Shown here piece after piece: positions 1 through 16,495 of a stretch of 16,495 nt of DNA. The translations under genes were made by a program, and so were the position numbers. The DNA lies in the UHGV virus genome UHGV-0357595; one strand, given 5' to 3'. The DNA is from a virus. The notes beneath the pieces were generated by a model. It was not told where the DNA came from and did no database searches. It was given only the letters and a program-made list of their open reading frames with translations. Positions within the stretch are counted from its first letter, which is position 1, and each line of letters begins with the position of its first letter.

Positions 1-75
1 GTTGTGTGCCTGCTTTTAACCACGTCAGGCGAGGTGGTATCCTTCTTATCCCGAATAACCAAGAAGGAAATCTAT

Positions 76-276
76 ATGACTAAAGAAGAATTTGTCTCTT
101 ATATTTTTGATAAAACGGTTGAAATGTATGCCGCTACTTACGGGGCCTGTAATCCTCTGAATAAACCAGAGGGAAAAGATGATTTCGACAAAATTTACCG
201 CTTCTTGGAGGACCGCTATATCAAAAGCTTAGAGGACGCAGGGATCAAATCCCCAGTGAAGTCACCATTGTCCTGA
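76..276 (+). CDS. hypothetical small protein (66 aa)
   Basis: ATG at 76 preceded by AAGGA (64-68); open frame to the stop at 274-276; 3' end overlaps the convergent minus-strand ORF; no recognisable motif. Confidence 0.4.
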   Translation: MTKEEFVSYIFDKTVEMYAATYGACNPLNKPEGKDDFDKIYRFLEDRYIKSLEDAGIKSPVKSPLS

Positions 277-610
277 GAACTTGCAGGACGTCATGATCAT
301 AACTTCCATCCAAACCGCGACGGCGAATTACTTCTCGTATTACCGGAAGCAGTTCGCTGGAAATCTCGGTGCATATTTCACCTGATAATACGCTTGGCTC
401 AAGTGAGAATATTGGTGAACTTACGGTCTTGGTCTCGACAGTTTCAGAGTCAGTGCCAACATTATAAAGCTCAACGAAAGCGGTCTTGATTTTCCGGGCC
501 AGATCTTTTGCTGGCTCGCTTGCAATATCTTTCCCGATTTCTCGCAGCACAGAATGCAATGTATGAGCTGCTGTTTTCTGTACATCAGACGGTAAATCTT
601 TAAATTCCAT
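245..610 (-). CDS. hypothetical protein (about 121 aa), early-left region
   Basis: Minus-strand ORF from the track (245-622); the second ATG at 610 has GAGG about 7 nt upstream, so 610 is preferred over 622; no recognisable domain. Confidence 0.45.
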   Translation of the reverse strand: MEFKDLPSDVQKTAAHTLHSVLREIGKDIASEPAKDLARKIKTAFVELYNVGTDSETVETKTVSSPIFSLEPSVLSGEICTEISSELLPVIREVIRRRGLDGSYDHDVLQVLRTMVTSLGI

Positions 611-1021
611 TGTCAGCCTCATCAGTCAGTGTTTCTGGCTAACCAGCAACGCGCGCCAGATTCGGTTTTAAACGTTTTGCTTTTGGTATACGTCATGGCG
701 GTGAATGTGCCGTCCTGATTGGGAAACACGCCACATACCAGAGATGTTGTTGCCAAGATCGTTAGTATCCATGTTGACCTCATTTCCCCTTAACGCCGGG
801 TGGCGGAACGTTTTATCTACTGCGCTTTGTATCAATCAACAACTGCCGTCATGTTCGTATGCCTCAGGCTGGCTACTTAGCCCTGTTCAGTGGCTGGATA
901 ACTCGAGGTATTGTCCAGCCGTTCTCTGGTGGGGCGTTGTTTGGATATGCTTATTAAACACAATGCGTTTTCTTATGTCAACACGAAATGTGTTTTGTGG
1001 TGAGTGTCATATGATGATGGT

Positions 1022-1047
1022 ACAAAAAAGCCCGCTGATAGCGGGCT
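1022..1047 (-). terminator. rho-independent terminator downstream of the repressor gene
   Basis: 7-bp stem AGCCCGC (1029-1035) / GCGGGCT (1041-1047) with loop TGATA; on the minus strand the hairpin is followed by a U-run (plus-strand A-run 1024-1029); lies 30 bp past the repressor stop. Confidence 0.6.
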
Positions 1048-1077
1048 GATTGGCATATTACTGTGATAGCAAGATCA

Positions 1078-1497
1078 TTACTCCGGTGGGGGATTATCTT
1101 TAAGCCTGCCTCTCAAATATTTTTCTACATACTCATCGATTTCTTTTAGCCGGACTTCAAATAGCTCAATCATTCGTTGTTGTTCTGAGCCCGGTAGCTG
1201 GTTAAACAACTCAAGAAGTTTTCGTTGGGATTCATTTAACCACAATTCAGAAGATTCCTGTTCTCCAAATAGGAGCTCAGGAGGAGATATGCCAAGTGCC
1301 TTTCCCAATACGACAGCGTCATGCACTCCAACATTTCTGCTGCCCGCCTCATAGTTACCTATACGCGATTGCGTCCATCCGCAGATTTCAGCAAGTTTTC
1401 CTTGAGATAAACCAAGCTTCTGCCTGCGCTCTTTAAGACGCATTGCAATTTTGTCATTGAGCCTACTAGCGGCAATTTTTTCGTTTTCTTTTTCCAT
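1078..1497 (-). CDS. prophage repressor, HTH XRE/cI-like, no S24 peptidase domain (RacR-like architecture)
   Basis: 139-aa ORF; helix-turn-helix signature LGLSQGKLAEICGWTQSRIGNYEAG; C-terminal part is helical with no Ser/Lys autopeptidase motif; AGGA 5 nt upstream of the ATG; divergent from a Cro-like gene. Confidence 0.8.
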   Translation of the reverse strand: MEKENEKIAASRLNDKIAMRLKERRQKLGLSQGKLAEICGWTQSRIGNYEAGSRNVGVHDAVVLGKALGISPPELLFGEQESSELWLNESQRKLLELFNQLPGSEQQRMIELFEVRLKEIDEYVEKYLRGRLKDNPPPE

Positions 1498-1593
1498 TGC
1501 ATCCTTGTATCACGAATCGTGATTTACATAAAACACAAAACAGCTTGACCATATAACACAAGGTGTGTTTAAAATTGTCATCGGAGGTTTTCA
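1498..1593. promoter_or_regulatory. divergent immunity-region promoters with palindromic operator candidates
   Basis: Inverted repeats ATCACG-AAT-CGTGAT (1509-1523) and AACACA-AGG-TGTGTT (1555-1569); rightward -35 TTGACC (1545-1550) with an AT-rich -10 near 1568-1575; leftward -35 TGACAA (complement of 1575-1580) and -10 TTATAT (complement of 1551-1556); the second palindrome sits between the two -10 elements. Confidence 0.5.
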
Positions 1594-1836
1594 ATGAACA
1601 AAATTTCAACATATCGAAAACAGCTTGGGCTGTCTCAAAGACAACTTGCTGTTCAGTTAGGGTGGATACAAAGCCGACTGGCAAATTACGAAGCAAATTT
1701 TCGTACCCCTGGACTAGAGGAGTGCAGAAAAATTGTTTCTACCCTTAATCGGCTTGGCGCTCATTGTGGACTTGACGATGTATTCCCCCCAGACGGTAAG
1801 CATAGCGAAAACAGCATAGGAGCGGTTGATTCATGA
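1594..1836 (+). CDS. Cro-like HTH XRE-family regulator (80 aa)
   Basis: ATG at 1594 with GGAGG 8 nt upstream; HTH signature LGLSQRQLAVQLGWIQSRLANYEAN; divergent from the repressor; stop overlaps the start of the next gene (ATGA at 1833-1836). Confidence 0.75.
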   Translation: MNKISTYRKQLGLSQRQLAVQLGWIQSRLANYEANFRTPGLEECRKIVSTLNRLGAHCGLDDVFPPDGKHSENSIGAVDS

Positions 1837-2255
1837 AAATCAGGCATGAGCACATCGAATCAGTGTTGTTAGCCCTGGCAGCCGAAAAAGGGCAGGCGTG
1901 GGTCGCTAACGCAATTACTGAAGAATATCTGCGCCAGGGGGGCGGCGAATTGCCCCTTGTACCAGGCAAGGACTGGAACAATCAGCAGAATATCTATCAC
2001 CGTTGGTTGAAAGGTGAAACGAAAGCGCAAAGGGAAAAAATTCAGAAACTGATCCCTGCGGTTCTGGCAATTCTTCCGCGCGAGCTGCGTCACCGACTCT
2101 GCATCTTCGATACCCTGGAACGCCGTGCATTACTGGCGGCGCAGGAAGCGTTGAGTACGGCAATTGATGCGCATGATGATGCAGTCCAGGCCGTTTACCG
2201 GAAAGCACATTTCAGCGGTGGTGGGTCGCCCGGCGATTCTGTCGTAGTGCATTGA
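1833..2255 (+). CDS. YdaT-like protein (hypothetical regulator or toxin following cro)
   Basis: 140-aa ORF translationally coupled to the Cro-like gene; size and position match the ydaS-ydaT arrangement of Rac-type prophages; family assignment is from memory only. Confidence 0.5.
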   Translation: MKIRHEHIESVLLALAAEKGQAWVANAITEEYLRQGGGELPLVPGKDWNNQQNIYHRWLKGETKAQREKIQKLIPAVLAILPRELRHRLCIFDTLERRALLAAQEALSTAIDAHDDAVQAVYRKAHFSGGGSPGDSVVVH

Positions 2256-2299
2256 TTGAAATTAATCGTGCCGGATTGTTTTGTTCGGTATCAGTTAAA

Positions 2300-2320
2300 T
2301 GTAACGCTGCGAGCGTTACA
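2300..2320. repeat. 21-bp palindrome TGTAACGCT-GCG-AGCGTTACA (copy 1, perfect arms)
   Basis: Perfect 9-bp inverted arms with a 3-bp spacer, 13 bp upstream of the initiator start codon. Confidence 0.7.
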
Positions 2321-2332
2321 AGGTGAAAACAA

Positions 2333-3121
2333 ATGGCTTCAAACTGGATAAAGCTCGAGGTTATTACGCCGGATAAGCCGGAAATATTCAGGCTTGCTGA
2401 GATTCTGAATATTGATCCAGATGCCGCATTAGGGAAGGTTATTCGCTTCTGGGCATGGGCGGATCAACAAATGATAGACGGTAATGCAGATTGTAACGCT
2501 CGCGGCGTTACAAAAAGTGCAATAGATCGCATCACTTTTATGGCTGGTTTTGCTGATGCGTTAATTCAGGTTGGATGGCTGGTCGAAAATGACGTTGGGC
2601 TTTCTCTACCTAACTTTGAACGTCATAACGGAAAAAGCTCTAAAAAACGGGCGGTTACAAACGAGCGAGTTACAAAAATACGCGAACTGAAACGAAAAGG
2701 TAACGCTGCCAGCGTTACACAAACGGATCAAAAAGCGTTACCAGAGGAAGAGGAAGAGGAAGATCTAAATACTGATCTCCCCCTAAATCCCCCTCGCCAA
2801 AAACGAGCGTCTAAAAAATTCGAGCCGGAGGCTATTGAGCTGCCCGATTGGTTGCCGGAAACACTCTGGCATGAGTGGGTCCGGTTCAGACAGGCATTGC
2901 GAAAACCGATTCGAACGGAGCAGGGCGCTAACGGGGCGATACGGGAACTGGAAAAATTCCGTCAGCAGGGTTTTACACCTGAGCAGGTGATTCGACACAG
3001 CATCGCCAATGAATACCAGGGCCTGTTCGCGCCGAAAGGTGTTCGGCCTGAGACGTTGCTCCGACAGGTTAACACCGTCTCGTTGCCGGACAGTGCGATC
3101 CCGCCAGGCTTCAGGGGGTAA
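2333..3121 (+). CDS. replication initiation / replisome-organiser protein (YdaU / O-like)
   Basis: 262-aa ORF directly upstream of a DnaC-like gene; contains the repeated palindromes in its coding sequence (as the lambda O gene contains ori); acidic EEEEEED stretch at 2744-2764. Confidence 0.65.
   Translation: MASNWIKLEVITPDKPEIFRLAEILNIDPDAALGKVIRFWAWADQQMIDGNADCNARGVTKSAIDRITFMAGFADALIQVGWLVENDVGLSLPNFERHNGKSSKKRAVTNERVTKIRELKRKGNAASVTQTDQKALPEEEEEEDLNTDLPLNPPRQKRASKKFEPEAIELPDWLPETLWHEWVRFRQALRKPIRTEQGANGAIRELEKFRQQGFTPEQVIRHSIANEYQGLFAPKGVRPETLLRQVNTVSLPDSAIPPGFRG
2492..2512. repeat. 21-bp palindrome TGTAACGCT-CGC-GGCGTTACA (copy 2)
   Basis: Same palindrome with one arm mismatch, inside the initiator coding sequence, 192 bp from copy 1. 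Confidence 0.7.
2699..2719. repeat. 21-bp palindrome GGTAACGCT-GCC-AGCGTTACA (copy 3)
   Basis: Same palindrome with one outer mismatch, inside the initiator coding sequence, 207 bp from copy 2; two extra GTTACAA half-sites lie at 2654-2660 and 2669-2675. Confidence 0.7.
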
Positions 3122-3127
3122 CAGACC

Positions 3128-3874
3128 ATGAAAAATATTGCGACAGGAGGCGTTCTGGAGCGTATCCGCAGACTGGCCCCACCACATGTAACCGCCCCAT
3201 TCAGAACGGTTGCGGAGTGGCGCGAGTGGCAACTTGCTGAAGGCCAGAAACGTAGCGAGGAGATCAACCGCCTGAATCGTCAGTTGCGGGTGGAAAAAAT
3301 TCTGAATCGCTCAGGCATCCAGCCGTTGCACCGTAAATGCTCGTTTGCGAATTACCAGGTGCAGAACGACGGCCAGCGATACGCGTTAAGCCAGGCGAAA
3401 TCCATCGCCGATGAACTGATGACCGGGTGTACAAATTTTGCGTTCAGCGGAAAACCTGGTACCGGGAAGAATCACTTAGCGGCAGCTATCGGGAATCGCC
3501 TGCTGAAAGACGGTCAGACAGTGATTGTGGTTACCGTGGCTGATGTTATGAGCGCCCTGCACGCCAGCTATGACGACGGGCAGTCAGGCGAAAAATTTTT
3601 GCGGGAACTGTGCGAAGTGGATCTGCTGGTTCTTGATGAAATTGGCATTCAGCGCGAGACGAAAAACGAGCAGGTGGTACTGCACCAGATTATTGATCGA
3701 CGGACAGCGTCGATGCGTAGCGTGGGAATGCTGACAAACCTGAACTATGAGGCCATGAAAACATTGCTCGGCGAGCGGATTATGGATCGCATGACCATGA
3801 ACGGCGGGCGATGGGTGAATTTTAACTGGGAGAGCTGGCGTCCGAATGTCGTCCAGCCAGGAATTGCGAAGTGA
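3128..3874 (+). CDS. DnaC-like helicase loader (IstB-like AAA+ ATPase)
   Basis: 248-aa ORF; Walker [16 protein letters not shown]; Walker B-like DLLVLDEIG; follows the initiator gene. Confidence 0.85.
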
Positions 3875-3896
3875 TTTTTACCGGGAGGAAATTTTA

Positions 3897-4658
3897 ATGG
3901 AGACTGTTTTTGACGCACTGAAAGCGATGGGAAAAGCCACATCCATAGAACTTGCTGCGCGACTTGATATCAGTCGTGAAGAGGTACTGAACGAGCTGTA
4001 GGAACTGAAAAAGGCTGGTTTTGTTGATAAAAGCGCGTACACCTGGCGTGTGGCTGATAACAACGTTCAGCAGGAACAGCCAGAGCAGGCAGAACTGCCG
4101 GAAGAAACCACCACGGCAACAGTCGCGAAAATTTCGGAGTGCGATTTAACTGCGGCGATTGAACAACGTGGGCCACAAACGGCGGATGAGTTGGCTACAT
4201 TGTTCGGTACCACATCACGCAAAGTAGCTTCAACGCTGGCAATGGCTATCAGCAAAGGACGCCTGATTCGCGTAAACCAGAACGGTAAATTTCGTTACTG
4301 CATACCGGGCGATAATTTACCAGCAGAGCCGAAAGCAGCATCGGTAGCGGAAACTGATGGTAAGGCCTTTCCTCAGCCCACAGGTGTTGCGTTACCAGTA
4401 CAGGAGGCTGCAACACAGGAAGATATTAAAACAGAAACGGTGGCGGACATTGTGCAGTCGCTGCCATCGTTTACTGAAACGCGAGCGGATGACCTGGTTT
4501 TACCATCGCTGCATATGGCAAACCGCGAACTGCGTCGGGCGAAAAATCATGTCCAGAAGTGGGAGCGAATCTGCGCCGCGCTGCGGGAGCTGAACAAGCA
4601 CCGGGATATTGTTCGACATATTTTCGATTCCTCCAGTCGTATTGTGTCGGAAAAGTGA
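3897..4658 (+). pseudogene. hypothetical protein interrupted by an in-frame amber (TAG) codon at 3999-4001
   Basis: ATG at 3897 with GGGAGG 8 nt upstream; the frame is open for 34 codons, hits TAG at 3999-4001, then stays open in the same frame to 4658; the downstream part has only a GTG at 4050 with no Shine-Dalgarno. Confidence 0.6.
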
Positions 4659-4673
4659 TTGCCGGAGGCACCT

Positions 4674-5096
4674 ATGGCAAAAGTATTTACACCAGAAGAG
4701 CGAGAAAAAATTAAAGGGCAGGTTGTTGAACTTGTACGTCTGAGCGGTCGCGAGACGTTACGGGCTCTGGAGGTTAAAACCGGTGCATCAAGGTATTACA
4801 TAAGCACTCTCGCCAGAGAACTGGTCGCCAGTGGTGATGTTTACAATTCAGGCTACGGATTATTCCCGTCTGAGCAGGCGCGTAAGGACTGGCAAAACGC
4901 CCGCAAAAAACTATCCAGGGCAAAGGTGAAAAAAACGGTTGTGGTTGATCCGGACCTTATCTGGTCATTACCAGACGGAGAAATACGCCGCTACGACAGG
5001 CGTCTGAACATAATCTGTCGCGAGTGCAGGAAGAGCGAAGTTATGCAGCGCGTGCTGGCGTTTTATCAGGGGAATTTTCAGGAGGTGGCACAGTGA
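4674..5096 (+). CDS. hypothetical protein (141 aa)
   Basis: ATG at 4674 with GGAGG 6 nt upstream; basic C-terminal half; no confident family call. Confidence 0.6.
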   Translation: MAKVFTPEEREKIKGQVVELVRLSGRETLRALEVKTGASRYYISTLARELVASGDVYNSGYGLFPSEQARKDWQNARKKLSRAKVKKTVVVDPDLIWSLPDGEIRRYDRRLNIICRECRKSEVMQRVLAFYQGNFQEVAQ

Positions 5097-5293
5097 GCGG
5101 GATTGACTACCAAGAATTGGCTGCTGCCAACGCTTTCCTGGCGGATGTGCGGGCAGGGGCGTTTAACGACCTTTGCGCGGCGTTTGTCAGGCACGCAAAA
5201 ATTGCAGGACTGGGTGATGCCGATACCGTAACGCTTAAGGAAGTGACAGAAGCATTGTTGCATTGTGCGGAACAGATTCGCGCGGCTGAATAA
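5093..5293 (+). CDS. hypothetical small protein (66 aa)
   Basis: GTG at 5093 with GGAGG (5081-5085) upstream; start overlaps the upstream stop (GTGA), suggesting translational coupling. Confidence 0.4.
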   Translation: MSGIDYQELAAANAFLADVRAGAFNDLCAAFVRHAKIAGLGDADTVTLKEVTEALLHCAEQIRAAE

Positions 5294-5566
5294 TTAAATT
5301 TAGTGTTGTAAATAAAATTTAATCCTTAACCGGAGGGATTTCTGCACCCTCAAATAATCAGGAGGCCGCCCAAAAGGGCGGAACAGATAATGCTTACGTT
5401 GAAACATTTTATCGACATACCAACATGGTTAGCCGTCATTGCTTTTGTTAAAATACACATCCACTTTTCTGTGCAATGTTTAACCACTGGTCATATCAAA
5501 TGGTATTCATGCGAACCATGATATAGAATCATGGCTTGAGAGAGTCGATGAAAGCGCAACTATGGT

Positions 5567-6145
5567 ATGAGAGACATTGATGTAAGAAAGGCTGTGCATG
5601 CCAAGATTCTGAGAGATCATCATAAAGATCCTGACACCCTAATCATTGATGAGTTTACGATGAATCTAGGGGCTAGCAGAGCTGATATAGCAGTGATCAA
5701 TGGGCTTATACATGGTTATGAGTTGAAGAGCAAGAGTGATAACTTGCTCAGATTACCAGCGCAGGTGCAACATTACTCATCAGTGATGGATAAAGTAACG
5801 TTGGTTGTCTCTGATTGCCATCTTTATGATGCTTTAAGCATAGTTCCATCATGGTGGGGGATAAAGCAAGTTACGCAAGGTGCACGGCAAGGTATCCATT
5901 TAAAAACAATTCGAACTAGCAAGTTGAATCCACAAGTGGACAAACTTTCCTTAACAATGCTTCTTTGGAAAGATGAATTGCTTTCCCTATTAAGTGATGT
6001 AGGGGAGCTACAGAATTTGAAAAATAAACCTAAACGCGTCTTATGGTCAAAACTCGCCAATAGTATGGATGTTGGCGAGCTTCGTGAAGCTGTTCGAGTT
6101 AAACTTAAAGCCCGTAAAGAGTGGCGAGTTGCTCAACAACCTTAG
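5567..6145 (+). CDS. putative PD-(D/E)xK-type nuclease-like protein (192 aa); possibly sce7726-family
   Basis: ORF in the AT-rich island; motif RADIAVINGLIHGYELK (Asp followed about 12 residues later by Glu-x-Lys) resembles a PD-(D/E)xK core; weak Shine-Dalgarno; family name is a recollection, not a search result. Confidence 0.6.
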   Translation: MRDIDVRKAVHAKILRDHHKDPDTLIIDEFTMNLGASRADIAVINGLIHGYELKSKSDNLLRLPAQVQHYSSVMDKVTLVVSDCHLYDALSIVPSWWGIKQVTQGARQGIHLKTIRTSKLNPQVDKLSLTMLLWKDELLSLLSDVGELQNLKNKPKRVLWSKLANSMDVGELREAVRVKLKARKEWRVAQQP

Positions 6146-7202
6146 TTATGTGATGGTTTTGCCCAATCCTACGCCATACCTCTGGGCTACCAAATTTATA
6201 GTTACCAGAGGGATTGGCTTTGTAGGCTTGATACTCGTTTGCATAATATTCTATGTCTCTATCTCCCGCACAGAATGTAGGCCCTGAATATTCTCGATGA
6301 GCAAGAATATCCTCACTATGTTTACCATATTGTTCATAACCAAAGCGATTAGCTACTCTTCCTCGAAATACCCAAAAGTCATTATCTCCAGAGTATCTGA
6401 CGCTGGCAGATACGCTAGGGAATCGCGTCGAAAGCCTATTAAAGTCGGGGTGCTGTACTCCATAATCACTATAAATCACATTTCTGGCAAGTTCTTTTCT
6501 ATTCATTAAACTCTGCCATAAAATCCACTCGATTCGAGGTTGAGAATATAGACCAACAGAAATATCACTGAGATCTGTAGGAAATGAACCCCCAGAAAGA
6601 ATCACTTTTCTGTATTCATTGAGGTGCGCCAGATTGTTTATCAATCCCATTGCCAACGTATATAGTTCGCCGGAATTAAGTTTATCCTCGGTTAACTCAT
6701 CTCTTAAGTCAATAATTATATCAATATTTGATAAAGGAATTCCCAGATGATTAATGTAATGCGTTATTAATTGTGGGTTAACCAGATCTAACGTGGTTAA
6801 TCTCAAGCATATTTCATTCTGCATTAATTCATCAATCGCTCTTTTATAGTTAGATGGGCGAGTTGGTGAACTGACAGGAATAACTCTTATCCCCATATCT
6901 CTAACTTGATGAACCGCATTTATTATAGGGTAATGATCTTCAGGAGAAATAAAATGCTCTTCAATTAATAATCCATCAATATAAACACCTTGCATATCTG
7001 AGCAAGATTTTGAGACTTTCTTTCCGAACTCTATAAGAGTCTCGTTATAACTCTTTAAGGCAATACCTGAATCAGGGTCAATTGGCACTGGTTCAATTTC
7101 GAGTAATGGCAAAATTTTTGATTTCTTTTCAATGGATAGCTGCGATAAAGCTGATAACTCAGAACGTTTCGCTTTCAGAATAGGAATATATGAAATTGTC
7201 AT
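6105..7202 (-). CDS. hypothetical protein (365 aa), partner of the putative nuclease; possibly beta/sce7725-family
   Basis: Long minus-strand ORF in AT-rich DNA; start ATG at 7202 with AAGGT upstream; N-terminus MTISYIPILKAKRSELSAL; convergent with the 192-aa gene and overlapping it by 41 bp at the 3' ends. Confidence 0.7.
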   Translation of the reverse strand: MTISYIPILKAKRSELSALSQLSIEKKSKILPLLEIEPVPIDPDSGIALKSYNETLIEFGKKVSKSCSDMQGVYIDGLLIEEHFISPEDHYPIINAVHQVRDMGIRVIPVSSPTRPSNYKRAIDELMQNEICLRLTTLDLVNPQLITHYINHLGIPLSNIDIIIDLRDELTEDKLNSGELYTLAMGLINNLAHLNEYRKVILSGGSFPTDLSDISVGLYSQPRIEWILWQSLMNRKELARNVIYSDYGVQHPDFNRLSTRFPSVSASVRYSGDNDFWVFRGRVANRFGYEQYGKHSEDILAHREYSGPTFCAGDRDIEYYANEYQAYKANPSGNYKFGSPEVWRRIGQNHHITKVVEQLATLYGL

Positions 7203-7321
7203 GTTAATACCTTATACAGAATCAATTAACAATTAATGGTTCTTCGGACATTGAAATTTATATCGCAAAAATTGGCAAACTCTCCTCGACTACTCACTTG
7301 TGGGTATCCTGGCGTAAAAGG

Positions 7322-7373
7322 AATGACTTGGCAATACCCGGTGTGATCATAAGTCATTGAAAATGATCATTTT
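7322..7373. promoter_or_regulatory. palindromic elements with Dam (GATC) sites upstream of the 365-aa gene
   Basis: Inverted repeat AATGACTT (7322-7329) / AAGTCATT (7351-7358) flanking TGATCAT (7344-7350); perfect 14-bp palindrome AAAATGATCATTTT (7360-7373). Confidence 0.3.
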
Positions 7374-7644
7374 TATCAGTCTTTCTTCCATGATGAATGC
7401 TAATGCCATTTGATTTGTTGAGGTGAAAACTGTTAAAAATCAAAACGATGTAATTGAAATGAACGTTCGGTAGCATTCACGCTTTAAATGTTTCTTTTGT
7501 GCTGATTGGATGAATTTTGGTCACTTATGATGAGAGATGTTGCAGGAAAAGAAGTTGGCATTGATCTATTGGATAGTTAGAATTGCTGCGGGTGCTTGAG
7601 GCTATCTGCCTCAGGCATGAACACCAAAAGGCAGATAGAGAAAA

Positions 7645-7711
7645 GCCCCAGTTAACATTACGCGTCCGGCAAGACGCTTAACATTAATCTGAGGCCAATT
7701 TCATGCTTTGC
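7645..7711 (-). ncRNA. candidate Sok-like antisense RNA of the hok locus
   Basis: Minus-strand promoter-like elements TTGCCT (complement of 7741-7746) and TAACCT (complement of 7718-7723), antisense to the hok leader; 3' end not resolved; placed by analogy with hok/sok loci. Confidence 0.3.
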
Positions 7712-7759
7712 ACATGTAGGTTAGCCTCTTACGTGCCGAAAGGCAAGGAGAAGCAGGCT

Positions 7760-7915
7760 ATGAAGCAGCAAAAGGCGATGTTAATCGCCCTGATCGTCAT
7801 CTGTTTAACCGTCATTGTGACGGCGCTGGTAACGAGGAAAGACCTCTGCGAGGTACGAATCCGAACCGGCCAGACGGAGGTCGCTGTCTTCACAGCTTAC
7901 GAACCTGAGGAGTAA
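7760..7915 (+). CDS. hok: Hok/Gef-family type I toxin (51 aa)
   Basis: Translation MKQQKAMLIALIVICLTVIVTALVTRKDLCEVRIRTGQTEVAVFTAYEPEE matches the Hok/Gef family (HokD/RelF-like as recalled); single transmembrane helix; an in-frame upstream ATG at 7703 would extend the frame to 70 codons. Confidence 0.85.
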   Translation: MKQQKAMLIALIVICLTVIVTALVTRKDLCEVRIRTGQTEVAVFTAYEPEE

Positions 7916-7984
7916 GAGACCAGGCGAGGGAGAAATCCCTCGCCACCTCTGATGAGTCAGGCATCCTCAACGCACCCGCGCTTA

Positions 7985-8005
7985 ACCCGTTTCGGCGGGT
8001 TTTTT
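7985..8005 (+). terminator. rho-independent terminator at the 3' end of the hok mRNA
   Basis: Stem ACCCG (7985-7989) / CGGGT (7996-8000) followed by TTTTT (8001-8005); an additional strong hairpin GGCGAGGGA / TCCCTCGCC lies at 7923-7944. Confidence 0.55.
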
Positions 8006-8190
8006 GTTGCGCGCTGAATACGCAGGGTGAAAAATAACCATATATTTGATTATATACACAACACAAAATAAAAGTCATTGCACCTGCACATTAAATAATC
8101 AAATATACGACGTGAAATAAATATTTTTTAGATTAATATTTTTGTCTCTATGTGGATATAACCGTTTGTACTTATAAACCTGGAGGCATC

Positions 8191-8403
8191 GTGGAAAAAA
8201 TAAAGAAACTATTTAGTAGCAAATATGCAGTCATACGTCGTGATGACCTGTCAGTTATAGTCGAAATGGATTACTTCCCTGAAACCAAAAAATCAATGAT
8301 GTATCGTAATGGTCGAAAGGCAATTTTTTTACCGATGAGGGTAAGTGACATTATGGGAAATGATAAACTGCAGGATGAATTGCGAGTCAGAGCATCCTGT
8401 TAG
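8191..8403 (+). CDS. hypothetical small protein (about 70 aa)
   Basis: GTG at 8191 with GGAGG (8182-8186) upstream; AT-rich coding sequence preceded by an AT-rich promoter-like region; no recognisable motif. Confidence 0.4.
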   Translation: MEKIKKLFSSKYAVIRRDDLSVIVEMDYFPETKKSMMYRNGRKAIFLPMRVSDIMGNDKLQDELRVRASC

Positions 8404-8474
8404 TATTGGCATTAATTCTGGTATACTACATAACGGGCTGAACACCCATTCTACTGCGCCAGCGGAGAACTACG

Positions 8475-9074
8475 ATGGCGCATATACAACTGGTCAAACA
8501 AACCTCTTCTGGATTACTTCTCCCGGCGACGCCGGAGAGTTGCGATTTTTTGCATCAAATCAAAATAGGTGAGTGGATACACGCGGACTTTAAGCGAGTG
8601 CGTAACTACGCGTTCCACAAGCGTTTTTTCAAACTCCTGCAACTGGGATTCGATTACTGGACTCCGAACGGTGGGGCGATCACGCCTCGCGAACGAGAAC
8701 TGGTGTCCGGTTTCGTTGATTTCCTGTGCGAATCAGTAGGTCGGGAACATACGCCAGCCCTGAGTGATGCCGCAGAGCAATACCTTAACACCGTTGCGAC
8801 TTGCAGAACCCGGGATACGGCCTTACTCAAGTCCTTTGACGCTTTTCGCGAATGGGTAACCATTCAGGCCGGATTTTACACCGAACATTTTTATCCGGAC
8901 GGTAGTCGTGGGCGCAGGGCAAAATCTATCGCATTTGCGAACATGGACGAAACCGAGTTTCAGCAGGTTTATAAATCTGTACTGAATGTGCTGTGGAACT
9001 GGATCCTGTTCCGTAAATTTTCCTCTCCGGAGGAAGTCGAAAATGTGGCCGCGCAGTTACTGGAGTTTGCGTAA
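8475..9074 (+). CDS. nin-region protein (possibly DUF1367-like)
   Basis: 199-aa ORF with GGAG upstream; sits between the replication module and Q as nin-region genes do; family is a tentative recollection. Confidence 0.6.
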   Translation: MAHIQLVKQTSSGLLLPATPESCDFLHQIKIGEWIHADFKRVRNYAFHKRFFKLLQLGFDYWTPNGGAITPRERELVSGFVDFLCESVGREHTPALSDAAEQYLNTVATCRTRDTALLKSFDAFREWVTIQAGFYTEHFYPDGSRGRRAKSIAFANMDETEFQQVYKSVLNVLWNWILFRKFSSPEEVENVAAQLLEFA

Positions 9075-9364
9075 TGGTGGATTTACGTAAAGCGGCTCGG
9101 GGGCAGATGTGCACCGTCAGAATTCCTGGCTACTGCAATCACAATCCCGAAACATCTGTGCTGGCGCATTACAGGCTGGCGGGGACGTGCGGAACAGCGA
9201 CAAAACCACACGATATGCAGGCAGCGATTGCCTGTAGCTCATGCCACGATTTAATCGACGGGCGGGTAAAAACCAGCGATTACACCAAAGAAGAATTACG
9301 CCTGATGCATGCAGAAGGTGTTTTTCGCACACAAGAAATCTGGAGAAAGGAAGGTTATTTATGA
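9074..9364 (+). CDS. Cys-rich nin-region protein (YbcO / DUF1364-like)
   Basis: 96-aa ORF whose start overlaps the upstream stop (TAATG); cysteine cluster (CNHNPETS ... CGT ... CSSCHD); resembles the DLP12 YbcO family as recalled. Confidence 0.55.
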   Translation: MVDLRKAARGQMCTVRIPGYCNHNPETSVLAHYRLAGTCGTATKPHDMQAAIACSSCHDLIDGRVKTSDYTKEELRLMHAEGVFRTQEIWRKEGYL

Positions 9365-9915
9365 TTTACCCAACAAATACAGGCAAAAGCGGGGAACACC
9401 TTCGTCTCACCACGCTGGAAAGTGTCTGGATTCAGGGAAAACTGCGCATGTGGGGGCGCTGGTCGTATATTGGCGGCGGTAAGACGGGAAATATGTTTAA
9501 CCAGTTGCTGACCTCTAAAAAGCTAACAAAAACGGCAATTAATGAGGCGCTCCGGAGGATGAAAAAAGCAGGTCTGGACAAACCTGAACTTGAGGCTTTT
9601 TTGCGGGATATGATCAACGGCAAGCAAAAAAGCTGGCTGGTGCATTGTACTGATGCAGAGGCGTTATGCATTGATCGGGTGATTAGTGAAGTGCTGGCAG
9701 AACACCCAGGATTGATTTGTATCCTCCGGCAAAGATATGAAGGGCGGGGGATGAGTAAGCGCAAAATGGCTGAATTGCTAAATGATGCACACCCTGAGTG
9801 GTGTTTTCGGACGTGCTGCAGTCGGGTAGATGTATGGCTAAATCTTGCTGAATATATGCTCTATCTGCCGATGCGTGATGCATTCTCTTCCGGGTATTTA
9901 AAAACTGTCTGTTGA
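9361..9915 (+). CDS. Q-like late antiterminator (putative)
   Basis: 184-aa ORF starting at ATG 9361 (overlaps the upstream stop, ATGA); its stop is embedded in a strong promoter followed by a terminator, and the lysis and packaging genes lie downstream; call rests mainly on position. Confidence 0.5.
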   Translation: MIYPTNTGKSGEHLRLTTLESVWIQGKLRMWGRWSYIGGGKTGNMFNQLLTSKKLTKTAINEALRRMKKAGLDKPELEAFLRDMINGKQKSWLVHCTDAEALCIDRVISEVLAEHPGLICILRQRYEGRGMSKRKMAELLNDAHPEWCFRTCCSRVDVWLNLAEYMLYLPMRDAFSSGYLKTVC

Positions 9916-9941
9916 CTCAATCTGTTATCCGGGGCTATATT
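9912..9941 (+). promoter_or_regulatory. PR'-like late promoter
   Basis: -35 TTGACT (9912-9917), 18-bp spacer, -10 TATATT (9936-9941); overlaps the stop codon of the Q-like gene. Confidence 0.55.
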
Positions 9942-10003
9942 CCTCACGCGCCAGCAAAATCTGGCGTCGGGATTAGGAACCCCGGATAGAGACCGCGACA
10001 GAC

Positions 10004-10025
10004 ACACGCCGCGAGCGTGTTTTTT
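10004..10025 (+). terminator. tR'-like rho-independent terminator
   Basis: Stem ACACGC (10004-10009) / GCGTGT (10015-10020) followed by TTTTT (10021-10025); about 60-70 nt downstream of the PR'-like promoter. Confidence 0.6.
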
Positions 10026-10188
10026 ATTGTCGTATGCACGCGCACATCTGAATTATGGTGGGGCGTATGGGGGAGCTGAAAAGCTCGCCGGTTGGTTTCC
10101 CGGTAGTTCCTAACCCTGTACGTCTCACCACCCGATGATTAGGAACCTGACGGTGGTGATGGTTTAGAAACCACCAGAGGGCGTCATT

Positions 10189-10770
10189 ATGACAACTCAA
10201 ATTTCTGTTGAAACTCTCTCCCCGATCACCCATAACCAGATTCCTGTTATTACCACCGAACTTTTGGCGCAGTTGTACGGTGCTGAAGTTAAGAACATTC
10301 AAAATAACTACGCCAGAAATGCTGAGCGCTTTATTGAAGGAAAGCATTTTTTCAAAGTGGCTGGCGATGCCCTGAAAAATTTGCGGGTAGCTTTAAACTA
10401 CTCACAAAATTTGCAACCATCTTTAAGAGGGTTACAAATTTCCCCGAAAGCCCGCTCCCTCATCCTCTGGACAGAACGCGGAGCAGCCCGTCATGCCAAA
10501 ATGCTCGAAACCGATCAGGCGTGGGATGTGTTCGAAAAGCTGGAAGACTGCTATTTCAGACAAAAGGATCCGTCAGCGCCAGTTTCATGCCAGAAAAGTT
10601 ACGACACGCGAGTTCTCTGTTATCAGCGAGGCGGTGTCACTGTTTCCACAATTCAGTTGCGGGATGATGATATTGTTATTTCCCTTGAGTCATGGCTGGA
10701 ACTGGCGAGAGCCAATGGTTGGTTTGTTGTTCGCAGAGATAAACTGGTGGAAAGGTTGATGCAGCTTTAA
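10189..10770 (+). CDS. ORF6N-domain protein (antirepressor-like)
   Basis: 193-aa ORF; N-terminal region with LAQLYG ... NYARNAERFIEGKHFFKV ... LWTERGAARHAKML ... AWDVFEKLEDCYF, which matches the ORF6N domain pattern as recalled; first gene after the tR'-like terminator. Confidence 0.65.
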   Translation: MTTQISVETLSPITHNQIPVITTELLAQLYGAEVKNIQNNYARNAERFIEGKHFFKVAGDALKNLRVALNYSQNLQPSLRGLQISPKARSLILWTERGAARHAKMLETDQAWDVFEKLEDCYFRQKDPSAPVSCQKSYDTRVLCYQRGGVTVSTIQLRDDDIVISLESWLELARANGWFVVRRDKLVERLMQL

Positions 10771-10865
10771 AAAAGTTCTTGCATTTTTGCACATAAACTG
10801 CTTCAATTCCGGTACGCTTCGCAAAGCTGTATCGCGAGGCGAATCAAGCGCATGAACTTTACCAG

Positions 10866-10893
10866 AACCCGCCATTGAGCGGGTTTTGTTGTT
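10866..10893 (+). terminator. rho-independent terminator after the ORF6N gene
   Basis: Stem AACCCGC (10866-10872) / GCGGGTT (10879-10885) with loop CATTGA, followed by a T-rich tract (TTGTTGTTT). Confidence 0.55.
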
Positions 10894-11003
10894 TCTGGTA
10901 CTGGCGAACCTGATGTTTCATTTCTGGAGCGCGATTCCTGGCGGAATACCTGGAATCGAGACATTCTGGTAAAATTGTTTTCAGTACAGGATGTGGAGGT
11001 GAG

Positions 11004-11573
11004 ATGAGAGAACTACCTAAAGATTATTTTTTAGGAGTAGATGATGAGCTCGTCGATTATCTTGAAAAACAAGGGGAAGAGACGATACGAGAGATTCATC
11101 TTTCTAACAAAACCAATGTTGAGAATGGATACAAACTTCTGAACATTCAGATTGTTGGAATTGGCTCATCTTTTTTATTGCTGACACAGAAAACTAATTT
11201 CGATTTTCTCACCGCTGGAATTACCACATTTACATTACTATGGACATGGTGCGCCATTTACTTGGTATGTACTGGTTTATCTGTGAAGGTTAGGGGCCTG
11301 ATCAATGCCCCTCCTGATCATCTATATCATGAAAAATATAAGGATATGGAGCCATCGAGCTTTAAAATATTCGCTGATGCAGGATATTTAGGACCTGATA
11401 AGTTATTGCCGCTTATACGAAGGTATCGCCTTGTTGACTTGAGTGATACAGCAAGAGAGTTACTGTTGGAAAATGAGAAAATCCGCACGAGTCTCGATAA
11501 AGCAAGGATGTATACCATCCTTGCTCCGGTAGCTGCGATGTTTATCTCGGCTGTTTTTTTATATGTTCAATGA
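11004..11573 (+). CDS. AT-rich membrane protein (moron; possible superinfection-exclusion or abortive-infection protein)
   Basis: 189-aa ORF; ATG at 11004 with GGAGG (10995-10999) upstream; hydrophobic segments IVGIGSSFLLL, ITTFTLLWTWCAIYLVCTGL and C-terminal ILAPVAAMFISAVFLYV; markedly AT-rich compared with neighbouring genes. Confidence 0.6.
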   Translation: MRELPKDYFLGVDDELVDYLEKQGEETIREIHLSNKTNVENGYKLLNIQIVGIGSSFLLLTQKTNFDFLTAGITTFTLLWTWCAIYLVCTGLSVKVRGLINAPPDHLYHEKYKDMEPSSFKIFADAGYLGPDKLLPLIRRYRLVDLSDTARELLLENEKIRTSLDKARMYTILAPVAAMFISAVFLYVQ

Positions 11574-11703
11574 CTGAGTCGGCAGAATCTCCAACAAAAA
11601 CACGACGTGTAGCAAAGTCTGCAGTACTTTGTGTTGGAGTTGGTTTTGGTGCCACGGGTTGCTGAGGTTTATTTTCACCTTGTGGCTTGTTTTTTTCAGA
11701 CAT
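11542..11703 (-). CDS. hypothetical small protein (53 aa), antisense-oriented within the late region
   Basis: Minus-strand ATG at 11703 with AGGA about 6 nt upstream; Pro/Gln-rich N-terminus; overlaps the 3' end of the membrane protein gene by 32 bp. Confidence 0.3.
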   Translation of the reverse strand: MSEKNKPQGENKPQQPVAPKPTPTQSTADFATRRVFVGDSADSVIEHIKKQPR

Positions 11704-11797
11704 AAAAATCCTCTTTGTTTGAATTGTTACTTTTGGCGATTTAACGATATCAAACACGAGTATATACCGCCAGAAGCTTAATCTGGCTCTCCATCTG

Positions 11798-11822
11798 GCC
11801 CCGGCATGTCCCGGGGCTTTTT
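11798..11822 (+). terminator. rho-independent terminator upstream of the holin gene
   Basis: Stem GCCCCGG (11798-11804) / CCGGGGC (11811-11817), loop CATGTC, followed by TTTTT (11818-11822). Confidence 0.6.
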
Positions 11823-11920
11823 CGTTGTTAGGCTCCGGAAACATCCTCGACTTCTTGTGAGCAAGCCTGAGAGCCTGAATCTTACACTTAGCACCATCCG
11901 AACTCTCGGAGGTGAGGCTT

Positions 11921-12262
11921 ATGAAAATGCACAATGCCCCTCATTCCTGGCCTGACTTACTGGAACTCTTACAAAGTTGGTGGCGTGGAGATACGCCGCT
12001 GGGCGCAGTGGTTATGTCAATTATTATGGCTGGTTTGCGCATTGCCTATTTTGGCGGTGGCGGCGGCTGGAAACGAAAAACGCTTGAGATTCTGCTTTGT
12101 GGTGCTCTGACGCTGACCTTTGCATCCGCGCTTGAGTATGTCGGATGGCCTAAATCACTTTCTGTTGCCATTGGTGGTGGGGTGGGGCTGATTGGTGTTG
12201 ATGCTATTCGTGGTGCGGCAATGAGGGTCATCGGTAACAAGTTCGGTGCCCATAAGGAGTAA
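11921..12262 (+). CDS. holin (class I-like) with dual-start motif
   Basis: ATG at 11921 with GGAGG (11908-11912) upstream; N-terminus MKM (with a further upstream in-frame GTG at 11912) resembles the holin/antiholin dual start of lambda S; Gly-rich hydrophobic segments; immediately upstream of the endolysin. Confidence 0.75.
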   Translation: MKMHNAPHSWPDLLELLQSWWRGDTPLGAVVMSIIMAGLRIAYFGGGGGWKRKTLEILLCGALTLTFASALEYVGWPKSLSVAIGGGVGLIGVDAIRGAAMRVIGNKFGAHKE

Positions 12263-12265
12263 TTA

Positions 12266-12742
12266 ATGCAGACACTGAATTCCCAGCGTAAAGCTTTCCT
12301 TGATATGGTTGCATGGTCAGAAGGAACAGATAACGGACGGCAGAAAACCAGAAATCACGGTTATGATGTTATTGTCGGTGGCGAACTGTTCACTGATTAC
12401 TCCGATCACCCCCGCAAACTTGTCACGCTAAATCCGAAACTCAAATCAACAGCCGCCGGACGTTACCAGCTTCTTTCTCGCTGGTGGGATGCCTACCGCA
12501 AGCAACTTGGCCTGAAAGATTTTTCCCCAGAAAGTCAGGATGCTGTAGCGCTGCAGCAGATTAAAGAGCGTGGTGCTTTACCGATGATTGACCGTGGCGA
12601 TATTCGTCAGGCAATCGACCGTTGCAGCAATATCTGGGCGTCGTTACCTGGTGCAGGTTACGGTCAGTATGAACATAGAATCGGTGATCTGATTTCCCGA
12701 TTTAAAGAAGCTGGTGGGGTGGTAAATGAAGCTGAGATATAA
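12266..12742 (+). CDS. R: endolysin, lambda R-like lytic transglycosylase
   Basis: 158-aa ORF; AAGGAG 6 nt upstream; translation (NSQRKAFLDMVAWSEGTDNGRQKTRNHGYDVIVGGELFTDYSDHPRKLV ...) closely matches lambda R as recalled. Confidence 0.9.
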   Translation: MQTLNSQRKAFLDMVAWSEGTDNGRQKTRNHGYDVIVGGELFTDYSDHPRKLVTLNPKLKSTAAGRYQLLSRWWDAYRKQLGLKDFSPESQDAVALQQIKERGALPMIDRGDIRQAIDRCSNIWASLPGAGYGQYEHRIGDLISRFKEAGGVVNEAEI

Positions 12743-13118
12743 GCTGGTTATTGTTGCCTTCTTTGTTACCGTCATCGGTTCTTTTATCTGGTCTGCCGGG
12801 CATTACTACAGCAAATATCAACACGAAAAGGAGCGTGCTGATGAGGCTGTACGAAATGCTGAATCTGCAACAGCCATTACCAGTAACGTCCTGCAATCAC
12901 TGCAAATCATCAATACAGTTATAGAGGCTAACCAGCATGCAAAACAGCAGATCGCACTGGAGTCACAGAGAACCCAGGAAGATATCAAAGTGGCTGTTGC
13001 GGATGATGATTGTGCTGTTCGTATCGTTCCTTCTGGCGCAGTTAAGCGGTTGCACGAATACGCGAACGGTATACGTGTCGGTGCCGGTCGTTCCGTTACC
13101 AGCCAGTCTGACGGATGA
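12726..13118 (+). CDS. Rz-like i-spanin
   Basis: 130-aa ORF overlapping the endolysin stop; N-terminal transmembrane helix LVIVAFFVTVIGSFIW; follows the endolysin as Rz does. Confidence 0.7.
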   Translation: MKLRYKLVIVAFFVTVIGSFIWSAGHYYSKYQHEKERADEAVRNAESATAITSNVLQSLQIINTVIEANQHAKQQIALESQRTQEDIKVAVADDDCAVRIVPSGAVKRLHEYANGIRVGAGRSVTSQSDG

Positions 13119-13281
13119 AACACCCCAGCCAGATTTACCCGACCCGTTTACGTGGGGAGCCAGCCTTAACCTGAATGTTGCGTTGTTGTCAGCGTTAGCA
13201 CAGTGCAACAGGGATAAGGCCGATATCAGGACTTTTGAGAAAAACAGGGCAGCACAAACCAATGGCACGATTAAACGTTGA
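13003..13281 (+). CDS. Rz1-like o-spanin (lipoprotein) in the +1 frame overlapping Rz
   Basis: Tandem ATG at 13003/13006; signal peptide MMIVLFVSFLLAQLSGC with lipobox LSGC; Pro-rich mature region; starts inside Rz and extends past its stop. Confidence 0.55.
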   Translation: MMIVLFVSFLLAQLSGCTNTRTVYVSVPVVPLPASLTDETPQPDLPDPFTWGASLNLNVALLSALAQCNRDKADIRTFEKNRAAQTNGTIKR

Positions 13282-13447
13282 AGTTATCCCACCAGACAGC
13301 GAAACGATGAACGGGATTTTTGCAGAGATTGAACGTAAATATGCGCATCAGCCGATGACGCAAAAAGTTATCGATGAAATGCAACGCGAAGCGGCGCGCC
13401 TTGTAAGGCGAGCGACAAACACGAAGGTTACGTTTGTTCGGGACTGA
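13262..13447 (+). CDS. hypothetical small protein (61 aa)
   Basis: ATG at 13262 in an open frame to 13447; no clear Shine-Dalgarno; overlaps the end of the Rz1-like gene. Confidence 0.35.
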   Translation: MARLNVEVIPPDSETMNGIFAEIERKYAHQPMTQKVIDEMQREAARLVRRATNTKVTFVRD

Positions 13448-13504
13448 CATTACAGAAGCTCCTTTGATAAGGGGCTTCGATAATGTCACTAAGAGGAAAA
13501 ATTC

Positions 13505-14254
13505 ATGGCAAAACCGGACTGGGAGGCCATCGAATCGGCATACCGGGCCGGAGTCCTTAGCCTCCGTGATATAGGCGAGAAATACGGCGTTACAGAAGGG
13601 GCTATCAGGAAGAGGGCCAAAAAGCTTGGTTGGGTACGCAGTGGCGGTACGCAGGTTTGCAAAAATGGTACGCAAAAAAGAAAAGTGCGTACCAGCAGAA
13701 AGCCTGCCATTACTGGCCTTACACAAAAAGGTACGCAACTAAAAACAGAACCTACACTGGATACGAAACCGATACGCGGAATGCGTACCGATCCCCCGAC
13801 TAACCCATTCCAACCCGGTAACCAACAGGCATTAAAACACGGTGGTTATGCCCGTCGCCTTCTGCTCAAAGATGAGGTGATAGAGGACGCTAAAGCGTTG
13901 ACGCTCGAGGACGAATTATTTCGCCTTCGTGCTAACAACCTTGTCGCTGCAGAGAATATCGGTCGGTGGCTGGTGTCGCTGGAAGATGCTAATGGGGACC
14001 AGGAAAGGAAGATGCTGATGGAAAATATCAGCGCCGCCGAGAAAGCAATGATGCGCAATACAGTTCGTATTGAGTCCATCGTTGGCACGCTTGCGACGGT
14101 AGGAAAAATATTTGCTGATACAGCCTACCGCAAAGCCGCCACTGATAAGGTGTCTCTGGAGGCTGATCGTCTTCGCCGTGATGCAGGTATTGATGATGGC
14201 AATGGAGAGCGTGACCTCAATGACTTCTATTCTGACATCCAAACCGACGCTTAA
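13505..14254 (+). CDS. terminase small subunit (putative)
   Basis: 249-aa ORF directly upstream of the large terminase; N-terminal HTH-like segment DIGEKYGVTEGAIRKRAKKLGW typical of small terminase subunits; purine-rich Shine-Dalgarno. Confidence 0.6.
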   Translation: MAKPDWEAIESAYRAGVLSLRDIGEKYGVTEGAIRKRAKKLGWVRSGGTQVCKNGTQKRKVRTSRKPAITGLTQKGTQLKTEPTLDTKPIRGMRTDPPTNPFQPGNQQALKHGGYARRLLLKDEVIEDAKALTLEDELFRLRANNLVAAENIGRWLVSLEDANGDQERKMLMENISAAEKAMMRNTVRIESIVGTLATVGKIFADTAYRKAATDKVSLEADRLRRDAGIDDGNGERDLNDFYSDIQTDA

Positions 14255-15623
14255 TCCGGCTTTACGTAGTTTCTGGACTACGCGGGCACGTAACAAAGTG
14301 CTTTATGGTGGCCGGTCATCGTCAAAATCATGGGATGCCGCTGGCATTGCCATATTTCTGTCGAATAAATACACCCTGCGTTTTTGTTGTGCCCGTCAGA
14401 TCCAGAATAAAATCGAAGAGTCGGTGTATACCCTGCTCAAAATTCAGATAGACAGGTTTGGCCTGCGGCACCGTTTCCGGATTCTGAACAACAAAATCAT
14501 TAACCGGGTTACTGGCTCGGAATTTGTTTTTTATGGATTATGGCGCAACATCGAAGAAATTAAGTCTCTGGAGGGGATCGACGTGTTGTGGCTGGAAGAA
14601 GCCCACGCACTGACTGAATACCAGTGGAAAATTCTGGAGCCAACGATCCGTAAAGAGGGTTCGGAATGCTGGTTCATATTCAACCCCGGACTTGTTACTG
14701 ATTTCGTCTGGCGTAACTTCGTTGTTGATCCGCCTGAAGGCACTCTCATCCGCAAAATTAACTATGACGAAAATCCGTTTCTGTCTGACACCATGCTTAA
14801 GGTTATCGACGCGGCGCGACGCCGTGATCCGGATGGTTTTAAACATGTGTATGAGGGCGTTCCGGAGTCTGATGATGATGCGGCAATCATCAAACTGTCC
14901 TGGATAGAAGCCGCAGTGGATGCGCACAAAACGTTAAATTTCGAACCCAGTGGAAGAAAGCGTATTGGCTTTGACGTGGCTGACAGTGGTACAGATAAGT
15001 GCGCTAACGTTTACCGTCACGGTTCCGTTGTTTTCTGGGCCGACGAATGGAAGGCCAAAGAAGATGAATTACTGAAGAGCTGTCAGCGTACTTATCAGTC
15101 GGCGCTGGAGCGTGAAGCAGATATTGTTTACGACTCTATCGGTGTTGGTGCGTCTGCCGGTGCTAAATTCTCTGAAATTAACGCTGACCGGAAGAGCGAG
15201 AATGCATACGCGCGACGTGTGAATTACCAGAGGTTTAACGCCGGCGCTGGTGTGCATGAACCAGATGACGAATACAACGGCATCCCCAACAAAGACTTTT
15301 TCGCAAATCTTAAGGCTCAGGCATGGTGGCTGGTGGCTGACCGTTTCAGAAATACGTTTAACGCCATTAACAACGGAGAACAGCATCCTGTGGATGAGCT
15401 GATCAGCATAGATTCTCGTTGTCCGTTGCTTGAAAAGCTGAAACTGGAACTGACAACACCTCATCGTGATTTCGACCGTAACGGACGTGTGATGGTCGAA
15501 AGTAAAAAAGACCTCGCAAAACGCGAGATACCGTCACCAAACGTTGCTGACGCATTCATTATGGCCTTCGCGCCAATTGATACATCGCTGGATATCTGGG
15601 AACAGCTGGGGAGACAGGCCTGA
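14220..15623 (+). CDS. terminase large subunit
   Basis: Walker A-like YGGRSSSKS near the N-terminus; acidic ATPase and nuclease motifs; track ORF is 14112-15623 but the start is probably one of the ATGs at 14193-14220 overlapping the end of the small subunit gene; start is uncertain. Confidence 0.8.
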   Translation: MTSILTSKPTLNPALRSFWTTRARNKVLYGGRSSSKSWDAAGIAIFLSNKYTLRFCCARQIQNKIEESVYTLLKIQIDRFGLRHRFRILNNKIINRVTGSEFVFYGLWRNIEEIKSLEGIDVLWLEEAHALTEYQWKILEPTIRKEGSECWFIFNPGLVTDFVWRNFVVDPPEGTLIRKINYDENPFLSDTMLKVIDAARRRDPDGFKHVYEGVPESDDDAAIIKLSWIEAAVDAHKTLNFEPSGRKRIGFDVADSGTDKCANVYRHGSVVFWADEWKAKEDELLKSCQRTYQSALEREADIVYDSIGVGASAGAKFSEINADRKSENAYARRVNYQRFNAGAGVHEPDDEYNGIPNKDFFANLKAQAWWLVADRFRNTFNAINNGEQHPVDELISIDSRCPLLEKLKLELTTPHRDFDRNGRVMVESKKDLAKREIPSPNVADAFIMAFAPIDTSLDIWEQLGRQA

Positions 15624-16495
15624 TGGCACGAAACAAGCAAGCCCTGCGAAGAACTGCGCAGGCCACAGCTGATGGTTATGAGAATTTTATTGCCCGCGTA
15701 GGGATGCAGACACCTAACCAGCACTCAGCATCCACCTACCGGGCTAATTTCACCAGTCGTAACCGCATGCTGGTGGAATGGTCCTATCGTTCGTCCTGGA
15801 TTATCGGCGAAGCGGTCGATGCTATCCCGGATGATATGACCCGCAAAGGCATTCGCATCACTTCGGAAATTGATGCAAAAGATCGTGGCATTCTCGAATC
15901 ACAACTGGATGAGTTGCAAATCTGGGATGCGCTGAATGACGTGCTGAAATGGTCGCGCCTCTATGGCGGCGCGGTGGGTTTCATCATGATTGAGGGGCAG
16001 GCACCAATGACCCCGCTGCGGCTCGAAACCATTGGAGAAGGCAAGTTTAAGGGCATTCTCCCGCTCGACCGCTGGATGATTAACCCGGTGCTGACCCGCC
16101 GTATTAAAGATATGGGGCCGGATCTCGGAAAACCTGAGTTTTACGACGTGGTGACCACTGCAACAGGCATTCCGTCCTGGCGCATCCATCACAGCCGCCT
16201 GATTCGCTTCGACGGGGTGACGCTACCATTCCAGCAGAAGATGACCGAAAACGAATGGGGAATGTCGGTTGTAGAGCGTATCTGGGATCGGCTTACTGCG
16301 TTCGACAGCGCCACTGTCGGCGCGGCGCAGCTGGTCTACAAGGCGCATCTGCGCACCTACAGCGTGGAGAAGCTACGCGAGCTTATCGCACTTGGTGGTC
16401 CTGCGTATGAAGCGTTGCTGAAGAATATCGACCTGATTCGACAGTTCCAGAGCAATGAAGGCATGACGCTCATGGACTCGCGGGATAAGTTTGAA
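15623..16495 (+). CDS. portal protein (putative), 5' part only; continues beyond the window
   Basis: ATG at 15623 overlapping the terminase stop (ATGA); 291 codons open with no stop to the window end; position after the large terminase. Confidence 0.6.
   Translation, partial: MARNKQALRRTAQATADGYENFIARVGMQTPNQHSASTYRANFTSRNRMLVEWSYRSSWIIGEAVDAIPDDMTRKGIRITSEIDAKDRGILESQLDELQIWDALNDVLKWSRLYGGAVGFIMIEGQAPMTPLRLETIGEGKFKGILPLDRWMINPVLTRRIKDMGPDLGKPEFYDVVTTATGIPSWRIHHSRLIRFDGVTLPFQQKMTENEWGMSVVERIWDRLTAFDSATVGAAQLVYKAHLRTYSVEKLRELIALGGPAYEALLKNIDLIRQFQSNEGMTLMDSRDKFE

Follow-up and report, generated by a model that had tools for sequence, protein, structure and literature searches.

A candidate lambda-style replication origin within the initiator gene of a Rac-like Escherichia coli prophage

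Among the explanations considered for a set of short palindromes in and upstream of a phage replication initiator gene, the most likely is a lambda-style origin that imposes its DNA signals on part of the protein sequence. In the present study, we analysed a window of 16,495 nucleotides (the whole stretch of viral DNA, UHGV-0357595), in which the palindromes are probably iterons bound by the initiator and the core of the origin would be 2651-2763. The initiator family is large and uncharacterised, and it carries the repeats within its own gene beside a conserved purine-only tract. We describe here the anatomy of the repeats, the selection acting at the level of DNA, the co-variation of the repeats with the lineage of the initiator and the homologies of the protein domains. 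In the literature searched, no described origin, initiator binding or origin activity was found for any member of the family, and the junction sequences were not found in any paper.

Results

The genes of the window, a Rac-like E. coli prophage, are arranged in the order repressor, Cro-like YdaS, cII-like YdaT, initiator and DnaC-like loader. The initiator gene (2333..3121, + strand) encodes a protein of 262 aa, which is classed by phrog as 'replication initiation protein'. Its N-terminal domain (aa 1-122, nt 2333-2698) is joined through an acidic linker to a DnaT-C-terminal-like domain. When 28 family members were searched against Pfam, the N-terminal domain gave no match even at E<=1, and homology to lambda O (Phage_rep_O / HTH_36 N-domain) was not found in the same search. 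The predicted fold of this domain is a helical core with a beta hairpin, for which the fold-search matches are weak and mostly of the winged-helix type. The C-terminal part (aa 170-262, nt 2840-3118) resembles the DnaT C-terminal domain, with phmmer E=9.3e-5 to 2ru8 and 3.2e-4 to 9zbt, and PF17948 was detected in 9 of 28 relatives. The YdaV-type DnaC-like helicase loader (3128..3874, + strand; PF01695 IstB_IS21, E=5e-20; phrog_50) has NCBIfam matches to PRK12377 (E=1e-153) and DnaC (E=7e-91), and it is presumed to be the partner of the initiator. The whole module is present in 679 of 5,426 complete E. coli genomes, with 100% identity in E. coli CM2010-0578/1, and the relatives of the N-domain make up 6,583 clusters at 50% identity. 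A search of PLSDB for a minimal replicon using this initiator returned two matches only, both of which are phage-like circular elements.

Palindromes had been claimed at 2300, 2492 and 2699 in a preliminary description of this DNA. A pattern scan of the whole window for TGTAACGCT-N3-AGCGTTACA at <=3 mismatches returned these three matches only, of which 2300-2320 is perfect and 2492-2512 and 2699-2719 have one mismatch each. The number expected in the window is 0.01, and three matches were reached in none of 200 shuffles. In addition, the 7-mer GCGTTAC occurs 10 times in the window against 1.5 expected, with 7 of the 10 copies within 2301-2741, and the extra GTTACAA half-sites described earlier are present at 2654-2660 and 2669-2675. 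The proposed 21-bp iteron unit had to be replaced, the real unit being a 7-bp core (GTAACGC/GCGTTAC) in a 12-bp register, while the origin-iteron reading attached to it is supported. Further sites absent from the preliminary description are cores at 2481, 2667 and 2735 and a purine tract at 2743-2763.

The repeats are grouped in three sites, none of which is assigned to a strand. Site C (2300..2320) is the perfect palindrome TGTAACGCT-GCG-AGCGTTACA, with cores at 2301-2307 and 2313-2319. It is non-coding, adjoins the Shine-Dalgarno sequence AAGGTG and lies upstream of the initiator start, as had been stated, at a distance of 12 nt (between 2320 and the ATG at 2333) and not 13 bp. Site A (2481..2512) is located within the codons of the N-domain (D-G-N-A-D-C-N-A-R-G-V-T), and its codons fall, in the AlphaFold2 model, in a loop of low confidence (aa 50-57). 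It begins with the degenerate core GTAATGC (2481-2487, one mismatch), 12 bp before the second palindrome, TGTAACGCT-CGC-GGCGTTACA (2492-2512), and all of its cores are in the 12-bp register. Site B (2651..2742), the proposed core iteron cluster, occupies codons of the interdomain linker and contains the degenerate cores GCGGTTACA (2651-2659) and CGAGTTACA (2666-2674, with a one-mismatch core at 2667-2673), the palindrome GGTAACGCT-GCC-AGCGTTACA (2699-2719) and the inverted core AGCGTTACC (2734-2742), whose exact core at 2735-2741 is in a codon frame unlike that of the palindrome copies. The second and third palindromes share the codon frame of ORF 2333-3121, where they give C-N-A-R-G-V-T and G-N-A-A-S-V-T, in agreement with the N-A-x-x-V-T peptides noticed before.

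Directly 3' of the last core is a purine-only tract of 21 nt, AGAGGAAGAGGAAGAGGAAGA (2743..2763, + strand), which encodes E-E-E-E-E-E-D; all other purine runs in the window are shorter. Its composition is ~52% A and ~48% G with a local GC of 42-47%, and because of this share of G it is unlike the AT-rich classical unwinding element. The wide spacing of the palindromes (about 192 and 207 bp) had earlier been taken as a contrast to lambda. This does not hold, because the tight lambda-like cluster is 2651-2742 together with the purine tract, with the two palindromes at 2300 and 2492 as distal extras.

The conservation of these features was evaluated in 43 representatives with pairwise identity <85%, which came from enterobacteria, Pseudomonas, Burkholderiales, Xanthomonas phages, Planctomycetes and others. 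In this set, the locus-specific core occurs 212 times within -100..+460 of the ORF start (8.8 per kb) versus 41 times in the remaining 243 kb (0.17 per kb), which is a 52-fold enrichment around the initiator start, and neighbouring cores are spaced by 12 bp (n=78), 11 bp (n=15) or 23 bp (n=13). There are two conserved clusters of cores in the family, one in the N-domain codons (the equivalent of Site A, at ORF nt 148-172 in most members) and one in the linker codons adjoining an AGAGAAGAGAAG purine tract, at ORF nt about 335-430 family-wide. In the linker, one to three direct cores are followed 12 bp on by an inverted core and then, 11 or 23 bp on, by another inverted core. In 32 of the 43, the tract equivalent to 2743-2763 (AGAGAAGAGAAGAG...) exceeds every other purine run of the whole locus in length, and the frame in which this tract is read differs among the loci. 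The linker cluster and the purine tract are missing from the Verrucomicrobial members of the family, and only the enterobacterial branch has a copy, or an array of copies, upstream at -20 to -60. A search for the same palindrome in relatives had been suggested as a check, and the core is indeed kept at the nucleotide level in initiator genes across phyla.

The use of codons at the cores indicates that selection acts on the DNA and not on the peptide. At Site A, the Asn codon is AAC in 28 of 28 (background 59%) and the Ala codon is GCT in 25 of 34 (background 20%). The Val codon is GTT in all 28 sequences with Asn and GTG in all 6 with His (background 28% and 35%), so the change from Asn to His (CAC with GTG in 6 of 6) is always coupled to a synonymous change from GTT to GTG. 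Furthermore, the cores of the 43 representatives are spread over the three codon frames (140, 37 and 14), and one string, GTkAC-CAGAGAAGAGAAGAG, has the two readings A-L-P-E-K-R-R (L015) and V-T-R-E-E-K-R-R (L040). The comparison of diversity within E. coli (14/49 core positions variable, 174/475 others) is noisy, since the variability is raised by indels and by copies that are truncated or interrupted, and the count of AGA among Arg codons in the purine tract (52 of 54) is circular as a test, because a purine run admits only AGA or AGG.

In some lineages, every copy has been switched to GTCACGC. Cores of the GTCAC type are found at both clusters, with unpaired direct copies included, in L035, L040, L049, L063, L064, L066 and the Vibrio phage L159, and this switch may represent only 2-3 evolutionary events, as judged from a weak neighbour-joining tree. 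In epsilon15 and phiPSA1, whose N-domains are 33-34% identical, TGTCCGC/GCGGACA takes the place of the core; the two-cluster layout is unchanged and likewise ends at the AGAGAAGAGAAGAGAAGAGAAGA tract. The repeat types GTAACGC, GTCACGC and TGTCCGC track the lineages of the N-domain. A mosaic junction, not assigned to a strand, is located at about 2760, which is the limit of the alignment with K-12 Rac ydaU; this gene aligns only over query 511-881 (~2760-3130), with 86% identity. On the 5' side of ~2760, K-12 YdaU has a different N-domain (DUF1376), its linker codons carry repeats of another kind (TGTTCAAAC), and the GTAACGC motif is absent from this protein with a swapped N-domain. From these comparisons, the N-domain and the repeats behave as one exchangeable unit.

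Discussion

We propose that the iterons are bound by the N-terminal domain of the initiator (2333-3121) and that the 7-bp GTAACGC core is the recognition unit. Two inverted cores 12 bp apart would make one palindrome, presumably bound by a dimer, and the array would be extended by direct and inverted cores in an 11-12 or 23-bp register. Initiator oligomers would assemble on Site B and destabilise the adjoining GA-rich tract at 2743-2763, which is the proposed region of unwinding and helicase loading. The exposed single strand would then be coated by the DnaT-C-terminal-like domain, by which the loading site is marked, and host DnaB would be delivered by the DnaC-like YdaV. Filaments that the DnaT C-terminal domain forms on single-stranded DNA are described to mark the loading site of the helicase DnaB (PMC13377028). 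The distal palindromes of Site A (2492) and Site C (2300), which are about 200 bp apart, may be auxiliary, either looped in or used for control, and Site C, beside the ribosome-binding site, could also throttle the expression of the initiator. The lambda-like origin-iteron reading offered in the preliminary description gains support from the retention of the motif across phyla, the synonymous codon choice, the use of three frames and the concerted change of the copies. The autoregulatory operator mentioned there as another option may apply to the upstream copy alone, where no promoter is predicted.

It is unlikely that the sites are operators only, through which the initiator or another phage regulator represses or blocks transcription of the replication operon while the origin lies elsewhere. 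Site C is immediately 5' of the initiator ribosome-binding site, the three sites about 200 bp apart could loop, and in iteron plasmids the inverted repeats of the iteron sequence are autorepression operators, all of which would suit such a role. However, a simple consensus scan predicted no sigma-70-like promoter between ydaT and the initiator, and a dedicated promoter 5' of the initiator was therefore discarded. Moreover, the upstream site is limited to the enterobacterial branch, whereas the conserved feature is the linker cluster with its purine tract, and the conserved abutment of this tract, in a geometry like that of lambda ori, is without an obvious operator role. Binding of the sites by another protein (the cII-like YdaT, the prophage repressor or a host factor) is distinctly unlikely, although the module lies directly 3' of ydaT and the immunity region. 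The YdaT box, TTGATT-N6-AATCAA (PMC9986795; PMC11879457), is a different sequence that sits elsewhere in the window (1826-1843 and 2252-2269) and is not fitted by the palindromes, and on this ground a YdaT/cII operator was rejected. The motif also travels with the initiator N-domain despite unrelated immunity regions and hosts of different phyla, and it is absent where the N-domain is swapped, as in K-12 YdaU.

That the palindromes work as hairpins of mRNA or single-stranded DNA, in translation, mRNA stability, priming or cruciform signalling, we regard as very unlikely. Each palindrome does fold as single-stranded DNA (dG -7.6 to -9.4 kcal/mol, z about -4), the joint change of Asn to His and GTT to GTG preserves complementarity, symmetric changes of the palindrome fit a hairpin as well, and the minus-strand hairpin at 2718-2700 with its T-rich tail scores terminator-like. 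Nevertheless, what is conserved across phyla is the core sequence itself and not only its pairing. Many cores have no pairing partner, being direct repeats in the 12-bp register, and these switch along with the paired ones, while the 3-nt spacer is free to vary. No Rfam covariance model matched at E<=1 and no T-run follows the plus-strand hairpins; a known RNA family or a sense-strand terminator was thus rejected, the minus-strand match being the sole terminator-like one. It is barely credible that the repeats are a by-product of the repeated N-A-x-x-V-T peptide or of chance. The protein alignment shows almost no variation at N51, A52, V59 and T60, as a peptide cause would have it, but one copy of the palindrome is non-coding, the cores are in three codon frames and the synonymous positions are fixed, and for these reasons the peptide repeat was rejected as the cause. 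Furthermore, the epsilon15 branch is without the motif and has another iteron instead, and chance is ruled out by the shuffles.

In a further view, which we hold to be improbable, the origin and the initiator are coupled by overlapping codes: residue 51 would read bases, so that one nucleotide would alter both the site and the specificity, and the origin DNA would be the primary conserved object across phyla. Codon 51 (AAC Asn / CAC His) is within Site A, and its first base is the sole difference between GTAAC and GTCAC. The pairing of residue 51 may be Asn for A and His for the G of a C:G pair, and the cores and GA tract may dictate the N-A-x-x-V-T and L-P-E/R-E-K-R-R-E peptides. If residue 51 is a base-reading residue, this would provide a built-in route to the switching of origin specificity.

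If the preferred reading, an iteron origin inside the initiator gene, is true, it would give a sequence-defined origin (7-bp core, 12-bp register and GA tract) for a very large group of temperate phages, including epsilon15-like, Xanthomonas CP2-like, Pseudomonas and Ralstonia phages, and a simple rule for locating such origins. A site-specific origin binder would be tied to a DnaT-like ssDNA-binding domain and a DnaC-like loader, which bears on the marking of helicase loading sites by DnaT-type domains. It would also show with unusual clarity how a signal in DNA can constrain the sequence of a protein across long evolutionary distances, and the annotation and selection analyses of these initiator genes should allow for the DNA constraint.

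Comparison with known systems

In lambda ori, the initiator-binding repeats are located in the codons of gene O between the DNA-binding N-domain and the C-domain, and the candidate sites are placed likewise. Each site has dyad symmetry in both systems. In the lambda control, the iterons span nt 349-433 of O with the purine run AAAAGAAAAAAGAAAAGA after them, and in the initiator gene of the window the cluster occupies nt 319-410 and the tract nt 411-431. In both, the purine-rich tract is on the coding strand, at almost the same distance from the start codon (PMC7466680). The comparison with lambda ori drawn in the preliminary description is thus supported, since the position and the orientation to the downstream purine tract match those of gene O. 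In both, the next gene of the operon is a helicase loader, and N-domain and ori behave as one specificity unit. Stx-phage variants of lambda ori have six iterons. In contrast, the initiator described here is not a homologue of lambda O, its N-domain having no Pfam match and its C-domain being DnaT-like, and a 7-bp core in a 12-bp register stands against 18-bp iterons 20-24 bp apart in lambda. The tract is a GA repeat whereas that of lambda is A-rich, the conserved sites are also in the N-domain codons (Site A, with no lambda counterpart) and, in enterobacteria, upstream, and the loader is DnaC-like and not lambda P.

An active origin, oriJ, has been reported for the Rac prophage (PMC3945230). 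With the oriJ/YdaU-YdaV system of K-12 Rac, the window shares the prophage type and the order repressor, ydaS, ydaT, initiator and ydaV, and there is ~86% nucleotide identity in the C-terminal half of the initiator and in ydaV. The N-domain of K-12 YdaU is, however, DUF1376, without GTAACGC and with TGTTCAAAC as the linker-codon repeats. Because both the N-domain and the repeats differ, the oriJ literature does not describe the sequence of the window, and identity with K-12 oriJ was rejected.

In the iteron plasmids (pPS10/F/P1/R6K-type Rep), a winged-helix-type initiator binds short repeats, repeat and initiator co-vary, and the origins have direct repeats alongside inverted repeats of the same sequence. 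The candidate origin resembles them in its short direct and inverted repeats of one sequence, which co-vary with the initiator, but differs in that the initiator is without a detected Rep_3-type domain, the repeats are within coding sequence and the core is 7 bp against 17-22 bp. With the E. coli DnaT-DnaC system, the last 93 residues of the initiator match the C-terminal ssDNA-binding domain of DnaT, and a dnaC-like gene follows directly, as in the dnaT-dnaC operon. DnaT is recruited to forks by PriA/PriB and has no sequence-specific origin-binding domain, whereas here a site-specific N-domain would do the targeting.

Results

The DNA of the window belongs to a Rac-like lambdoid E. coli prophage and, across the region, shares 94.6% identity with 'Escherichia phage Rac' (MN652886); of the 5,426 complete genomes of E. 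coli, 679 carry the full module. The prophage comprises an HTH repressor gene (1078-1497, minus strand) and the genes for Cro-like YdaS (1594-1836), cII-like YdaT (1833-2255; PF06254), the initiator (2333-3121) and DnaC-like YdaV (3128-3874). The initiator matched phrog_2509 'replication initiation protein' (E=3.9e-89) and no family in the Pfam search; its fold assignment is weak. Over residues 170-262 it is similar to the ssDNA-binding C-terminal domain of DnaT (2ru8, E=9.3e-5). Downstream of ydaV, a YdaW-like (DUF1627) gene (3897-4658) carries a single in-frame TAG at 3999-4001, after 34 codons and before 218 further codons in the same frame, which points either to an amber mutation or to a cryptic prophage in decay.

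Three palindromes lie where the preliminary description placed them, at 2300-2320 (perfect), 2492-2512 and 2699-2719, and they are the only matches to TGTAACGCT-N3-AGCGTTACA in the window with up to three mismatches (0.01 expected; three reached in 0 of 200 shuffles). Half-sites GTTACAA were likewise confirmed at 2654 and 2669, and the second and third palindromes do share a codon frame, reading C-N-A-R-G-V-T and G-N-A-A-S-V-T. The repeat unit, however, is not the 21-bp palindrome that had been proposed but a 7-bp core, GTAACGC (complement GCGTTAC), of which each palindrome holds two inverted copies with starts 12 bp apart. The window holds 10 copies of GCGTTAC (1.5 expected), 7 of them between 2301 and 2741. 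Site C, which is non-coding and abuts the Shine-Dalgarno sequence, has a forward core at 2301 and a reverse core at 2313. Site A, in N-domain codons, has forward cores at 2481 (GTAATGC) and 2493 and a reverse core at 2505, and site B, in linker codons, has reverse cores at 2667 (degenerate), 2712 and 2735 and a forward core at 2700. The one-mismatch cores at 2481-2487 and 2667-2673 had been overlooked, as had the exact core at 2735-2741, whose codon frame differs. Directly after this last core and one C comes a 21-nt purine-only run (2743-2763), likewise overlooked, which is the longest in the 16.5-kb window. The third palindrome followed by CTTTTCGTTT gave an intrinsic-terminator-like score on the antisense (minus) strand (2718-2700). 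A short direct repeat, AAAAACG(A/G)GCG...AAA, lies on either side of the cluster and tract (2643-2676 and 2799-2818) and may be due to chance.

Relatives were collected from the alignment (70 loci in contigs representing one genome per species, plus 80 in viral contigs), and specific phages were added later. A full HMMER scan for the initiator family gave 6,583 clusters at 50% identity (E<=1e-3). The family extends far beyond enterobacteria, to Pseudomonas, Burkholderiales, Alcanivorax-like bacteria, Planctomycetes, Verrucomicrobia and an Ignavibacteria MAG, and is also found in Serratia, Pantoea, Pectobacterium and phages of Xanthomonas, Ralstonia and Vibrio. On the Stieleria magnilauensis chromosome, two initiator modules with identical match statistics lie about 44 kb apart; they may belong to related prophages or have arisen by duplication of one element. 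The 41-kb circular element of Pusillimonas sp. T7-7 is phage-like (cII, NinB, Rha) and carries this initiator type, with a gene annotated 'ATP-binding protein' next after it; because it was deposited as a plasmid, it is possibly a phage-plasmid using the initiator module as its replicon.

Cores were counted in 43 representatives (<85% identity), each locus being scored with its own locus-specific core. From -100 to +460 of the ORF start there were 212 cores (8.8 per kb), and the remaining 243 kb held 41 (0.17 per kb, against a random expectation of 0.12). Neighbouring cores were spaced by 12 bp (n=78), 11 bp (n=15) or 23 bp (n=13). In these relatives, in which the preliminary description had proposed to look for the palindrome, two positions of the initiator ORF are conserved, a palindrome at nt ~148-172 (site A) and a cluster at nt ~335-430 (site B). 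The cluster starts with direct cores (one to three), and two inverted cores come next, the first 12 bp on and the second 11 or 23 bp beyond it. Site C is restricted to the enterobacterial branch. The tract after the last core reads AGAGGAAGAGG... in enterobacteria and AGAGAAGAGAAG... in other members. In 32 of the 43 representatives, genomes of 56-68% GC among them, it exceeds every other purine run on either strand of the ~6.5-kb locus. Its peptide is variable (EEEEEE, EKRRE, REEKRRE) while the DNA stays similar; AGA-only arginine usage was discounted as a trivial outcome of the tract definition. Four verrucomicrobial loci (L033, L043, L050 and L065, including Akkermansia-related MAGs) keep the N-domain, and most retain a single core, upstream (~-57) or at nt 160. 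Since the linker cluster and purine tract are absent there, their origin, if any, would be organised differently.

At the cores, selection acts on the DNA and not on the peptide. Among 34 representatives, the site A Asn codon is AAC in 28/28 (background 59%), and the Val codon is GTT in 28/28 with the Asn partner (background 28%) and GTG in 6/6 where His (CAC) replaces Asn (background 35%); mixed AAC/GTG or CAC/GTT pairs were not found. The Ala codon is GCT in 25/34 (background 20%). Cores occupy all three codon frames (140, 37 and 14). In phage TL-2011b the site B cores read V-T-Q, V-T-P and A-L-Q, not N-A and V-T, and the junction string GTkAC-CAGAGAAGAGAAGAG reads A-L-P-E-K-R-R in locus L015 and V-T-R-E-E-K-R-R in L040. 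The four-residue insertion N-A-D-C of the window initiator (near residue 51, inside the loop aa 50-57, which has low confidence in the AlphaFold2 model) amounts to a single additional 12-nt unit at site A (2481-2492), and in other lineages the linker holds one to three units of this kind, translated as G-N-A-x repeats. Iteron copy-number changes therefore appear as 4-residue indels in the protein.

The core sequence also changes in concert. GTCAC-type cores occupy both clusters in L035, L040, L049, L063, L064, L066 and Vibrio phage 1.211.A, where unpaired direct copies are GTCAC-type too, and a rough neighbour-joining tree points to two or more independent GTAAC/GTCAC switches. The epsilon15/phiPSA1 branch, with an N-domain merely 33-34% identical, lacks both GTAACGC and the N-A-x-x-V-T motif and has TGTCCGC/GCGGACA repeats in the same two-cluster design. 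Its first cluster is inside N-domain codons, and its linker cluster runs forward, forward, reverse, reverse at 11-12 bp and ends directly at AGAGAAGAGAAGAGAAGAGAAGA. These repeats (nt 1250-1300 and 1530-1590 of the epsilon15 locus, with the same offsets in phiPSA1) are a candidate origin for epsilon15-like phages; the stretch of the epsilon15 RefSeq record examined has repressor and IHF sites annotated nearby and no origin.

Discussion

The present study established how the repeats are arranged, that selection acts on them at DNA level and that they co-vary with the initiator lineage, as well as the domain homologies, and we infer from sequence that the repeats and tract probably form a lambda-style origin inside the initiator gene. 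The initiator N-domain would read the 7-bp core, binding inverted pairs as a dimer and perhaps direct copies head-to-tail, and its assembly on cluster B would strain the adjacent GA tract. The DnaT-like domains could then coat the exposed strand, and YdaV would bring host DnaB. Sites A and C are separated by about 200 bp; they would be auxiliary, perhaps looped into the complex or serving a control function, and site C may in addition restrict expression of the initiator.

That the sites are operators only is unlikely, as the conserved feature is the linker cluster with its tract and not the upstream site, where promoter prediction was negative. Slightly less probable is binding by another protein, such as YdaT. 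The published YdaT box, TTGATT-N6-AATCAA (PMC9986795; PMC11879457), differs in sequence from the cores, and these follow the initiator even where immunity regions and hosts are unrelated. Matches to the YdaT box lie at 1826-1843 (one mismatch), over the ydaT start codon as published for K-12 Rac, and at 2252-2269, over the ydaT stop codon and shortly before the first palindrome, the latter match having two mismatches, a class not above chance frequency. Hairpins in RNA or ssDNA would fit the stable folds and symmetric base changes, but we rate them marginally lower again: the core sequence is conserved, unpaired direct copies are present, the spacer varies freely, and the Rfam search matched nothing. 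A pure hairpin model also leaves the concerted switching unaccounted for; such switching is the pattern that would be expected of binding sites co-evolving with a locus-encoded protein. A by-product of peptide repeats, or chance, has hardly any likelihood left and was ruled out by the shuffles, the three frames, the fixed synonymous codons and the non-coding site C.

In the literature searched, which left most subscription journals outside coverage, no account of the origin of this initiator family or of the junction sequences was found. An active origin, oriJ, has been reported for Rac (PMC3945230), and that work falls outside the present case because the K-12 initiator has another N-domain and no GTAACGC motif. 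K-12 YdaU shares the window initiator gene only from ~2760 on (86% nucleotide identity); its N-domain is of the DUF1376 type, and its linker codons carry different repeats, TGTTCAAAC. Thus, the N-domain is exchanged together with its repeats as a single specificity unit, and the C-domain stays with the loader. The MG1655 repeats (locus ~2975-3080: CTGTTCAGG, ATGTTCAAACA, GTGTTCAAACA and inverted GTGTTTGAACA) are candidate iterons of the classical oriJ.

Lambdoid origins have iterons and an AT-rich tract in mid-O, and two iterons with the tract are enough for unwinding (PMC7466680). In lambda (NC_001416), gene O holds four annotated iterons (nt 349-433) and, after them on its coding strand, the purine run AAAAGAAAAAAGAAAAGA; cluster B (nt 319-410) and its tract (nt 411-431) have the same orientation in the window initiator gene. 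Unlike lambda, the predicted origin has a 7-bp core in a 12-bp register, a conserved GA tract where that of lambda is A-rich, and an extra conserved site A in DNA-binding-domain codons, with no lambda counterpart. A 2026 study (PMC13377028) found that the C-terminal domain of DnaT assembles into filaments on ssDNA and marks where DnaB is loaded, and it is a DnaT-like effector domain that the present initiator carries, in a family that is very large and unrelated to that of lambda.

Follow-up and report, generated by a model that had tools for sequence, protein, structure and literature searches.

A premature amber codon in ydaW of a Rac-like Escherichia coli prophage: very probably a recent nonsense mutation

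Introduction

Classical amber (sus) mutants of lambdoid phages were selected in the laboratory and are kept on supE or supF hosts. They carry TAG within a phage gene, and a suppressor strain conditionally restores the product. Nonsense codons also arise outside the laboratory, in the decay or domestication of prophages, where a rare and recent point mutation can interrupt an accessory gene of an otherwise intact prophage.

A known inactive copy of ydaW (DUF1627) is that of the Rac prophage resident in E. coli K-12. It lies directly after ydaV in the Rac replication module and is cut after codon 151 by a large Rac deletion, which fuses it to the lysis and trkG region; RefSeq annotates the remnant as a pseudogene. 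Intact copies are found in Rac-like and Stx prophages and include WP_139707682.1 (APEC-O117H42), ECs_1946 (Sakai Sp10) and gp17 (Shigella phage 75/02 Stx). Our literature search on YdaW found no functional study, only two listings. One is a census of E. coli transcription factors still uncharacterised (PMC9308461), which includes the protein; the other names overexpressed K-12 ydaW among the prophage genes that block the retron-Sen2 toxin RcaT (bioRxiv 10.1101/2020.06.22.160242).

Here we analyze a ydaW copy interrupted at codon 35 by TAG. It lies in UHGV virus genome UHGV-0357595, a 16,495-nt stretch of DNA that we call the window. A first-pass annotation, made from the letters alone, offered two explanations: a recent nonsense mutation, or a gene whose full-length product depends on amber suppression in a supE-type host. 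We consider it very probable that this ydaW is a very young nonsense pseudogene (W35amber) in a resident prophage, with no programmed suppression.

The locus resembles each of these known systems in part. It shares with K-12 Rac ydaW its family, its place after ydaV and its inactivation in a resident prophage, but the entire coding sequence is present here and one base substitution at codon 35 is the sole lesion. Intact Rac-like and Stx prophage copies agree with it in length, in synteny (loader, ydaW, DUF977/Ren-like gene) and in three-module architecture, and the nearest shares 252 of 253 codons; they differ in having TGG at codon 35 and encoding one protein. The TAG falls within an early-region gene as in sus mutants, yet it is a natural allele in draft isolate genomes, with no evidence of a suppressor and no sign of essentiality. 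Set against prophage decay in general, nothing about it is distinctive: it represents the earliest detectable stage, with one lesion. The case is very probably an ordinary, very young pseudogene of a known prophage gene family.

The locus

The window belongs to a Rac-like lambdoid prophage of E. coli, in whose replication module ydaW lies. The genes leading up to ydaW and the one that follows it are:

1078-1497, - strand: repressor-like gene
1594-1836: cro-like gene
1833-2255: ydaT
2333-3121: replication initiator gene
3128..3874, + strand: ydaV, DnaC-like helicase loader; intact, ending in TGA 3872-3874; product 100% identical over 248 aa to that of the nearest relative of this locus, L001 (NZ_CP172331)
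4674..5096, + strand: DUF977/Ren-like gene; intact, 100% identical to L001, with its own GGAGG (-9.5 kcal/mol)

The ydaV product matches PHROG 50, 'DnaC-like helicase loader' (E = 8.6e-84), and the DUF977 gene matches PHROG 142, 'Ren-like exclusion protein' (E = 3.1e-45). Rightward of DUF977 lie hok/sok, a Q-like region, lysis genes, terminase and portal. ydaW is syntenically tied to the helicase-loader gene: the ydaV-ydaW order is the same in related loci L001-L003, L088-L092 and L094-L105, even where the replication initiator differs.

Between ydaV and DUF977, the frame that starts at ATG 3897 runs for 253 codons on the + strand to a TGA at 4656-4658. Read directly from the sequence, its codon 35 is TAG (3999-4001, + strand), within the codons GAG CTG TAG GAA CTG at 3993-4007. 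This is the only internal stop. Sequence and translation thus bear out the first-pass description of a frame split solely by this codon and otherwise open to 4658, and the good Shine-Dalgarno reported for ATG 3897 is a GGAGG. The features of the frame are:

3884..3888, + strand: Shine-Dalgarno GGAGG, 8 nt 5' of the ATG; anti-Shine-Dalgarno duplex -10.3 kcal/mol
3897..4001, + strand: translated remnant of ydaW, 34 codons and the premature TAG; the same 34-aa product is gene-called on other contigs
3999..4001, + strand: premature amber codon; A4000 is the mutated base and TGG (Trp35) the ancestral codon
4002..4658, + strand: untranslated remainder as predicted, 218 sense codons and TGA; 0 differences from L001; contains the Pfam DUF1627 match
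4050..4052, + strand: GTG, codon 52, the first in-frame start after the stop; anti-Shine-Dalgarno duplex -0.9 kcal/mol

When the frame is read through with codon 35 as Trp, its product matches Pfam DUF1627 (PF07789) with E = 9.3e-100 and 331 bits (cut-off 28.1). The match covers the profile from 1 to 155 of 155 with residues 88-242 (window 4158-4622). The same product matches PHROG 630 with E = 8.4e-130 over positions 1-252 of 253. The interrupted gene at 3897-4658 is ydaW (DUF1627). A chance open reading frame is ruled out by these family-profile matches and by an intact coding sequence that is identical except at codon 35. An uninterrupted frame of about 240-260 residues is expected of DUF1627/YdaW family members, and the TAG at codon 35 breaks it here; the locus belongs to the family by descent, but as a disrupted allele.

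The YdaW family and protein

The family is a narrow one: a search of 1.84 billion proteins gives 197 representative clusters at E <= 0.001. For protein structure we used the AlphaFold2 model of an intact, 95%-identical homologue (P0002). Its mean pLDDT is 62.8, and its ordered parts, at 75-87, form three modules with disordered linkers between them. In window coordinates these are:

3897..4040, + strand: winged-helix domain 1, residues 1-48; AlphaFold2 helices 4-11, 16-23 and 27-40, pLDDT ~80
4125..4316, + strand: winged-helix domain 2, residues 77-140; helices 81-91, 96-103 and 107-119 and a beta hairpin at 124-135, pLDDT ~85
4485..4652, + strand: long C-terminal helix, residues 197-252; one continuous helix in the model, pLDDT ~75

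Residues 4-46 have sub-threshold Pfam matches to HTH_20, TrmB and HTH_Crp_2, and residues 83-130 have a FeoC-like match. YdaW is predicted to bind DNA, and its long C-terminal helix may be an oligomerisation element. Foldseek comparison of the model with the PDB returns generic winged-helix matches only (MarR/ArsR types, FeoC, Z-alpha and the tandem-winged-helix protein ScpB), none with E <= 0.001; searching the PDB by sequence gives nothing below E = 0.4; and PADLOC reports only weak winged-helix-type matches. A specific function is not assigned by any of these searches, which yield nothing beyond generic or weak winged-helix similarity.

Four of five diverged phage homologues have 81-96% identity in domain 1 and only 47-56% in domain 2. 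Comparison of the window gene with 46 distinct intact alleles gives a dN/dS of about 0.08-0.16 (~0.1). This value shows purifying selection, so ydaW is normally retained.

Origin and age of the amber codon

A 961-nt query around ydaW found matches in 3,391 of 5,426 complete E. coli genomes (roughly 60%) in a first search. The best are in E. coli APEC-O117H42 and PEC209, at 99.9% identity. Aligned with L001, the window has a single mismatch in the 961 nt, at position 4000, where L001 has G and the window has A. The annotation of L001 gives an intact DUF1627 gene of 253 aa in this place. The intact 253-aa DUF1627 coding sequence of APEC-O117H42 (WP_139707682.1) is the same as the read-through ydaW product except at codon 35.

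Of 91 related loci, 90 have TGG at codon 35; the set takes in Sakai Sp10, E. ruysiae, 80 IMG/VR contigs and phage homologues at 49-69% protein identity. Trp also occupies position 35 in all 120 of the best homologue cluster representatives. Because the nearest relative differs at window 4000 alone, the ancestral codon is TGG, not CAG. By parsimony, TAG is the derived state, and the lesion is a G-to-A transition at window 4000.

These comparisons bear out the earlier interpretation in part. A near-identical intact relative with a sense codon supports the first of the two proposed explanations, a recent nonsense mutation. The proposed alignment of homologues does reveal a sense codon at position 35, but the suggestion that it had been CAG (Gln) was mistaken: the closest relative and the close homologues examined have TGG (Trp). 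The first-pass annotation also named an observation that would count against an interrupted gene, namely homologues that end at this position and are followed by a separate gene with its own start. The homologues are instead single proteins of 241-256 aa, and two separate genes are thereby ruled out.

Further out in the family, residue 35 varies. Among 94 distant representatives there are 45 with Trp, 36 with Arg, 4 with Gln and 9 with some other residue, including Asn (3) and Lys (2). Trp50, in the wing, is 98% conserved among distant family members. Given its variation, residue 35 probably lies at the surface, on helix 3 of domain 1, and not in the core. That translation stops at codon 35 matters more than which residue was there.

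The TAG allele is genuine and heritable, since it is seen in several independent assemblies. An exact-pattern scan and look-ups of the truncated products (34 aa and 202 aa) yielded five records besides the window. The identical 762-nt allele is present in GCA_001506145.1, GCA_014417105.1 and GCA_001265595.1 and in the Logan assemblies of SRR7236435 and SRR19671039; the scan found it in one IMG/VR contig, which is the same contig as in GCA_001265595.1. Over 4,238 shared bases, a 2-bp indel is the only difference between the five records and the window. The left arm of the window (1-660, with the boundary at 641-660) is unlike that of the other TAG-lineage prophages and matches prophage DNA of E. 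coli C, B and BLR(DE3) at ~98.8% identity. The window is therefore a further, independent (sixth) record of the allele, which thus occurs on at least two recombinant backgrounds.

The allele is also rare. A 61-mer around the TAG has no perfect match among 669 complete E. coli genomes that carry the segment, and none in one-per-species genomes or JGI metagenomes. The nearest TGG relative differs from the TAG lineage at two positions over ~4.2 kb, one of which is the mutation itself. The mutation is very recent, because the remainder of ydaW is wholly unchanged.

Predicted consequences

The amber codon TAG of this prophage lineage arose from the Trp35 codon TGG by one G-to-A change, at window 4000. 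Ribosomes that start at the intact ATG, with its Shine-Dalgarno, would then stop after 34 residues in an ordinary host. The stop would fall inside helix 3 (residues 27-40) of winged-helix domain 1, so that no folded domain would be made. The gene would thereby be functionally knocked out and would be a nascent pseudogene, such as resident prophages accumulate. Loss of function is the expected outcome because the product is truncated at residue 34 of 253, within helix 3, and no Shine-Dalgarno supports a restart.

Eight in-frame ATG, GTG or TTG codons lie 3' of the TAG. Their anti-Shine-Dalgarno duplexes reach ~-5 kcal/mol at best, and none of the eight is preceded by a Shine-Dalgarno. The GTG at 4050 appears to be the only plausible reinitiation point, and it has no Shine-Dalgarno. 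The first-pass statement that there is no credible restart signal downstream largely stands, qualified by the existence of these eight weak starts, and efficient restart after the TAG is not expected.

Little polarity is expected on the downstream DUF977 gene. There is no specific reason for a strong effect, because DUF977 has its own GGAGG and the now-untranslated 657 nt of ydaW have no marked C-rich, G-poor stretch and no excess of terminator-like sites. No strong Rho-loading site is evident in this stretch: over 78-nt windows the C/G ratio peaks at 1.22, under the 90th percentile of 1.37 for the whole 16.5 kb. No promoter-like site was found in the stretch, and its terminator-like sites do not exceed shuffled expectation.

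The locus should be annotated as a ydaW (DUF1627) pseudogene, W35amber, and not as two small genes, which is how the 34-aa and 202-aa gene calls present it. Together with its near-isogenic TGG relatives (APEC-O117H42 and PEC209), the TAG lineage forms a natural knockout/wild-type pair for finding the role of YdaW. Beyond annotation, the allele has little importance.

Alternative explanations

Two alternatives would leave full-length YdaW in place. The probability that the TAG is a sequencing or assembly error for a true TGG is practically negligible: a single base separates it from the nearest relative, as such an error would, but the same allele recurs in three assemblies from NCBI and in two SRA runs assembled independently, and it is linked to two different left-arm mosaics, and the six records including the window rule out a one-off error. 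The gene could also still be in use in an amber-suppressor host (supE/glnV-type or similar) that makes full-length YdaW at a reduced level, the second explanation of the first-pass annotation. Distant family members have Arg, Gln, Asn and Lys at position 35. Since polar residues are tolerated there, a supE-inserted Gln (or a Tyr) might not be disruptive. The base after the stop is a purine (TAG-G), a relatively favourable context for suppression, and at least six records lack secondary decay 3' of the stop, which is also compatible with continued use. Youth fully explains that lack, however, because the nearest TGG allele differs by only one other SNP in 4.2 kb. The TAG is missing from relatives outside one near-identical lineage and from the 669 segment-bearing complete E. 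coli genomes, and natural E. coli isolates rarely carry strong amber suppressors. A search for tRNA genes finds none in the window (16.5 kb) or the related contig L004 (11.3 kb), so neither supplies a phage-borne suppressor tRNA, and an Rfam search finds no RNA family overlapping ydaW. Two neighbouring genes, 5567-6145 and 8191-8403, end in TAG (6143-6145 and 8401-8403) exactly where their homologues end. This rules out a reassigned TAG and therefore leaves no hint of adaptation to a suppressor background. Programmed read-through would lead us to expect a stop conserved among homologues and TAG either avoided as a terminator or repeated in frame; the stop is unconserved, TAG terminates the neighbours, and 27 other genes compared with relatives contain 0 in-frame stops. 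We regard suppression as extremely improbable.

Two further alternatives accept the nonsense mutation and concern what is left of the gene and why the allele persists. Ribosomes that restart at GTG 4050 would make a protein of 202 residues, without winged-helix domain 1 but with domain 2, the DUF1627 region and the C-terminal helix, and possibly with partial function. Such a product is compatible with the pseudogene explanation but distinctly unlikely. The GTG is in frame, 48 nt past the stop; the 202-aa frame (4050-4658) contains the whole Pfam DUF1627 match and is gene-called on related contigs; and there is an analogy, but only that, with early lacI amber mutants, which yield restart proteins at internal GUG, AUG and UUG codons. 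Shine-Dalgarno complementarity at GTG 4050 is nevertheless essentially nil (-0.9 against -10.3 kcal/mol at the native start), and domain 1, which would be lost, is among the best-conserved parts of YdaW. Adaptive loss, in which ydaW is knocked out repeatedly because it is costly to the lysogen or sensed by host defence, with codon 35 a recurrent target, concerns why the TAG allele persists and not what it is. It draws on several independent breaks (codon 35 here, codon 191 in another contig and the K-12 Rac truncation), on an apparent TGG-to-TGA change at the same codon 35 in contigs L102 and L104, and on the block of RcaT by overexpressed K-12 ydaW, from which YdaW may interact with defence systems. 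On the other side, only 2 of 80 IMG/VR copies are broken, a figure that speaks against widespread selected loss; dN/dS is ~0.1; the TGA records are weak; and recurrence at codon 35 is biased by ascertainment. We consider adaptive loss unlikely. A bolder form is very unlikely: that ydaW is a recurrent target of selected inactivation, because the protein is costly or because host defences such as retron toxin-antitoxin modules recognise it or are disturbed by it, with Trp35 in the recognition helix of domain 1 repeatedly hit (TAG here, possibly TGA elsewhere). In a milder version, a restart product without domain 1 would pair with intact YdaW paralogues in polylysogens and have a dominant-negative effect.

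Other broken copies of ydaW

Among the broken copies, L028 (IMGVR_UViG_2897346870_000004) has an independent change of TCG to TAG at codon 191 (contig 1771-1773), and L006 and L007 share the truncation of K-12 Rac. The TGA in L102 (3509-3511) and L104 (3292-3294) is equivalent to window 3999-4001. The TGA allele has 42 differences in 762 nt (~5.5%) from the window, and the upstream modules of L102 and L104 differ. Both records are weak: L102, from a metagenome, has 1.4x coverage, and L104 breaks off one base past the stop. TGA at codon 35 is therefore tentative. We did not find the TGA allele in complete genomes, IMG/VR or JGI metagenomes, nor TAG on an L102-type background in IMG/VR.

Recurrence at codon 35 would be unremarkable, because the product look-up retrieved 34-residue products only and Trp35 accounts for 2 of the 22 transition routes to a stop. 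In all, 91 single-step nonsense routes exist in ydaW; 22 are transitions, of which Trp codons provide 6.

Five related contigs (L100, L101, L103, L104 and L105), each from another assembly, end within a few bases of codon 35, at the equivalent of 3997-4002. These ends could reflect assembly-graph branching between ydaW paralogues or alleles, and the look-up by 34-residue product biases the pattern.

Other observations in the window

The DUF1391 gene (622-783, - strand) has a 2-bp deletion at 740-790, after codon 9, relative to L001 and the five other TAG records. It throws the canonical start (MDTNDLGNNESLVCG...) out of frame, and an alternative ATG further upstream, at 783, opens a reading frame of 53 codons with a different N-terminus. 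The deletion may be a second private lesion of the window prophage or a sequencing error.

A convergent, overlapping gene pair lies at 5567-7202, between DUF977 and hok/sok. One gene encodes a 'sce7726'/P4 cII-like protein (PADLOC cll, E = 2.4e-28) and the other a 365-aa 'beta family' protein (PADLOC PD-Lambda-2_C, E = 2.2e-41). Relatives such as L093 have a different cassette at this spot (an ATPase, a STAS-like protein and a hypothetical protein), which suggests a defence-gene hotspot.

Rfam identifies a sok antitoxin RNA adjoining hokD at 7590-7765 (119.8 bits; region 7590-7915). It also identifies isrK and a C4 antisense RNA with a1/b1 targets at 9935-10135, just 5' of an ORF6N-domain gene at 10189-10770. 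The arrangement at 9935-10770 resembles a P1/P7-type antisense-controlled antirepressor module.

What the first reader, a model, noticed from the sequence alone, without database searches (positions are those of the whole stretch)
5294..8190. AT-rich accessory island inserted between the replication and nin/Q modules
Base composition drops sharply across about 5300-8190 compared with the flanking phage genes. The island carries a convergent two-gene module, a hok/sok-type locus and a small AT-rich ORF, none of which are needed for the phage life cycle. This position in lambdoid prophages is a known hotspot for host-benefiting cargo, including anti-phage systems.
Basis: partly seen in the sequence, partly recalled or inferred. 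Interest (0 to 1): 0.7.

Follow-up and report, generated by a model that had tools for sequence, protein, structure and literature searches.

The report
Prophage cargo slot with beta/cII pair
The AT-rich stretch is a real cargo slot in a Rac-like E. coli prophage, and its main passenger is a two-gene cassette (a TIM-barrel "beta" protein plus a predicted nuclease) that is the shared core of two proven anti-phage systems but has not been described or tested on its own.

Summary
GC falls from about 0.51 to 0.38 exactly at 5294, and the 2.26-kb window of lowest GC in the whole 16.5 kb starts at 5291. The "island" is not one insertion, though. It is three modules that assort independently.

1. An AT-rich cassette at about 5395-7554, present in 93 of 5,426 complete E. 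coli genomes. It carries a P4 cII/sce7726-family gene and a P4 beta-family gene, convergent, with 3' ends overlapping by 41 nt.
2. A hok/sok locus of normal GC (7555-8005) that thousands of genomes share next to this slot.
3. A second AT-rich piece (8006-8474) with a 70-aa ORFan.

Other prophages fill the same slot with SIR2, PDC-S06 ATPase, Sll1717 ATPase, methylases, QueH or nothing.

The convergent, overlapping beta/sce7726 pair recurs in 77 of 80 genome loci from many phyla and in 50 of 53 viral contigs. There is no gop and usually no PD-lambda-2 A/B. Models predict a PD-(D/E)xK nuclease (sce7726) and a TIM barrel (beta).

My best reading is a minimal abortive-infection-type defence module related to P4 gop-beta-cII and PD-lambda-2. 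Its function is inferred, not shown. I class it as a new variant of a known kind, of moderate interest.

The parts
4659..5096 (+). Left backbone: DUF977 / Ren-like gene, last widely shared gene before the variable region
   Evidence: Pfam DUF977 3.3e-28. PHROG 142 'Ren-like exclusion protein' 3.5e-45. Homology with other prophages ends at about query 1020-1030, which is window about 5070-5080.
5093..5293 (+). Small variable ORF (66 aa, hypothetical) of normal GC; a first, separate variable position
   Evidence: Annotated as WP_042973267.1 in NZ_CP172331. phrog_27745. Other prophages have different genes here that end in the same last codons. GC 0.54.
5286..5392 (.). Conserved linker: end of the upstream gene, an intergenic hairpin (about 5361-5385) and the start codon that opens a DUF7167 gene in other prophages. 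Left boundary of the cargo.
   Evidence: The first ~80-115 bases of query 5300-7550 match 2,220 genomes. Alignment A4 shows near-identity up to about 5392 and divergence by about 5395-5425. Hairpin in the fold.
5567..6145 (+). sce7726 / P4 cII-family protein (192 aa), predicted PD-(D/E)xK nuclease with a C-terminal helical domain
6105..7202 (-). Beta-family protein (365 aa), predicted TIM barrel with a C-terminal helical extension
6105..6145 (.). 41-nt overlap of the 3' ends of the two convergent genes
   Evidence: ORF coordinates. The same convergent 3' overlap (11-158 nt) occurs in 75 of 77 genome loci and in all 50 viral pairs.
7203..7554 (-). AT-rich (GC 0.35) non-coding region upstream of beta. 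It must hold beta's own promoter. No gop or PD-lambda-2 A/B gene is present.
   Evidence: GC. Only a weak promoter-like site at 7375->7346. The 40- and 43-aa ORFs here are not conserved in other loci, and tblastn with P4 gop finds nothing.
7555..8005 (+). hok/sok-type type I toxin-antitoxin locus: promoter 7555-7583, mRNA about 7590-8005, hokD CDS 7760-7915, terminator 7984-8001
   Evidence: Promoter TTGGCA-17-TAGAAT and terminator. Rfam RF01794 119.8 bits, full length. Pfam HOK_GEF 2.7e-23. 5'-3' (tac/fbi-like) pairing in the fold, z = -7.2. Homology block 7555-8005 shared with BL21 and other prophages. GC 0.514.
8006..8474 (+). Second AT-rich variable piece with orf70 (8191-8403, GTG start, GGAGG Shine-Dalgarno); an ORFan of E. 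coli/Shigella prophages. It occupies the place of rem in other prophages but is unrelated to Rem.
   Evidence: GC 0.36. Present in 175 of 5,426 genomes. Homologues only in E. coli/Shigella, with no domain. phrog_1813, unknown function. No similarity to Rem. Inverted repeat 8041-8056 / 8092-8107.
8475..9074 (+). Right backbone: DUF1367 / NinB-Orf-like gene, start of the nin/Q module
   Evidence: Pfam DUF1367 3.8e-97. PHROG 319 NinB/Orf 4.4e-70. HNH (9074-9364) and Q-like (9361-9915) genes follow.

Best explanation
The region is the ren-to-ninB cargo position of a Rac-like lambdoid prophage. Here, conserved linker sequences allow unrelated accessory cassettes to be swapped by recombination.

In this window the position holds three independent accessory modules.

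(1) A self-contained two-gene cassette with a P4 beta-family TIM-barrel protein and a P4 cII/sce7726-family PD-(D/E)xK nuclease. The genes are convergent and their 3' ends overlap. I propose it is a minimal anti-phage (abortive-infection or superinfection-exclusion) module. In this model beta is the sensor/regulator, and it is the component shared with P4 gop-beta-cII and PD-lambda-2. sce7726 is the nuclease effector that beta licenses or restrains, cutting DNA once an incoming phage is sensed. The overlapping convergent transcription keeps the two genes inseparable and may set their ratio.

(2) An intact hok/sok type I toxin-antitoxin locus. It stabilises the prophage by post-segregational killing and is a near-constant neighbour of the slot.

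(3) A 70-aa ORFan of unknown role.

Shown here: composition, boundaries, slot variability, family memberships, predicted folds and motifs, and the conserved pair architecture. Inferred: the defence function, which protein senses and which kills, and any role for the overlap.
For: Slot. The GC minimum falls exactly on the cassette. The same flanks enclose SIR2, PDC-S06 ATPase, Sll1717 ATPase, methylases, QueH, an alpha/beta hydrolase, Paa, or nothing. The conserved 105-bp linker and the hok block delimit the cargo.

Identity. Family matches for both proteins. P4 has the same convergent beta/cII arrangement.

Experimental precedent. gop-beta-cII protects against lambda and P1 (PMC9122126). It is triggered to kill by phage orf184 (bioRxiv 10.1101/2023.04.06.535777). 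[quoted passage not shown]

Conserved core. 77 of 80 sce7726 loci from many phyla, and 50 of 53 beta loci in viral contigs, have the convergent pair, nearly always with 3' overlap. None has gop, and only about 9 genome loci have PD-lambda-2 A/B. The pair also occurs in Gordonia phages next to the integrase and in a different moron slot (Rz-Nu1) of other E. coli prophages. The two proteins co-diverge (r = 0.83).

Asymmetry. sce7726 almost never occurs without beta. Beta does occur with other partners and without sce7726. This fits beta as the common regulator and sce7726 as one of several effectors.

Folds. PD-(D/E)xK fold with invariant E29/D40/E52/K54. TIM barrel with invariant charged residues at the C-terminal ends of the strands.

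Neighbourhood. About a tenth of the immediate neighbours in 41 diverse loci are genes of other defence systems (BrxL, type I R-M, Kiwa, AbiEi, DRT, MzaA and others), alongside integrases and primases.

hok..
Against: No experiment exists on a gop-less, A/B-less beta/sce7726 pair. I found no paper on it, and PADLOC models flag only single components.

In P4 the toxic protein reported is Gop, not cII. In PD-lambda-2 the toxic protein is B. So sce7726 has never been shown to be an effector, and the three-gene PD-lambda-2 construct defended as described without mention of an sce7726 gene.

Beta's TIM barrel matches no specific enzyme family, so its 'sensor' role is a guess. The best structural match of sce7726 (3dnx) is an uncharacterised protein. 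Its relatives are sometimes labelled MmcB-like DNA repair proteins, so a repair role is possible.

Strain PEC209 carries an intact sce7726 next to an IS1-split beta. This shows sce7726 is not lethal without beta at native expression. That argues against a simple toxin-antitoxin relation and leaves activation by beta unproven.

Promoters for both genes are only weak consensus matches.
Confidence: 0.5

Rival explanations
1. The pair is a classical toxin-antitoxin addiction module. sce7726 is a nuclease toxin, beta is its protein antitoxin, and the job is to stabilise the prophage (like hok/sok next door) rather than to defend against phages.
For: Beta is called an antitoxin for Gop in P4 and a 'P4 phage antitoxin' relative in PD-lambda-2. 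The two genes are tightly linked and co-diverge. sce7726 almost never occurs without beta. The cassette sits on mobile elements.
Against: In strain PEC209 beta is split by IS1 while sce7726 is intact and has the identical protein accession, so loss of beta is tolerated. Convergent transcription with a large (365-aa) enzyme-like 'antitoxin' is atypical for type II TA. The experimental phenotypes of the two related systems are phage defence.
Confidence: 0.15
2. The pair is a restriction-modification-like system. Beta is a TIM-barrel DNA-modifying enzyme (for example a transglycosylase in the manner of DpdA/TGT) that marks self DNA. sce7726 is a nuclease that cuts unmarked (or marked) DNA.
Confidence: 0.1
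3. The pair serves the phage itself, as a DNA repair/recombination or host-takeover function expressed during lytic growth, like the neighbouring nin-region recombination genes.
For: It lies next to NinB/Orf and an HNH gene. One source labels a homologue 'DNA repair protein MmcB-like'. sce7726 is co-oriented with early rightward transcription.
Against: It is absent from most related prophages (93 of 5,426 genomes). It also occurs in non-phage chromosomal contexts and defence-gene neighbourhoods across phyla and in a different slot near the terminase. Beta is on the opposite strand and needs its own promoter, which is moron-like. There is no orientation bias relative to neighbours.
Confidence: 0.1
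4. The AT-rich cassette is decaying, silenced junk with no current function.
For: It has low GC typical of foreign DNA. IS1-disrupted copies exist. Its promoters are weak.
Against: Both ORFs are full length against their family models. The catalytic-type residues are invariant over large distances. The pair architecture is kept across many phyla.
Confidence: 0.05

Closest known systems
Satellite phage P4 gop-beta-cII system (PADLOC/DefenseFinder 'gop_beta_cll')
   Same: It has a beta-family protein (PF14350) and a cII/sce7726-family protein (PF26915), encoded convergently. It is carried as non-essential cargo in a hotspot of a temperate element. The P4 system defends against lambda and P1 and behaves as a triggered cell-death system.
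   Different: There is no gop gene, and Gop is the reported toxic component in P4. The window's sce7726 has 192 aa against 264 aa for P4 cII, with only 28% identity over 106 residues. The window's beta matches the PADLOC 'beta' model only weakly (1.8e-4) and PD-Lambda-2_C much better. The 3' ends overlap here, whereas a terminator separates them in P4.
PD-lambda-2 (Vassallo et al. 2022)
   Same: The window's beta matches PD-Lambda-2_C at 2.2e-41. [quoted passage not shown] In several genomes, PD-lambda-2 A-B-C is followed by a convergent sce7726 gene exactly as here.
   Different: The HigB-like A and Xre-peptidase B genes are absent. Only 352 bp of non-coding DNA lies upstream of beta.
hok/sok of plasmid R1 and the chromosomal hokD (relF) locus of the Qin prophage
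   Same: The HokD protein has the same RefSeq accession (WP_000813254.1) as in BL21 and CFT073 prophages. The 5' leader matches Rfam RF01794 over its full length. The locus has a 5'-3' fold-back and a terminator.
   Different: From my own knowledge, K-12 hokD sits behind relBE. This copy keeps its own promoter and leader. The Sok promoter is only a weak match.
Moron / accessory slots of lambdoid phages, and the defence hotspots of P2 and P4
   Same: Conserved flanks enclose variable content of atypical composition that includes defence-type genes. The concept is documented for P2/P4 (PMC9122126) and for prophages generally (PMC9519451).
   Different: This is the ren-ninB position of Rac/Qin-type lambdoid prophages. 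I did not find this particular position named as a hotspot in the papers I read.

Membership tests
P4 gop-beta-cII defence system | Beta-family protein (PF14350) | tested here: met
   Pfam 1.3e-52, full length 1-341/342. The PADLOC 'beta' model matches only at 1.8e-4.
P4 gop-beta-cII defence system | cII / sce7726-family protein | tested here: met
   PADLOC 'cll' 2.4e-28. NCBIfam sce7726_fam 1.7e-56. tblastn hit to P4 cII at 1e-5.
P4 gop-beta-cII defence system | gop gene upstream of beta | tested here: not met
   tblastn with P4 Gop finds nothing in the window or in 80 related loci. Only non-conserved 40- and 43-aa ORFs lie in 7203-7554.
P4 gop-beta-cII defence system | Protection against phage / triggered cell death | not testable with these tools
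   Needs plaque and toxicity assays.
PD-lambda-2 | Component C (beta-like) | tested here: met
   PDLC03983 at 2.2e-41 and PDLC03984 at 5.8e-38.
PD-lambda-2 | Components A (HigB-like) and B (Xre HTH-peptidase) upstream of C | tested here: not met
   There is no ORF of that size: only 352 bp separates beta from the hok promoter. A and B are readily detected where present, for example L024 and L061.
hok/sok type I toxin-antitoxin | Hok/Gef toxin ORF | tested here: met
   PF01848 2.7e-23. Annotated hokD, WP_000813254.1.
hok/sok type I toxin-antitoxin | Structured hok mRNA leader and 5'-3' fold-back (tac/fbi), promoter and terminator | tested here: met
   RF01794 at 119.8 bits against a gathering score of 59, model positions 1-157/157. 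Promoter and terminator. The MFE fold pairs the 5' end with the 3' end, z = -7.2.
hok/sok type I toxin-antitoxin | Antisense Sok RNA with its own promoter | tested here: inconclusive
   Only a weak minus-strand match, TAAACA-18-TAACAT, at 7807->7778.
PD-(D/E)xK nuclease superfamily (sce7726) | Restriction-endonuclease-like fold | tested here: met
PD-(D/E)xK nuclease superfamily (sce7726) | Catalytic acidic residues and lysine (D ... E-x-K) | tested here: met
   E29, D40, E52 and K54 are invariant in 38 sequences down to 46% identity.
PD-(D/E)xK nuclease superfamily (sce7726) | Nuclease activity | not testable with these tools
   Needs biochemistry.
Lambdoid prophage cargo (moron) slot | Variable content between conserved flanks in related prophages | tested here: met
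   More than 12 different occupants, or none, between DUF977 and hokD.
Lambdoid prophage cargo (moron) slot | Atypical composition of the cargo | tested here: met
   GC 0.38 against 0.49-0.51 in the flanks; GC3 0.30-0.36.
Lambdoid prophage cargo (moron) slot | Own promoter and terminator, expression from the lysogen | tested here: inconclusive
   Beta is antisense to early transcription, so it needs its own promoter. Only weak consensus matches were found. No expression data are available.

The most novel reading that the evidence does not exclude
The convergent, 3'-overlapping beta (TIM barrel) plus sce7726/cII (PD-(D/E)xK nuclease) pair is itself a widespread two-gene anti-phage system. It would be the ancestral core onto which P4 added gop and PD-lambda-2 added HigB-like/Xre-peptidase genes. 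Beta would act as a shared sensor hub that can be wired to different effectors. If so, PD-lambda-2 and gop-beta-cII have an overlooked nuclease partner in many genomes, and current defence finders miss hundreds of stand-alone copies in prophages from Proteobacteria to Actinobacteria, Firmicutes, Chloroflexi and CPR bacteria.
Probability: 0.4. Interest if true: 0.6.

Novelty: new variant of a known kind. Interest (0 to 1): 0.45.

Why it matters
The island itself is ordinary prophage mosaicism. Its passenger is what matters.

- It points to a simple, testable two-gene unit that underlies two experimentally validated but mechanistically unexplained defence systems (P4 gop-beta-cII and PD-lambda-2).
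- It offers concrete predictions: a nuclease active site at E29/D40/E52/K54, and a TIM-barrel pocket lined by invariant Arg, Asp and His residues.
- It identifies the ren-ninB position of Rac/Qin-type prophages as a place to mine further candidate defence genes, bounded by two easily recognised landmarks: a 105-bp linker and the hok locus.

Tried and rejected
- Rem. The small ORF is not a Rem homologue, despite equal length and position.
- Hidden third gene. No gop-like or other conserved third gene lies upstream of beta or sce7726.
- Transposition. No terminal inverted or direct repeats flank the cassette, so there is no sign of transposition. Recombination at the conserved linkers fits better.
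- Pfam. The local Pfam copy has no model for sce7726, even at E<=1.
- Solved structures. No solved structure is related by sequence to either protein.
- Orientation. I tested whether sce7726 is systematically co-oriented with its neighbours, as an induction-driven antisense switch would predict. There is no bias: 32 against 29 loci.
- Broader beta profile. An attempt to scan viral contigs with a more diverse beta alignment failed for lack of conserved stretches.
- Weak Rfam hits. isrK, rsmX and ceN48 within the hok locus fall below threshold and are just the hok 3' hairpins.
- Literature. Searches for sce7725, PF26915 and a stand-alone beta/cII pair returned nothing relevant.
- Frame error. 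My first translation of the 66-aa ORF used the wrong frame (5094). The correct coordinates are 5093-5293.
Full report
**Context.** The window is a Rac-like lambdoid prophage of E. coli. Over 4050-9364 it is 99.9% identical to the chromosome of strain APEC-O117H42. The two cassette proteins are 99.7% and 100% identical to those of Escherichia phage Rac-SA53. PHROG and Pfam scans give this gene order:

- repressor (1078-1497, minus strand)
- cro-like gene and ydaT
- replication initiator (2333-3121)
- DnaC-like loader (3128-3874)
- DUF1627
- DUF977 / Ren-like gene (4659-5096)
- the region in question
- DUF1367 / NinB-Orf (8475-9074)
- HNH / DUF1364 (9074-9364)
- Q-like antiterminator (9361-9915)
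- anti-repressor, holin, endolysin, Rz, terminase

**Observation.** The 2,261-bp window of lowest GC anywhere in the 16.5 kb starts at 5291 (GC 0.379, against a sliding mean of 0.467 and sd of 0.035). Third-position GC is 0.30 for beta, 0.36 for sce7726 and 0.35 for orf70, while neighbouring genes have about 0.48-0.69.

The drop is real and sharp at the left edge. It is not uniform, however.

**Anatomy.** From left to right:

- A 66-aa hypothetical ORF (5093-5293) of normal GC.
- A 105-bp conserved linker (5286-5392).
- An sce7726-family gene (5567-6145, plus strand).
- A beta-family gene (6105-7202, minus strand), whose 3' end overlaps the 3' end of sce7726 by 41 nt.
- 352 bp of AT-rich non-coding DNA (7203-7554).
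- A hok/sok-type locus (7555-8005).
- A 469-bp AT-rich piece holding a 70-aa ORF (8191-8403) with a GTG start and a GGAGG Shine-Dalgarno sequence.

**One island, or several modules?** I compared 4050-9364 with 5,426 complete E. coli genomes.

- *Left.* Homology ends near the end of DUF977.
- *Hok block.* The block at window 7578-8008 occurs in thousands of genomes.
- *Between them.* Other prophages carry a SIR2 protein, a 798-aa AAA ATPase, an Sll1717-type P-loop ATPase, SAM methyltransferases, QueH, an alpha/beta hydrolase (O157:H7), KilA-N, a dATP/dGTP pyrophosphohydrolase, the Paa adhesin, or small nin-like ORFs (DUF7167, DUF4014). BL21(DE3) carries nothing at all, and DUF977 is followed directly by hokD.
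- *Defence-type occupants.* The AAA ATPase is PADLOC candidate PDC-S06 (E = 0). The SIR2 and Sll1717 proteins give weaker PADLOC matches.
- *Counts.* The cassette 5300-7550 is present at >=80% coverage in 93 genomes, the 8006-8474 piece in 175, and the whole 5000-8600 arrangement in only 7.
- *Linker.* The first ~80-115 bases of the cassette query match 2,220 genomes. Alignment shows this is a linker: the last codons of whatever gene lies upstream, an intergenic hairpin, and the ATG that opens a DUF7167 gene in other prophages. The window diverges from them at about 5395-5425.
- *Repeats.* No flanking repeats suggest transposition.

The "island" is therefore a mosaic. Two conserved landmarks (the linker and hok) separate three pieces that assort independently. 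Between hokD and the orf70 gene, other prophages also insert a Phd/Doc-type toxin pair.

**hok/sok.** The evidence for an intact hok-family locus is as follows.

- The toxin ORF matches Pfam HOK_GEF (2.7e-23) and carries the same RefSeq protein accession as hokD in BL21 and CFT073 prophages.
- The 5' leader matches Rfam RF01794 over its full length at 119.8 bits (gathering score 59).
- A TTGGCA-17-TAGAAT promoter (7555-7583) and a terminator (7984-8001) bracket it.
- The folded 417-nt transcript pairs its 5' end with its 3' end, as hok mRNAs do. Its z-score is -7.2.
- A Sok promoter is only weakly matched.

From general knowledge, such loci kill cells that lose them, and the R1 locus has been reported to exclude T4. 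I did not test either point.

**The two-gene cassette: identity.**

- *The 192-aa protein.* It matches NCBIfam sce7726_fam (1.7e-56) and the PADLOC 'cll' model built on P4 cII (2.4e-28). Its Pfam family is PF26915 'Phage_P4_cII'.
- *The 365-aa protein.* It matches Pfam Beta_protein (1.3e-52). It matches PADLOC PD-Lambda-2_C (2.2e-41) much better than the P4 'beta' model (1.8e-4).
- *P4.* In P4, gop and beta run rightward and cII runs leftward. Beta and cII are therefore convergent, as here.
- *Published function of the relatives.* gop-beta-cII protects against lambda and P1, and Gop is toxic without beta (PMC9122126). A phage accessory gene, orf184, triggers the system to kill the cell (bioRxiv 10.1101/2023.04.06.535777). 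[quoted passage not shown]
- *What the window lacks.* It has neither gop (tblastn negative) nor room for A and B.

**The two-gene cassette: distribution.**

- *Genomes.* A scan of one genome per species found 450 relatives of sce7726. Of the best 80 loci, 77 have a beta gene immediately downstream in convergent orientation. They come from Enterobacterales, Vibrionaceae, Xanthomonadales, Alphaproteobacteria, Myxococcota, Acidobacteriota, Firmicutes, Actinobacteria, Chloroflexota, Saccharimonadia, Komeilibacteria and Gastranaerophilales. Two of the three exceptions are contig ends.
- *Overlap.* In 75 of the 77 pairs the 3' ends overlap, by 11-158 nt.
- *Viral contigs.* 50 of 53 beta loci have the same arrangement. 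The other three are truncated or disrupted. None has gop or A/B.
- *Phages.* Gordonia phages Powerball and DumpsterDude carry the pair next to their integrase and a HicAB pair.
- *A second E. coli lineage.* A lineage whose sce7726 is 53% identical sits in a different moron slot, between Rz and Nu1.
- *Third genes.* No third gene recurs, except in about 9 genome loci where PD-lambda-2 A and B precede beta. In those genomes PD-lambda-2 therefore has a convergent fourth gene.
- *The reverse case.* Among 56 Xre-peptidase loci in viral contigs, three have beta, and two of those lack any sce7726.
- *Co-divergence.* Pairwise distances of the two proteins correlate (r = 0.83; none of 999 permutations reached it). 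Beta diverges faster: mean distance 0.69 against 0.56.
- *Neighbourhood.* Of 150 immediate neighbours in 41 diverse loci, roughly a tenth match other defence systems (BrxL, type I restriction enzyme, Kiwa A and B, AbiEi, DitA, two DRT reverse transcriptases, MzaA, methyltransferases). Integrases, resolvases and P4-type primases also occur.

**Predicted structures.** Both AlphaFold models are confident, with mean pLDDT of 94 and 93.

- *Solved structures.* Neither family has a solved structure detectable by sequence.

**Mechanism.**

- *Shown.* The cassette is an autonomous, mobile two-gene unit. It is the common core of two validated defence systems. One partner has an intact nuclease motif.
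- *Inferred.* Beta is the shared sensor or regulator and sce7726 is a nuclease effector. The basis is the asymmetry (sce7726 is almost never without beta, while beta pairs with several partners), the faster divergence of beta, and the requirement for PD-lambda-2C in defence.
- *Against a simple toxin-antitoxin relation.* Strain PEC209 has beta split by IS1 next to an intact sce7726.
- *The overlap.* It may only reflect co-inheritance. A regulatory role through convergent transcription is speculation, and a test for orientation bias relative to neighbours was negative.
- *Rivals.* Addiction module, restriction-modification-like system, phage repair function, or decaying junk. I list them separately with the tests that would separate them.

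**Novelty and verdict.** AT-rich cargo in a lambdoid prophage is ordinary, and hok/sok is well known. The stand-alone beta/cII pair is not ordinary. Current defence catalogues define only the three-gene forms, and I found no paper on the pair. It is widespread and has a strikingly conserved architecture. I rate it a new variant of a known kind and of moderate interest. The defence function is plausible but unproven.

Noticed in passing
window 3999-4001: The DUF1627 gene (start 3897) carries an amber stop (TAG) where the otherwise identical APEC-O117H42 prophage has TGG. In this window the gene is therefore interrupted after 34 codons, or restarts at GTG 4050.
   Followed up: partly
window 10800-11600: A second AT-rich stretch (GC 0.375-0.41) lies between the anti-repressor (10189-10770) and the holin (11912). 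It holds a 189-aa ORF (11004-11573) that matches only phrog_11870, of unknown function. It may be another moron in the post-Q position.
   Followed up: partly
window 5286-5392: A 105-bp linker with a GC-rich hairpin (about 5361-5385) is conserved in about 2,200 E. coli genomes. It lies downstream of different genes and upstream of a DUF7167 gene. It is a likely recombination joint and possibly a tR2-like terminator.
   Followed up: partly
L143-L145 (E. coli contigs), genes at L143:3134-3754 and 3696-4763: A second E. coli lineage of the same convergent pair (sce7726 53% identical) sits between the Rz lysis gene and terminase Nu1. The cassette therefore moves between different moron slots.
   Followed up: partly
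L024:6419-9140, L061:6545-9227, L159:3527-6496; contrast L149 and L150: In many genomes PD-lambda-2 A-B-C is followed by a convergent, overlapping sce7726 gene, a fourth partner not described for that system. Two viral contigs have A-B-beta without it.
   Followed up: partly
L205 (E. coli PEC209) 868-3279: IS1 splits the beta gene, while sce7726 next to it is intact and carries the same protein accession as in the near-identical APEC-O117H42 prophage. The predicted nuclease is tolerated without an intact beta.
   Followed up: partly
window 8041-8056 and 8092-8107: A 16-nt inverted repeat (94% complementary, 35 nt apart) lies in the AT-rich DNA upstream of orf70. It could be an operator or a hairpin.
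   Followed up: no
L147 (E. coli OkiPb01684) 2256-3741: In another prophage, a small ORF plus a Doc (death-on-curing) toxin gene are inserted between hokD and a 70-aa ORF of the same size and position as the window's orf70. The hokD-to-ninB interval is thus a further cargo position.
   Followed up: no
window 7703-7915: An in-frame ATG at 7703 would extend Hok by 19 residues. I did not work out whether this or another frame serves as the mok-like leader reading frame.
   Followed up: no

Follow-up and report, generated by a model that had tools for sequence, protein, structure and literature searches.

A convergent, tail-to-tail overlapping pair of Beta and cII-like genes in a lambdoid prophage, related to the gop-beta-cII and PD-lambda-2 defence systems

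Introduction

The gene pair described here is a relative of two anti-phage systems, P4 gop-beta-cII and PD-lambda-2, and a member of neither as they are defined, because Gop, HigB and the Xre-peptidase are absent. It consists of a Beta-family gene and a gene of the P4 cII/sce7726 family that face each other and overlap at their 3' ends, and the same pair is shared, as a conserved core, by P4 gop-beta-cII and many PD-lambda-2-like loci. The original prediction, made on the window (the whole stretch of 16,495 nucleotides of the virus genome UHGV-0357595 that was analysed), put the pair forward as a candidate for an undescribed system. This stands for the two-gene, toxin-less form, which is undescribed in the literature searched, but not for its components, since both families belong to published defence systems (PMC9122126, PMC9519451). 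What is new is the near-obligate convergent pairing of the two genes, the 2 mod 3 frame of their overlap, the fixed spacing of 30 nt between conserved codons of one gene and the other, and a short stretch in which conserved parts of both proteins are encoded. The predicted TIM barrel of Beta and the invariant RecB-type nuclease motifs of the cII-like protein are new as well.

The cassette and its genomic setting

The listing of open reading frames agrees with the predicted convergent pair, both genes having ATG starts, and with the overlap of 41 bp between their 3' ends (Table 1). This overlap is independent of the choice of start codons, since both 3' ends are fixed by the stop codons, TAG at 6143-6145 for the 192-aa frame and TAA read from 6107-6105 for the 365-aa frame. 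The AT-rich island in which the pair had been placed is equally evident, with a GC content of 0.35-0.41 over 5294-7589 against 0.49-0.52 in the flanks. Homology to two Rac-like phages (L002 and L003) ends at around 5415 and returns at 7578, and the slot at the same place in these phages is occupied by unrelated small genes instead of the cassette. On its side, the cassette is adjoined by a hokD/sok type I toxin-antitoxin system.

Table 1. Features of the cassette and its surroundings (positions in the window)
Feature	Position	Strand	Remarks
Low-GC cargo island (moron)	about 5416-7577		Variable slot between replication-region genes and hokD in a Rac-like lambdoid prophage of E. coli
P4 cII/sce7726-family gene, 192 aa	5567-6145	+	Predicted RecB-type PD-(D/E)xK nuclease
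Beta-family gene, 365 aa	6105-7202	-	Predicted TIM barrel
Tail-to-tail coding overlap, 41 bp	6105-6145		Codon positions paired 1-1, 2-3, 3-2
Dual-coding core	6104-6130		Conserved peptides of both proteins on opposite strands
Region upstream of the cII-like gene	5294-5566	+	Putative promoter placement; palindrome CCATGATATAGAATCATGG at 5516-5534
Region upstream of beta	7203-7577	-	Should contain the beta promoter; no gop-like or other conserved ORF

There is no third gene in the form of a gop-like or other conserved ORF upstream of either beta or the cII-like gene, the longest ORF on the beta strand in 7203-7700 being of 43 aa. The DNA upstream of both genes is not conserved at the DNA level among enterobacterial relatives, and a promoter scan returned fewer sites than shuffled sequence, none of them well placed for either gene. 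Both genes are under purifying selection, with dN values of 0.17-0.36, far below a dS that is saturated.

Of 5426 complete E. coli genomes, 93 carry the cassette, O121:H19 and O55:H7 strains among them; some E. coli copies carry IS insertions, and both genes have already been given names in RefSeq. More broadly, its locations include two different lambdoid hotspots, the P4 hotspot, plasmids (where tblastn found only distant pairs) and non-phage chromosomal contexts across phyla, and most of the related phages lack it at what is a variable slot. In the Rac-like context of E. coli, the cII-like gene and the phage operon point in the same direction; the possibility that this is always the case was rejected, as it fails across other viral contigs. 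Regarding the genes found upstream of Beta, these are Xre-M78 at 16 loci (with or without HigB), gop at 5, Xre-S24 at 4, and FRG at 1, and no such partner is present in this prophage or any close relative. Taken over close and distant relatives, the arrangement seen most often is that of the two genes alone.

The cII-like and Beta proteins

The sce7726 family had been named correctly for the 192-aa protein, which matches NF033832 sce7726_fam of NCBIfam (1.7e-56). This family is that of P4 cII, as given by the PADLOC model 'cll' (2.4e-28) and the precomputed Pfam assignment PF26915 Phage_P4_cII, and comprises approximately 5,300 clusters at 50% identity. The protein also has a phrog_984 match, and is 28% identical to P4 cII itself (E 2e-17). 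The PD-(D/E)xK-like motif already noticed is not only present but invariant: D40 and E52-x-K54 are found in all 72 distinct homologues, along with E29 and Q66 (72/72), the latter followed by Y70 in 70 of them (Q66-xxx-Y70), and P4 cII keeps the catalytic motif residues. The protein is thus predicted to be a RecB-type PD-(D/E)xK nuclease, an assignment made on motifs only; this superfamily is marked by a catalytic D, a (D/E)-x-K and then a Q-x-x-x-Y, set on an alpha-beta-beta-beta-alpha-beta core. Even at a permissive threshold, 29 family members scanned against Pfam matched no nuclease family, and a PDB sequence-profile search with the family returned nothing significant. One homologue bears the name 'MmcB-like' in one database source.

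For the 365-aa protein, the suspected kinship with Beta is confirmed by a full-length match to PF14350 Beta_protein (1.3e-52), and the proposed equivalence with sce7725 is not borne out, with no NCBIfam match at E<0.1. Beta homologues from the Sorangium and Nannocystis loci have no match either in this library, in which the presence of an sce7725 model is unconfirmed. The protein fits the PADLOC models of PD-Lambda-2_C over the full length (2.2e-41 and 5.8e-38), far better than the P4 beta model (1.8e-4), and shares 23% identity with P4 Beta (BLASTP, E 9e-9). A high-confidence prediction gives Beta the fold of an eight-fold TIM barrel, which resembles generic TIM barrels only and no specific known relative. 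In this predicted fold, the barrel strands would carry conserved acidic and basic residues at their C-terminal ends, an arrangement like that of an enzyme pocket. AlphaFold2 run on the single Beta sequence was uninformative (pLDDT 37.8), and a PDB sequence-profile search with the Beta family gave nothing significant.

A conserved antiparallel overlap

The co-occurrence of both families, which the original prediction had set as its test, is near-obligate in both directions. When cII-like genes are taken as the start, a convergent Beta gene is found at 77 of 80 loci from many phyla, two of the three exceptions being contig ends; when Beta is taken as the start, a convergent cII-like gene is found at 54 of 56 viral loci. 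All 134 homologous pairs, again from many phyla, are convergent. Grouped at 90% identity, these pairs form 80 clusters, 76 of which overlap, and the length of the overlap is 2 mod 3 in all but one of those (75/76), with 29 distinct values ranging from 11 to 167 bp. An overlap of 41 bp in a single genome is unremarkable by itself; its conservation, however, makes it more than chance.

The distance from the codon of W186 in the cII-like gene to that of H351 in Beta is exactly 30 nt in 69 of 79 loci. In the dual-coding core, the stretch L180-K181-x-R183-x-x-W186-R187 of the cII-like protein (plus strand) lies opposite Q358-L359-A360-x-L362-x-G364 of Beta (minus strand), both of them conserved, and the nucleotide information profile shows that third positions of the plus frame are highly conserved from the W codon on. 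There is no terminator-like site in or near the overlap, RNAalifold found no consensus structure on either strand among 59 anchored sequences, and the fold z-score of the overlap in this genome is around 0. A hidden bidirectional terminator or a structured RNA was rejected on the lack of both such a site and a consensus structure. Interference between the transcription of the two genes, as originally suggested, is plausible. This conserved antiparallel arrangement represents a rare and testable case of long-lived convergent gene overlap, one that could tell a regulatory device from a frozen accident.

Proposed function and alternative explanations

The best explanation, to which we give an even chance of being right, would be that the cassette is an intact, autonomous and minimal anti-phage module of the prophage, with Beta acting upstream of a nuclease effector and an overlap that is both ancestral and regulatory. 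Defence would take place by superinfection exclusion or abortive infection: Beta would sense a phage cue, or process it enzymatically, and the cII-like nuclease would act as the DNA-cutting effector. The ancestral overlap would be kept in place by its coding, on both strands, for C-terminal residues that are conserved in the two proteins. As a terminator does not fit into the overlap, each transcription unit must extend into the other, and coupled expression of both genes would follow, possibly through antisense RNA or polymerase collision. Several observations go against this explanation, namely that the known toxic components of both characterised systems (Gop and PD-lambda-2B) are missing here, that the best match to the PD-lambda-2 models (locus L137) has no cII-like gene, that Beta matches generic TIM barrels only, that the nuclease was called without a Pfam or PDB profile match, and that no promoter rises above background.

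A bolder version of this module is doubtful, if conceivable. Here, the pair would be an ancient and self-sufficient two-gene immune core that was later elaborated into gop-beta-cII and PD-lambda-2, the overlap would serve as an expression switch, with the two genes interfering with each other at transcription or by antisense effects, and the Beta barrel would control the RecB-type nuclease by a new chemistry, such as signal synthesis or the modification of nucleotides or DNA.

The near-obligate linkage of both genes could also be that of a toxin-antitoxin addiction module stabilising the prophage, with the cII-like nuclease as the toxin, Beta as the antitoxin, and an overlap that prevents the loss of a single gene. 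The TA-like classification of PD-lambda-2 and the adjoining hokD/sok system point the same way, as does the neutralisation of Gop toxicity ascribed to P4 Beta (Ghisotti 1990, as cited in PMC9122126). We nevertheless consider this unlikely. In strain PEC209, beta is split by IS1 next to an intact and identical nuclease gene, even though expression levels may matter in this case, and a partial Beta of 215 aa is found in one cluster with 123 member sequences. The loss of Beta beside an intact nuclease gene suits a protein that senses or activates better than one that serves as the antidote of the nuclease. Moreover, a conserved TIM barrel of 365 aa with a predicted enzyme-like pocket is unlike typical antitoxins, and the toxin of PD-lambda-2 is neutralised with no need for Beta.

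Many type II restriction-modification systems are convergent pairs of a nuclease gene and the gene of a second enzyme, with their own promoters and carried on mobile DNA, a layout that the cassette would resemble, and other toxin-antitoxin-like modules are likewise governed by convergent transcription. A comparable discrimination between self and non-self, where Beta would modify the host DNA like DpdA/TGT-type barrels and the PD-(D/E)xK protein would cut unmodified incoming DNA, seems quite improbable to us. Contrary to type II systems, the cassette has no methyltransferase domain, its Beta protein is a predicted TIM barrel, and the loss of Beta is tolerated; to our knowledge, no restriction-modification family has a dual-coding overlap that is kept from phylum to phylum.

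The historical name 'cII', given to the P4 gene as a regulator, would suggest a role in the phage life cycle, for example in the regulation of lysogeny or in the processing of prophage DNA, and both the early-right/nin-like location and the co-direction of the cII-like gene with the Rac-like operon would suit such a role. This too is improbable: the slot is variable and empty of the cassette in most related phages, the pair also occurs in another prophage slot, in satellites, on plasmids and on non-phage chromosomes across phyla, its orientation with respect to phage operons is not conserved, and P4 gop, beta and cII are described as non-essential (PMC9122126). Finally, even though the toxic partners of P4 and PD-lambda-2 are absent and IS elements interrupt some E. 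coli copies, it is hardly probable at all that the cassette is what remains, decayed and inactive, of a system of three or four genes after the loss of its toxin. The two-gene form is the commonest one among relatives, neither ORF is interrupted, the catalytic residues are invariant, dN stays far below a saturated dS, and the dual-coding frame is maintained.

Relationship to gop-beta-cII and PD-lambda-2

The suspected link to gop-beta-cII of P4 is confirmed, as the P4 genes beta and cII face each other too. This system protects against lambda and P1, and its Gop protein is toxic without Beta (Rousset et al. 2022, PMC9122126); a phage accessory gene triggers killing by gop-beta-cII (bioRxiv 10.1101/2023.04.06.535777), and orf184 of Silas et al. 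(2023) is a known phage-encoded trigger. Like the cassette, it combines Beta (PF14350) and cII/sce7726 genes in convergent orientation, as non-essential cargo of a mobile-element hotspot. However, beta of P4 is immediately preceded by the gene of the Gop toxin, with which it forms an operon, whereas the cassette lacks gop, and a phmmer search with P4 Gop matched P4-type loci only. At its C-terminus, P4 cII extends about 80 aa further than the cII-like protein. In P4, beta and cII do not overlap but are separated by a gap of 27 nt with an annotated terminator, and the anchor codons lie 341 nt apart instead of 30. The carriers differ as well, a satellite in one case and a lambdoid prophage in the other.

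PD-lambda-2 is a published and validated defence system (Vassallo et al. 2022, PMC9519451), whose component C belongs to the Beta family. No ORF for its component A, a HigB-like toxin (PF09907), is found beside the pair, and component B, with an Xre HTH fused to a Peptidase_M78 (ImmA/IrrE) domain, is absent here and in all close relatives; HigB-like ORFs occur only in other loci, and the Xre HTH/Peptidase_M78 gene in 16 distant ones. As defined, PD-lambda-2 has no cII-like component, and the same is true of the locus best matching its models, which has no E. coli match. Since the published clone reaches only 396 bp beyond the Beta gene, PD-lambda-2 defence is probably independent of an intact downstream convergent gene. 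Among PD-lambda-2-like loci of other phyla, 15 of the 16 with an Xre-M78 gene do have an overlapping cII-like gene.

Gop-beta-cII and PD-lambda-2 have been treated as separate three-gene systems, and our analysis indicates that they have a two-gene core in common, which also stands alone in prophages, satellites, plasmids and chromosomes of many phyla. Detection rules written for three genes would probably miss this stand-alone form as a complete system and, if active, it would be the easiest starting point for working out how the group as a whole functions.

The cassette and its prophage setting

The two genes, encoding a cII-like protein and a Beta-family protein, are convergent and overlap at their 3' ends, as the original prediction had it. 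Since the stop codons fix both ends, the overlap is a fact of sequence, and the AT-rich island claimed around it is equally real, with a GC content of 0.35-0.41 over 5294-7589 against 0.49-0.52 in the flanking DNA.

The element around the cassette is a Rac-like lambdoid prophage. The same DNA is carried by 93 of 5,426 complete E. coli genomes (99.4-99.9% identical among the hits listed), including O121:H19, O55:H7 and O111 strains, and also by phage Rac-SA53. In the best match, the pair is preceded by recE, kilR, a cI/cro-like pair, ydaT, ydaV, DUF1627 and DUF977, and followed by hokD, DUF1367, the lysis genes and terminase. Other Rac-like phages have the flanks alone in common, with unrelated small genes occupying the slot; this flank homology breaks off near position 5415 and picks up again at 7578, leaving a cargo of about 2.16 kb that consists of the two genes plus their upstream regions and nothing else. 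A second E. coli subtype (contig JAKYQU010000047, 3134-4763), whose cII-like protein is 54% identical, again comprises two genes, here with a 59-bp overlap, and occupies another classic moron slot, the one separating the lysis genes from terminase Nu1.

Several other features of the prophage deserve mention (see table). A hokD/sok type I toxin-antitoxin locus directly adjoins the cassette, and its hok mRNA is probably served by a strong promoter-like sequence. A P1/P7-type C4 antisense control module lies just before the lysis region, and a ydaT-family gene follows the cro-like gene in the immunity region.

Features of the cassette and of the surrounding prophage
Feature	Position	Strand	Basis
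ydaT-family gene	1833-2255		RefSeq 'toxin YdaT family protein'
Palindrome CCATGAT-ATAGA-ATCATGG	5516-5534
cII-like ORF, 192 aa	5567-6145	+	ORF listing
Tail-to-tail overlap, 41 bp	6105-6145	both	Stop-codon positions
Beta ORF, 365 aa	6105-7202	-	ORF listing
Promoter-like TTGGCA-17-TAGAAT	7555-7583
hokD/sok locus	7590-7915
sok	7590-7765		Rfam model, 119.8 bits
Hok ORF	7760-7915
C4 module	9935-10135
C4 a1/b1 target	9935-9988		Rfam
isrK	9948-10025		Rfam
C4 antisense RNA	10051-10135		Rfam

Family assignment and conserved residues

NCBIfam NF033832 ('sce7726 family') covers the 192-aa protein from one end to the other (1.7e-56), and the protein also matches the PADLOC P4 cII model (2.4e-28) and phrog_984; its homologues bear the precomputed Pfam label PF26915 (Phage_P4_cII) in the protein database, and it is 28% identical to P4 cII by BLASTP (E 2e-17). 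For the 365-aa protein, Pfam PF14350 (Beta_protein) gives a full-length match (1.3e-52), and among PADLOC models PD-Lambda-2_C (2.2e-41) is far ahead of P4 beta (1.8e-4); the protein shares 23% identity with P4 Beta (BLASTP, E 9e-9). RefSeq already names the pair 'sce7726 family protein' and 'beta family protein'. These profile searches thus bear out the suggested sce7726 and beta families and the proposed tie to P4 gop-beta-cII, where beta and cII are also convergent; the 'sce7725' label found no NCBIfam support in the Beta of the window or in the other Beta proteins tested.

RecB-type PD-(D/E)xK nucleases are characterized by the signature D...E-x-K, followed by Q-x-x-x-Y. The motif first suspected in the cII-like protein is well conserved: E29, D40, E52, K54, S55, D58, R62 and Q66 are invariant among 72 distinct sequences, 70 of which also have Y70. 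As searches of Pfam and PDB profiles gave no nuclease match for the family, this assignment is motif-based. In Beta, a predicted TIM barrel, the conserved D76, R134, D165 and D246 fall at the C-terminal ends of successive predicted strands, and R223 just past one; such strand ends are where TIM barrels carry their active sites, which makes Beta resemble an enzyme more than a passive antitoxin.

Co-occurrence across phyla and a frame-locked overlap

Co-occurrence in other genomes, on which the original prediction depended, is widespread, and so is convergence. Starting from the cII-like alignment, 80 loci were fetched from one-genome-per-species contigs, covering Gamma-, Alpha-, Beta- and Deltaproteobacteria, Acidobacteria, Firmicutes, Actinobacteria, Chloroflexi, Armatimonadota, Gemmatimonadetes, Melainabacteria and CPR. 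A convergent Beta-family ORF lies immediately downstream in 77 of them, two of the three exceptions being contig ends; when Beta in viral contigs served as the starting point, a convergent cII-like partner was present at 54 of 56 loci. Pooling gives 134 pairs in 80 clusters (90% identity); every cluster is convergent, and 76 overlap. The cII-like family as a whole comprises 5,282 representatives at 50% identity (E<=1e-3), nearly all of 185-250 aa. Near-identical cassettes in Stenotrophomonas spp. and a contig labelled Nocardiopsis yanglingensis (L058, L061, L064, L070, L072, L080) suggest either a recent horizontal transfer or a contaminated Nocardiopsis assembly; in these loci, the long 'ORFs' that precede beta look like high-GC antisense artefacts.

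The overlap takes 29 different lengths (11-167 bp), which are 2 mod 3 in 75 of the 76 overlapping clusters. Exactly 30 nt separate the codon of the conserved W186 (cII-like) from that of the near-invariant H351 (Beta) in 69 of 79 loci; the remaining overlapping loci have spacings of 33, 54 or 69, off by multiples of 3, and the frame is broken in non-overlapping loci only. The nucleotide information profile shows a hand-over from one gene to the other at the W codon: before it, positions 1 and 2 of the + frame are informative, and from it on, third positions, which are second positions of Beta, are highly conserved. At about 6104-6130, the same nucleotides encode conserved residues of both proteins (L180, K181, R183, in 72/72, W186 and R187 of the cII-like protein; Q358, L359, A360, L362 and G364 of Beta). 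Neither a conserved RNA structure nor a terminator was found in the overlap, so dual protein coding explains the conservation.

With no room for a terminator and none predicted, the transcription units must collide, which would link the expression of one gene to that of the other. Ghisotti et al. are said to have described in 1990 a P4 cII terminator mutation with a temperature-sensitive phenotype, blamed on impaired beta expression; if so, it would be a direct precedent for transcriptional interference. Just as possibly, the overlap is an accident that dual coding has frozen in place. Separation is possible, as seen in P4 and in the L014/L015 lineage.

Putative function of the pair

Both genes are under purifying selection, as dN is 0.26-0.36 between the window and its enterobacterial relatives and 0.17-0.33 among those relatives, with synonymous sites saturated for both genes; that the cassette is a dead remnant is highly improbable. 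Natural knock-outs are also found. In E. coli PEC209 (L144, 1106-2979), beta is split by IS1A next to an intact, identical cII-like gene, and a partial Beta cluster (P0155, 215 aa) has 123 member sequences. In E. coli SA53-3 (L145, 451-1145) and phage Rac-SA53, an IS1 lies just upstream of the cII-like gene.

Loss of Beta is therefore tolerated while the cII-like gene is present, which argues against Beta as an essential antidote to the putative nuclease. An addiction toxin-antitoxin module, against which the enzyme-like appearance of Beta also speaks, is unlikely. A modification/restriction pair, against whose classical logic the same losses argue, is more doubtful still, and a phage life-cycle function has a similarly slim chance. 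We consider it an evenly balanced proposition that the cassette is a putative prophage-borne defence module of the gop-beta-cII/PD-lambda-2 kind. Within such a module, the upstream step, sensing or enzymatic, might fall to the Beta TIM barrel and the effector step to the cII-like protein, a putative RecB-type nuclease, a division of labour that we propose far more tentatively.

Upstream regions and variable partners

The gene directly upstream of Beta varies from locus to locus. It encodes an Xre-HTH + Peptidase_M78 protein (PADLOC PD-Lambda-2_B) in 16 loci, often preceded by a HigB-like ORF (PD-Lambda-2_A); Gop in five P4-type loci; an Xre-HTH + Peptidase_S24 (LexA/CI-like) protein in four (L035, L036, L125, L130); and an FRG-domain protein in one (L078). 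This suggests that the Beta/cII-like core recruits differing repressor-protease modules. No conserved gene precedes Beta in the window or any close relative: the window has no ORF above 43 aa upstream of beta and nothing relevant upstream of the cII-like gene, and a search with P4 Gop matched the P4-type loci only.

About 33 nt 5' of the cII-like start codon, a perfect palindrome overlaps a -10-like TATAGAAT and may serve as an autoregulatory operator. Relatives do not keep this palindrome; five of them (L006, L007, L008, L010, L011) have a common TTTAAAGT...AAAAA motif at a similar distance instead.

Comparison with gop-beta-cII and PD-lambda-2

In P4, the order gop (+), beta (+), cII (-) makes the last two genes convergent too. 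However, they lie 27 nt apart with an annotated terminator, whereas the window has an overlap, no predicted terminator and no gop. The gop-beta-cII system confers protection from lambda and P1, and its Gop component is reportedly toxic when Beta is absent (PMC9122126); the phage accessory gene orf184 triggers cell killing by this system (bioRxiv 10.1101/2023.04.06.535777).

PD-lambda-2 has three components: a HigB-like A, an Xre-HTH/peptidase B and a Beta-family C; B is toxic if overexpressed and rescued by A, while C is needed for defence but not for neutralisation (PMC9519451). The window has neither A nor B. An overlapping cII-like gene is present in 15 of 16 PD-lambda-2-like loci, the exception being an IMG/VR contig (L137, 3449-6669) that is a near-perfect match to the PADLOC models (A 8.8e-45, B 1.1e-157, C 5.5e-182). 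Where the other loci have their cII-like gene, it carries a convergent, non-overlapping 164-aa ORF (6175-6669) that weakly resembles a methyl-directed type II restriction enzyme; the ORF after it looks HsdS-like (type I R-M specificity subunit) by eye. The published clone extends 396 bp past the Beta gene and no more (PMC9519451), so, judging from this extent, its defence is probably independent of an intact downstream gene.

The cassette had been put forward as a candidate for such an undescribed system. Since both families and both parent systems are already known and annotated, it is not a new kind of system; we judge it a minimal, autonomous member of the gop-beta-cII/PD-lambda-2 group. 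To the extent that the literature could be searched, three things are new: its occurrence in lambdoid prophage hotspots as a stand-alone pair of genes, a convergent overlap that is dual-coding, locked in frame and spread across phyla, and the recognition of Beta plus a cII-like putative nuclease as the common core of two 'different' systems.

Follow-up and report, generated by a model that had tools for sequence, protein, structure and literature searches.

A predicted PD-(D/E)xK nuclease of the sce7726/Phage_P4_cII family, convergent with a Beta gene, in a variable island of a Rac-like prophage

INTRODUCTION

The viral genome UHGV-0357595 (16,495 nt; "the window" hereafter denotes this whole stretch of DNA) belongs to a Rac-like lambdoid E. 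coli prophage and carries, in an island of low GC content, a gene for a 192-aa protein. What does this protein do, and does it act with a partner? The initial annotation noted a PD-(D/E)xK-like motif in it and proposed a nuclease effector with a role in defence or abortive infection. Two related loci, gop-beta-cII and PD-lambda-2, are experimentally validated anti-phage systems (Rousset 2022, PMC9122126; Vassallo 2022, PMC9519451). The literature searched gives no mechanism for either of them and no assigned role for cII. Furthermore, it yielded no paper analysing an sce7726 protein, a name that appears in passing in genome papers, and no matches for "PF14350", the Pfam family of the Beta partner.

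RESULTS

The 192-aa protein is a member of a named family

The gene and the regions of its product are as follows.

5567..6145, + strand: sce7726/Phage_P4_cII family gene, 192 aa, product identical to WP_001204666.1
Residues ~1-117: N-terminal PD-(D/E)xK nuclease domain (predicted)
Residues ~122-186: C-terminal helical domain
5651..5776, + strand: catalytic core signature, comprising E29 (5651-5653), D40 (5684-5686), E52-x-K54 (5720-5728) and Q66-x-x-x-Y70 (5762-5776)

The open reading frame starts with ATG and is the sole long plus-strand frame in the region. The 25 nt upstream of it, GAGTCGATGAAAGCGCAACTATGGT, read as devoid of GGAG, GAGG and AGGA, in agreement with the weak Shine-Dalgarno sequence reported initially.

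The protein is not an orphan; the initial annotation recognised neither its named family nor its pairing with the convergent Beta gene. It scores 191.1 bits against the NCBIfam model of the sce7726 family (NF033832; cut-off 70), with residues 1-184 aligned to positions 1-183 of the 184-position profile, and RefSeq names the identical protein WP_001204666.1 "sce7726 family protein". Close homologues carry Pfam PF26915, "Phage_P4_cII", in precomputed annotations; a local Pfam profile search matched no model to the protein itself at E values up to 1. The PADLOC "cll" model matches it at 2.4e-28, and an hhalign comparison with phage P4 cII gives a probability of 98.7% over 182 columns, with the catalytic residues aligned.

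The family is large and widespread. A profile search retrieved 5449 cluster representatives at E <=0.001 (1279 at E <=1e-30), and a pattern scan of a one-genome-per-species collection found at least 448 genome stretches, from Proteobacteria, Firmicutes, Actinobacteria, Acidobacteria, Chloroflexi, Myxococcota, the candidate phyla radiation and others. Many of the contexts, across phyla, are chromosomal and non-phage. No Pfam domain fusions were found among nine longer family members. The names in use are diverse: some depositors annotate homologues as "MmcB-like" or "exonuclease" (the latter, for example, in Gordonia phage Powerball), some sources give "regulatory protein" or "Phage regulatory protein", and the PHROGs entry, for the nuclease and for Beta alike, is "unknown function".

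An extended catalytic signature is conserved among homologues

The segment singled out initially, RADIAVINGLIHGYELK, corresponds to residues 38-54 (nt 5678-5728). As described there, D40 is flanked by hydrophobic residues, and E52-L-K54 follows 12 residues on. By itself, this short D...ExK motif is weak evidence, no more than is expected by chance: "D-x(8-16)-[DE]xK" occurs in 65% of shuffles of the 192-aa protein, and "hDh-x(7-15)-[DE]xK" occurs in 16%. The extended pattern E..hDh..ExK..QxxxY, defined post hoc, occurs in 0.03%.

Conservation, a check named beforehand, was assessed in an alignment of 353 homologues, comprising 268 database proteins and the nuclease genes of the loci fetched for comparison (L numbers below). 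E52, K54, D58, R62 and Q66 are kept in all 353, D40 in 352, E29 in 349 (the other four being gaps) and Y70 in 343. The motif thus stands above chance because of this conservation, together with the extended pattern and the placement of its residues on strands and a helix of the structural model.

The predicted structure has a restriction-endonuclease core

An AlphaFold2 model built from a 39-sequence alignment (pLDDT 94.4, pTM 0.89) predicts helices at residues 3-14 and 16-20, strands at 25-32, 37-44 and 48-54, a helix at 63-73 and a strand at 76-82, followed by two further strands and a four-helix C-terminal domain. The alpha-beta-beta-beta-alpha-beta order is that of the PD-(D/E)xK core fold. 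Specifically, the three consecutive strands bear E29, D40 and E52/K54, respectively, and the next helix bears Q66 and Y70, so that the model and the 353 homologues together place a conserved D on strand 2 and a conserved (D/E)xK on strand 3, as in the superfamily. The conserved extended signature and the predicted core fold, the two points on which the initial annotation had said its reading could fail, support that PD-(D/E)xK reading.

The signature of RecB-family nucleases is, in order, an acidic residue (strand 1), D (strand 2), ExK (strand 3) and QxxxY (next helix), and in this respect the protein resembles RecB and Cas4; the QxxxY motif after ExK is kept at the frequencies given above for Q66 and Y70. 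The four-cysteine iron-sulfur cluster of the Cas4/AddB type is absent, the translation having a single cysteine in 192 residues.

The closest structure belongs to the DUF1052/MmcB-like family (PF06319; 3dnx, SPO1766), which is related to archaeal junction resolvases, and the nearest structural relatives include NucS and relatives of Holliday-junction resolvases. The likeness to DUF1052/MmcB is structural only, with neither a Pfam match at E values up to 1 nor a PDB profile match, and no meaningful match came from searching PDB sequences, whether the query was the protein alone or a profile of the 39 sequences. The two families differ in that the extra C-terminal helical domain belongs to the sce7726 family, and in their genomic partners, which are Beta for sce7726 and, as reported, HisKA and beta-lactamase-type genes for DUF1052.

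A convergent, overlapping Beta gene is the most constant companion

Two further features adjoin the nuclease gene.

6105..7202, - strand: Beta-family protein gene, 365 aa, TIM-barrel fold (PF14350, 1.3e-52)
6105..6145, opposite strands: 3' overlap of the nuclease and beta coding regions, 41 nt, ends fixed by stop codons

Of the 85 loci anchored on the nuclease, 7 of them near-identical copies from Bradyrhizobium and Afipia, 81 have a Beta gene directly downstream in the opposite orientation. Two of the four exceptions are contig ends; the two real ones are Myxococcus phage Mx4 and a Xenorhabdus locus. Among the 81 pairs, 78 share 11-167 nt at the 3' ends of their coding regions. Anchoring on Beta instead, with search patterns derived from Beta proteins already partnered with sce7726, gave 55 viral loci, and a convergent overlapping nuclease gene is present in 51 of the 52 that are intact or readable. 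Furthermore, the same 93 of 5426 complete E. coli genomes carry both genes. The nuclease is Beta's most constant companion, not an obligatory one.

The Mx4 homologue (L004 3992-4561; 35% identical) lies in a long co-directional operon with no Beta nearby, indicating that the sce7726 family is not restricted to pairing with Beta. In Gordonia phage Powerball (L003 2725-5684), the convergent overlapping pair, annotated "exonuclease" and "hypothetical", adjoins a HicA/HicB pair near the integrase gene, and several accessory modules thus cluster in this actinophage.

For two genes linked in function, a convergent 3' overlap conserved across many phyla and phages (the window; L003-L142) is unusual. 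In the window, the hairpins near the overlap are all weak.

The TIM barrel of Beta has ~25 invariant residues, most of them charged, among them K12, E15, D76, R115, R134, D165, R223, D246, R269 and H351. A PDB search with the Beta profile gave no meaningful match. Some of its TIM-barrel matches are DNA or tRNA transglycosylases, but these matches are no better than those to dozens of unrelated TIM barrels.

The pair is cargo of a variable prophage island

The surroundings of the pair are those of a lambdoid prophage.

1078-1497, - strand: HTH repressor gene of the immunity region, divergent from the cro-like gene
1594-1836: cro-like HTH gene of the immunity region, divergent from the repressor gene
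1833-2255: YdaT_toxin-family (YdaT-like) gene, after the cro-like gene in the immunity region
3128-3874: DnaC-like replication gene
Between the DnaC-like gene and the island: DUF1627 and DUF977 genes
5294..5566, + strand: AT-rich non-coding leader of the nuclease gene, 273 nt, left island edge (sequence reading, GC profile)
7203..7589, - strand: AT-rich non-coding leader of beta, 387 nt, right island edge, up to sok/hok (sequence reading, GC 34-40%)
7590-7765: sok RNA (Rfam RF01794, 119.8 bits)
7703-7915: mok/hok ORF (Pfam HOK_GEF)
Downstream of hok/sok, in order: DUF1367, YbcO and Q-like antiterminator genes, then lysis genes and terminase
9074-9364: YbcO-family "putative nuclease" gene, nin-like region

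The description of the protein as an island protein holds. GC content is 34-42% over ~5250-7500, compared with ~50% in both flanks, and of 5426 E. coli genomes, 4257 have the flanks and only 93 the cargo. The island site lies between the replication genes and hok/sok, and other genes occupy it in related Rac-like phages. A paralogous Beta/sce7726 pair is found elsewhere in E. coli (L143 3134-4763; also L144 and L145), with a nuclease of 206 aa that is 53% identical; this pair occupies a different prophage cargo hotspot, bounded by lysis genes on one side and the Nu1 small terminase gene on the other. Low GC content, patchy cargo, site swapping and a second hotspot are the behaviour of accessory or defence genes, not of core phage functions.

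The hok/sok type I toxin-antitoxin locus (7590-7915) directly adjoins the island. The proposed context of defence or abortive infection is supported indirectly, by homology to P4 cII and by the low-GC variable island beside hok/sok.

The leader at 5294-5566 presumably holds the nuclease gene's own promoter; in a promoter and terminator scan of 5000-8000, sites were no more numerous than in shuffled sequence. Just past the upstream gene, the leader contains a GC-rich hairpin, GGCCGCCC-AAAA-GGGCGG (5356-5385), unflagged by the terminator scan, which may be a terminator insulating the island from the replication operon. An IS1 element lies within the same leader in phage Rac-SA53 (L087), 166 bp upstream of the nuclease gene.

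The nuclease gene stays intact where beta is interrupted

Independent IS1 insertions interrupt beta in the complete genomes PEC209 (L146 1160-3033) and PEC240 (L147 1160-3031), at different positions and in different orientations, and in both the nuclease is still identical to WP_001204666.1. The viral contig L119 likewise has an interrupted beta and an intact nuclease gene. The nuclease thus appears not to be lethal once Beta is lost, and the suggestion in the initial annotation of a potentially toxic protein is weakened by the two natural beta::IS1 alleles.

The two proteins also differ in their rate of change. In all 77 pairs compared, the nuclease is the better conserved of the two (median identity to the window protein 44%, against 28% for Beta). 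This asymmetry carries some bias, since similarity to the nuclease was the basis on which the loci were selected. A conserved effector paired with a sensor that evolves fast would be expected to give such a pattern. We favour this division of roles, in which Beta would be the sensor or regulator and the nuclease a DNA-cutting effector that would need activation.

DISCUSSION

A putative two-gene defence cassette

Our preferred reading, to which we assign a probability of about one in two, is that the prophage island carries a gop-less two-gene defence cassette, in which a PD-(D/E)xK nuclease would act as the effector and Beta would sense or regulate. A metal-dependent PD-(D/E)xK endonuclease, with a site formed by E29, D40, E52 and K54 and a RecB-type QxxxY helix, is the most likely identity of the 192-aa protein, which would be orthologous in kind to phage P4 cII. 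It would constitute one half of a self-contained cassette, with the convergent TIM-barrel Beta as the other half, carried as cargo in the variable island of the Rac-like prophage. Its role is most likely defence of the lysogen against other phages, via superinfection exclusion or abortive infection. In particular, the fast-evolving Beta may sense or transduce an infection signal, or control its partner, and the slowly evolving nuclease would be the effector that cuts DNA. Elsewhere, the Beta hub would be wired to other effectors, which in P4 would be gop, a membrane protein, and in PD-lambda-2 HigB together with the HTH-peptidase. We infer both the activity of the nuclease and its DNA substrate, as well as the defence role of the gop-less version and the assignment of sensor and effector.

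Several observations count against the preferred reading. Beta can function without an sce7726 partner (L161, L162 and the PD-lambda-2 clone), the Mx4 homologue lies in a co-directional operon without Beta, and the many invariant charged residues of Beta raise the possibility that Beta itself is an enzyme and the true effector.

A bolder proposal, which we regard as tentative and on balance doubtful, takes the convergent 3'-overlapping Beta/cII pair for an ancient immune module of two genes, self-sufficient and spread across many bacterial phyla and their phages, in which the fast-evolving TIM-barrel Beta would control a RecB-like PD-(D/E)xK nuclease. The transcript overlap would be part of the control, with antisense pairing or polymerase collision setting the ratio of the products, and gop-beta-cII and PD-lambda-2 would be lineage-specific elaborations with added effectors.

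Alternative readings of the pair

The main rival reverses the roles: the TIM-barrel Beta would be the effector, and the PD-(D/E)xK protein would be a sensor or licensing factor that recognises phage DNA ends or structures, or processes a nucleic-acid signal. An array of invariant, mostly charged residues such as that of Beta is as found in enzymes, Beta works in PD-lambda-2-type loci without sce7726 and is required for defence there, and the nearest structural relatives of the nuclease include structure-sensing enzymes, such as NucS and relatives of Holliday-junction resolvases. We consider the reversal unlikely.

It is less likely still that the protein is a housekeeping enzyme of phage DNA metabolism, that is, an MmcB-like repair or structure-specific nuclease or a junction resolvase serving prophage replication or recombination. 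The structural proximity to DUF1052/MmcB and, through it, to archaeal junction resolvases is consistent with such a role, as are the location of the gene, with replication genes on one side and the nin-like region, home to the recombination nucleases of lambdoid phages, on the other, the position of the Mx4 homologue in an early-type operon without Beta, and the exonuclease annotation in Powerball. However, of the 4257 E. coli genomes with these flanks, just 93 have the gene, its GC content sets it apart from the flanking DNA, and its coupling to Beta is nearly constant. The paralogous pair at the lysis/terminase hotspot, the many non-phage chromosomal contexts across phyla and the non-essential nature of the P4 region (PMC9122126) also argue against a housekeeping function. 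Furthermore, the prophage has its own candidate recombination nuclease, YbcO, which weakens this reading.

An addiction pair, in which the nuclease would be a toxin, Beta its antitoxin, and stabilisation of the prophage the main outcome, is improbable. P4 Beta neutralises gop toxicity, as cited in PMC9122126, the ribosome-binding site of the nuclease gene is weak, and the compact pair adjoins another toxin-antitoxin locus, hok/sok. Loss of an antitoxin should select for loss of the toxin, however, and the toxin gene of a type II system would not be expected to persist intact without its antitoxin, so that the intact nuclease genes beside beta::IS1 in PEC209 and PEC240, and likewise in L119, count against this relation. 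The alleles argue against a plain toxin-antitoxin pair and are no proof of its absence.

We give very little weight to the idea of a DNA-binding regulator that has a nuclease fold but no catalytic activity: the "regulatory protein" names in databases, the cII-type name of the P4 gene and the conserved basic and aromatic residues of the C-terminal helical domain point that way, but the catalytic residues are invariant or nearly so in the 353 homologues, and inactivated nuclease folds normally lose them. Least probable is a restriction-modification-like pair, with Beta as the modifier of host DNA and the nuclease as the enzyme that cleaves DNA left unmodified, since the transglycosylases among Beta's TIM-barrel matches do not stand out from unrelated barrels, the beta::IS1 genomes keep a nuclease that would be lethal as a restriction enzyme without its modifier, and Beta also works with non-nuclease partners.

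Implications

Relative to the literature searched, three points are new. First, cII-family proteins appear, from their sequences and the structural model, to have an intact RecB-like PD-(D/E)xK active site. Second, the conserved unit is the convergent 3'-overlapping Beta/cII pair, not gop-beta-cII. Third, the window carries a gop-less two-gene form that current defence-system definitions do not call. An intact nuclease site and a conserved Beta/cII pair provide a concrete effector hypothesis for cII. Our results also suggest that the PADLOC definitions "gop_beta_cll" and "PD-Lambda-2" miss the commonest, two-gene form, which occurs in 1.7% of complete E. coli genomes, including many from Shiga-toxin-producing lineages. 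The near-universal convergent overlap is an unusual architecture, of interest at the transcript level.

Comparison with gop-beta-cII and PD-lambda-2

The three-gene gop-beta-cII locus of phage P4 gives protection from lambda and P1, and the toxicity that gop shows in the absence of beta (PMC9122126) is neutralised by beta according to Ghisotti 1990, as cited in PMC9122126. The locus kills cells on expression of the phage gene orf184 (bioRxiv 10.1101/2023.04.06.535777). In P4, gop and beta lie on one strand and cII is convergent; gop has 133 aa, with two hydrophobic N-terminal segments discernible by eye.

The window pair resembles the P4 locus in its Beta partner, in the tail-to-tail orientation and in its location at a cargo hotspot of a mobile element. 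The nuclease and P4 cII are 28% identical (E 6e-17) and homologous along the nuclease and helical domains, with the catalytic E, D, ExK and Q common to both. The differences are equally clear. The window nuclease, at 192 aa, is without the C-terminal extension of P4 cII, which has 264 aa. The P4 beta and cII genes are separated by a 27-nt gap that holds an annotated terminator, whereas the window genes overlap. The window Beta is only 23% identical to P4 beta and matches the PADLOC P4 "beta" model weakly (1.8e-4). The window pair is carried by a Rac-like prophage, the P4 locus by a satellite phage. Above all, of the three P4 genes, the window has cII and an adjacent, convergent beta, but no gop upstream of beta: a tblastn search of the window with P4 gop gave nothing better than E 0.3, no ORF is present in the 387 nt upstream of beta, and no fetched locus other than P4 contains gop.

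PD-lambda-2 consists of a HigB-like protein, an HTH-peptidase and Beta, and its Beta (PD-lambda-2C) is needed for defence, not for toxin neutralisation (PMC9519451). The best PADLOC match of the window Beta is to the PD-Lambda-2_C models (2.2e-41), but the window has no ORF next to beta for a HigB-like (A) or an HTH/Peptidase_M78 (B) component, and PD-lambda-2, as defined and cloned, is without a nuclease component. The validated clone ends ~396 bp past beta and therefore cannot hold a whole convergent sce7726 gene. In 13 nuclease-anchored loci, an operon of HigB, HTH-Peptidase_M78 and Beta genes is accompanied by a convergent nuclease gene; the PADLOC A, B and C models confirm one of the 13.

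The 13 loci: L022, L040, L044, L046, L049, L059, L060, L075, L077, L078, L081, L083, L084

In these loci, the convergent sce7726 gene would be a fourth component beyond the published three-gene PD-lambda-2. Most loci anchored on the HTH-peptidase are without Beta, two have Beta without the nuclease (L161, L162) and one has both. Beta is thus found with differing partners, indicating that it is a hub wired to different toxic partners. The window pair, Beta plus nuclease alone, is the minimal form.

What the first reader, a model, noticed from the sequence alone, without database searches (positions are those of the whole stretch)
7560..8010. hok/sok-type type I toxin-antitoxin locus inside the prophage island
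The Hok-family toxin (51 aa) is unmistakable, and it has the expected structured leader, antisense promoter-like elements and 3' hairpins. A direct repeat TTAACATTA flanks a GCGTC hairpin in the leader (about 7641-7678). Its position right next to the convergent gene pair suggests an addiction or abortive-infection role stabilising the island. An in-frame ATG at 7703 gives a 70-codon frame, which would make an N-terminally extended Hok rather than a separate overlapping leader ORF.
Basis: partly seen in the sequence, partly recalled or inferred. Interest (0 to 1): 0.45.

Follow-up and report, generated by a model that had tools for sequence, protein, structure and literature searches.

The report
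Intact hokD/hokW-type hok/sok toxin-antitoxin cassette
This is a complete copy of the well-known hok/sok RNA-controlled toxin-antitoxin cassette (the hokD/hokW type common in E. coli lambdoid prophages), so it is an ordinary, already described element, not a new one.

Summary
[quoted passage not shown] It is 100% identical to strain APEC-O117H42, where RefSeq annotates hokD. The 51-aa Hok (7760-7915) has the same RefSeq protein accession as K-12 HokD/RelF. Unlike the truncated K-12 copy, this locus keeps every regulatory RNA element of the R1 paradigm: tac, the metastable 5' hairpin, ucb, SDmok, mok, dcb, fbi, the terminator, and the antisense sok gene (7711->7641, minus strand) with its promoter. 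Long-range tac/fbi pairing and the other helices are conserved and covary in 33 related loci. The 70-codon in-frame ORF is mok. An in-frame mok is the usual state in this clade (36 of 44 loci; K-12 mokC and 933W mokW are annotated the same way), but the frame flips among close relatives, so the act of translation probably matters, not the product. The TTAACATTA direct repeat is real. It is a quasi-palindrome that pairs through G·U wobbles only on the Sok strand, forming an extended Sok terminator hairpin specific to the hokD/W subclade. The 94%-identical hokW-sokW has been characterised experimentally. Novelty: already known. Interest: low.

The parts
7555..7583 (+). hok promoter: -35 TTGGCA (7555-7560), 17-nt spacer, -10 TAGAAT (7578-7583)
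   Evidence: The sigma-70 scan scores it 10 of 12. A -10-like hexamer lies 6-7 nt upstream of the conserved GGGTGC 5' end in related loci. Homology to other phages starts at 7578, so the -35 belongs to the local context.
7590..8007 (+). Full-length mok-hok mRNA, about 418 nt (5' end inferred from the Rfam model start and the promoter; 3' end from the terminator)
   Evidence: The Rfam model starts at 7590. The RNA folds to -171.4 kcal/mol with z = -7.1. In 33 aligned loci, 81% of cells are paired, against 40-46% for the slid controls.
7590..7602 (+). tac (translational activator element), GGGUGCUUGAGGC. It has three alternative partners: the metastable partner, ucb and fbi.
   Evidence: It is conserved at the 5' end of 44 loci.
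7608..7617 (+). Partner of tac in the metastable 5' hairpin of the nascent transcript
   Evidence: Inverted repeat I5, 90% complementary. The first 31 nt fold to -19.6 kcal/mol, and this hairpin appears in the MFE of the 3'-truncated RNA.
7643..7649 (+). ucb, the anti-SD box AAGCCCC. It pairs with SDmok in the full-length fold and with tac (the tac-stem) in the open fold.
   Evidence: The tac/ucb pairs are invariant in 33 loci.
7641..7711 (-). sok gene: a 71-nt antisense RNA with its 5' end at 7711. It has a 15-nt single-stranded 5' tail complementary to the mok start region, followed by a 53-nt terminator hairpin (7696->7644) and a U tract.
   Evidence: The coordinates were transferred from the sokW annotation of 933W through alignment A1. 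It folds to -28.6 kcal/mol with z = -4.7, against -17.8 and z = -2.25 for the sense strand. sokW RNA was detected by northern blot in the Sp5 prophage (PMC8621323).
7652..7686 (.). TTAACATTA direct repeat (7652-7660 and 7678-7686) flanking the GCGTC/GACGC stem. On the Sok strand this is UUAAUGUUAA pairing with itself through two G·U wobbles, extended by a GC-rich apical stem.
   Evidence: The feature is specific to the hokD/W subclade (10 of 33 aligned loci), with compensatory changes in L024 (AACGTC/GACGTT) and L026 (GAGCGTC/GACGCTC).
7691..7694 (+). SD of mok (GAGG), 8 nt upstream of the mok ATG
   Evidence: Read directly from the sequence. It is paired with ucb in the full-length fold and with dcb in the open fold. 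It is invariant in 33 loci.
7703..7915 (+). mok ORF, 70 codons, in frame with hok
   Evidence: The equivalent ORF is annotated mokW in 933W and mok in Rac-SA53.
7718..7746 (-). sok promoter: -35 TTGCCT (7746->7741), 17-nt spacer, -10 TAACCT (7723->7718)
   Evidence: The position is conserved in 44 loci, including the R1 type (TTGCGC-17-TATCCT). The -10 hexamer is the sequence replaced in the promoter-less sokW construct. The generic scan did not flag it.
7724..7728 (+). dcb (GCCUC), the partner of SDmok in the open or truncated conformation
   Evidence: Rfam consensus structure, the fold of nt 1-140, and invariant pairs in the alignment.
7760..7915 (+). hok toxin gene, 51 aa, same RefSeq protein accession as K-12 HokD/RelF (WP_000813254.1). 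Its SD is AGGAG at 7746-7750.
   Evidence: Pfam HOK_GEF 82.9 bits, PHROG 251 'MokW-like host killing' 114.7 bits, and the same protein accession.
7898..7901 (+). TACG: the Tyr47 codon plus G, which is the TadA A-to-I editing motif (Tyr to Cys recoding)
   Evidence: TACGAA is invariant in 33 loci and lies in a 9-nt loop. Editing of K-12 hokD at the equivalent residue (numbered position 46 in those papers) has been reported (PMC5630033, PMC12214031).
7923..7944 (+). 3' UTR hairpin GGCGAGGGA-GAAA-UCCCUCGCC. It is the likely 3' stabiliser of the processed mRNA (inferred by analogy with R1).
   Evidence: Inverted repeat I6, 100% complementary. Helices 18 and 19 are 95% paired, with 4 pairs changed on both sides.
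7965..7977 (+). fbi (fold-back inhibition element), CCUCAACGCACCC, complementary to tac
   Evidence: The duplex is -21.5 kcal/mol and sits at a conserved position about 48 nt after the stop codon. It forms in the full-length MFE fold. It covaries with tac, U4-A switching to C4-G (19 UA, 10 CG, 3 UG).
7984..8007 (+). Intrinsic terminator of the hok mRNA: stem-loop 7984-8001 plus a T run
   Evidence: Terminator scan.

Best explanation

Proposed mechanism. The steps come from the R1 paradigm. The sequence elements are shown here; the kinetics are inferred.
1. The hok promoter makes a stable mRNA of about 418 nt.
2. While the transcript is nascent, tac is held in a metastable 5' hairpin.
3. Once the transcript is complete, tac pairs with fbi near the 3' end and ucb sequesters SDmok. 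The full-length RNA can then neither be translated nor bind Sok.
4. Slow 3' trimming removes fbi. tac then pairs with ucb, and SDmok moves into the SDmok/dcb hairpin, whose loop carries the mok start.
5. In this form, mok can be translated, which opens the hok SD and lets the 51-aa membrane toxin be made. Alternatively, the unstable 71-nt Sok RNA (constitutive promoter on the minus strand) pairs its 5' tail with the mok start region and the duplex is destroyed by RNase III.
6. Hok is therefore made only when Sok supply stops.

Most likely biological role (inferred from hokW-sokW of Sp5): Sok disappears on prophage induction, and Hok damages the inner membrane and helps lysis and phage release. 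Post-segregational stabilisation of the prophage or exclusion of other phages remain possible additional roles.
For: Identity
- The region is 100% identical to E. coli APEC-O117H42, where it is annotated hokD, inside a recE/kilR/ydaT ... Q-like/lysis/terminase prophage.
- It is 96.8% identical to phage Rac-SA53, where mok and hok are annotated, and 93.7% identical to 933W and VT2-Sakai, where mokW, hokW and sokW are annotated.
- Pfam HOK_GEF, PHROG 251 and Rfam RF01794 at 119.8 bits all match.

RNA elements
- The full-length MFE fold gives both tac/fbi and ucb/SDmok pairing, with z = -7.1.
- A tac/fbi duplex is found at the same relative position in about 40 of 44 loci, with compensatory changes.
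- The full-length structure is 81% paired against 40-46% in the slid controls. It has 53 pairs changed on both sides, against 21-34 in the controls.
- The open-leader structure is 74% paired against 34-44% in the controls.
- The metastable hairpin is -19.6 kcal/mol and the tac-stem is -26.8. In the truncated RNA the two conformations are within 0.4 kcal/mol of each other.

Sok
- The promoter is conserved in position.
- The hairpin is much more stable on the minus strand than on the plus strand.
- K-12 sokC has the same 9-nt overlap with the mok start.

Experiments on hokW-sokW (PMC8621323)
- HokW is toxic, and toxicity is suppressed by sokW expressed from its own promoter.
- Suppression depends partly on RNase III and Hfq.
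- sokW RNA is lost and HokW is produced after mitomycin C, in a RecA-dependent manner.
- Phage release is halved in the deletion mutant.
Against: - No expression data exist for this exact locus.
- The Sok promoter matches only 7 of 12 consensus positions and was missed by the generic scan.
- The plain MFE of the 3'-truncated RNA shows the metastable or closed form, not the tac-stem. The two forms are nearly isoenergetic.
- As cited in bioRxiv 10.1101/2025.08.07.668861, structurally intact chromosomal hok loci (hokA of E. coli C, hokB of K-12, hokC of ECOR24) did not mediate post-segregational killing. An intact locus therefore does not guarantee an addiction function.
- HokW differs from this Hok at five of the last seven residues (VDYESEK versus TAYEPEE).
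- hokW sits in a different part of its phage genome, so transferring its role to this locus is an inference.
Confidence: 0.9

Rival explanations
1. The locus is a decayed, non-functional relic, like most K-12 chromosomal hok loci. Sequence similarity is kept only because the prophage was acquired recently.
For: K-12 hokD is truncated: homology starts only at window 7746, directly after relE, so tac, ucb, mok and the sok -10 are all missing. The literature cited reports chromosomal loci that are inactive for PSK. The window is very close to many other copies (93-97%), so purifying selection on this particular copy cannot be measured.
Against: Every element is present and in register. There is no IS element or frameshift. 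The hok and mok ORFs are open. The helices show compensatory changes across genera. The 94%-identical hokW-sokW is active.
Confidence: 0.06
2. The 70-aa in-frame product (Mok fused to Hok) is the real, or an additional, toxin. Under this reading hok has no separate initiation, which is the first reader's 'N-terminally extended Hok'.
For: mok is in frame with hok in 36 of 44 loci of this clade, including K-12 mokC and 933W mokW. Every mok translation event must therefore produce a polypeptide that contains Hok.
Against: The frame changes to +1 or +2 in 8 of 44 loci. These include L011 and L012, whose Hok is 94% identical, and three loci where mok ends in an ATGA overlap with the hok start. hok has its own SD, AGGAG, 9 nt upstream of its ATG. 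In R1, stop codons in mok downstream of the hok start do not affect toxicity (PMC9841398). The conserved part of the extension coincides with dcb, the sok promoter and SDhok, so the constraint is at the RNA/DNA level.
Confidence: 0.05
3. The main role is prophage addiction (post-segregational killing after excision or loss) or abortive infection against superinfecting phages, not help with lysis.
For: Plasmid R1 hok/sok works by PSK, as summarised. From my own knowledge, not checked here, it has also been reported to exclude phage T4. hok genes are enriched about fourfold in prophages. The adjacent convergent pair matches PADLOC models (PD-Lambda-2_C at 140 bits, cll at 98 bits), so the region may be an accessory or defence hotspot.
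Against: In the survey, hok was not enriched near defence systems. Chromosomal loci tested did not give PSK. The direct experiment on hokW-sokW showed an effect on lysis and phage yield, with no growth phenotype in the uninduced lysogen. Nothing in the sequence distinguishes these roles.
Confidence: 0.3

Closest known systems
hokW-sokW-mokW of Stx2 phages 933W and Sp5 (VT2-Sakai)
   Same: 93.7% nucleotide identity over window 7578-7987. The leader, Sok hairpin with TTAACATTA repeats, sok promoter, in-frame 70-codon mok, tac and fbi are identical or nearly so. It has been shown experimentally to be a type I TA system (PMC8621323).
   Different: The Hok C-terminus differs (…FVDYESEK versus …FTAYEPEE). 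The mok codons 3-4 and the Sok 5' tail/target differ (CTGAAC versus CTTTGC). The sequence upstream of the -10 and downstream of fbi is unrelated. It sits in a different part of the phage genome, near the right end of 933W, whereas this copy lies between the replication and nin/Q regions.
E. coli K-12 hokD (relF) in the Qin prophage
   Same: The Hok protein is the same (same RefSeq accession WP_000813254.1). The 3' UTR is the same, and a rem-like gene lies downstream in both.
   Different: The K-12 copy is truncated. Homology starts at window 7746, 14 nt before the hok ATG, directly after relE. It therefore lacks the hok promoter, tac, ucb, mok and the sok gene with its -10. The window copy is the complete form.
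E. coli hokC/mokC/sokC (gef) locus
   Same: It has the same architecture: mokC is in frame with hokC (69 versus 50 codons, shared stop) and sokC overlaps the first 9 nt of mokC. It matches the same Rfam model at 118.3 bits. Hok is about 82% identical.
   Different: The leader is 20 nt shorter, because the Sok hairpin lacks the extended stem with the GC-rich apical hairpin and the TTAACATTA repeats. The K-12 copy is disrupted nearby by IS186.
hok/sok (parB) of plasmid R1
   Same: It has the same set and order of elements: tac, ucb, SDmok, mok, dcb, SDhok, hok, fbi and terminator. The mok and hok starts are at nt 116 and 174, against 114 and 171 here. The sok promoter is in the same place. It matches the same Rfam family at 88.9 bits (PMC9841398).
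   Different: mok is in the +1 frame relative to hok. Hok is 52 aa; HokW, which differs from this Hok only at its C-terminus, is 44% identical to it (PMC8621323). The tac-stem loop is long and the Sok hairpin short. It is plasmid-borne and has a demonstrated PSK function.

Membership tests
[quoted passage not shown] | A Hok/Gef-family toxin ORF of about 50 aa with an N-terminal hydrophobic helix and a conserved Cys | tested here: met
   Pfam HOK_GEF scores 82.9 bits against a cutoff of 22, covering the full profile 1-42. PHROG 251 scores 114.7 bits. The protein carries the same RefSeq accession as HokD (WP_000813254.1).
[quoted passage not shown] | An upstream overlapping mok ORF with its own SD, starting about 57 nt before hok | tested here: met
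   The ATG is at 7703, the SD GAGG at 7691-7694, and the ORF is 70 codons. The same position is seen in 44 loci. The frame relative to hok is variable.
[quoted passage not shown] | A cis-encoded antisense Sok gene: a promoter inside the mok/hok overlap region, a 5' tail covering the mok start, and a terminator hairpin | tested here: met
   The sequence elements are present and conserved. The -10 equals the hexamer mutated in sokW(pro-less). The generic promoter scan did not detect it.
[quoted passage not shown] | Long-range tac/fbi pairing between the 5' end and the 3' UTR of the full-length mRNA | tested here: met
   7590-7601 pairs with 7965-7977 at -21.5 kcal/mol and forms in the MFE fold. 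It covaries, U-A switching to C-G and G-C to A-U, and is 88% paired in 33 loci.
[quoted passage not shown] | Alternative pairings: ucb/SDmok in the closed form, and tac/ucb plus SDmok/dcb in the open form | tested here: met
   The closed form appears in the full-length MFE fold. The open form appears in the Rfam consensus and in folds of nt 1-60 and 1-140. The pairs are invariant in 33 loci, so they are conserved but give no covariation signal.
[quoted passage not shown] | A metastable 5' hairpin that sequesters tac in the nascent transcript | tested here: met
   7592-7602 pairs with 7608-7618 at -19.6 kcal/mol. This is an in silico result only.
[quoted passage not shown] | Slow 3' processing of a stable full-length mRNA into a translatable truncated form, and an unstable Sok RNA | not testable with these tools
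   This needs northern blots or a rifampicin chase. [quoted passage not shown]
[quoted passage not shown] | Toxicity of Hok and its neutralisation by Sok | not testable with these tools
   This has been shown for the 94%-identical hokW-sokW. It has not been tested for this copy.

The most novel reading that the evidence does not exclude
The hokD/hokW subclade has a distinctive Sok RNA. Its terminator hairpin is extended by about 20 nt, using a quasi-palindrome (UUAAUGUUAA) that pairs only on the Sok strand through G·U wobbles, and it ends in a GC-rich apical stem. This extension could be an adaptation, not drift. It might change Sok half-life, Hfq or RNase III dependence, or keep the several co-resident hok/sok copies in one genome from cross-reacting, and so tune Sok loss to prophage induction. 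A second possibility is that the in-frame Mok-Hok fusion acts as a second toxin isoform.
Probability: 0.1. Interest if true: 0.3.

Novelty: already known. Interest (0 to 1): 0.1.

Why it matters
It matters little as a discovery. The locus is annotated in RefSeq (hokD), in phage records (mok/hok; mokW/hokW/sokW) and in PHROGs, and its closest relative has been characterised experimentally.

It has three modest uses:
- It is a complete reference copy of the element that survives only as a fragment in K-12 (hokD/relF).
- It allows a base-by-base map of all R1-type regulatory elements for the prophage subclade.
- It shows two points that are easy to misread from sequence alone. An in-frame mok is normal and not conserved in frame. 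The apparent direct repeat is a strand-specific G·U hairpin of Sok.

Tried and rejected
- **Insertion with target-site duplication.** I considered that the TTAACATTA repeat marks an insertion into the leader. I rejected this. The Rfam alignment does show a 16-nt extra segment relative to its consensus, but the same sequence is present in 933W, Rac-SA53 and other loci. Removing one repeat plus the insert leaves no viable hairpin. Divergent relatives keep the structure through compensatory changes (L024, L026). The repeat is explained by G·U pairing on the Sok strand.
- **Generic sigma-70 scan.** It found the hok promoter but not the sok promoter. I assigned the sok promoter from conservation and from the published mutagenesis primers.
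- **Plain MFE of the 3'-truncated RNA.** It did not give the canonical open form. A constrained fold showed the open form is only 0.4 kcal/mol above it.
- **Literature search for in-frame mok (gef orf69).** It returned mostly irrelevant papers. I used the K-12 RefSeq annotation of mokC/hokC instead.
- **Strand of the Rfam 'sok' hit.** I checked whether it identifies the Sok strand. It does not. The model is oriented like the hok leader.
- **PADLOC on Hok.** It gave no hit.
Full report
**What is there.** Window 7555-8007 holds one compact cassette on the plus strand, with a small antisense gene on the minus strand. The 51-codon ORF 7760-7915 matches Pfam HOK_GEF over the whole profile (82.9 bits, cutoff 22) and PHROG 251 'MokW-like host killing'. 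Rfam RF01794 matches 7590-7765 at 119.8 bits, against a gathering score of 59. The 70-codon ORF from the ATG at 7703 is in frame with hok. The direct repeat TTAACATTA is at 7652-7660 and 7678-7686, around GCGTC/GACGC. A perfect 9-bp hairpin lies at 7923-7944, and an intrinsic terminator at 7984-8001 with a T run.

**Where it comes from.** The 601-bp region is 100% identical to the chromosome of E. coli APEC-O117H42, where RefSeq annotates the ORF as hokD. It sits inside a Rac-type lambdoid prophage with recE, kilR, ydaT, replication genes, a Q-like gene, holin/endolysin and terminase.
- Phage Rac-SA53 is 96.8% identical and has mok and hok annotated in the same gene context.
- Stx phages 933W and VT2-Sakai are 93.7% identical and carry the annotated trio mokW, hokW and sokW.
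- In all, 4,726 of 5,426 complete E. coli genomes have at least one match, with a median of 2 and up to 10 places per genome.

The block shared between different phages runs from 7578 to about 8008, that is, from the -10 of the hok promoter to the terminator. This fits a self-contained moron-like cassette.

The Hok protein has the same RefSeq accession as K-12 HokD/RelF. In the K-12 lineage, homology begins only at window 7746, directly after relE, so the K-12 copy lacks the whole leader, mok and the sok gene. The window therefore carries the complete form of a locus that is a stump in K-12.

**Anatomy.** I used the R1 model as summarised in PMC9841398 and mapped each element.
- **hok promoter:** TTGGCA-17-TAGAAT at 7555-7583, which puts the 5' end at about 7590, where the Rfam model also starts.
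- **tac:** 7590-7602 (GGGUGCUUGAGGC).
- **Closed, full-length form:** the MFE fold of 7590-8007 (-171.4 kcal/mol, z = -7.1) pairs tac with 7965-7977 (fbi). It also pairs the anti-SD box at 7643-7649 (ucb) with the mok SD (GAGG, 7691-7694).
- **Nascent transcript:** the first 31 nt fold into a hairpin that sequesters tac (-19.6 kcal/mol).
- **Open form:** the first 60 nt fold into the tac-stem (tac/ucb, -26.8 kcal/mol). The first 140 nt add the SDmok/dcb hairpin (dcb at 7724-7728), whose loop carries the mok start. This is the structure in the Rfam consensus.
- **Truncated RNA:** without fbi, the closed and open forms differ by only 0.4 kcal/mol. That is consistent with a switch, though kinetics cannot be tested here.

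**Antisense gene.** Transferring the 933W sokW annotation through alignment A1 gives Sok as 7711->7641 on the minus strand.
- **Promoter:** TTGCCT (7746->7741), a 17-nt spacer, then TAACCT (7723->7718). It is weak by consensus and the generic scan missed it. It occupies the same position in all 44 loci examined, including the R1 type (TTGCGC-17-TATCCT).
- **Experimental support:** the primers used to make the promoter-less sokW construct replace exactly this -10 hexamer, and a sense-strand probe over the equivalent of 7682-7711 detected sokW RNA (PMC8621323).
- **Fold:** the predicted Sok has a 15-nt single-stranded 5' tail complementary to the mok start region, followed by a 53-nt hairpin and a U tract (-28.6 kcal/mol, z = -4.7). 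The same interval on the sense strand reaches only -17.8 kcal/mol (z = -2.25).

**The direct repeat explained.** TTAACATTAA differs from its own reverse complement only at CA/TG. On the Sok strand, UUAAUGUUAA pairs with its second copy through two G·U wobbles. On the hok strand the same positions are C·A mismatches. The 'direct repeat flanking a hairpin' is therefore a long, nearly continuous Sok stem capped by the GCGUC/GACGC stem.

This extension is specific to the hokD/W subclade: 10 of 33 aligned loci have it, and hokC-type leaders are 20 nt shorter. It is maintained by compensatory changes in divergent members, namely AACGTC/GACGTT in L024 and GAGCGTC/GACGCTC in L026. It is not an insertion private to this window.

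**Comparative support.** I fetched 53 related loci from Escherichia, Kluyvera, Citrobacter, Pseudocitrobacter, Photorhabdus, Pantoea, Erwinia and others, plus an R1-type plasmid locus.
- **tac/fbi:** a tac/fbi duplex lies about 48 nt after the stop codon in about 40 of 44 loci. Position 4 of tac switches between U-A and C-G (19 UA, 10 CG, 3 UG), and other pairs also change on both sides. The same nucleotide is the bulged one in the tac/ucb stem, which would explain why it is free to vary there.
- **Full-length structure:** on the 33-sequence alignment it is 81% paired, against 40-46% for slid controls. It has 53 pairs changed on both sides, against 21-34 in the controls.
- **Open-leader structure:** 74% paired, against 34-44% for the controls.
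- **Caveat:** both structures were derived from this sequence or from the Rfam consensus, which favours them over the slid controls to some degree.

**mok.** The 70-codon ORF is the leader ORF of the system, not an alternative to one. It has its own SD, its first 9 nt are covered by Sok, and it is annotated as mokW or mok in the phage records. K-12 mokC shares its stop with hokC and is 19 codons longer, so it too is in frame, and sokC overlaps its first 9 nt.

Among 44 loci, mok is in frame with hok in 36, in the +1 frame in 5 (including the R1 type and two loci whose Hok is 94% identical to this one), and in the +2 frame with an ATGA stop/start overlap in 3. A frame that flips among close relatives argues against selection on the fusion protein. 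It fits the R1 result that what matters is mok translation up to the hok start, not the Mok product (PMC9841398).

**Function.** The mechanism above is inferred from conserved sequence and structure together with the R1 literature. The experimental anchor is hokW-sokW of the Sp5 prophage (PMC8621323):
- HokW is toxic.
- sokW expressed from its own promoter neutralises it, with partial dependence on RNase III and Hfq.
- After mitomycin C, sokW RNA disappears and HokW appears in the inner membrane, in a RecA-dependent manner and about an hour before the endolysin.
- Deleting the locus delays growth arrest and halves phage release.

I take this as the most likely role here, at about 0.45. Prophage addiction or phage exclusion rank lower, at about 0.3 together. 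Tested chromosomal loci did not give post-segregational killing, and hok is not enriched next to defence systems, although it is enriched about fourfold in prophages (bioRxiv 10.1101/2025.08.07.668861). Nothing in the sequence separates these roles.

**Caveat on the Rfam hit.** RF01794 is called 'sok antitoxin', but the model is oriented like the hok leader. In K-12 it matches the hokC/mokC strand, while the annotated sokC lies on the opposite strand. The plus-strand hit in the window therefore shows that the leader, and with it the region encoding Sok, is conserved. It does not show an RNA on the plus strand that is Sok.

**Verdict.** This is a complete, apparently functional member of a long-known family, already annotated in public records and characterised in a 94%-identical relative. 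Novelty: already known. Interest: 0.1.

Noticed in passing
window 5567-6145 (+) and 6105-7202 (-): A convergent gene pair overlapping by 41 nt lies just upstream of hok/sok. One gene encodes an sce7726-family protein (NCBIfam 191 bits; PADLOC 'cll' 98 bits). The other encodes a 'beta family' protein that matches PADLOC PD-Lambda-2_C (140 bits) and PHROG 9159. It may be a defence or accessory module in the same moron hotspot. The other PD-Lambda-2 components were not looked for.
   Followed up: partly
window 9935-10135 (+): Rfam gathering-level hits to c4-a1b1 (47.8 bits), isrK (69.4 bits) and C4 antisense RNA (67 bits), in tandem and overlapping the 3' end of the Q-like (DUF1133) gene, upstream of the lysis genes. 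This is a P1/P7-type antisense module of the kind seen in lambdoid prophages.
   Followed up: no
window 7898-7903: TACGAA (the Tyr47 codon TAC plus G, which is the TadA editing motif) is invariant in all 33 aligned hok loci and sits in a predicted 9-nt loop. A-to-I editing that recodes this Tyr to Cys has been reported for K-12 hokC, hokD and hokE, with hokD at 6% (PMC5630033, PMC12214031).
   Followed up: partly
L058 502-654 (K-12 hokC locus); window 7590-7765: The Rfam family RF01794, named 'sok antitoxin', is modelled on the hok-leader strand. It hits the strand opposite to the annotated sokC ncRNA in K-12. Strand calls taken from this family should not be read as the Sok strand.
   Followed up: yes
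L018 (Acinetobacter idrijaensis, 275-bp contig), L023 (Xanthomonas pisi, 431-bp contig), L056 (Candidatus Scatousia MAG), PP818812 (Actinobacillus phage vB_Apl-pPE4): Near-identical E. coli-type hokD sequences turn up on tiny contigs or in records assigned to unrelated genera. This probably reflects contamination or wrongly assigned hosts, not real horizontal transfer.
   Followed up: no
window 7578 and about 8008 (cassette boundaries): Homology between different phage contexts (Rac-type, 933W, plasmids) starts exactly at the -10 of the hok promoter and ends at about the terminator. The -35 region and the flanks are context-specific. The cassette appears to move as a unit that borrows its -35 from the insertion site.
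   Followed up: partly
window 8191-8403 (+): The small ORF downstream of hok matches PHROG 1813 (110.9 bits, unknown function). It occupies the position of rem, which follows hokD in K-12 Qin and hok in Rac-SA53. hok and the rem-like gene therefore stay linked across prophages.
   Followed up: no

Follow-up and report, generated by a model that had tools for sequence, protein, structure and literature searches.

A probable immI-type antisense-RNA cassette upstream of an ORF6N antirepressor-family gene in an Escherichia coli lambdoid prophage

We consider it quite probable, from sequence and by analogy with characterized loci, that positions 9912-10770 of the window (the whole 16,495-nt stretch of viral DNA analysed here) form an autonomous immunity cassette like immI of phage P1 and correspond, in E. 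coli, to the isrK locus of Gifsy-1. Three Rfam families score above their gathering thresholds in the window, c4-a1b1 (9935-9988), isrK (9948-10025) and C4 (10051-10135), and the cassette is set in an integrated lambdoid (Rac-like) prophage, adjoining the Q gene. Antisense-RNA switches acting on antirepressor translation are of a kind already known, from P1 (c4 type) and from Salmonella Gifsy-1 (isrK), and the copy in the window is ordinary and of a sort very common in E. coli prophages. We compared it with 19-40 diverged relatives from E. coli, Salmonella, Serratia, Pectobacterium and Chromatium and observed all of its elements, the C4 fold and the preservation of every pairing through compensatory changes across these relatives.

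The cassette opens with a sigma-70 promoter on the plus strand (9912-9941; TTGACT, an 18-nt spacer and TATATT), the sole consensus promoter detected by a promoter scan of 9800-11100. This promoter is kept in 19 diverged modules, including those of Salmonella, Pectobacterium, Limnobaculum and Chromatium, and is collinear with the annotated P1 promoter; judged by alignment, it is homologous to Gifsy-1 PisrK and to the P1 promoter P1c4 (P51b). Downstream lies an IsrK-type short RNA (9948-10026, plus strand) consisting of hairpin 1 (9948-9967), in which five of seven pairs show compensatory changes, the a1 hairpin (9968-9984), the b1 segment and a Rho-independent terminator. The terminator (10004-10026), a hairpin and T run that was located by a terminator scan and had earlier been described as tR'-like, coincides with the 3' hairpin in Rfam's isrK model, and P1 has a T-run hairpin at the equivalent place. 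The match to Rfam isrK (RF01394) reached 69.4 bits against a gathering score of 50, and that to c4-a1b1 (RF03163) 47.8 bits against 46.7. The loop of the a1 hairpin displays a1 (9973-9980, TTAGGAAC), an upstream copy of the a' target and a perfect 8-nt complement of a'; this pairing is preserved at 100% in 19 sequences, with compensatory changes in five of the eight pairs. The b1 segment (9989-9994, GAGACC) repeats the b' target upstream in degenerate form and pairs with GGUUUC through one G-U; it occupies the position where the b1 of relatives covaries with the C4 loop, and is imperfect in the window. Separately, E. coli and Salmonella show complementarity between the promoter spacer (9926-9934) and the 3' arm of the a1 hairpin (9980-9988); in P1 these places are taken by another pair of sequences. 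This complementarity is absent in Serratia, Pectobacterium, Celerinatantimonas and Chromatium, and for that reason we set it aside as an element of the cassette.

The short RNA is followed by a c4-type antisense RNA (10051-10135, plus strand), which matches Rfam C4 (RF01695) at 67 bits against a gathering score of 45. Its 5' end is identical to that of P1 at 18 of 18 positions, and a mature form would extend over 10057-10132, both ends being placed solely by alignment to the annotated 77-nt P1 C4 RNA. The C4 architecture is present in the window, with a closing stem, two hairpins and a single-stranded junction; the fold has an energy of -42.9 kcal/mol (z-score -4.5), is 95.7% paired in 19 sequences with 23 pairs showing compensatory changes, and was matched by none of 500 shuffles. 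The recognition element b' (10093-10099, TGGTTTC) lies in the loop of hairpin 2, at the same position as P1 b', and the element a' (10106-10113, GTTCCTAA), which complements both a2 and a1, lies in the junction; their predicted probabilities of being unpaired are 0.99 and 0.97, respectively. The 3' strand and end of the closing stem is c' (10125-10132, TCACCACC), with a corresponding probability of 0.38; its partner is 10056-10063 in the C4 fold and 10152-10159 in the fold of the full leader. ARAGORN detected no tRNA-like gene in the leader; tRNA genes after Q are common in Stx phages.

The repeats of this leader figured in the original prediction, and their positions and sequences were all exact on re-reading. 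GTTCCTAA at 10106-10113 has its complement TTAGGAAC at 10139-10146, TCACCACC at 10125-10132 has its complement GGTGGTGA at 10152-10159, and GATTAGGAACC occurs twice in the window, at 9971-9981 and 10137-10147. These repeats are non-random, as 0.15% of 2000 dinucleotide shuffles of 9900-10200 held at least three perfect inverted repeats of 8 nt or longer within 60 nt (mean 0.2), and an 11-nt direct repeat arose in 0.45%. We found an additional complementary pair that had been overlooked, 10093-10099 with 10167-10173, which is the one nearest the ribosome site. The inverted repeats had been called nested; they are in fact interleaved, in the order a', c', a2, c2, and a'/a2 and c'/c2 therefore cannot form together as simple cis hairpins. 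The suggestion of a regulatory RNA structure or protein-binding site controlling the gene survives in its RNA half and fails as regards protein-binding sites. Rather than forming a nested hairpin leader, the repeats serve a separate, presumably processed RNA of the c4 type as its recognition elements and its targets, together with an upstream decoy copy: the antisense RNA is encoded inside the "leader" itself, and the decoy copy resides in the IsrK-type short RNA upstream.

The targets lie between the C4 RNA and the antirepressor start codon. The a2 segment (10139-10146, TTAGGAAC) is complementary to a' at 8 of 8 nt and is 98.5% paired in 19 sequences, with five of the eight pairs showing compensatory changes. 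The c2 segment (10152-10159, GGTGGTGA), which complements c' and mimics the 5' strand of C4, is 98% paired with c'; two of the eight pairs are compensatory (TCGCCACC/GGTGGCGA in loci L027, L040 and L105), and by eye the Chromatium pair reads CTGCCG/CGGCAG. The c'/c2 pair carries no annotation in the P1 GenBank record. The target of the C4 loop, b2 (10167-10173, GAAACCA), is complementary to b' at 7 of 7 nt and ends 3 nt before a Shine-Dalgarno sequence read as GAGGG (10177-10181), which in turn stands 7 nt before the ATG at 10189. The b2 of relatives abuts or overlaps the Shine-Dalgarno sequence or start codon (for example GTACGGAG, TCGAAACGCGAGG, and ATCACCGGAGGG in Gifsy-1), whereas that of the window adjoins the Shine-Dalgarno sequence across the 3-nt gap but does not overlap it. 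The C4 loop and b2 covary in 19 of 19 relatives. In every module a' and a2 stay complementary over at least 7 nt, and b' and b2 over 6-9 nt, despite about ten a' and about nine b' sequence types; each of the roughly ten distinct a' sequences matches its own a2, and the complementarity of non-cognate a' averages 4.1 nt.

The gene presumed to be under this control (10189-10770, plus strand) encodes a 193-aa protein of the ORF6N antirepressor family, a homologue of Gifsy-1 AnrP. A domain search bore out its earlier classification as an ORF6N-type protein (Pfam PF10543, residues 12-105, E 3.5e-20, 72.5 bits against a cut-off of 27.8), and PHROG 2379 ('anti-repressor') spans the whole protein (E 1.6e-91). 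It is 54% identical over its full length (E 1e-67) to Gifsy-1 STM2616, the ORF at the position of AnrP, which we took as AnrP. Residues 1-125 are 98-99% identical in loci L095-L104, and the 70-residue C-terminus has no Pfam match. The exact sequence is found on 284 contigs and nearly all homologues retrieved were more than 85% identical; a sequence search returned no solved structure of a relative. The presumed target of the antirepressor is the prophage repressor, a short DicA-like HTH protein encoded at 1078-1497 on the minus strand. As proposed earlier, this repressor lacks a self-cleavage domain: Pfam detects HTH domains only (HTH_3/HTH_31) and no S24 peptidase domain, and in tblastn comparisons its N-terminal half resembles cleavable cI while its C-terminal half is unrelated to S24. 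We also considered a second, SOS-controlled antirepressor and rejected it, LexA-box matches in the window being no more frequent than expected by chance.

On the model of the homologues, from which processing, repression, decoy activation and antirepressor activity are carried over, transcription would start near 9948 from the cassette's own promoter, and most transcripts would end at 10004-10026, giving an IsrK-like RNA of about 77 nt that displays the decoys a1 and b1. On transcripts that read through, the c4-type RNA (about 10057-10132) would precede the antirepressor mRNA and would be cut out, as RNase P does in P1. The a' element would then pair with a2, and the loop b' with b2 beside the Shine-Dalgarno sequence, blocking ribosome entry, so that the ORF6N antirepressor would be transcribed but not made. 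Since a1 and b1 would compete for a' and b', whether in cis within the precursor or in trans on the short RNA, antirepressor translation would be released when the short RNA becomes more abundant; the antirepressor would then inactivate the non-cleavable repressor, which we infer to be its target, and induce the prophage. The c'/c2 pair gives the 3' strand that closes the C4 stem a second possible partner, and probably decides between a processable C4 and a closed cis structure.

Published experiments on Gifsy-1 agree with much of this scheme. The anrP transcript is present there and its translation absent, IsrK supplied in trans raises AnrP translation more than 100-fold, and AnrP induces the antQ operon and the Gifsy-1 prophage (PMC4825925). 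The compensatory mutations G28A/C162U and G31A/C159U reported in that study (PMC4825925) appear to fall in the a1:a' helix when mapped onto the Gifsy-1 sequence. Constitutive STnc1160, which is the C4 region, enhanced IsrK toxicity and gave no relief (PMC4825925), a poor fit to a simple scheme in which C4 represses and IsrK titrates. Two features of the window likewise count against our preferred reading, namely the 3 nt that separate b2 from the Shine-Dalgarno sequence and the degeneracy of b1. The P1 facts used here come largely from GenBank annotation, the introduction of one paper and a review.

The Gifsy-1 authors explained activation differently: in their view IsrK opens the ribosome site of a leader ORF of 45 codons, to which anrP is coupled (PMC4825925). 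Applied to the window, the C4 region would be translated from the conserved ATG at 10055 after the IsrK-like RNA opens its ribosome site, and coupling would activate the antirepressor. Such coupling was shown experimentally for orf45/anrP (PMC4825925), both AUGs (10055 and 10067) stand at the Gifsy-1 spacing, and the 27-codon ORF of the window has an ATGA overlap with a 10-codon ORF that stops 21 nt before the antirepressor ATG. Among 19 relatives, however, the ORF corresponding to 10055 ranges from 3 to more than 45 codons, and its end shifts from 121 nt before the antirepressor start to points past it, a variation that rules out a conserved leader peptide, and the region evolves through compensatory base-pair changes, as an RNA would. 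The window ORF ends 50 nt before the antirepressor start, and the stop/start overlap of Gifsy-1 is missing; a 2025 review, repeating the original authors, describes orf45 as conserved in nucleotides and not in amino acids. We regard leader-ORF coupling in the window as fairly unlikely. It is very improbable that the leader acts purely in cis, its hairpins masking or exposing the ribosome site within one transcript and no separate antisense RNA being made. The minimum-energy fold of the 255-nt leader does contain a1-a' and c'-c2 in cis (-101 kcal/mol, z-score -4.0) and resembles the inactive 'structure A' of Gifsy-1, and the Shine-Dalgarno sequence is predicted to be partly paired with 10214-10219. 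Against this, the interleaved a'/a2 and c'/c2 do not allow joint nested hairpins, the covariation-backed C4 fold excludes the cis pairings, and both P1 C4 and Gifsy-1 STnc1160 are stable processed RNAs, P1 C4 being described as trans-acting. Masking of the Shine-Dalgarno sequence by 10214-10219 is predicted in Gifsy-1 as well, but we rejected it as an element, as the predicted partner shifts among relatives. The repeated 8-11-mers might instead be DNA operators for the ORF6N protein, the repressor or another protein, given three copies of the motif (two direct, one inverted) and an ORF6N domain that belongs to a KilA-N-like group of predicted DNA-binding domains, a name that one source gives to this protein. 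This is hardly credible when the motif varies between loci that share 85-100% identity in the ORF6N N-terminal domain, when what is conserved is complementarity and placement in the unpaired parts of a covarying RNA fold, and when b'/b2, a different sequence, covaries likewise.

The original prediction placed the ORF6N gene as the first late gene after tR', which would make 9912-9941 the late promoter pR', 10004-10026 tR', and Q the driver of read-through into the antirepressor and lysis genes. The promoter does lie immediately 3' of the Q-like antiterminator gene (9361-9915, plus strand, coordinates from the PGAP annotation of locus L001; Pfam DUF1133, E 2e-106, and a weak Phage_antitermQ match), the TGA stop of which falls inside the -35 hexamer. 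It would also make a short terminated RNA, like lambda 6S RNA, and one paper describes IsrK as transcribed from an antitermination-regulated promoter. The comparative evidence nevertheless indicates that promoter and terminator travel with the cassette and not with Q: the promoter-hairpins-terminator unit is conserved in distant genera, in the Q-less immI of P1 and in Stx-phage nin regions, in VT2-Sakai 2.3 kb upstream of Q. Phage 666R9, which is without the cassette, has a 91%-identical gene annotated as antitermination protein Q joined directly to the equivalent of window 10769-11700. At that junction we noted a candidate true late promoter/Q-utilisation block (10779-10843, plus strand), with TTGCAT at 10779-84, a 17-nt spacer, TGC-TTCAAT at 10799-10807 and a conserved initially transcribed region in which 10816-22 pairs with 10834-40. 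The promoter (10779-10807) and hairpin were assigned by eye, and the promoter scores below the threshold of the consensus scan. The 65-nt block is nearly invariant in six diverged loci and follows the ORF6N gene in about 65 loci. Beyond it, a terminator scan located a candidate tR' (10863-10898, plus strand), which would also end the read-through transcript of the cassette; a hairpin stands at this position in all aligned loci, and it is the positional analogue of the Gifsy-1 IsrJ terminator. Gifsy-1, with its unrelated Q82-type Q, has the IsrJ region in the role of this junction, and in Klebsiella, Enterobacter and E. coli phages without the cassette the IsrJ region directly follows Q. Rfam searches with an E limit of 1 found no IsrJ homology 3' of the antirepressor gene, whether in the window or in locus L003 of Salmonella. 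From these sequence comparisons the ORF6N gene is probably not the first late gene and the late promoter most likely lies downstream of it; we hold the late-gene assignment to be decidedly unlikely.

The immI-type cassette, or a close variant, is present in 973 of 5426 complete E. coli genomes (about 18%), with up to five copies per genome, and in 248 phage records, mostly of Shiga-toxin phages. Its RNAs carry no annotation in any record that we inspected, and in VT2-Sakai the C4 region is entered as a hypothetical ORF. Rfam and the papers examined treat P1 c4/ant and Gifsy-1 IsrK/orf45/AnrP separately. We tentatively propose, at somewhat less than even confidence, that the two are one family of mobile 'antirepressor switch' cassettes, in which IsrK is the a1/b1 decoy and orf45/STnc1160 the C4 RNA, three segments covary (a, b and the previously unannotated c'/c2) and not two, a and b reassort into about 19 specificity combinations, and insertion between Q and pR' has occurred repeatedly, in two unrelated Q families. 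If so, co-resident prophages could ignore or cross-control each other's induction, and the short RNAs of pR' would be those of the IsrJ type and not IsrK. Should the switch operate here as it does in P1 and Gifsy-1, it would permit prophage induction independent of repressor cleavage, a route that in Stx phages would also mean toxin production, and specificities coded in sequence could be read straight from genomes. The annotation of the window should be corrected to include two small-RNA genes in the leader and a late promoter that most likely lies 3' of the antirepressor gene.

Of the known systems, P1/P7 immI (c4-icd-ant1/ant2) shares with the window a collinear series of promoter, hairpin, a1 hairpin, b1, T-run hairpin, C4, a2, b2 with Shine-Dalgarno sequence, and start codon, as well as the C4 fold, in which the junction holds a' and the hairpin 2 loop b'; in both, the controlled gene leads to an antirepressor. 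The window differs in having no icd, no ORF of at least 40 aa occurring in 10135-10189; the start of P1 icd aligns with the ORF6N start itself, and the targets of C4 stand directly before the antirepressor gene. The window protein matches Pfam ORF6N only, whereas P1 Ant1 matches ANT (ANT/KilAC type). BLASTP detected no similarity between the two, and they are linked by profiles only, both matching PHROGs 63 and 1726. The window cassette also sits in an integrated lambdoid (Rac-like) prophage beside Q, with no C1-type operator evident.

Gifsy-1 isrK-orf45 (STnc1160)-anrP-isrJ (Hershko-Shalev et al. 2016, PMC4825925) has the same three Rfam elements in equal order after Q, the same promoter, the 54%-identical AnrP and a short-RNA unit with terminator after the antirepressor gene. 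Its 45-codon leader ORF overlaps the anrP start, in contrast to the 27 codons of the window that end 50 nt upstream; its a'/b' are ACGCCAA/CGGTGAT against GTTCCTAA/TGGTTTC; its Q is Q82-like and that of the window DUF1133/Q21-like; and the downstream short-RNA unit of the window is not homologous to IsrJ. The Ant genes of Stx phages (Phi24B, VT2-Sakai and 933W type; Fogg et al. 2011, PMC3064807) are close to the window in DNA sequence, with about 85% identity across the leader and 86-93% across the 5' two-thirds of the gene, and Phi24B Ant promotes efficient prophage induction (PMC3064807). Locus L104 has this Stx-phage layout, with tRNA genes downstream, and its leader is identical to that of the window over the part inspected. 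The Stx-phage cassette differs in lying in the nin region upstream of Q, and its Ant has a P22-Ant-like C-terminal domain in place of the 70-residue C-terminus of the window protein.

P4 immunity (CI RNA, seqA/seqC) likewise uses a processed small RNA cut from a transcript that bears targets on both sides, and in the Gifsy-1 study IsrK is likened to P4 SeqA as a structural homologue (PMC4825925); P4 CI acts by premature transcription termination and not by blocking a ribosome site (summarized in PMC4825925). No P4-specific Rfam family was found in the window. In the lambdoid phage P22, the sar antisense RNA of immI restrains the antirepressor gene ant; it is made from the strand opposite ant and runs over the start of that gene. 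The antisense RNA of the window differs in being encoded on the same strand as its target and upstream of it, and in pairing with it through short, separated segments.

The window comes from a Rac-like lambdoid prophage of E. coli. Over 9900-10800, the stretch rechecked here, it matches E. coli CS6L at 100% identity, and the PGAP annotation of CS6L lists a DUF1133 protein and an "ORF6N domain-containing protein" there as the only features, with no RNA genes. The repeat positions of the original prediction were all exact: GTTCCTAA (10106-10113) is the complement of TTAGGAAC (10139-10146), TCACCACC (10125-10132) that of GGTGGTGA (10152-10159), and GATTAGGAACC (9971-9981) recurs directly at 10137-10147, although the two inverted pairs, described as nested, interleave instead. 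Such a density of perfect repeats is rare by chance: of 2000 shuffles, 0.15% contained three or more perfect inverted repeats 8 nt or longer, and 0.45% contained a direct repeat of 11 nt.

The repeats had been read as either a regulatory RNA structure or a protein-binding site. The first option is supported, as they map onto Rfam elements scoring above the gathering score, namely c4-a1b1 (9935-9988), isrK (9948-10025) and C4 antisense RNA (10051-10135), with pairings that covary among relatives. The predicted C4 fold (-42.9 kcal/mol, z-score -4.5) has a closing stem, two hairpins and a single-stranded junction holding a' (GTTCCTAA, 97% unpaired), whose downstream target is a2 (TTAGGAAC); an upstream copy of a2, a1, is exposed in the loop of a hairpin in the IsrK-like RNA. 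The closing stem has c' (TCACCACC) as its 3' strand, and c2 (GGTGGTGA) can pair with c' in place of the 5' strand. A further complementary pair, absent from the original list, joins b' (TGGTTTC, 10093-10099, 99% unpaired), which lies in the loop of C4 hairpin 2 and corresponds to b' of phage P1, to its target b2 (GAAACCA, 10167-10173), which ends 3 nt 5' of the Shine-Dalgarno GAGGG (10177-10181).

To compare relatives, 106 loci were fetched, each encoding a relative of the ORF6N protein, and 19 diverged upstream regions from E. coli, Salmonella, Serratia, Pectobacterium, Limnobaculum, Celerinatantimonas and Chromatium were aligned. The entire unit from promoter through start codon is kept in these 19 regions, and the pairings are maintained by compensatory change. 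For the whole tested structure (C4 fold, IsrK hairpins and a'/a2), 95.7% of cells were paired with 23/52 compensatory, a level reached in 0/500 shuffles; the values were 98.5% and 5/8 for a'/a2, 100% and 5/8 for a1/a', and 98% and 2/8 for c'/c2. In every module the a'/a2 complementarity spans at least 7 nt and that of b'/b2 6-9 nt, despite differing sequences (b'/b2 being, for example, TCCGTAC/GTACGGA, GTTTCGA/TCGAAAC, TCCTTTTTC/GAAAAAGGA or CCCAAGGTA/TACCTTGGG), whereas non-cognate a' averaged 4.1 nt. In the relatives, b2 adjoins or overlaps the Shine-Dalgarno or start codon. Some 10 types of a' and about 9 of b' occur among 40 unique leaders, combined in about 19 ways. Because cognate pairing is kept while the a' and b' sequences differ, the pattern fits RNA-RNA recognition and not protein operators, which argues against the protein-binding option.

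The 3' arm of the a1 hairpin (9980-9988, CCCCGGATA) also has a complement in the promoter spacer at 9926-9934 (TATCCGGGG), and the equivalent places in P1 hold an 8-nt pair of another sequence (TTCAGGCT/AGCCTGAA; 3208-3215 and 3261-3268 of the fetched locus L002). This pairing could form only in transcripts begun upstream, and Serratia, Pectobacterium, Celerinatantimonas and Chromatium lack the complementarity. Another class of ORF6N genes, found in Pectobacterium, Desulfovibrio and certain E. coli phages (loci L004-L006, L009, L010, L012, L013, L022, L023 and L092), has a different structured RNA about 50-120 nt upstream of the start, sRNA-Xcc1 by Rfam (scanned in L004, L023 and L090), with loops that likewise could pair with the Shine-Dalgarno region; in L090, isrK, C4 and sRNA-Xcc1 follow one another in tandem (2532-2954).

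The predicted nature of both proteins was borne out. The gene at 10189-10770 matches Pfam ORF6N in a domain search (E 3.5e-20) and, over its full length, PHROG 2379 "anti-repressor"; 1078-1497 (-) encodes the repressor, a short HTH protein of DicA-like type that has no self-cleavage domain. The Shine-Dalgarno AGAGGG (10176-10181) is predicted to pair with CTCTCT (10214-10219) in antirepressor codons 9-11; the same pairing is predicted in Gifsy-1, where the first 27 residues are identical, and in other relatives the predicted partner varies. A 107-codon ORF antisense to C4 and the antirepressor start (10024-10347, -), unannotated by PGAP in the identical E. coli sequence, is probably spurious.

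We propose that the cassette promoter is constitutively active, that most transcripts would terminate as a short RNA bearing a1 and b1, and that read-through transcripts would give C4 RNA and antirepressor mRNA; sequence and covariation support this part. By analogy with P1 and Gifsy-1, a' and b' of C4 would pair with a2 and b2 beside the ribosome site and block translation, and the a1/b1 copies, in cis or as free short RNA, would compete for C4 and in excess release it. The antirepressor may then inactivate the non-cleavable repressor, although we infer both this target and the role of c'/c2, which probably decides whether the precursor folds into processable C4, because in the fold of the full leader a1 pairs in cis with a', and c' does so with c2.

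The ORF6N gene had been taken for the first late gene behind a tR'-like terminator, and one published remark places IsrK under an antitermination-regulated promoter. Several comparisons suggest that it is probably not the first late gene. The promoter (9912-9941; TTGACT, 18-nt spacer, TATATT) and terminator (10004-10026) form part of the cassette; both are conserved in P1, a phage without Q, and in distant genera. In VT2-Sakai, Q lies 2.3 kb downstream of the cassette, which is located in the nin region. The Q gene of vB_EcoS-666R9 is 91% identical to that of the window (9361-9915, +) through 9807, and its diverged 3' end is followed directly by the equivalent of 10769-11700 (98% identity). 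Similar reasoning applies to Gifsy-1, which has an unrelated Q of the phage-82 type: IsrJ's region directly follows Q in cassette-less Klebsiella, Enterobacter and E. coli phages. The cassette therefore sits between Q and the likely pR'/tR' unit, which conflicts with both the earlier view and the published remark. The 10769-11700 stretch opens with a nearly invariant 65-nt block (TTGCAT, 17-nt spacer, TGC-TTCAAT and a conserved initially transcribed hairpin), found downstream of the ORF6N gene in about 65 loci, Salmonella among them, and followed by a variable stretch and a terminator (10863-10898). The hairpin (GCTTCGC ... GCGAGGC, 10816-10840), in the initially transcribed region of the candidate late promoter, could with the -10-like TACGCT (10813-10818) be a pause or Q-loading element. 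Since the last ~36 codons of Q (9808-9915) diverge in DNA from the 666R9 gene, the mosaic junction of the cassette lies within the 3' end of Q.

Elsewhere in the window, 7590-7765 (+) matches Rfam sok (119.8 bits) and overlaps a HokD-like ORF (7703-7915), a putative hok/sok-type toxin-antitoxin. The cargo genes at 6105-7202 (-) and 5567-6145 (+) differ from the otherwise near-identical CS6L prophage; one is a Pfam 'Beta protein' matching PADLOC PD-Lambda-2_C (E 2.7e-41) and the other matches a PADLOC 'cll' model, making them a candidate anti-phage defence pair.

The observation behind the original prediction was thus real and its interpretation in need of correction: the cassette is an uncharacterised new member of a known and very common system type, found in 973 of the 5426 complete E. 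coli genomes, with as many as five copies in one genome, and also in 248 phage records. P1 immI is collinear with it (promoter P1c4, a1, b1, T-run hairpin, 77-nt C4 RNA, a2, b2 with Shine-Dalgarno, start codon), and the C4 5' ends are identical at 18/18 positions; the aligned start codon is that of icd in P1, whereas here it is that of the antirepressor itself. Gifsy-1 (LT2) likewise has the three Rfam elements after Q, then STM2616, the ORF at the published position of AnrP (54% identity to the window's protein, full length), and IsrJ downstream. In Gifsy-1 the PisrK-driven anrP transcript is not translated, IsrK in trans raises AnrP translation >100-fold, and AnrP increases antQ-operon transcripts and induces the prophage (Hershko-Shalev et al. 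2016, PMC4825925). The inhibitory helix defined there by the compensatory mutations G28A/C162U and G31A/C159U corresponds, when mapped onto the Gifsy-1 sequence, to a1:a'. Its authors took the C4 region to be a 45-codon ORF (orf45) coupled to anrP, and noted a stable processed RNA from it, STnc1160, whose constitutive expression heightened IsrK toxicity and did not relieve it (PMC4825925), a result at odds with simple titration. Taken as a whole, the family behaves as RNA and not as coding sequence, because the equivalent ORF varies from 3 to >45 codons among relatives and in the window stops after 27 codons, 50 nt upstream of the antirepressor start. The ORF from the C4 5' ATG enters that start in frame in E. 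coli ECMA0423 (L027, upstream of 3001) and passes it in another frame in Serratia (L008), showing how unstable this reading frame is. The VT2-Sakai 'hypothetical protein orf34' (L110, 4592-4765) lies within the leader-matching stretch and stops at the beginning of ant; it therefore probably spans the C4 RNA, and it is probably an annotation artefact recurring in Stx-phage records. Besides a third covarying pairing, reassorting specificities and a probable reassignment of the late promoter, the analysis offers a possible unification of the P1 and Gifsy-1 systems; a 2025 review still treats IsrK and P1 c4 as separate, and Rfam keeps isrK outside the C4 clan.

Follow-up and report, generated by a model that had tools for sequence, protein, structure and literature searches.

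In the Rac-like lambdoid prophage analysed here, a window of 16,495 nucleotides (the whole stretch of DNA that was studied), the Q-to-holin slot of the late operon holds a mobile two-gene cargo unit, or moron, at about 10899 to 11712. In other lambdoid phages this slot carries stx or tRNA genes as cargo. One gene of the unit encodes a three-helix inner-membrane protein of 189 amino acids and the other, on the opposite strand, a protein of about 50 amino acids, and the two form a conserved unit. We tentatively suggest that the cassette is a prophage abortive-infection or exclusion module, in which a PycTM-like membrane effector would be controlled by the small protein. The original prediction had described a single membrane-protein gene; that gene is real, but its minus-strand partner at 11542-11703 had been overlooked. 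With this convergent small gene, both the existing annotation and the one-gene picture need correcting, even if the function of the pair proves different from the one we favour. The features of the region are as follows.

10779..10888, plus strand: late-promoter-like leader module, the left flank of the slot, outside the cargo
10779-10784, plus strand: candidate -35 of the leader, TTGCAT, read from the sequence
10802-10807, plus strand: candidate -10 of the leader, TTCAAT, read from the sequence
10863..10888, plus strand: upstream intrinsic terminator, tR'-like; 10 bp stem, then a T run; -16.1 kcal/mol
about 10899..11712, no strand: exchanged cargo segment, with both genes and the -10-like element of the 189-aa gene
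10967..10975, plus strand: TGGTAAAAT, candidate extended -10 for the 189-aa gene
10995..10999, plus strand: Shine-Dalgarno sequence GGAGG, 4 nt before the ATG, read from the sequence
11004..11573, plus strand: gene for the 189-aa inner-membrane protein, a putative effector; ATG start
11542..11703, minus strand: convergent small gene for a basic, P/Q/K-rich protein of 53 aa, overlapping the last 32 nt of the 189-aa gene
11744..11752, minus strand: TGATATCGT, candidate extended -10 for the small gene, in the conserved right flank
11770..11786, no strand: inverted repeat CCAGA-N7-TCTGG, where the -35 of the candidate promoter for the small gene would lie
11797..11818, plus strand: downstream intrinsic terminator; 8 bp stem with 7 GC pairs, then a T run; -16.4 kcal/mol
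11912-12262: holin S, downstream of the second terminator

The membrane protein gene and its convergent partner

The 189-aa open reading frame is confirmed as a real gene. Its product has 104 homologues, nearly all of them exactly 189 amino acids long, and 28 residues are invariant across a 37-sequence alignment. The gene has its own Shine-Dalgarno sequence, as had been predicted. To call it strongly AT-rich was slightly generous, given 38.6% GC (GC3 34.7%) against 47.0% for the window and 46-52% for the neighbours, but the dip itself is systematic: the GC content of the homologous gene lies below that of its flanks in 37 of 38 variants, with a mean gap of 7.8 points.

Hydrophobic segments of the protein were seen at about residues 45-62, 68-92 and 169-189. 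Residues 1-44 are acidic (6 K+R against 11 D+E), and residues 93-168 are soluble, with clusters of K/R. An AlphaFold2 model (pLDDT 82.6) has helices at 14-62, 68-92 and 134-188. The predicted layout is an acidic N-terminal helix, a transmembrane hairpin formed by the first two hydrophobic segments, a cytoplasmic helical region and a C-terminal transmembrane helix. By both hydrophobicity and model, the topology proposed at the outset (soluble N-terminus, two transmembrane helices, soluble domain, C-terminal anchor) is correct. The three helices are moderately hydrophobic and rich in polar residues, and the cytoplasmic helices are long.

The 53-aa protein (MSEKNKPQ...DFATRRVFVGDSAD...KKQPR) matches PHROG 14506 (E 6e-33), and its gene appears in the PGAP annotation in a 71-aa version. 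The small open reading frame is present in all 38 variants, and the pair stays together in these and in distant homologues, the genes being convergent and not co-transcribed. Beside homologues of only 25-35% identity in Pasteurellaceae-type prophages, the small gene is retained, still convergent and still overlapping. The small protein has a conserved motif, ...DF..R.[FLIM]VG[DN]SA[DE]..KK.K, and, judging by a dN/dS of 0.03-0.18 in the part outside the overlap, its gene is under purifying selection at the protein level.

The slot, its terminators and the exchange of cargo

A blastn comparison with E. coli strain 12089 gave homology at 10700-10898 (97%) and 11713-12000 (95%), with unrelated cargo between; in that strain two other genes fill the slot. 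That the gene is independently acquired cargo in the late operon, as originally proposed, is borne out by these 95-97% identical flanks around other genes, by the occupation of multiple slots and by the low GC content. Two marks of a moron were found. Replacement between conserved genes is seen in strain 12089 and in O157 prophages with other cargo, and a terminator accompanies the deviant base composition, though the terminator at 11797-11818 sits in the conserved flank.

Close relatives in the Q-to-holin slot were found in E. coli, Morganella, Pantoea and Serratia, where the Q and holin genes beside them come from differing families. Others lie between gpG/T and the tape-measure gene, in the cI-adjacent immunity region, at the replication/terminase boundary or in the early region, so that at least 5 slots are occupied in all, including at least four besides Q-to-holin. 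The pair is present in 223 of 5426 complete E. coli genomes (about 4%) and is almost confined to phage or prophage DNA, the single exception being a marginal homologue, P0196. We regard the cassette as a clean example of one cargo unit that travels among the classic slots for morons (Q to S, gpT to tape measure and cI-adjacent), and such slot-hopping cargo should be useful for finding more prophage defence cargo by position.

Both of the terminators that had been claimed, at 10866 and 11798, are present and strong, with z of -4.2 for 10863-10888 (0 of 200 shuffles equally good) and -2.9 for 11797-11818 (1 of 200). Terminator-like sites are unremarkable in number between 10000 and 12500 (3 found, 2.6 expected), and it is the stability, position and conservation of these two that matter, not their number. 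The upstream one, the expected target of Q antitermination, lies 33-185 nt 5' of the ATG in 32 of 38 variants. The sequence of the downstream one is unchanged in L086, whose adjoining cassette is only 58% identical, and in the comparison with strain 12089 it falls inside the conserved right flank, outside the exchanged segment. Since the first ends a leader common to other cargo and the second lies outside the swapped segment, the terminators bracket the slot and not the gene.

The leader itself occurs immediately 3' of Q genes of the DUF1133 type in O157:H7 and in numerous further E. coli strains, ahead of tRNAs and other cargo. More than 1000 E. coli genomes have this pR'-tR'/IsrJ-like leader after such a Q gene, independently of the cargo that comes next. 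In an O157:H7 prophage, the same leader sequence precedes tRNA-Ile/Arg, TerB and a SASA esterase. Its two hexamers may constitute the late promoter. The leader is paralogous to an isrK-like module at 9915-10025 (alignment A4, 57 invariant columns); the isrK-like RNA upstream of the 189-aa gene scores 69 bits in Rfam. The leader occupies the isrJ position of Gifsy-1 (PMC4825925). An Rfam search found no known RNA family in 10700-11950, and no isrJ match for this second leader. The prophage also carries hok/sok.

Each gene is preceded by conserved promoter-like elements. The hexamer TAAAAT occurs within 60 nt 5' of the ATG of the large gene in 29 of 38 variants (28 at -40 to -34, one at -8), against about 1.3 expected from shuffles; no good -35 is visible for this candidate promoter, and a generic promoter scan found no promoter. 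The conservation of TAAAAT would be compatible with expression of the 189-aa gene in the lysogen. The Morganella and Pantoea variants lack it and have only 33-37 nt between terminator and ATG, so lysogen expression is not guaranteed in every variant. For the small gene, TGnTAYnGT is found in 32 of 38 variants against 0.5 expected, and in strain 12089 the same minus-strand element (TGATATCGT) precedes a different minus-strand gene. The inverted repeat at 11770-11786 could be an operator or a hairpin; CCAG-N6-14-CTGG is present in 17 of 38 variants, and Morganella has a symmetric change (CCAGT...ACTGG). We found no expression or phenotype data on the gene pair in the literature.

Given its place as the first late-operon gene upstream of the holin, the membrane protein might act as a lysis accessory that tunes holin triggering, in the manner of an antiholin or pro-holin. 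Most Enterobacterales variants do lie 340-1400 nt upstream of a holin or endolysin gene and downstream of Q and tR', and co-transcription with the lysis genes is expected after Q antitermination. However, the holins next to it come from several families (Phage_holin_3_1, 2_1 or unassigned) and the endolysins differ as well (GH24 and GH19, with GH108-like and M15-like ones recognised by sequence motifs only), while sister prophages carry unrelated cargo in the same slot. Among 47 proteins, one alone matched a holin/antiholin family, at E 0.14. Homology to a structural or lysis-accessory protein, which would count against the proposed effector role, was looked for and not found. Because the pair also sits in tail-gene, cI-adjacent and other slots, far from any lysis gene in the tail, immunity and early regions, and because the holins beside it are heterogeneous, we regard a lysis function as very improbable.

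The tight linkage of the two genes, and the movement of the pair between slots as a unit, could also be expected of a selfish, toxin-antitoxin-like addiction system, in which a membrane toxin together with a labile small antidote, an antisense RNA or both would maintain the prophage or the cassette in the population without being devoted to defence against phages. The putative toxin is indeed a membrane protein, the convergent 3' overlap is like that of some type I systems, and hok/sok is carried by the same prophage. Nevertheless, 189 aa far exceeds the size of a type I toxin, and the pair is found, apart from P0196, in phage and prophage DNA, at classic exclusion or moron slots. No toxin-antitoxin family matched the pair. 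RNA alone is not the antidote because the small open reading frame is under protein-level selection, and a type I toxin with antisense RNA only is ruled out on the same ground. On balance we consider addiction improbable.

Family searches and a possible function

The original prediction assigned the membrane protein to no family. This holds for Pfam, NCBIfam, PADLOC and PDB sequences, among which neither the protein nor its profile had a match, but the protein does match PHROG 11870 (E 6e-108; without functional annotation), and one family member, P0130, leads to PycTM and 2TM effectors. P0130 matched the PADLOC PycTM model PDLC02364 at E 1.5e-8 (residues 17-182, profile positions 7-152 of 160) and the CBASS 'Effector 2TM' model PDLC00700 at E 4e-5 (residues 37-180); its match to Pfam PycTM (E 0.016) was below the cut-off. 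Weaker matches linked P0114 to the 2TM model PDLC00668 (0.004) and P0127 to PycTM (0.007-0.01). The subfamily of P0130 (A7) is unmistakably related to that of the 189-aa protein (A1), with an hhalign probability of 100% (E 7e-43, 170 columns) and an hmmsearch E of 2e-21. The link to the PycTM and 2TM models is transitive and reaches significance with P0130 alone; proteins rich in TM helices readily give false matches to profiles.

Against the PycTM profiles themselves, the 189-aa protein had no match at E ≤1 in Pfam (PF18967) or ≤10 in PADLOC (PDLC02363/4). When 93 family members were scanned against PADLOC, no families but PycTM/2TM recurred, and about 5 of the members had weak PycTM matches. 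Nothing in the SLATT clan (Pfam CL0676) exceeded the gathering score; sub-threshold Pfam matches were to YLATT (3 of 37, best 0.054), SLATT_3 (1 of 37, 0.13) and 8xMP (4 of 37, 0.024), and PycTM recurs there too. Searches for true PycTM proteins that started from P0130 or from a 76-sequence profile yielded family members only, structure searches were uninformative, and we found no description of this family in the literature. We suggest, from profile comparisons, that the family has a remote, transitive resemblance to the membrane-killing effectors of Pycsar (PycTM) and CBASS (2TM), which would lend some support to a role in superinfection exclusion or abortive infection and makes that role plausible.

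Alternatively, the PycTM similarity could be an artefact of composition, in which case this conserved membrane protein of prophages would do something else, for instance alter envelope properties by lysogenic conversion. The 189-aa protein is without a direct match to any defence model, the structure searches told us nothing, and one member alone reaches significance. Yet that one match, at the E value given above, extends over nearly the full length of both protein and model (166 residues), and independent 2TM models match too, so we think this explanation fairly unlikely.

Another role for such a protein is exclusion without cell death, the membrane protein blocking genome entry as HK97 gp15, T4 Imm and P22 SieA do, and the small protein serving as accessory or regulator. 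An inner-membrane protein encoded by a prophage moron would suit this role, as would the promoter-like elements of its own, and some relatives occupy the exact slot of HK97 gp15, between gpG/T and the tape-measure gene. However, P22 SieA is ruled out as a relative (hhalign probability 0.3%), HK97 gp15 has only 62 aa, the sole significant remote similarity is to pore-type effectors, and a dedicated, linked small partner is better suited to the control of a dangerous activity than to a passive block. We hold exclusion without death to be quite unlikely.

The reading that we prefer, a PycTM-like effector held in check by its partner, would work as follows. The 189-aa product would be an N-in, three-helix inner-membrane protein, a prophage-borne branch distant from the stand-alone TM effectors of the PycTM/2TM type. 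Freed from control, it would assemble into oligomers and make the inner membrane permeable or depolarise it, and the damage would abort the development of a superinfecting phage. In place of a cyclase, the small convergent gene would provide the control: its basic, low-complexity product of 53 aa would most likely be an antitoxin-like inhibitor, and 3'-overlapping antisense transcription may add a second layer. That the small protein inhibits the large one is purely our inference. The convergent gene order is atypical for toxin-antitoxin pairs, which counts against this reading. The ratio of the two products would be kept safe in the lysogen by the promoter that the small gene has of its own and by a weak TGGTAAAAT promoter for the large one. 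On induction, Q-modified polymerase from the late leader would read through both terminators, over-expressing the large gene and interfering with the convergent small one.

Neither a cyclase, a CD-NTase nor any other known defence partner adjoined the gene in the prophage contexts examined; for a pyrimidine cyclase these were the 18 prophage loci with Pfam-annotated neighbours. The sole Guanylate_cyc (class III cyclase-domain) gene was two genes upstream of P0196, whose homology is marginal (E 5e-4) and whose context is non-phage. More speculatively, the pair may represent a widespread prophage immunity module, a PycTM/SLATT-type pore former uncoupled from cyclic-nucleotide signalling and gated by a disordered, antisense-encoded protein of about 50 aa. 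Infection or induction would shift the balance towards membrane collapse, and the module would hop as a unit between moron slots in temperate phages of Enterobacterales, Pasteurellaceae and Burkholderiales. We hold this wider proposal to be rather less likely than not. If true, it would mean signalling-independent control of SLATT/PycTM-type effectors, with a small protein and an antisense partner replacing the cyclase, and would give a function to a 'hypothetical' pair carried by about 4% of complete E. coli genomes and by prophages of many Enterobacterales.

Comparison with known systems

PycTM has been described as a pore-forming abortive-infection effector (PMC11224242). PycTM and the stand-alone 2TM effectors of CBASS are, like the family studied here, small (about 160-185 aa), all-helical inner-membrane proteins, and one family member, P0130, matches their PADLOC profiles over nearly the full length. 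The predicted output of the cassette is also theirs, namely membrane impairment that aborts infection (PMC11224242). In contrast, this family resides in prophage moron slots rather than defence islands, and the 189-aa protein, itself without a direct match to their models, has a third, C-terminal transmembrane helix. Its conserved partner is the convergent gene for a protein of about 50 aa, with no adjacent pyrimidine cyclase or CD-NTase in the prophage contexts examined.

SieB of lambda and P22 is likewise a prophage-encoded abortive exclusion protein of similar length (about 184-192 aa) with hydrophobic helices. The lambda sieB gene is convergent with, and abuts, gene N, and distant relatives of the 189-aa gene lie in the same immunity/early-left region. 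Ranade and Poteete reportedly found in 1993 that a small protein, Esc, and sas antisense RNA protect the phage that carries sieB from the action of SieB. Esc is made in frame from within sieB itself; the partner in the present pair, by contrast, has its own gene on the other strand. As a relative of the 189-aa protein, lambda SieB is ruled out by an hhalign probability of 0.1% and the lack of a Pfam SieB match.

HK97 gp15 is the textbook moron for a membrane protein, and several relatives of the 189-aa gene are found at that very place, with the tail assembly chaperones on one side and the tape measure on the other. It is said by Cumby et al. (2012) to block DNA entry with no pore formation. 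It is a single gene, and its size rules it out as a protein of the same kind.

The flank of the cassette, though not the cassette itself, resembles the antQ-isrK-orf45-anrP-isrJ locus of Gifsy-1, whose order is reproduced here as a DUF1133 Q gene, an isrK-like RNA, an ORF6N anti-repressor and then the second short leader with its terminator. With the cargo found between Q-pR'-tR' and S elsewhere (stx, tRNAs and the nanS-p esterase), the cassette shares its place immediately 3' of the late leader terminator and ahead of the holin, and in both cases a Q-boosted expression on induction is expected. The cargo itself differs, and here it comes with candidate promoters of its own and an antisense partner.

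Large gene and convergent partner

The AT-rich membrane-protein gene of the late region (the large gene) is one of two genes in a mobile cargo unit of deviant base composition that occupies terminator-bracketed prophage slots. The window is an E. coli prophage, lambdoid and Rac-like, and a near-identical region was seen in strain CFS3292, flanked by recE/kil/ydaT/ydaV and head genes, and in induced phages, e.g., vB_EcoS-666R9.

Features around the cargo unit, in local gene order
8475-9074, NinB-like gene, first of the local order
between the NinB-like gene and Q, DUF1364/HNH gene
9361-9915, DUF1133-type Q
9935-9988, C4 a1/b1 target sites
9948-10025, isrK-like leader/sRNA with terminator (69 bits)
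10051-10135, C4 antisense RNA (67 bits)
10189-10770, ORF6N anti-repressor
10779-10888, second leader and terminator, followed by the large gene
10863-10888 (+), upstream terminator, hairpin and T run, about -16 kcal/mol, z -4.2
10967-10975 (+), candidate extended -10 of the large gene, reading TGGTAAAAT
11004-11573 (+), large gene, 189 aa, GGAGG 4 nt before the start
11703-11542 (-), small gene, encoding MSEKNKPQGENKPQQPVAPKPTPTQSTADFATRRVFVGDSADSVIEHIKKQPR, with its own Shine-Dalgarno
11770-11786, inverted repeat CCAGA-N7-TCTGG, CCAGAAGCTTAATCTGG, preceding the small gene's TGnTAYnGT and immediately upstream of the downstream terminator
11797-11818 (+), downstream terminator, hairpin and T run, about -16 kcal/mol, z -2.9
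11912-12262, holin S
after holin S, GH24 endolysin, Rz and TerS, in that order

The large gene is real, and its product has 104 homologues across Enterobacterales, almost all of exactly 189 amino acids, with 28 invariant positions. Its GC content (38.6%, GC3 34.7%) is below that of the window (47.0%) and the adjacent genes (46-52%), and its AT-richness, its own Shine-Dalgarno sequence and the T-run hairpins on both sides stand as originally predicted. The product is a three-helix inner-membrane protein. Hydropathy, with segments at about residues 45-62, 68-92 and 169-189, and an AlphaFold2 model (37 homologues, pLDDT 82.6; helices 14-62, 68-92 and 134-188) agree with the topology first predicted. 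Taken with an acidic N-terminus and K/R clusters within residues 93-168, the segments imply an N-in, C-out topology with about 120 cytoplasmic residues, and the model suggests that the N-terminal and central helices continue directly into the membrane helices.

The original prediction of a single-gene cassette has to be corrected, as it missed a convergent small gene that shares its final 32 nt with the 3' end of the large gene; PGAP gives the small gene 71 codons, and its product matches PHROG 14506. We collected 85 loci with a large-gene relative, representing 38 distinct variants, and every variant has a convergent ORF of 47-68 codons that overlaps the large gene by 20-35 nt. The small protein is conserved, basic and of low complexity: its N-terminal half is rich in K, P and Q, its conserved core is DF..R.[FLIM]VG[DN]SA[DE], and its tail is basic. 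A dN/dS of 0.03-0.18 (Nei-Gojobori, 13 informative pairs, non-overlapping part) and third-position changes seen by eye in the VGDSA codons indicate that it is protein-coding and under purifying selection. In Gallibacterium and other Pasteurellaceae-type prophages, large-protein homologues of 25-35% identity keep a convergent overlapping ORF of 45-53 codons, which begins MSNQK and is P/Q/K-rich. A rival reading of the two-gene unit is a selfish toxin-antitoxin-like module.

Cargo slot and movement between slots

The two terminators had been taken to bound the cassette. Both exist, but both belong to the slot, that is, the Q-to-holin site at which cargo is swapped. On the left, 1176 of the 5426 complete E. 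coli genomes carry 10780-10890, but just 223 contain the entire query. In an O157:H7 prophage this stretch lies directly behind a DUF1133 Q and is followed by tRNA-Ile, tRNA-Arg, TerB, a SASA esterase and a holin; in strain 13E0780 it stands ahead of one tRNA and other genes; and it aligns, as a paralogue, with the isrK-like module behind Q. This wide occurrence before other cargo, together with the paralogy, argues for a late leader with a tR'-type terminator, the predicted target of Q, rather than a boundary imported by the large gene. E. coli strain 12089 is 97% identical to the window at 10700-10898 and 95% at 11713-12000 with an unrelated interior, and we therefore place the exchanged cargo at approximately 10899-11712. 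The conserved right flank contains the downstream terminator, the inverted repeat and a minus-strand TGATATCGT element.

The strain 12089 interior (locus L115, 1629-2123) holds two convergent ORFs, one of 76 aa (+) and one of 92 aa (-), overlapping by 15 nt, neither with a Pfam match. The minus-strand ORF is apparently driven by the same right-flank TGATATCGT element. The cassette in Serratia likewise has homologues of the 76-aa protein behind it (L007, 6829-7053).

A late activator and a terminator precede the pair in E. coli, Morganella, Pantoea and Serratia, and lysis genes come after it. The activators vary (DUF1133 Q, PF06530 Q, or a PF03589 antiterminator with Ogr). Holins (Phage_holin_3_1, 2_1, unassigned) and endolysins (GH24, GH19 and, from sequence motifs only, GH108-like and M15-like) also differ. 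Other pairs follow tail tube, gpG and gpT genes beside an Arc/anti-repressor moron (L087), or lie between DUF6246 and the tape-measure gene (L070, L109), the same tail-gene slot as the HK97 gp15 moron. Still others occupy the immunity region, downstream of an S24-type repressor (L100, L104), the replication/terminase boundary of two different Achromobacter phages or, in one further slot, the early region. Of the 38 variants, 37 show a dip in GC at the large gene relative to its flanks. The several slots, varied lysis genes and low GC are strong evidence for the pair as an autonomous cargo unit and against the rival of a large protein that serves as a lysis-timing accessory. The first interpretation is supported in part: the independently acquired cassette survives as mobile and AT-rich, but with two genes and with terminators owned by the slot.

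The only non-phage context found was on metagenome contigs L102 and L103 (2930-4747), where a Guanylate_cyc+TPR gene with a class III cyclase domain lies two genes upstream of a marginal homologue (P0196, 181 aa, E 5e-4).

Elsewhere in the window, 9915-10025 and 10779-10888 are tandem paralogous promoter-leader-terminator modules with 57 invariant columns, either of which Q may act on; other E. coli prophages have the second module directly behind their Q gene. A further AT-rich island (34-40% GC) carries a convergent overlapping gene pair, 5567-6145 (+), of the sce7726 family (NCBIfam 1.7e-56; PADLOC 'cll' 2e-28), and 6105-7202 (-), encoding a PD-Lambda-2_C-like protein of 365 aa ('beta family'; PADLOC 2e-41), which is probably a defence system. 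The window further carries hok/sok, a type I toxin-antitoxin locus, with sok RNA at 7590-7765 (Rfam, 120 bits) and a hokD-like ORF ending at 7915. Between Q and the late leader, the isrK-like sRNA, C4 RNA and ORF6N anti-repressor make up an immI/Gifsy-1-type RNA switch, and the order from Q to the second leader is that of Gifsy-1, antQ-isrK-orf45-anrP-isrJ (PMC4825925).

Candidate expression signals

In 29 of 38 variants the 60 nt before the large gene contain TAAAAT (28 at -40 to -34, one at -8; 1.3 expected), which in the window belongs to the extended -10 form at 10967-10975, and TGnTAYnGT, followed by a conserved TAAATCGCCAAAAGTAAC, precedes the small gene in 32 of 38 (0.5 expected), although shared ancestry among the variants means that these counts overstate independence. 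Both elements are candidate promoters. TAAAAT is absent from the Morganella and Pantoea variants, in which only 33-37 nt separate terminator and ATG. The inverted repeat, kept in many variants and symmetrically changed to CCAGT...ACTGG in Morganella, could act as an operator or fold into an RNA hairpin. Lambdoid Q-modified polymerase reads through terminators; upon induction it would pass both and strongly transcribe the large gene, and this late transcription would presumably collide with that of the small gene.

Likeness to membrane effectors

The large protein was originally assigned to no family, and the window protein indeed has no match in Pfam, NCBIfam, PADLOC or PDB sequences, but it belongs to PHROG 11870, of no known function, and its relatives show a remote likeness to PycTM and 2TM effectors. 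Fold searches returned only generic helical bundles, and the literature searched contained no publication on the family; the E. coli prophage-defence screen of Brenes & Laub 2025 was outside its scope. Lambda SieB and P22 SieA are unrelated to the large protein.

An exhaustive profile search gathered about 100 clusters (50% identity) of relatives of 160-200 aa. One of these, P0130, matches the PADLOC PycTM model PDLC02364 at E 1.5e-8, with residues 17-182 aligned to positions 7-152 of the 160 in the profile. P0130 also matches PDLC00700, a CBASS '2TM effector' model (E 4e-5), and there are weaker matches of P0114 to a 2TM model and of P0127 to PycTM. PycTM and 2TM were the only recurring PADLOC families among 93 members scanned, and sub-threshold Pfam matches were to 8xMP, YLATT, PycTM and SLATT_3. 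By profile alignment, the P0130 subfamily is unambiguously homologous to that of the window protein (hhalign 100%, E 7e-43, 170 columns). Together these results point to Pycsar/CBASS membrane effectors, and we lean towards true homology of the family with them.

We infer that the large protein may be a PycTM-like effector that would permeabilise the membrane and so abort or exclude superinfecting phage. The small protein and the antisense overlap could restrain it, with induction or infection shifting the balance between the two. Alternatively, the large protein might be an exclusion protein that blocks entry, or serve an unrelated envelope function. As to the PycTM-like effector that we favour, a cyclase adjoins the large gene in no prophage context seen, and PycTM is described as the effector of Pycsar, disrupting the membrane when activated by cyclic pyrimidines (PMC11224242).
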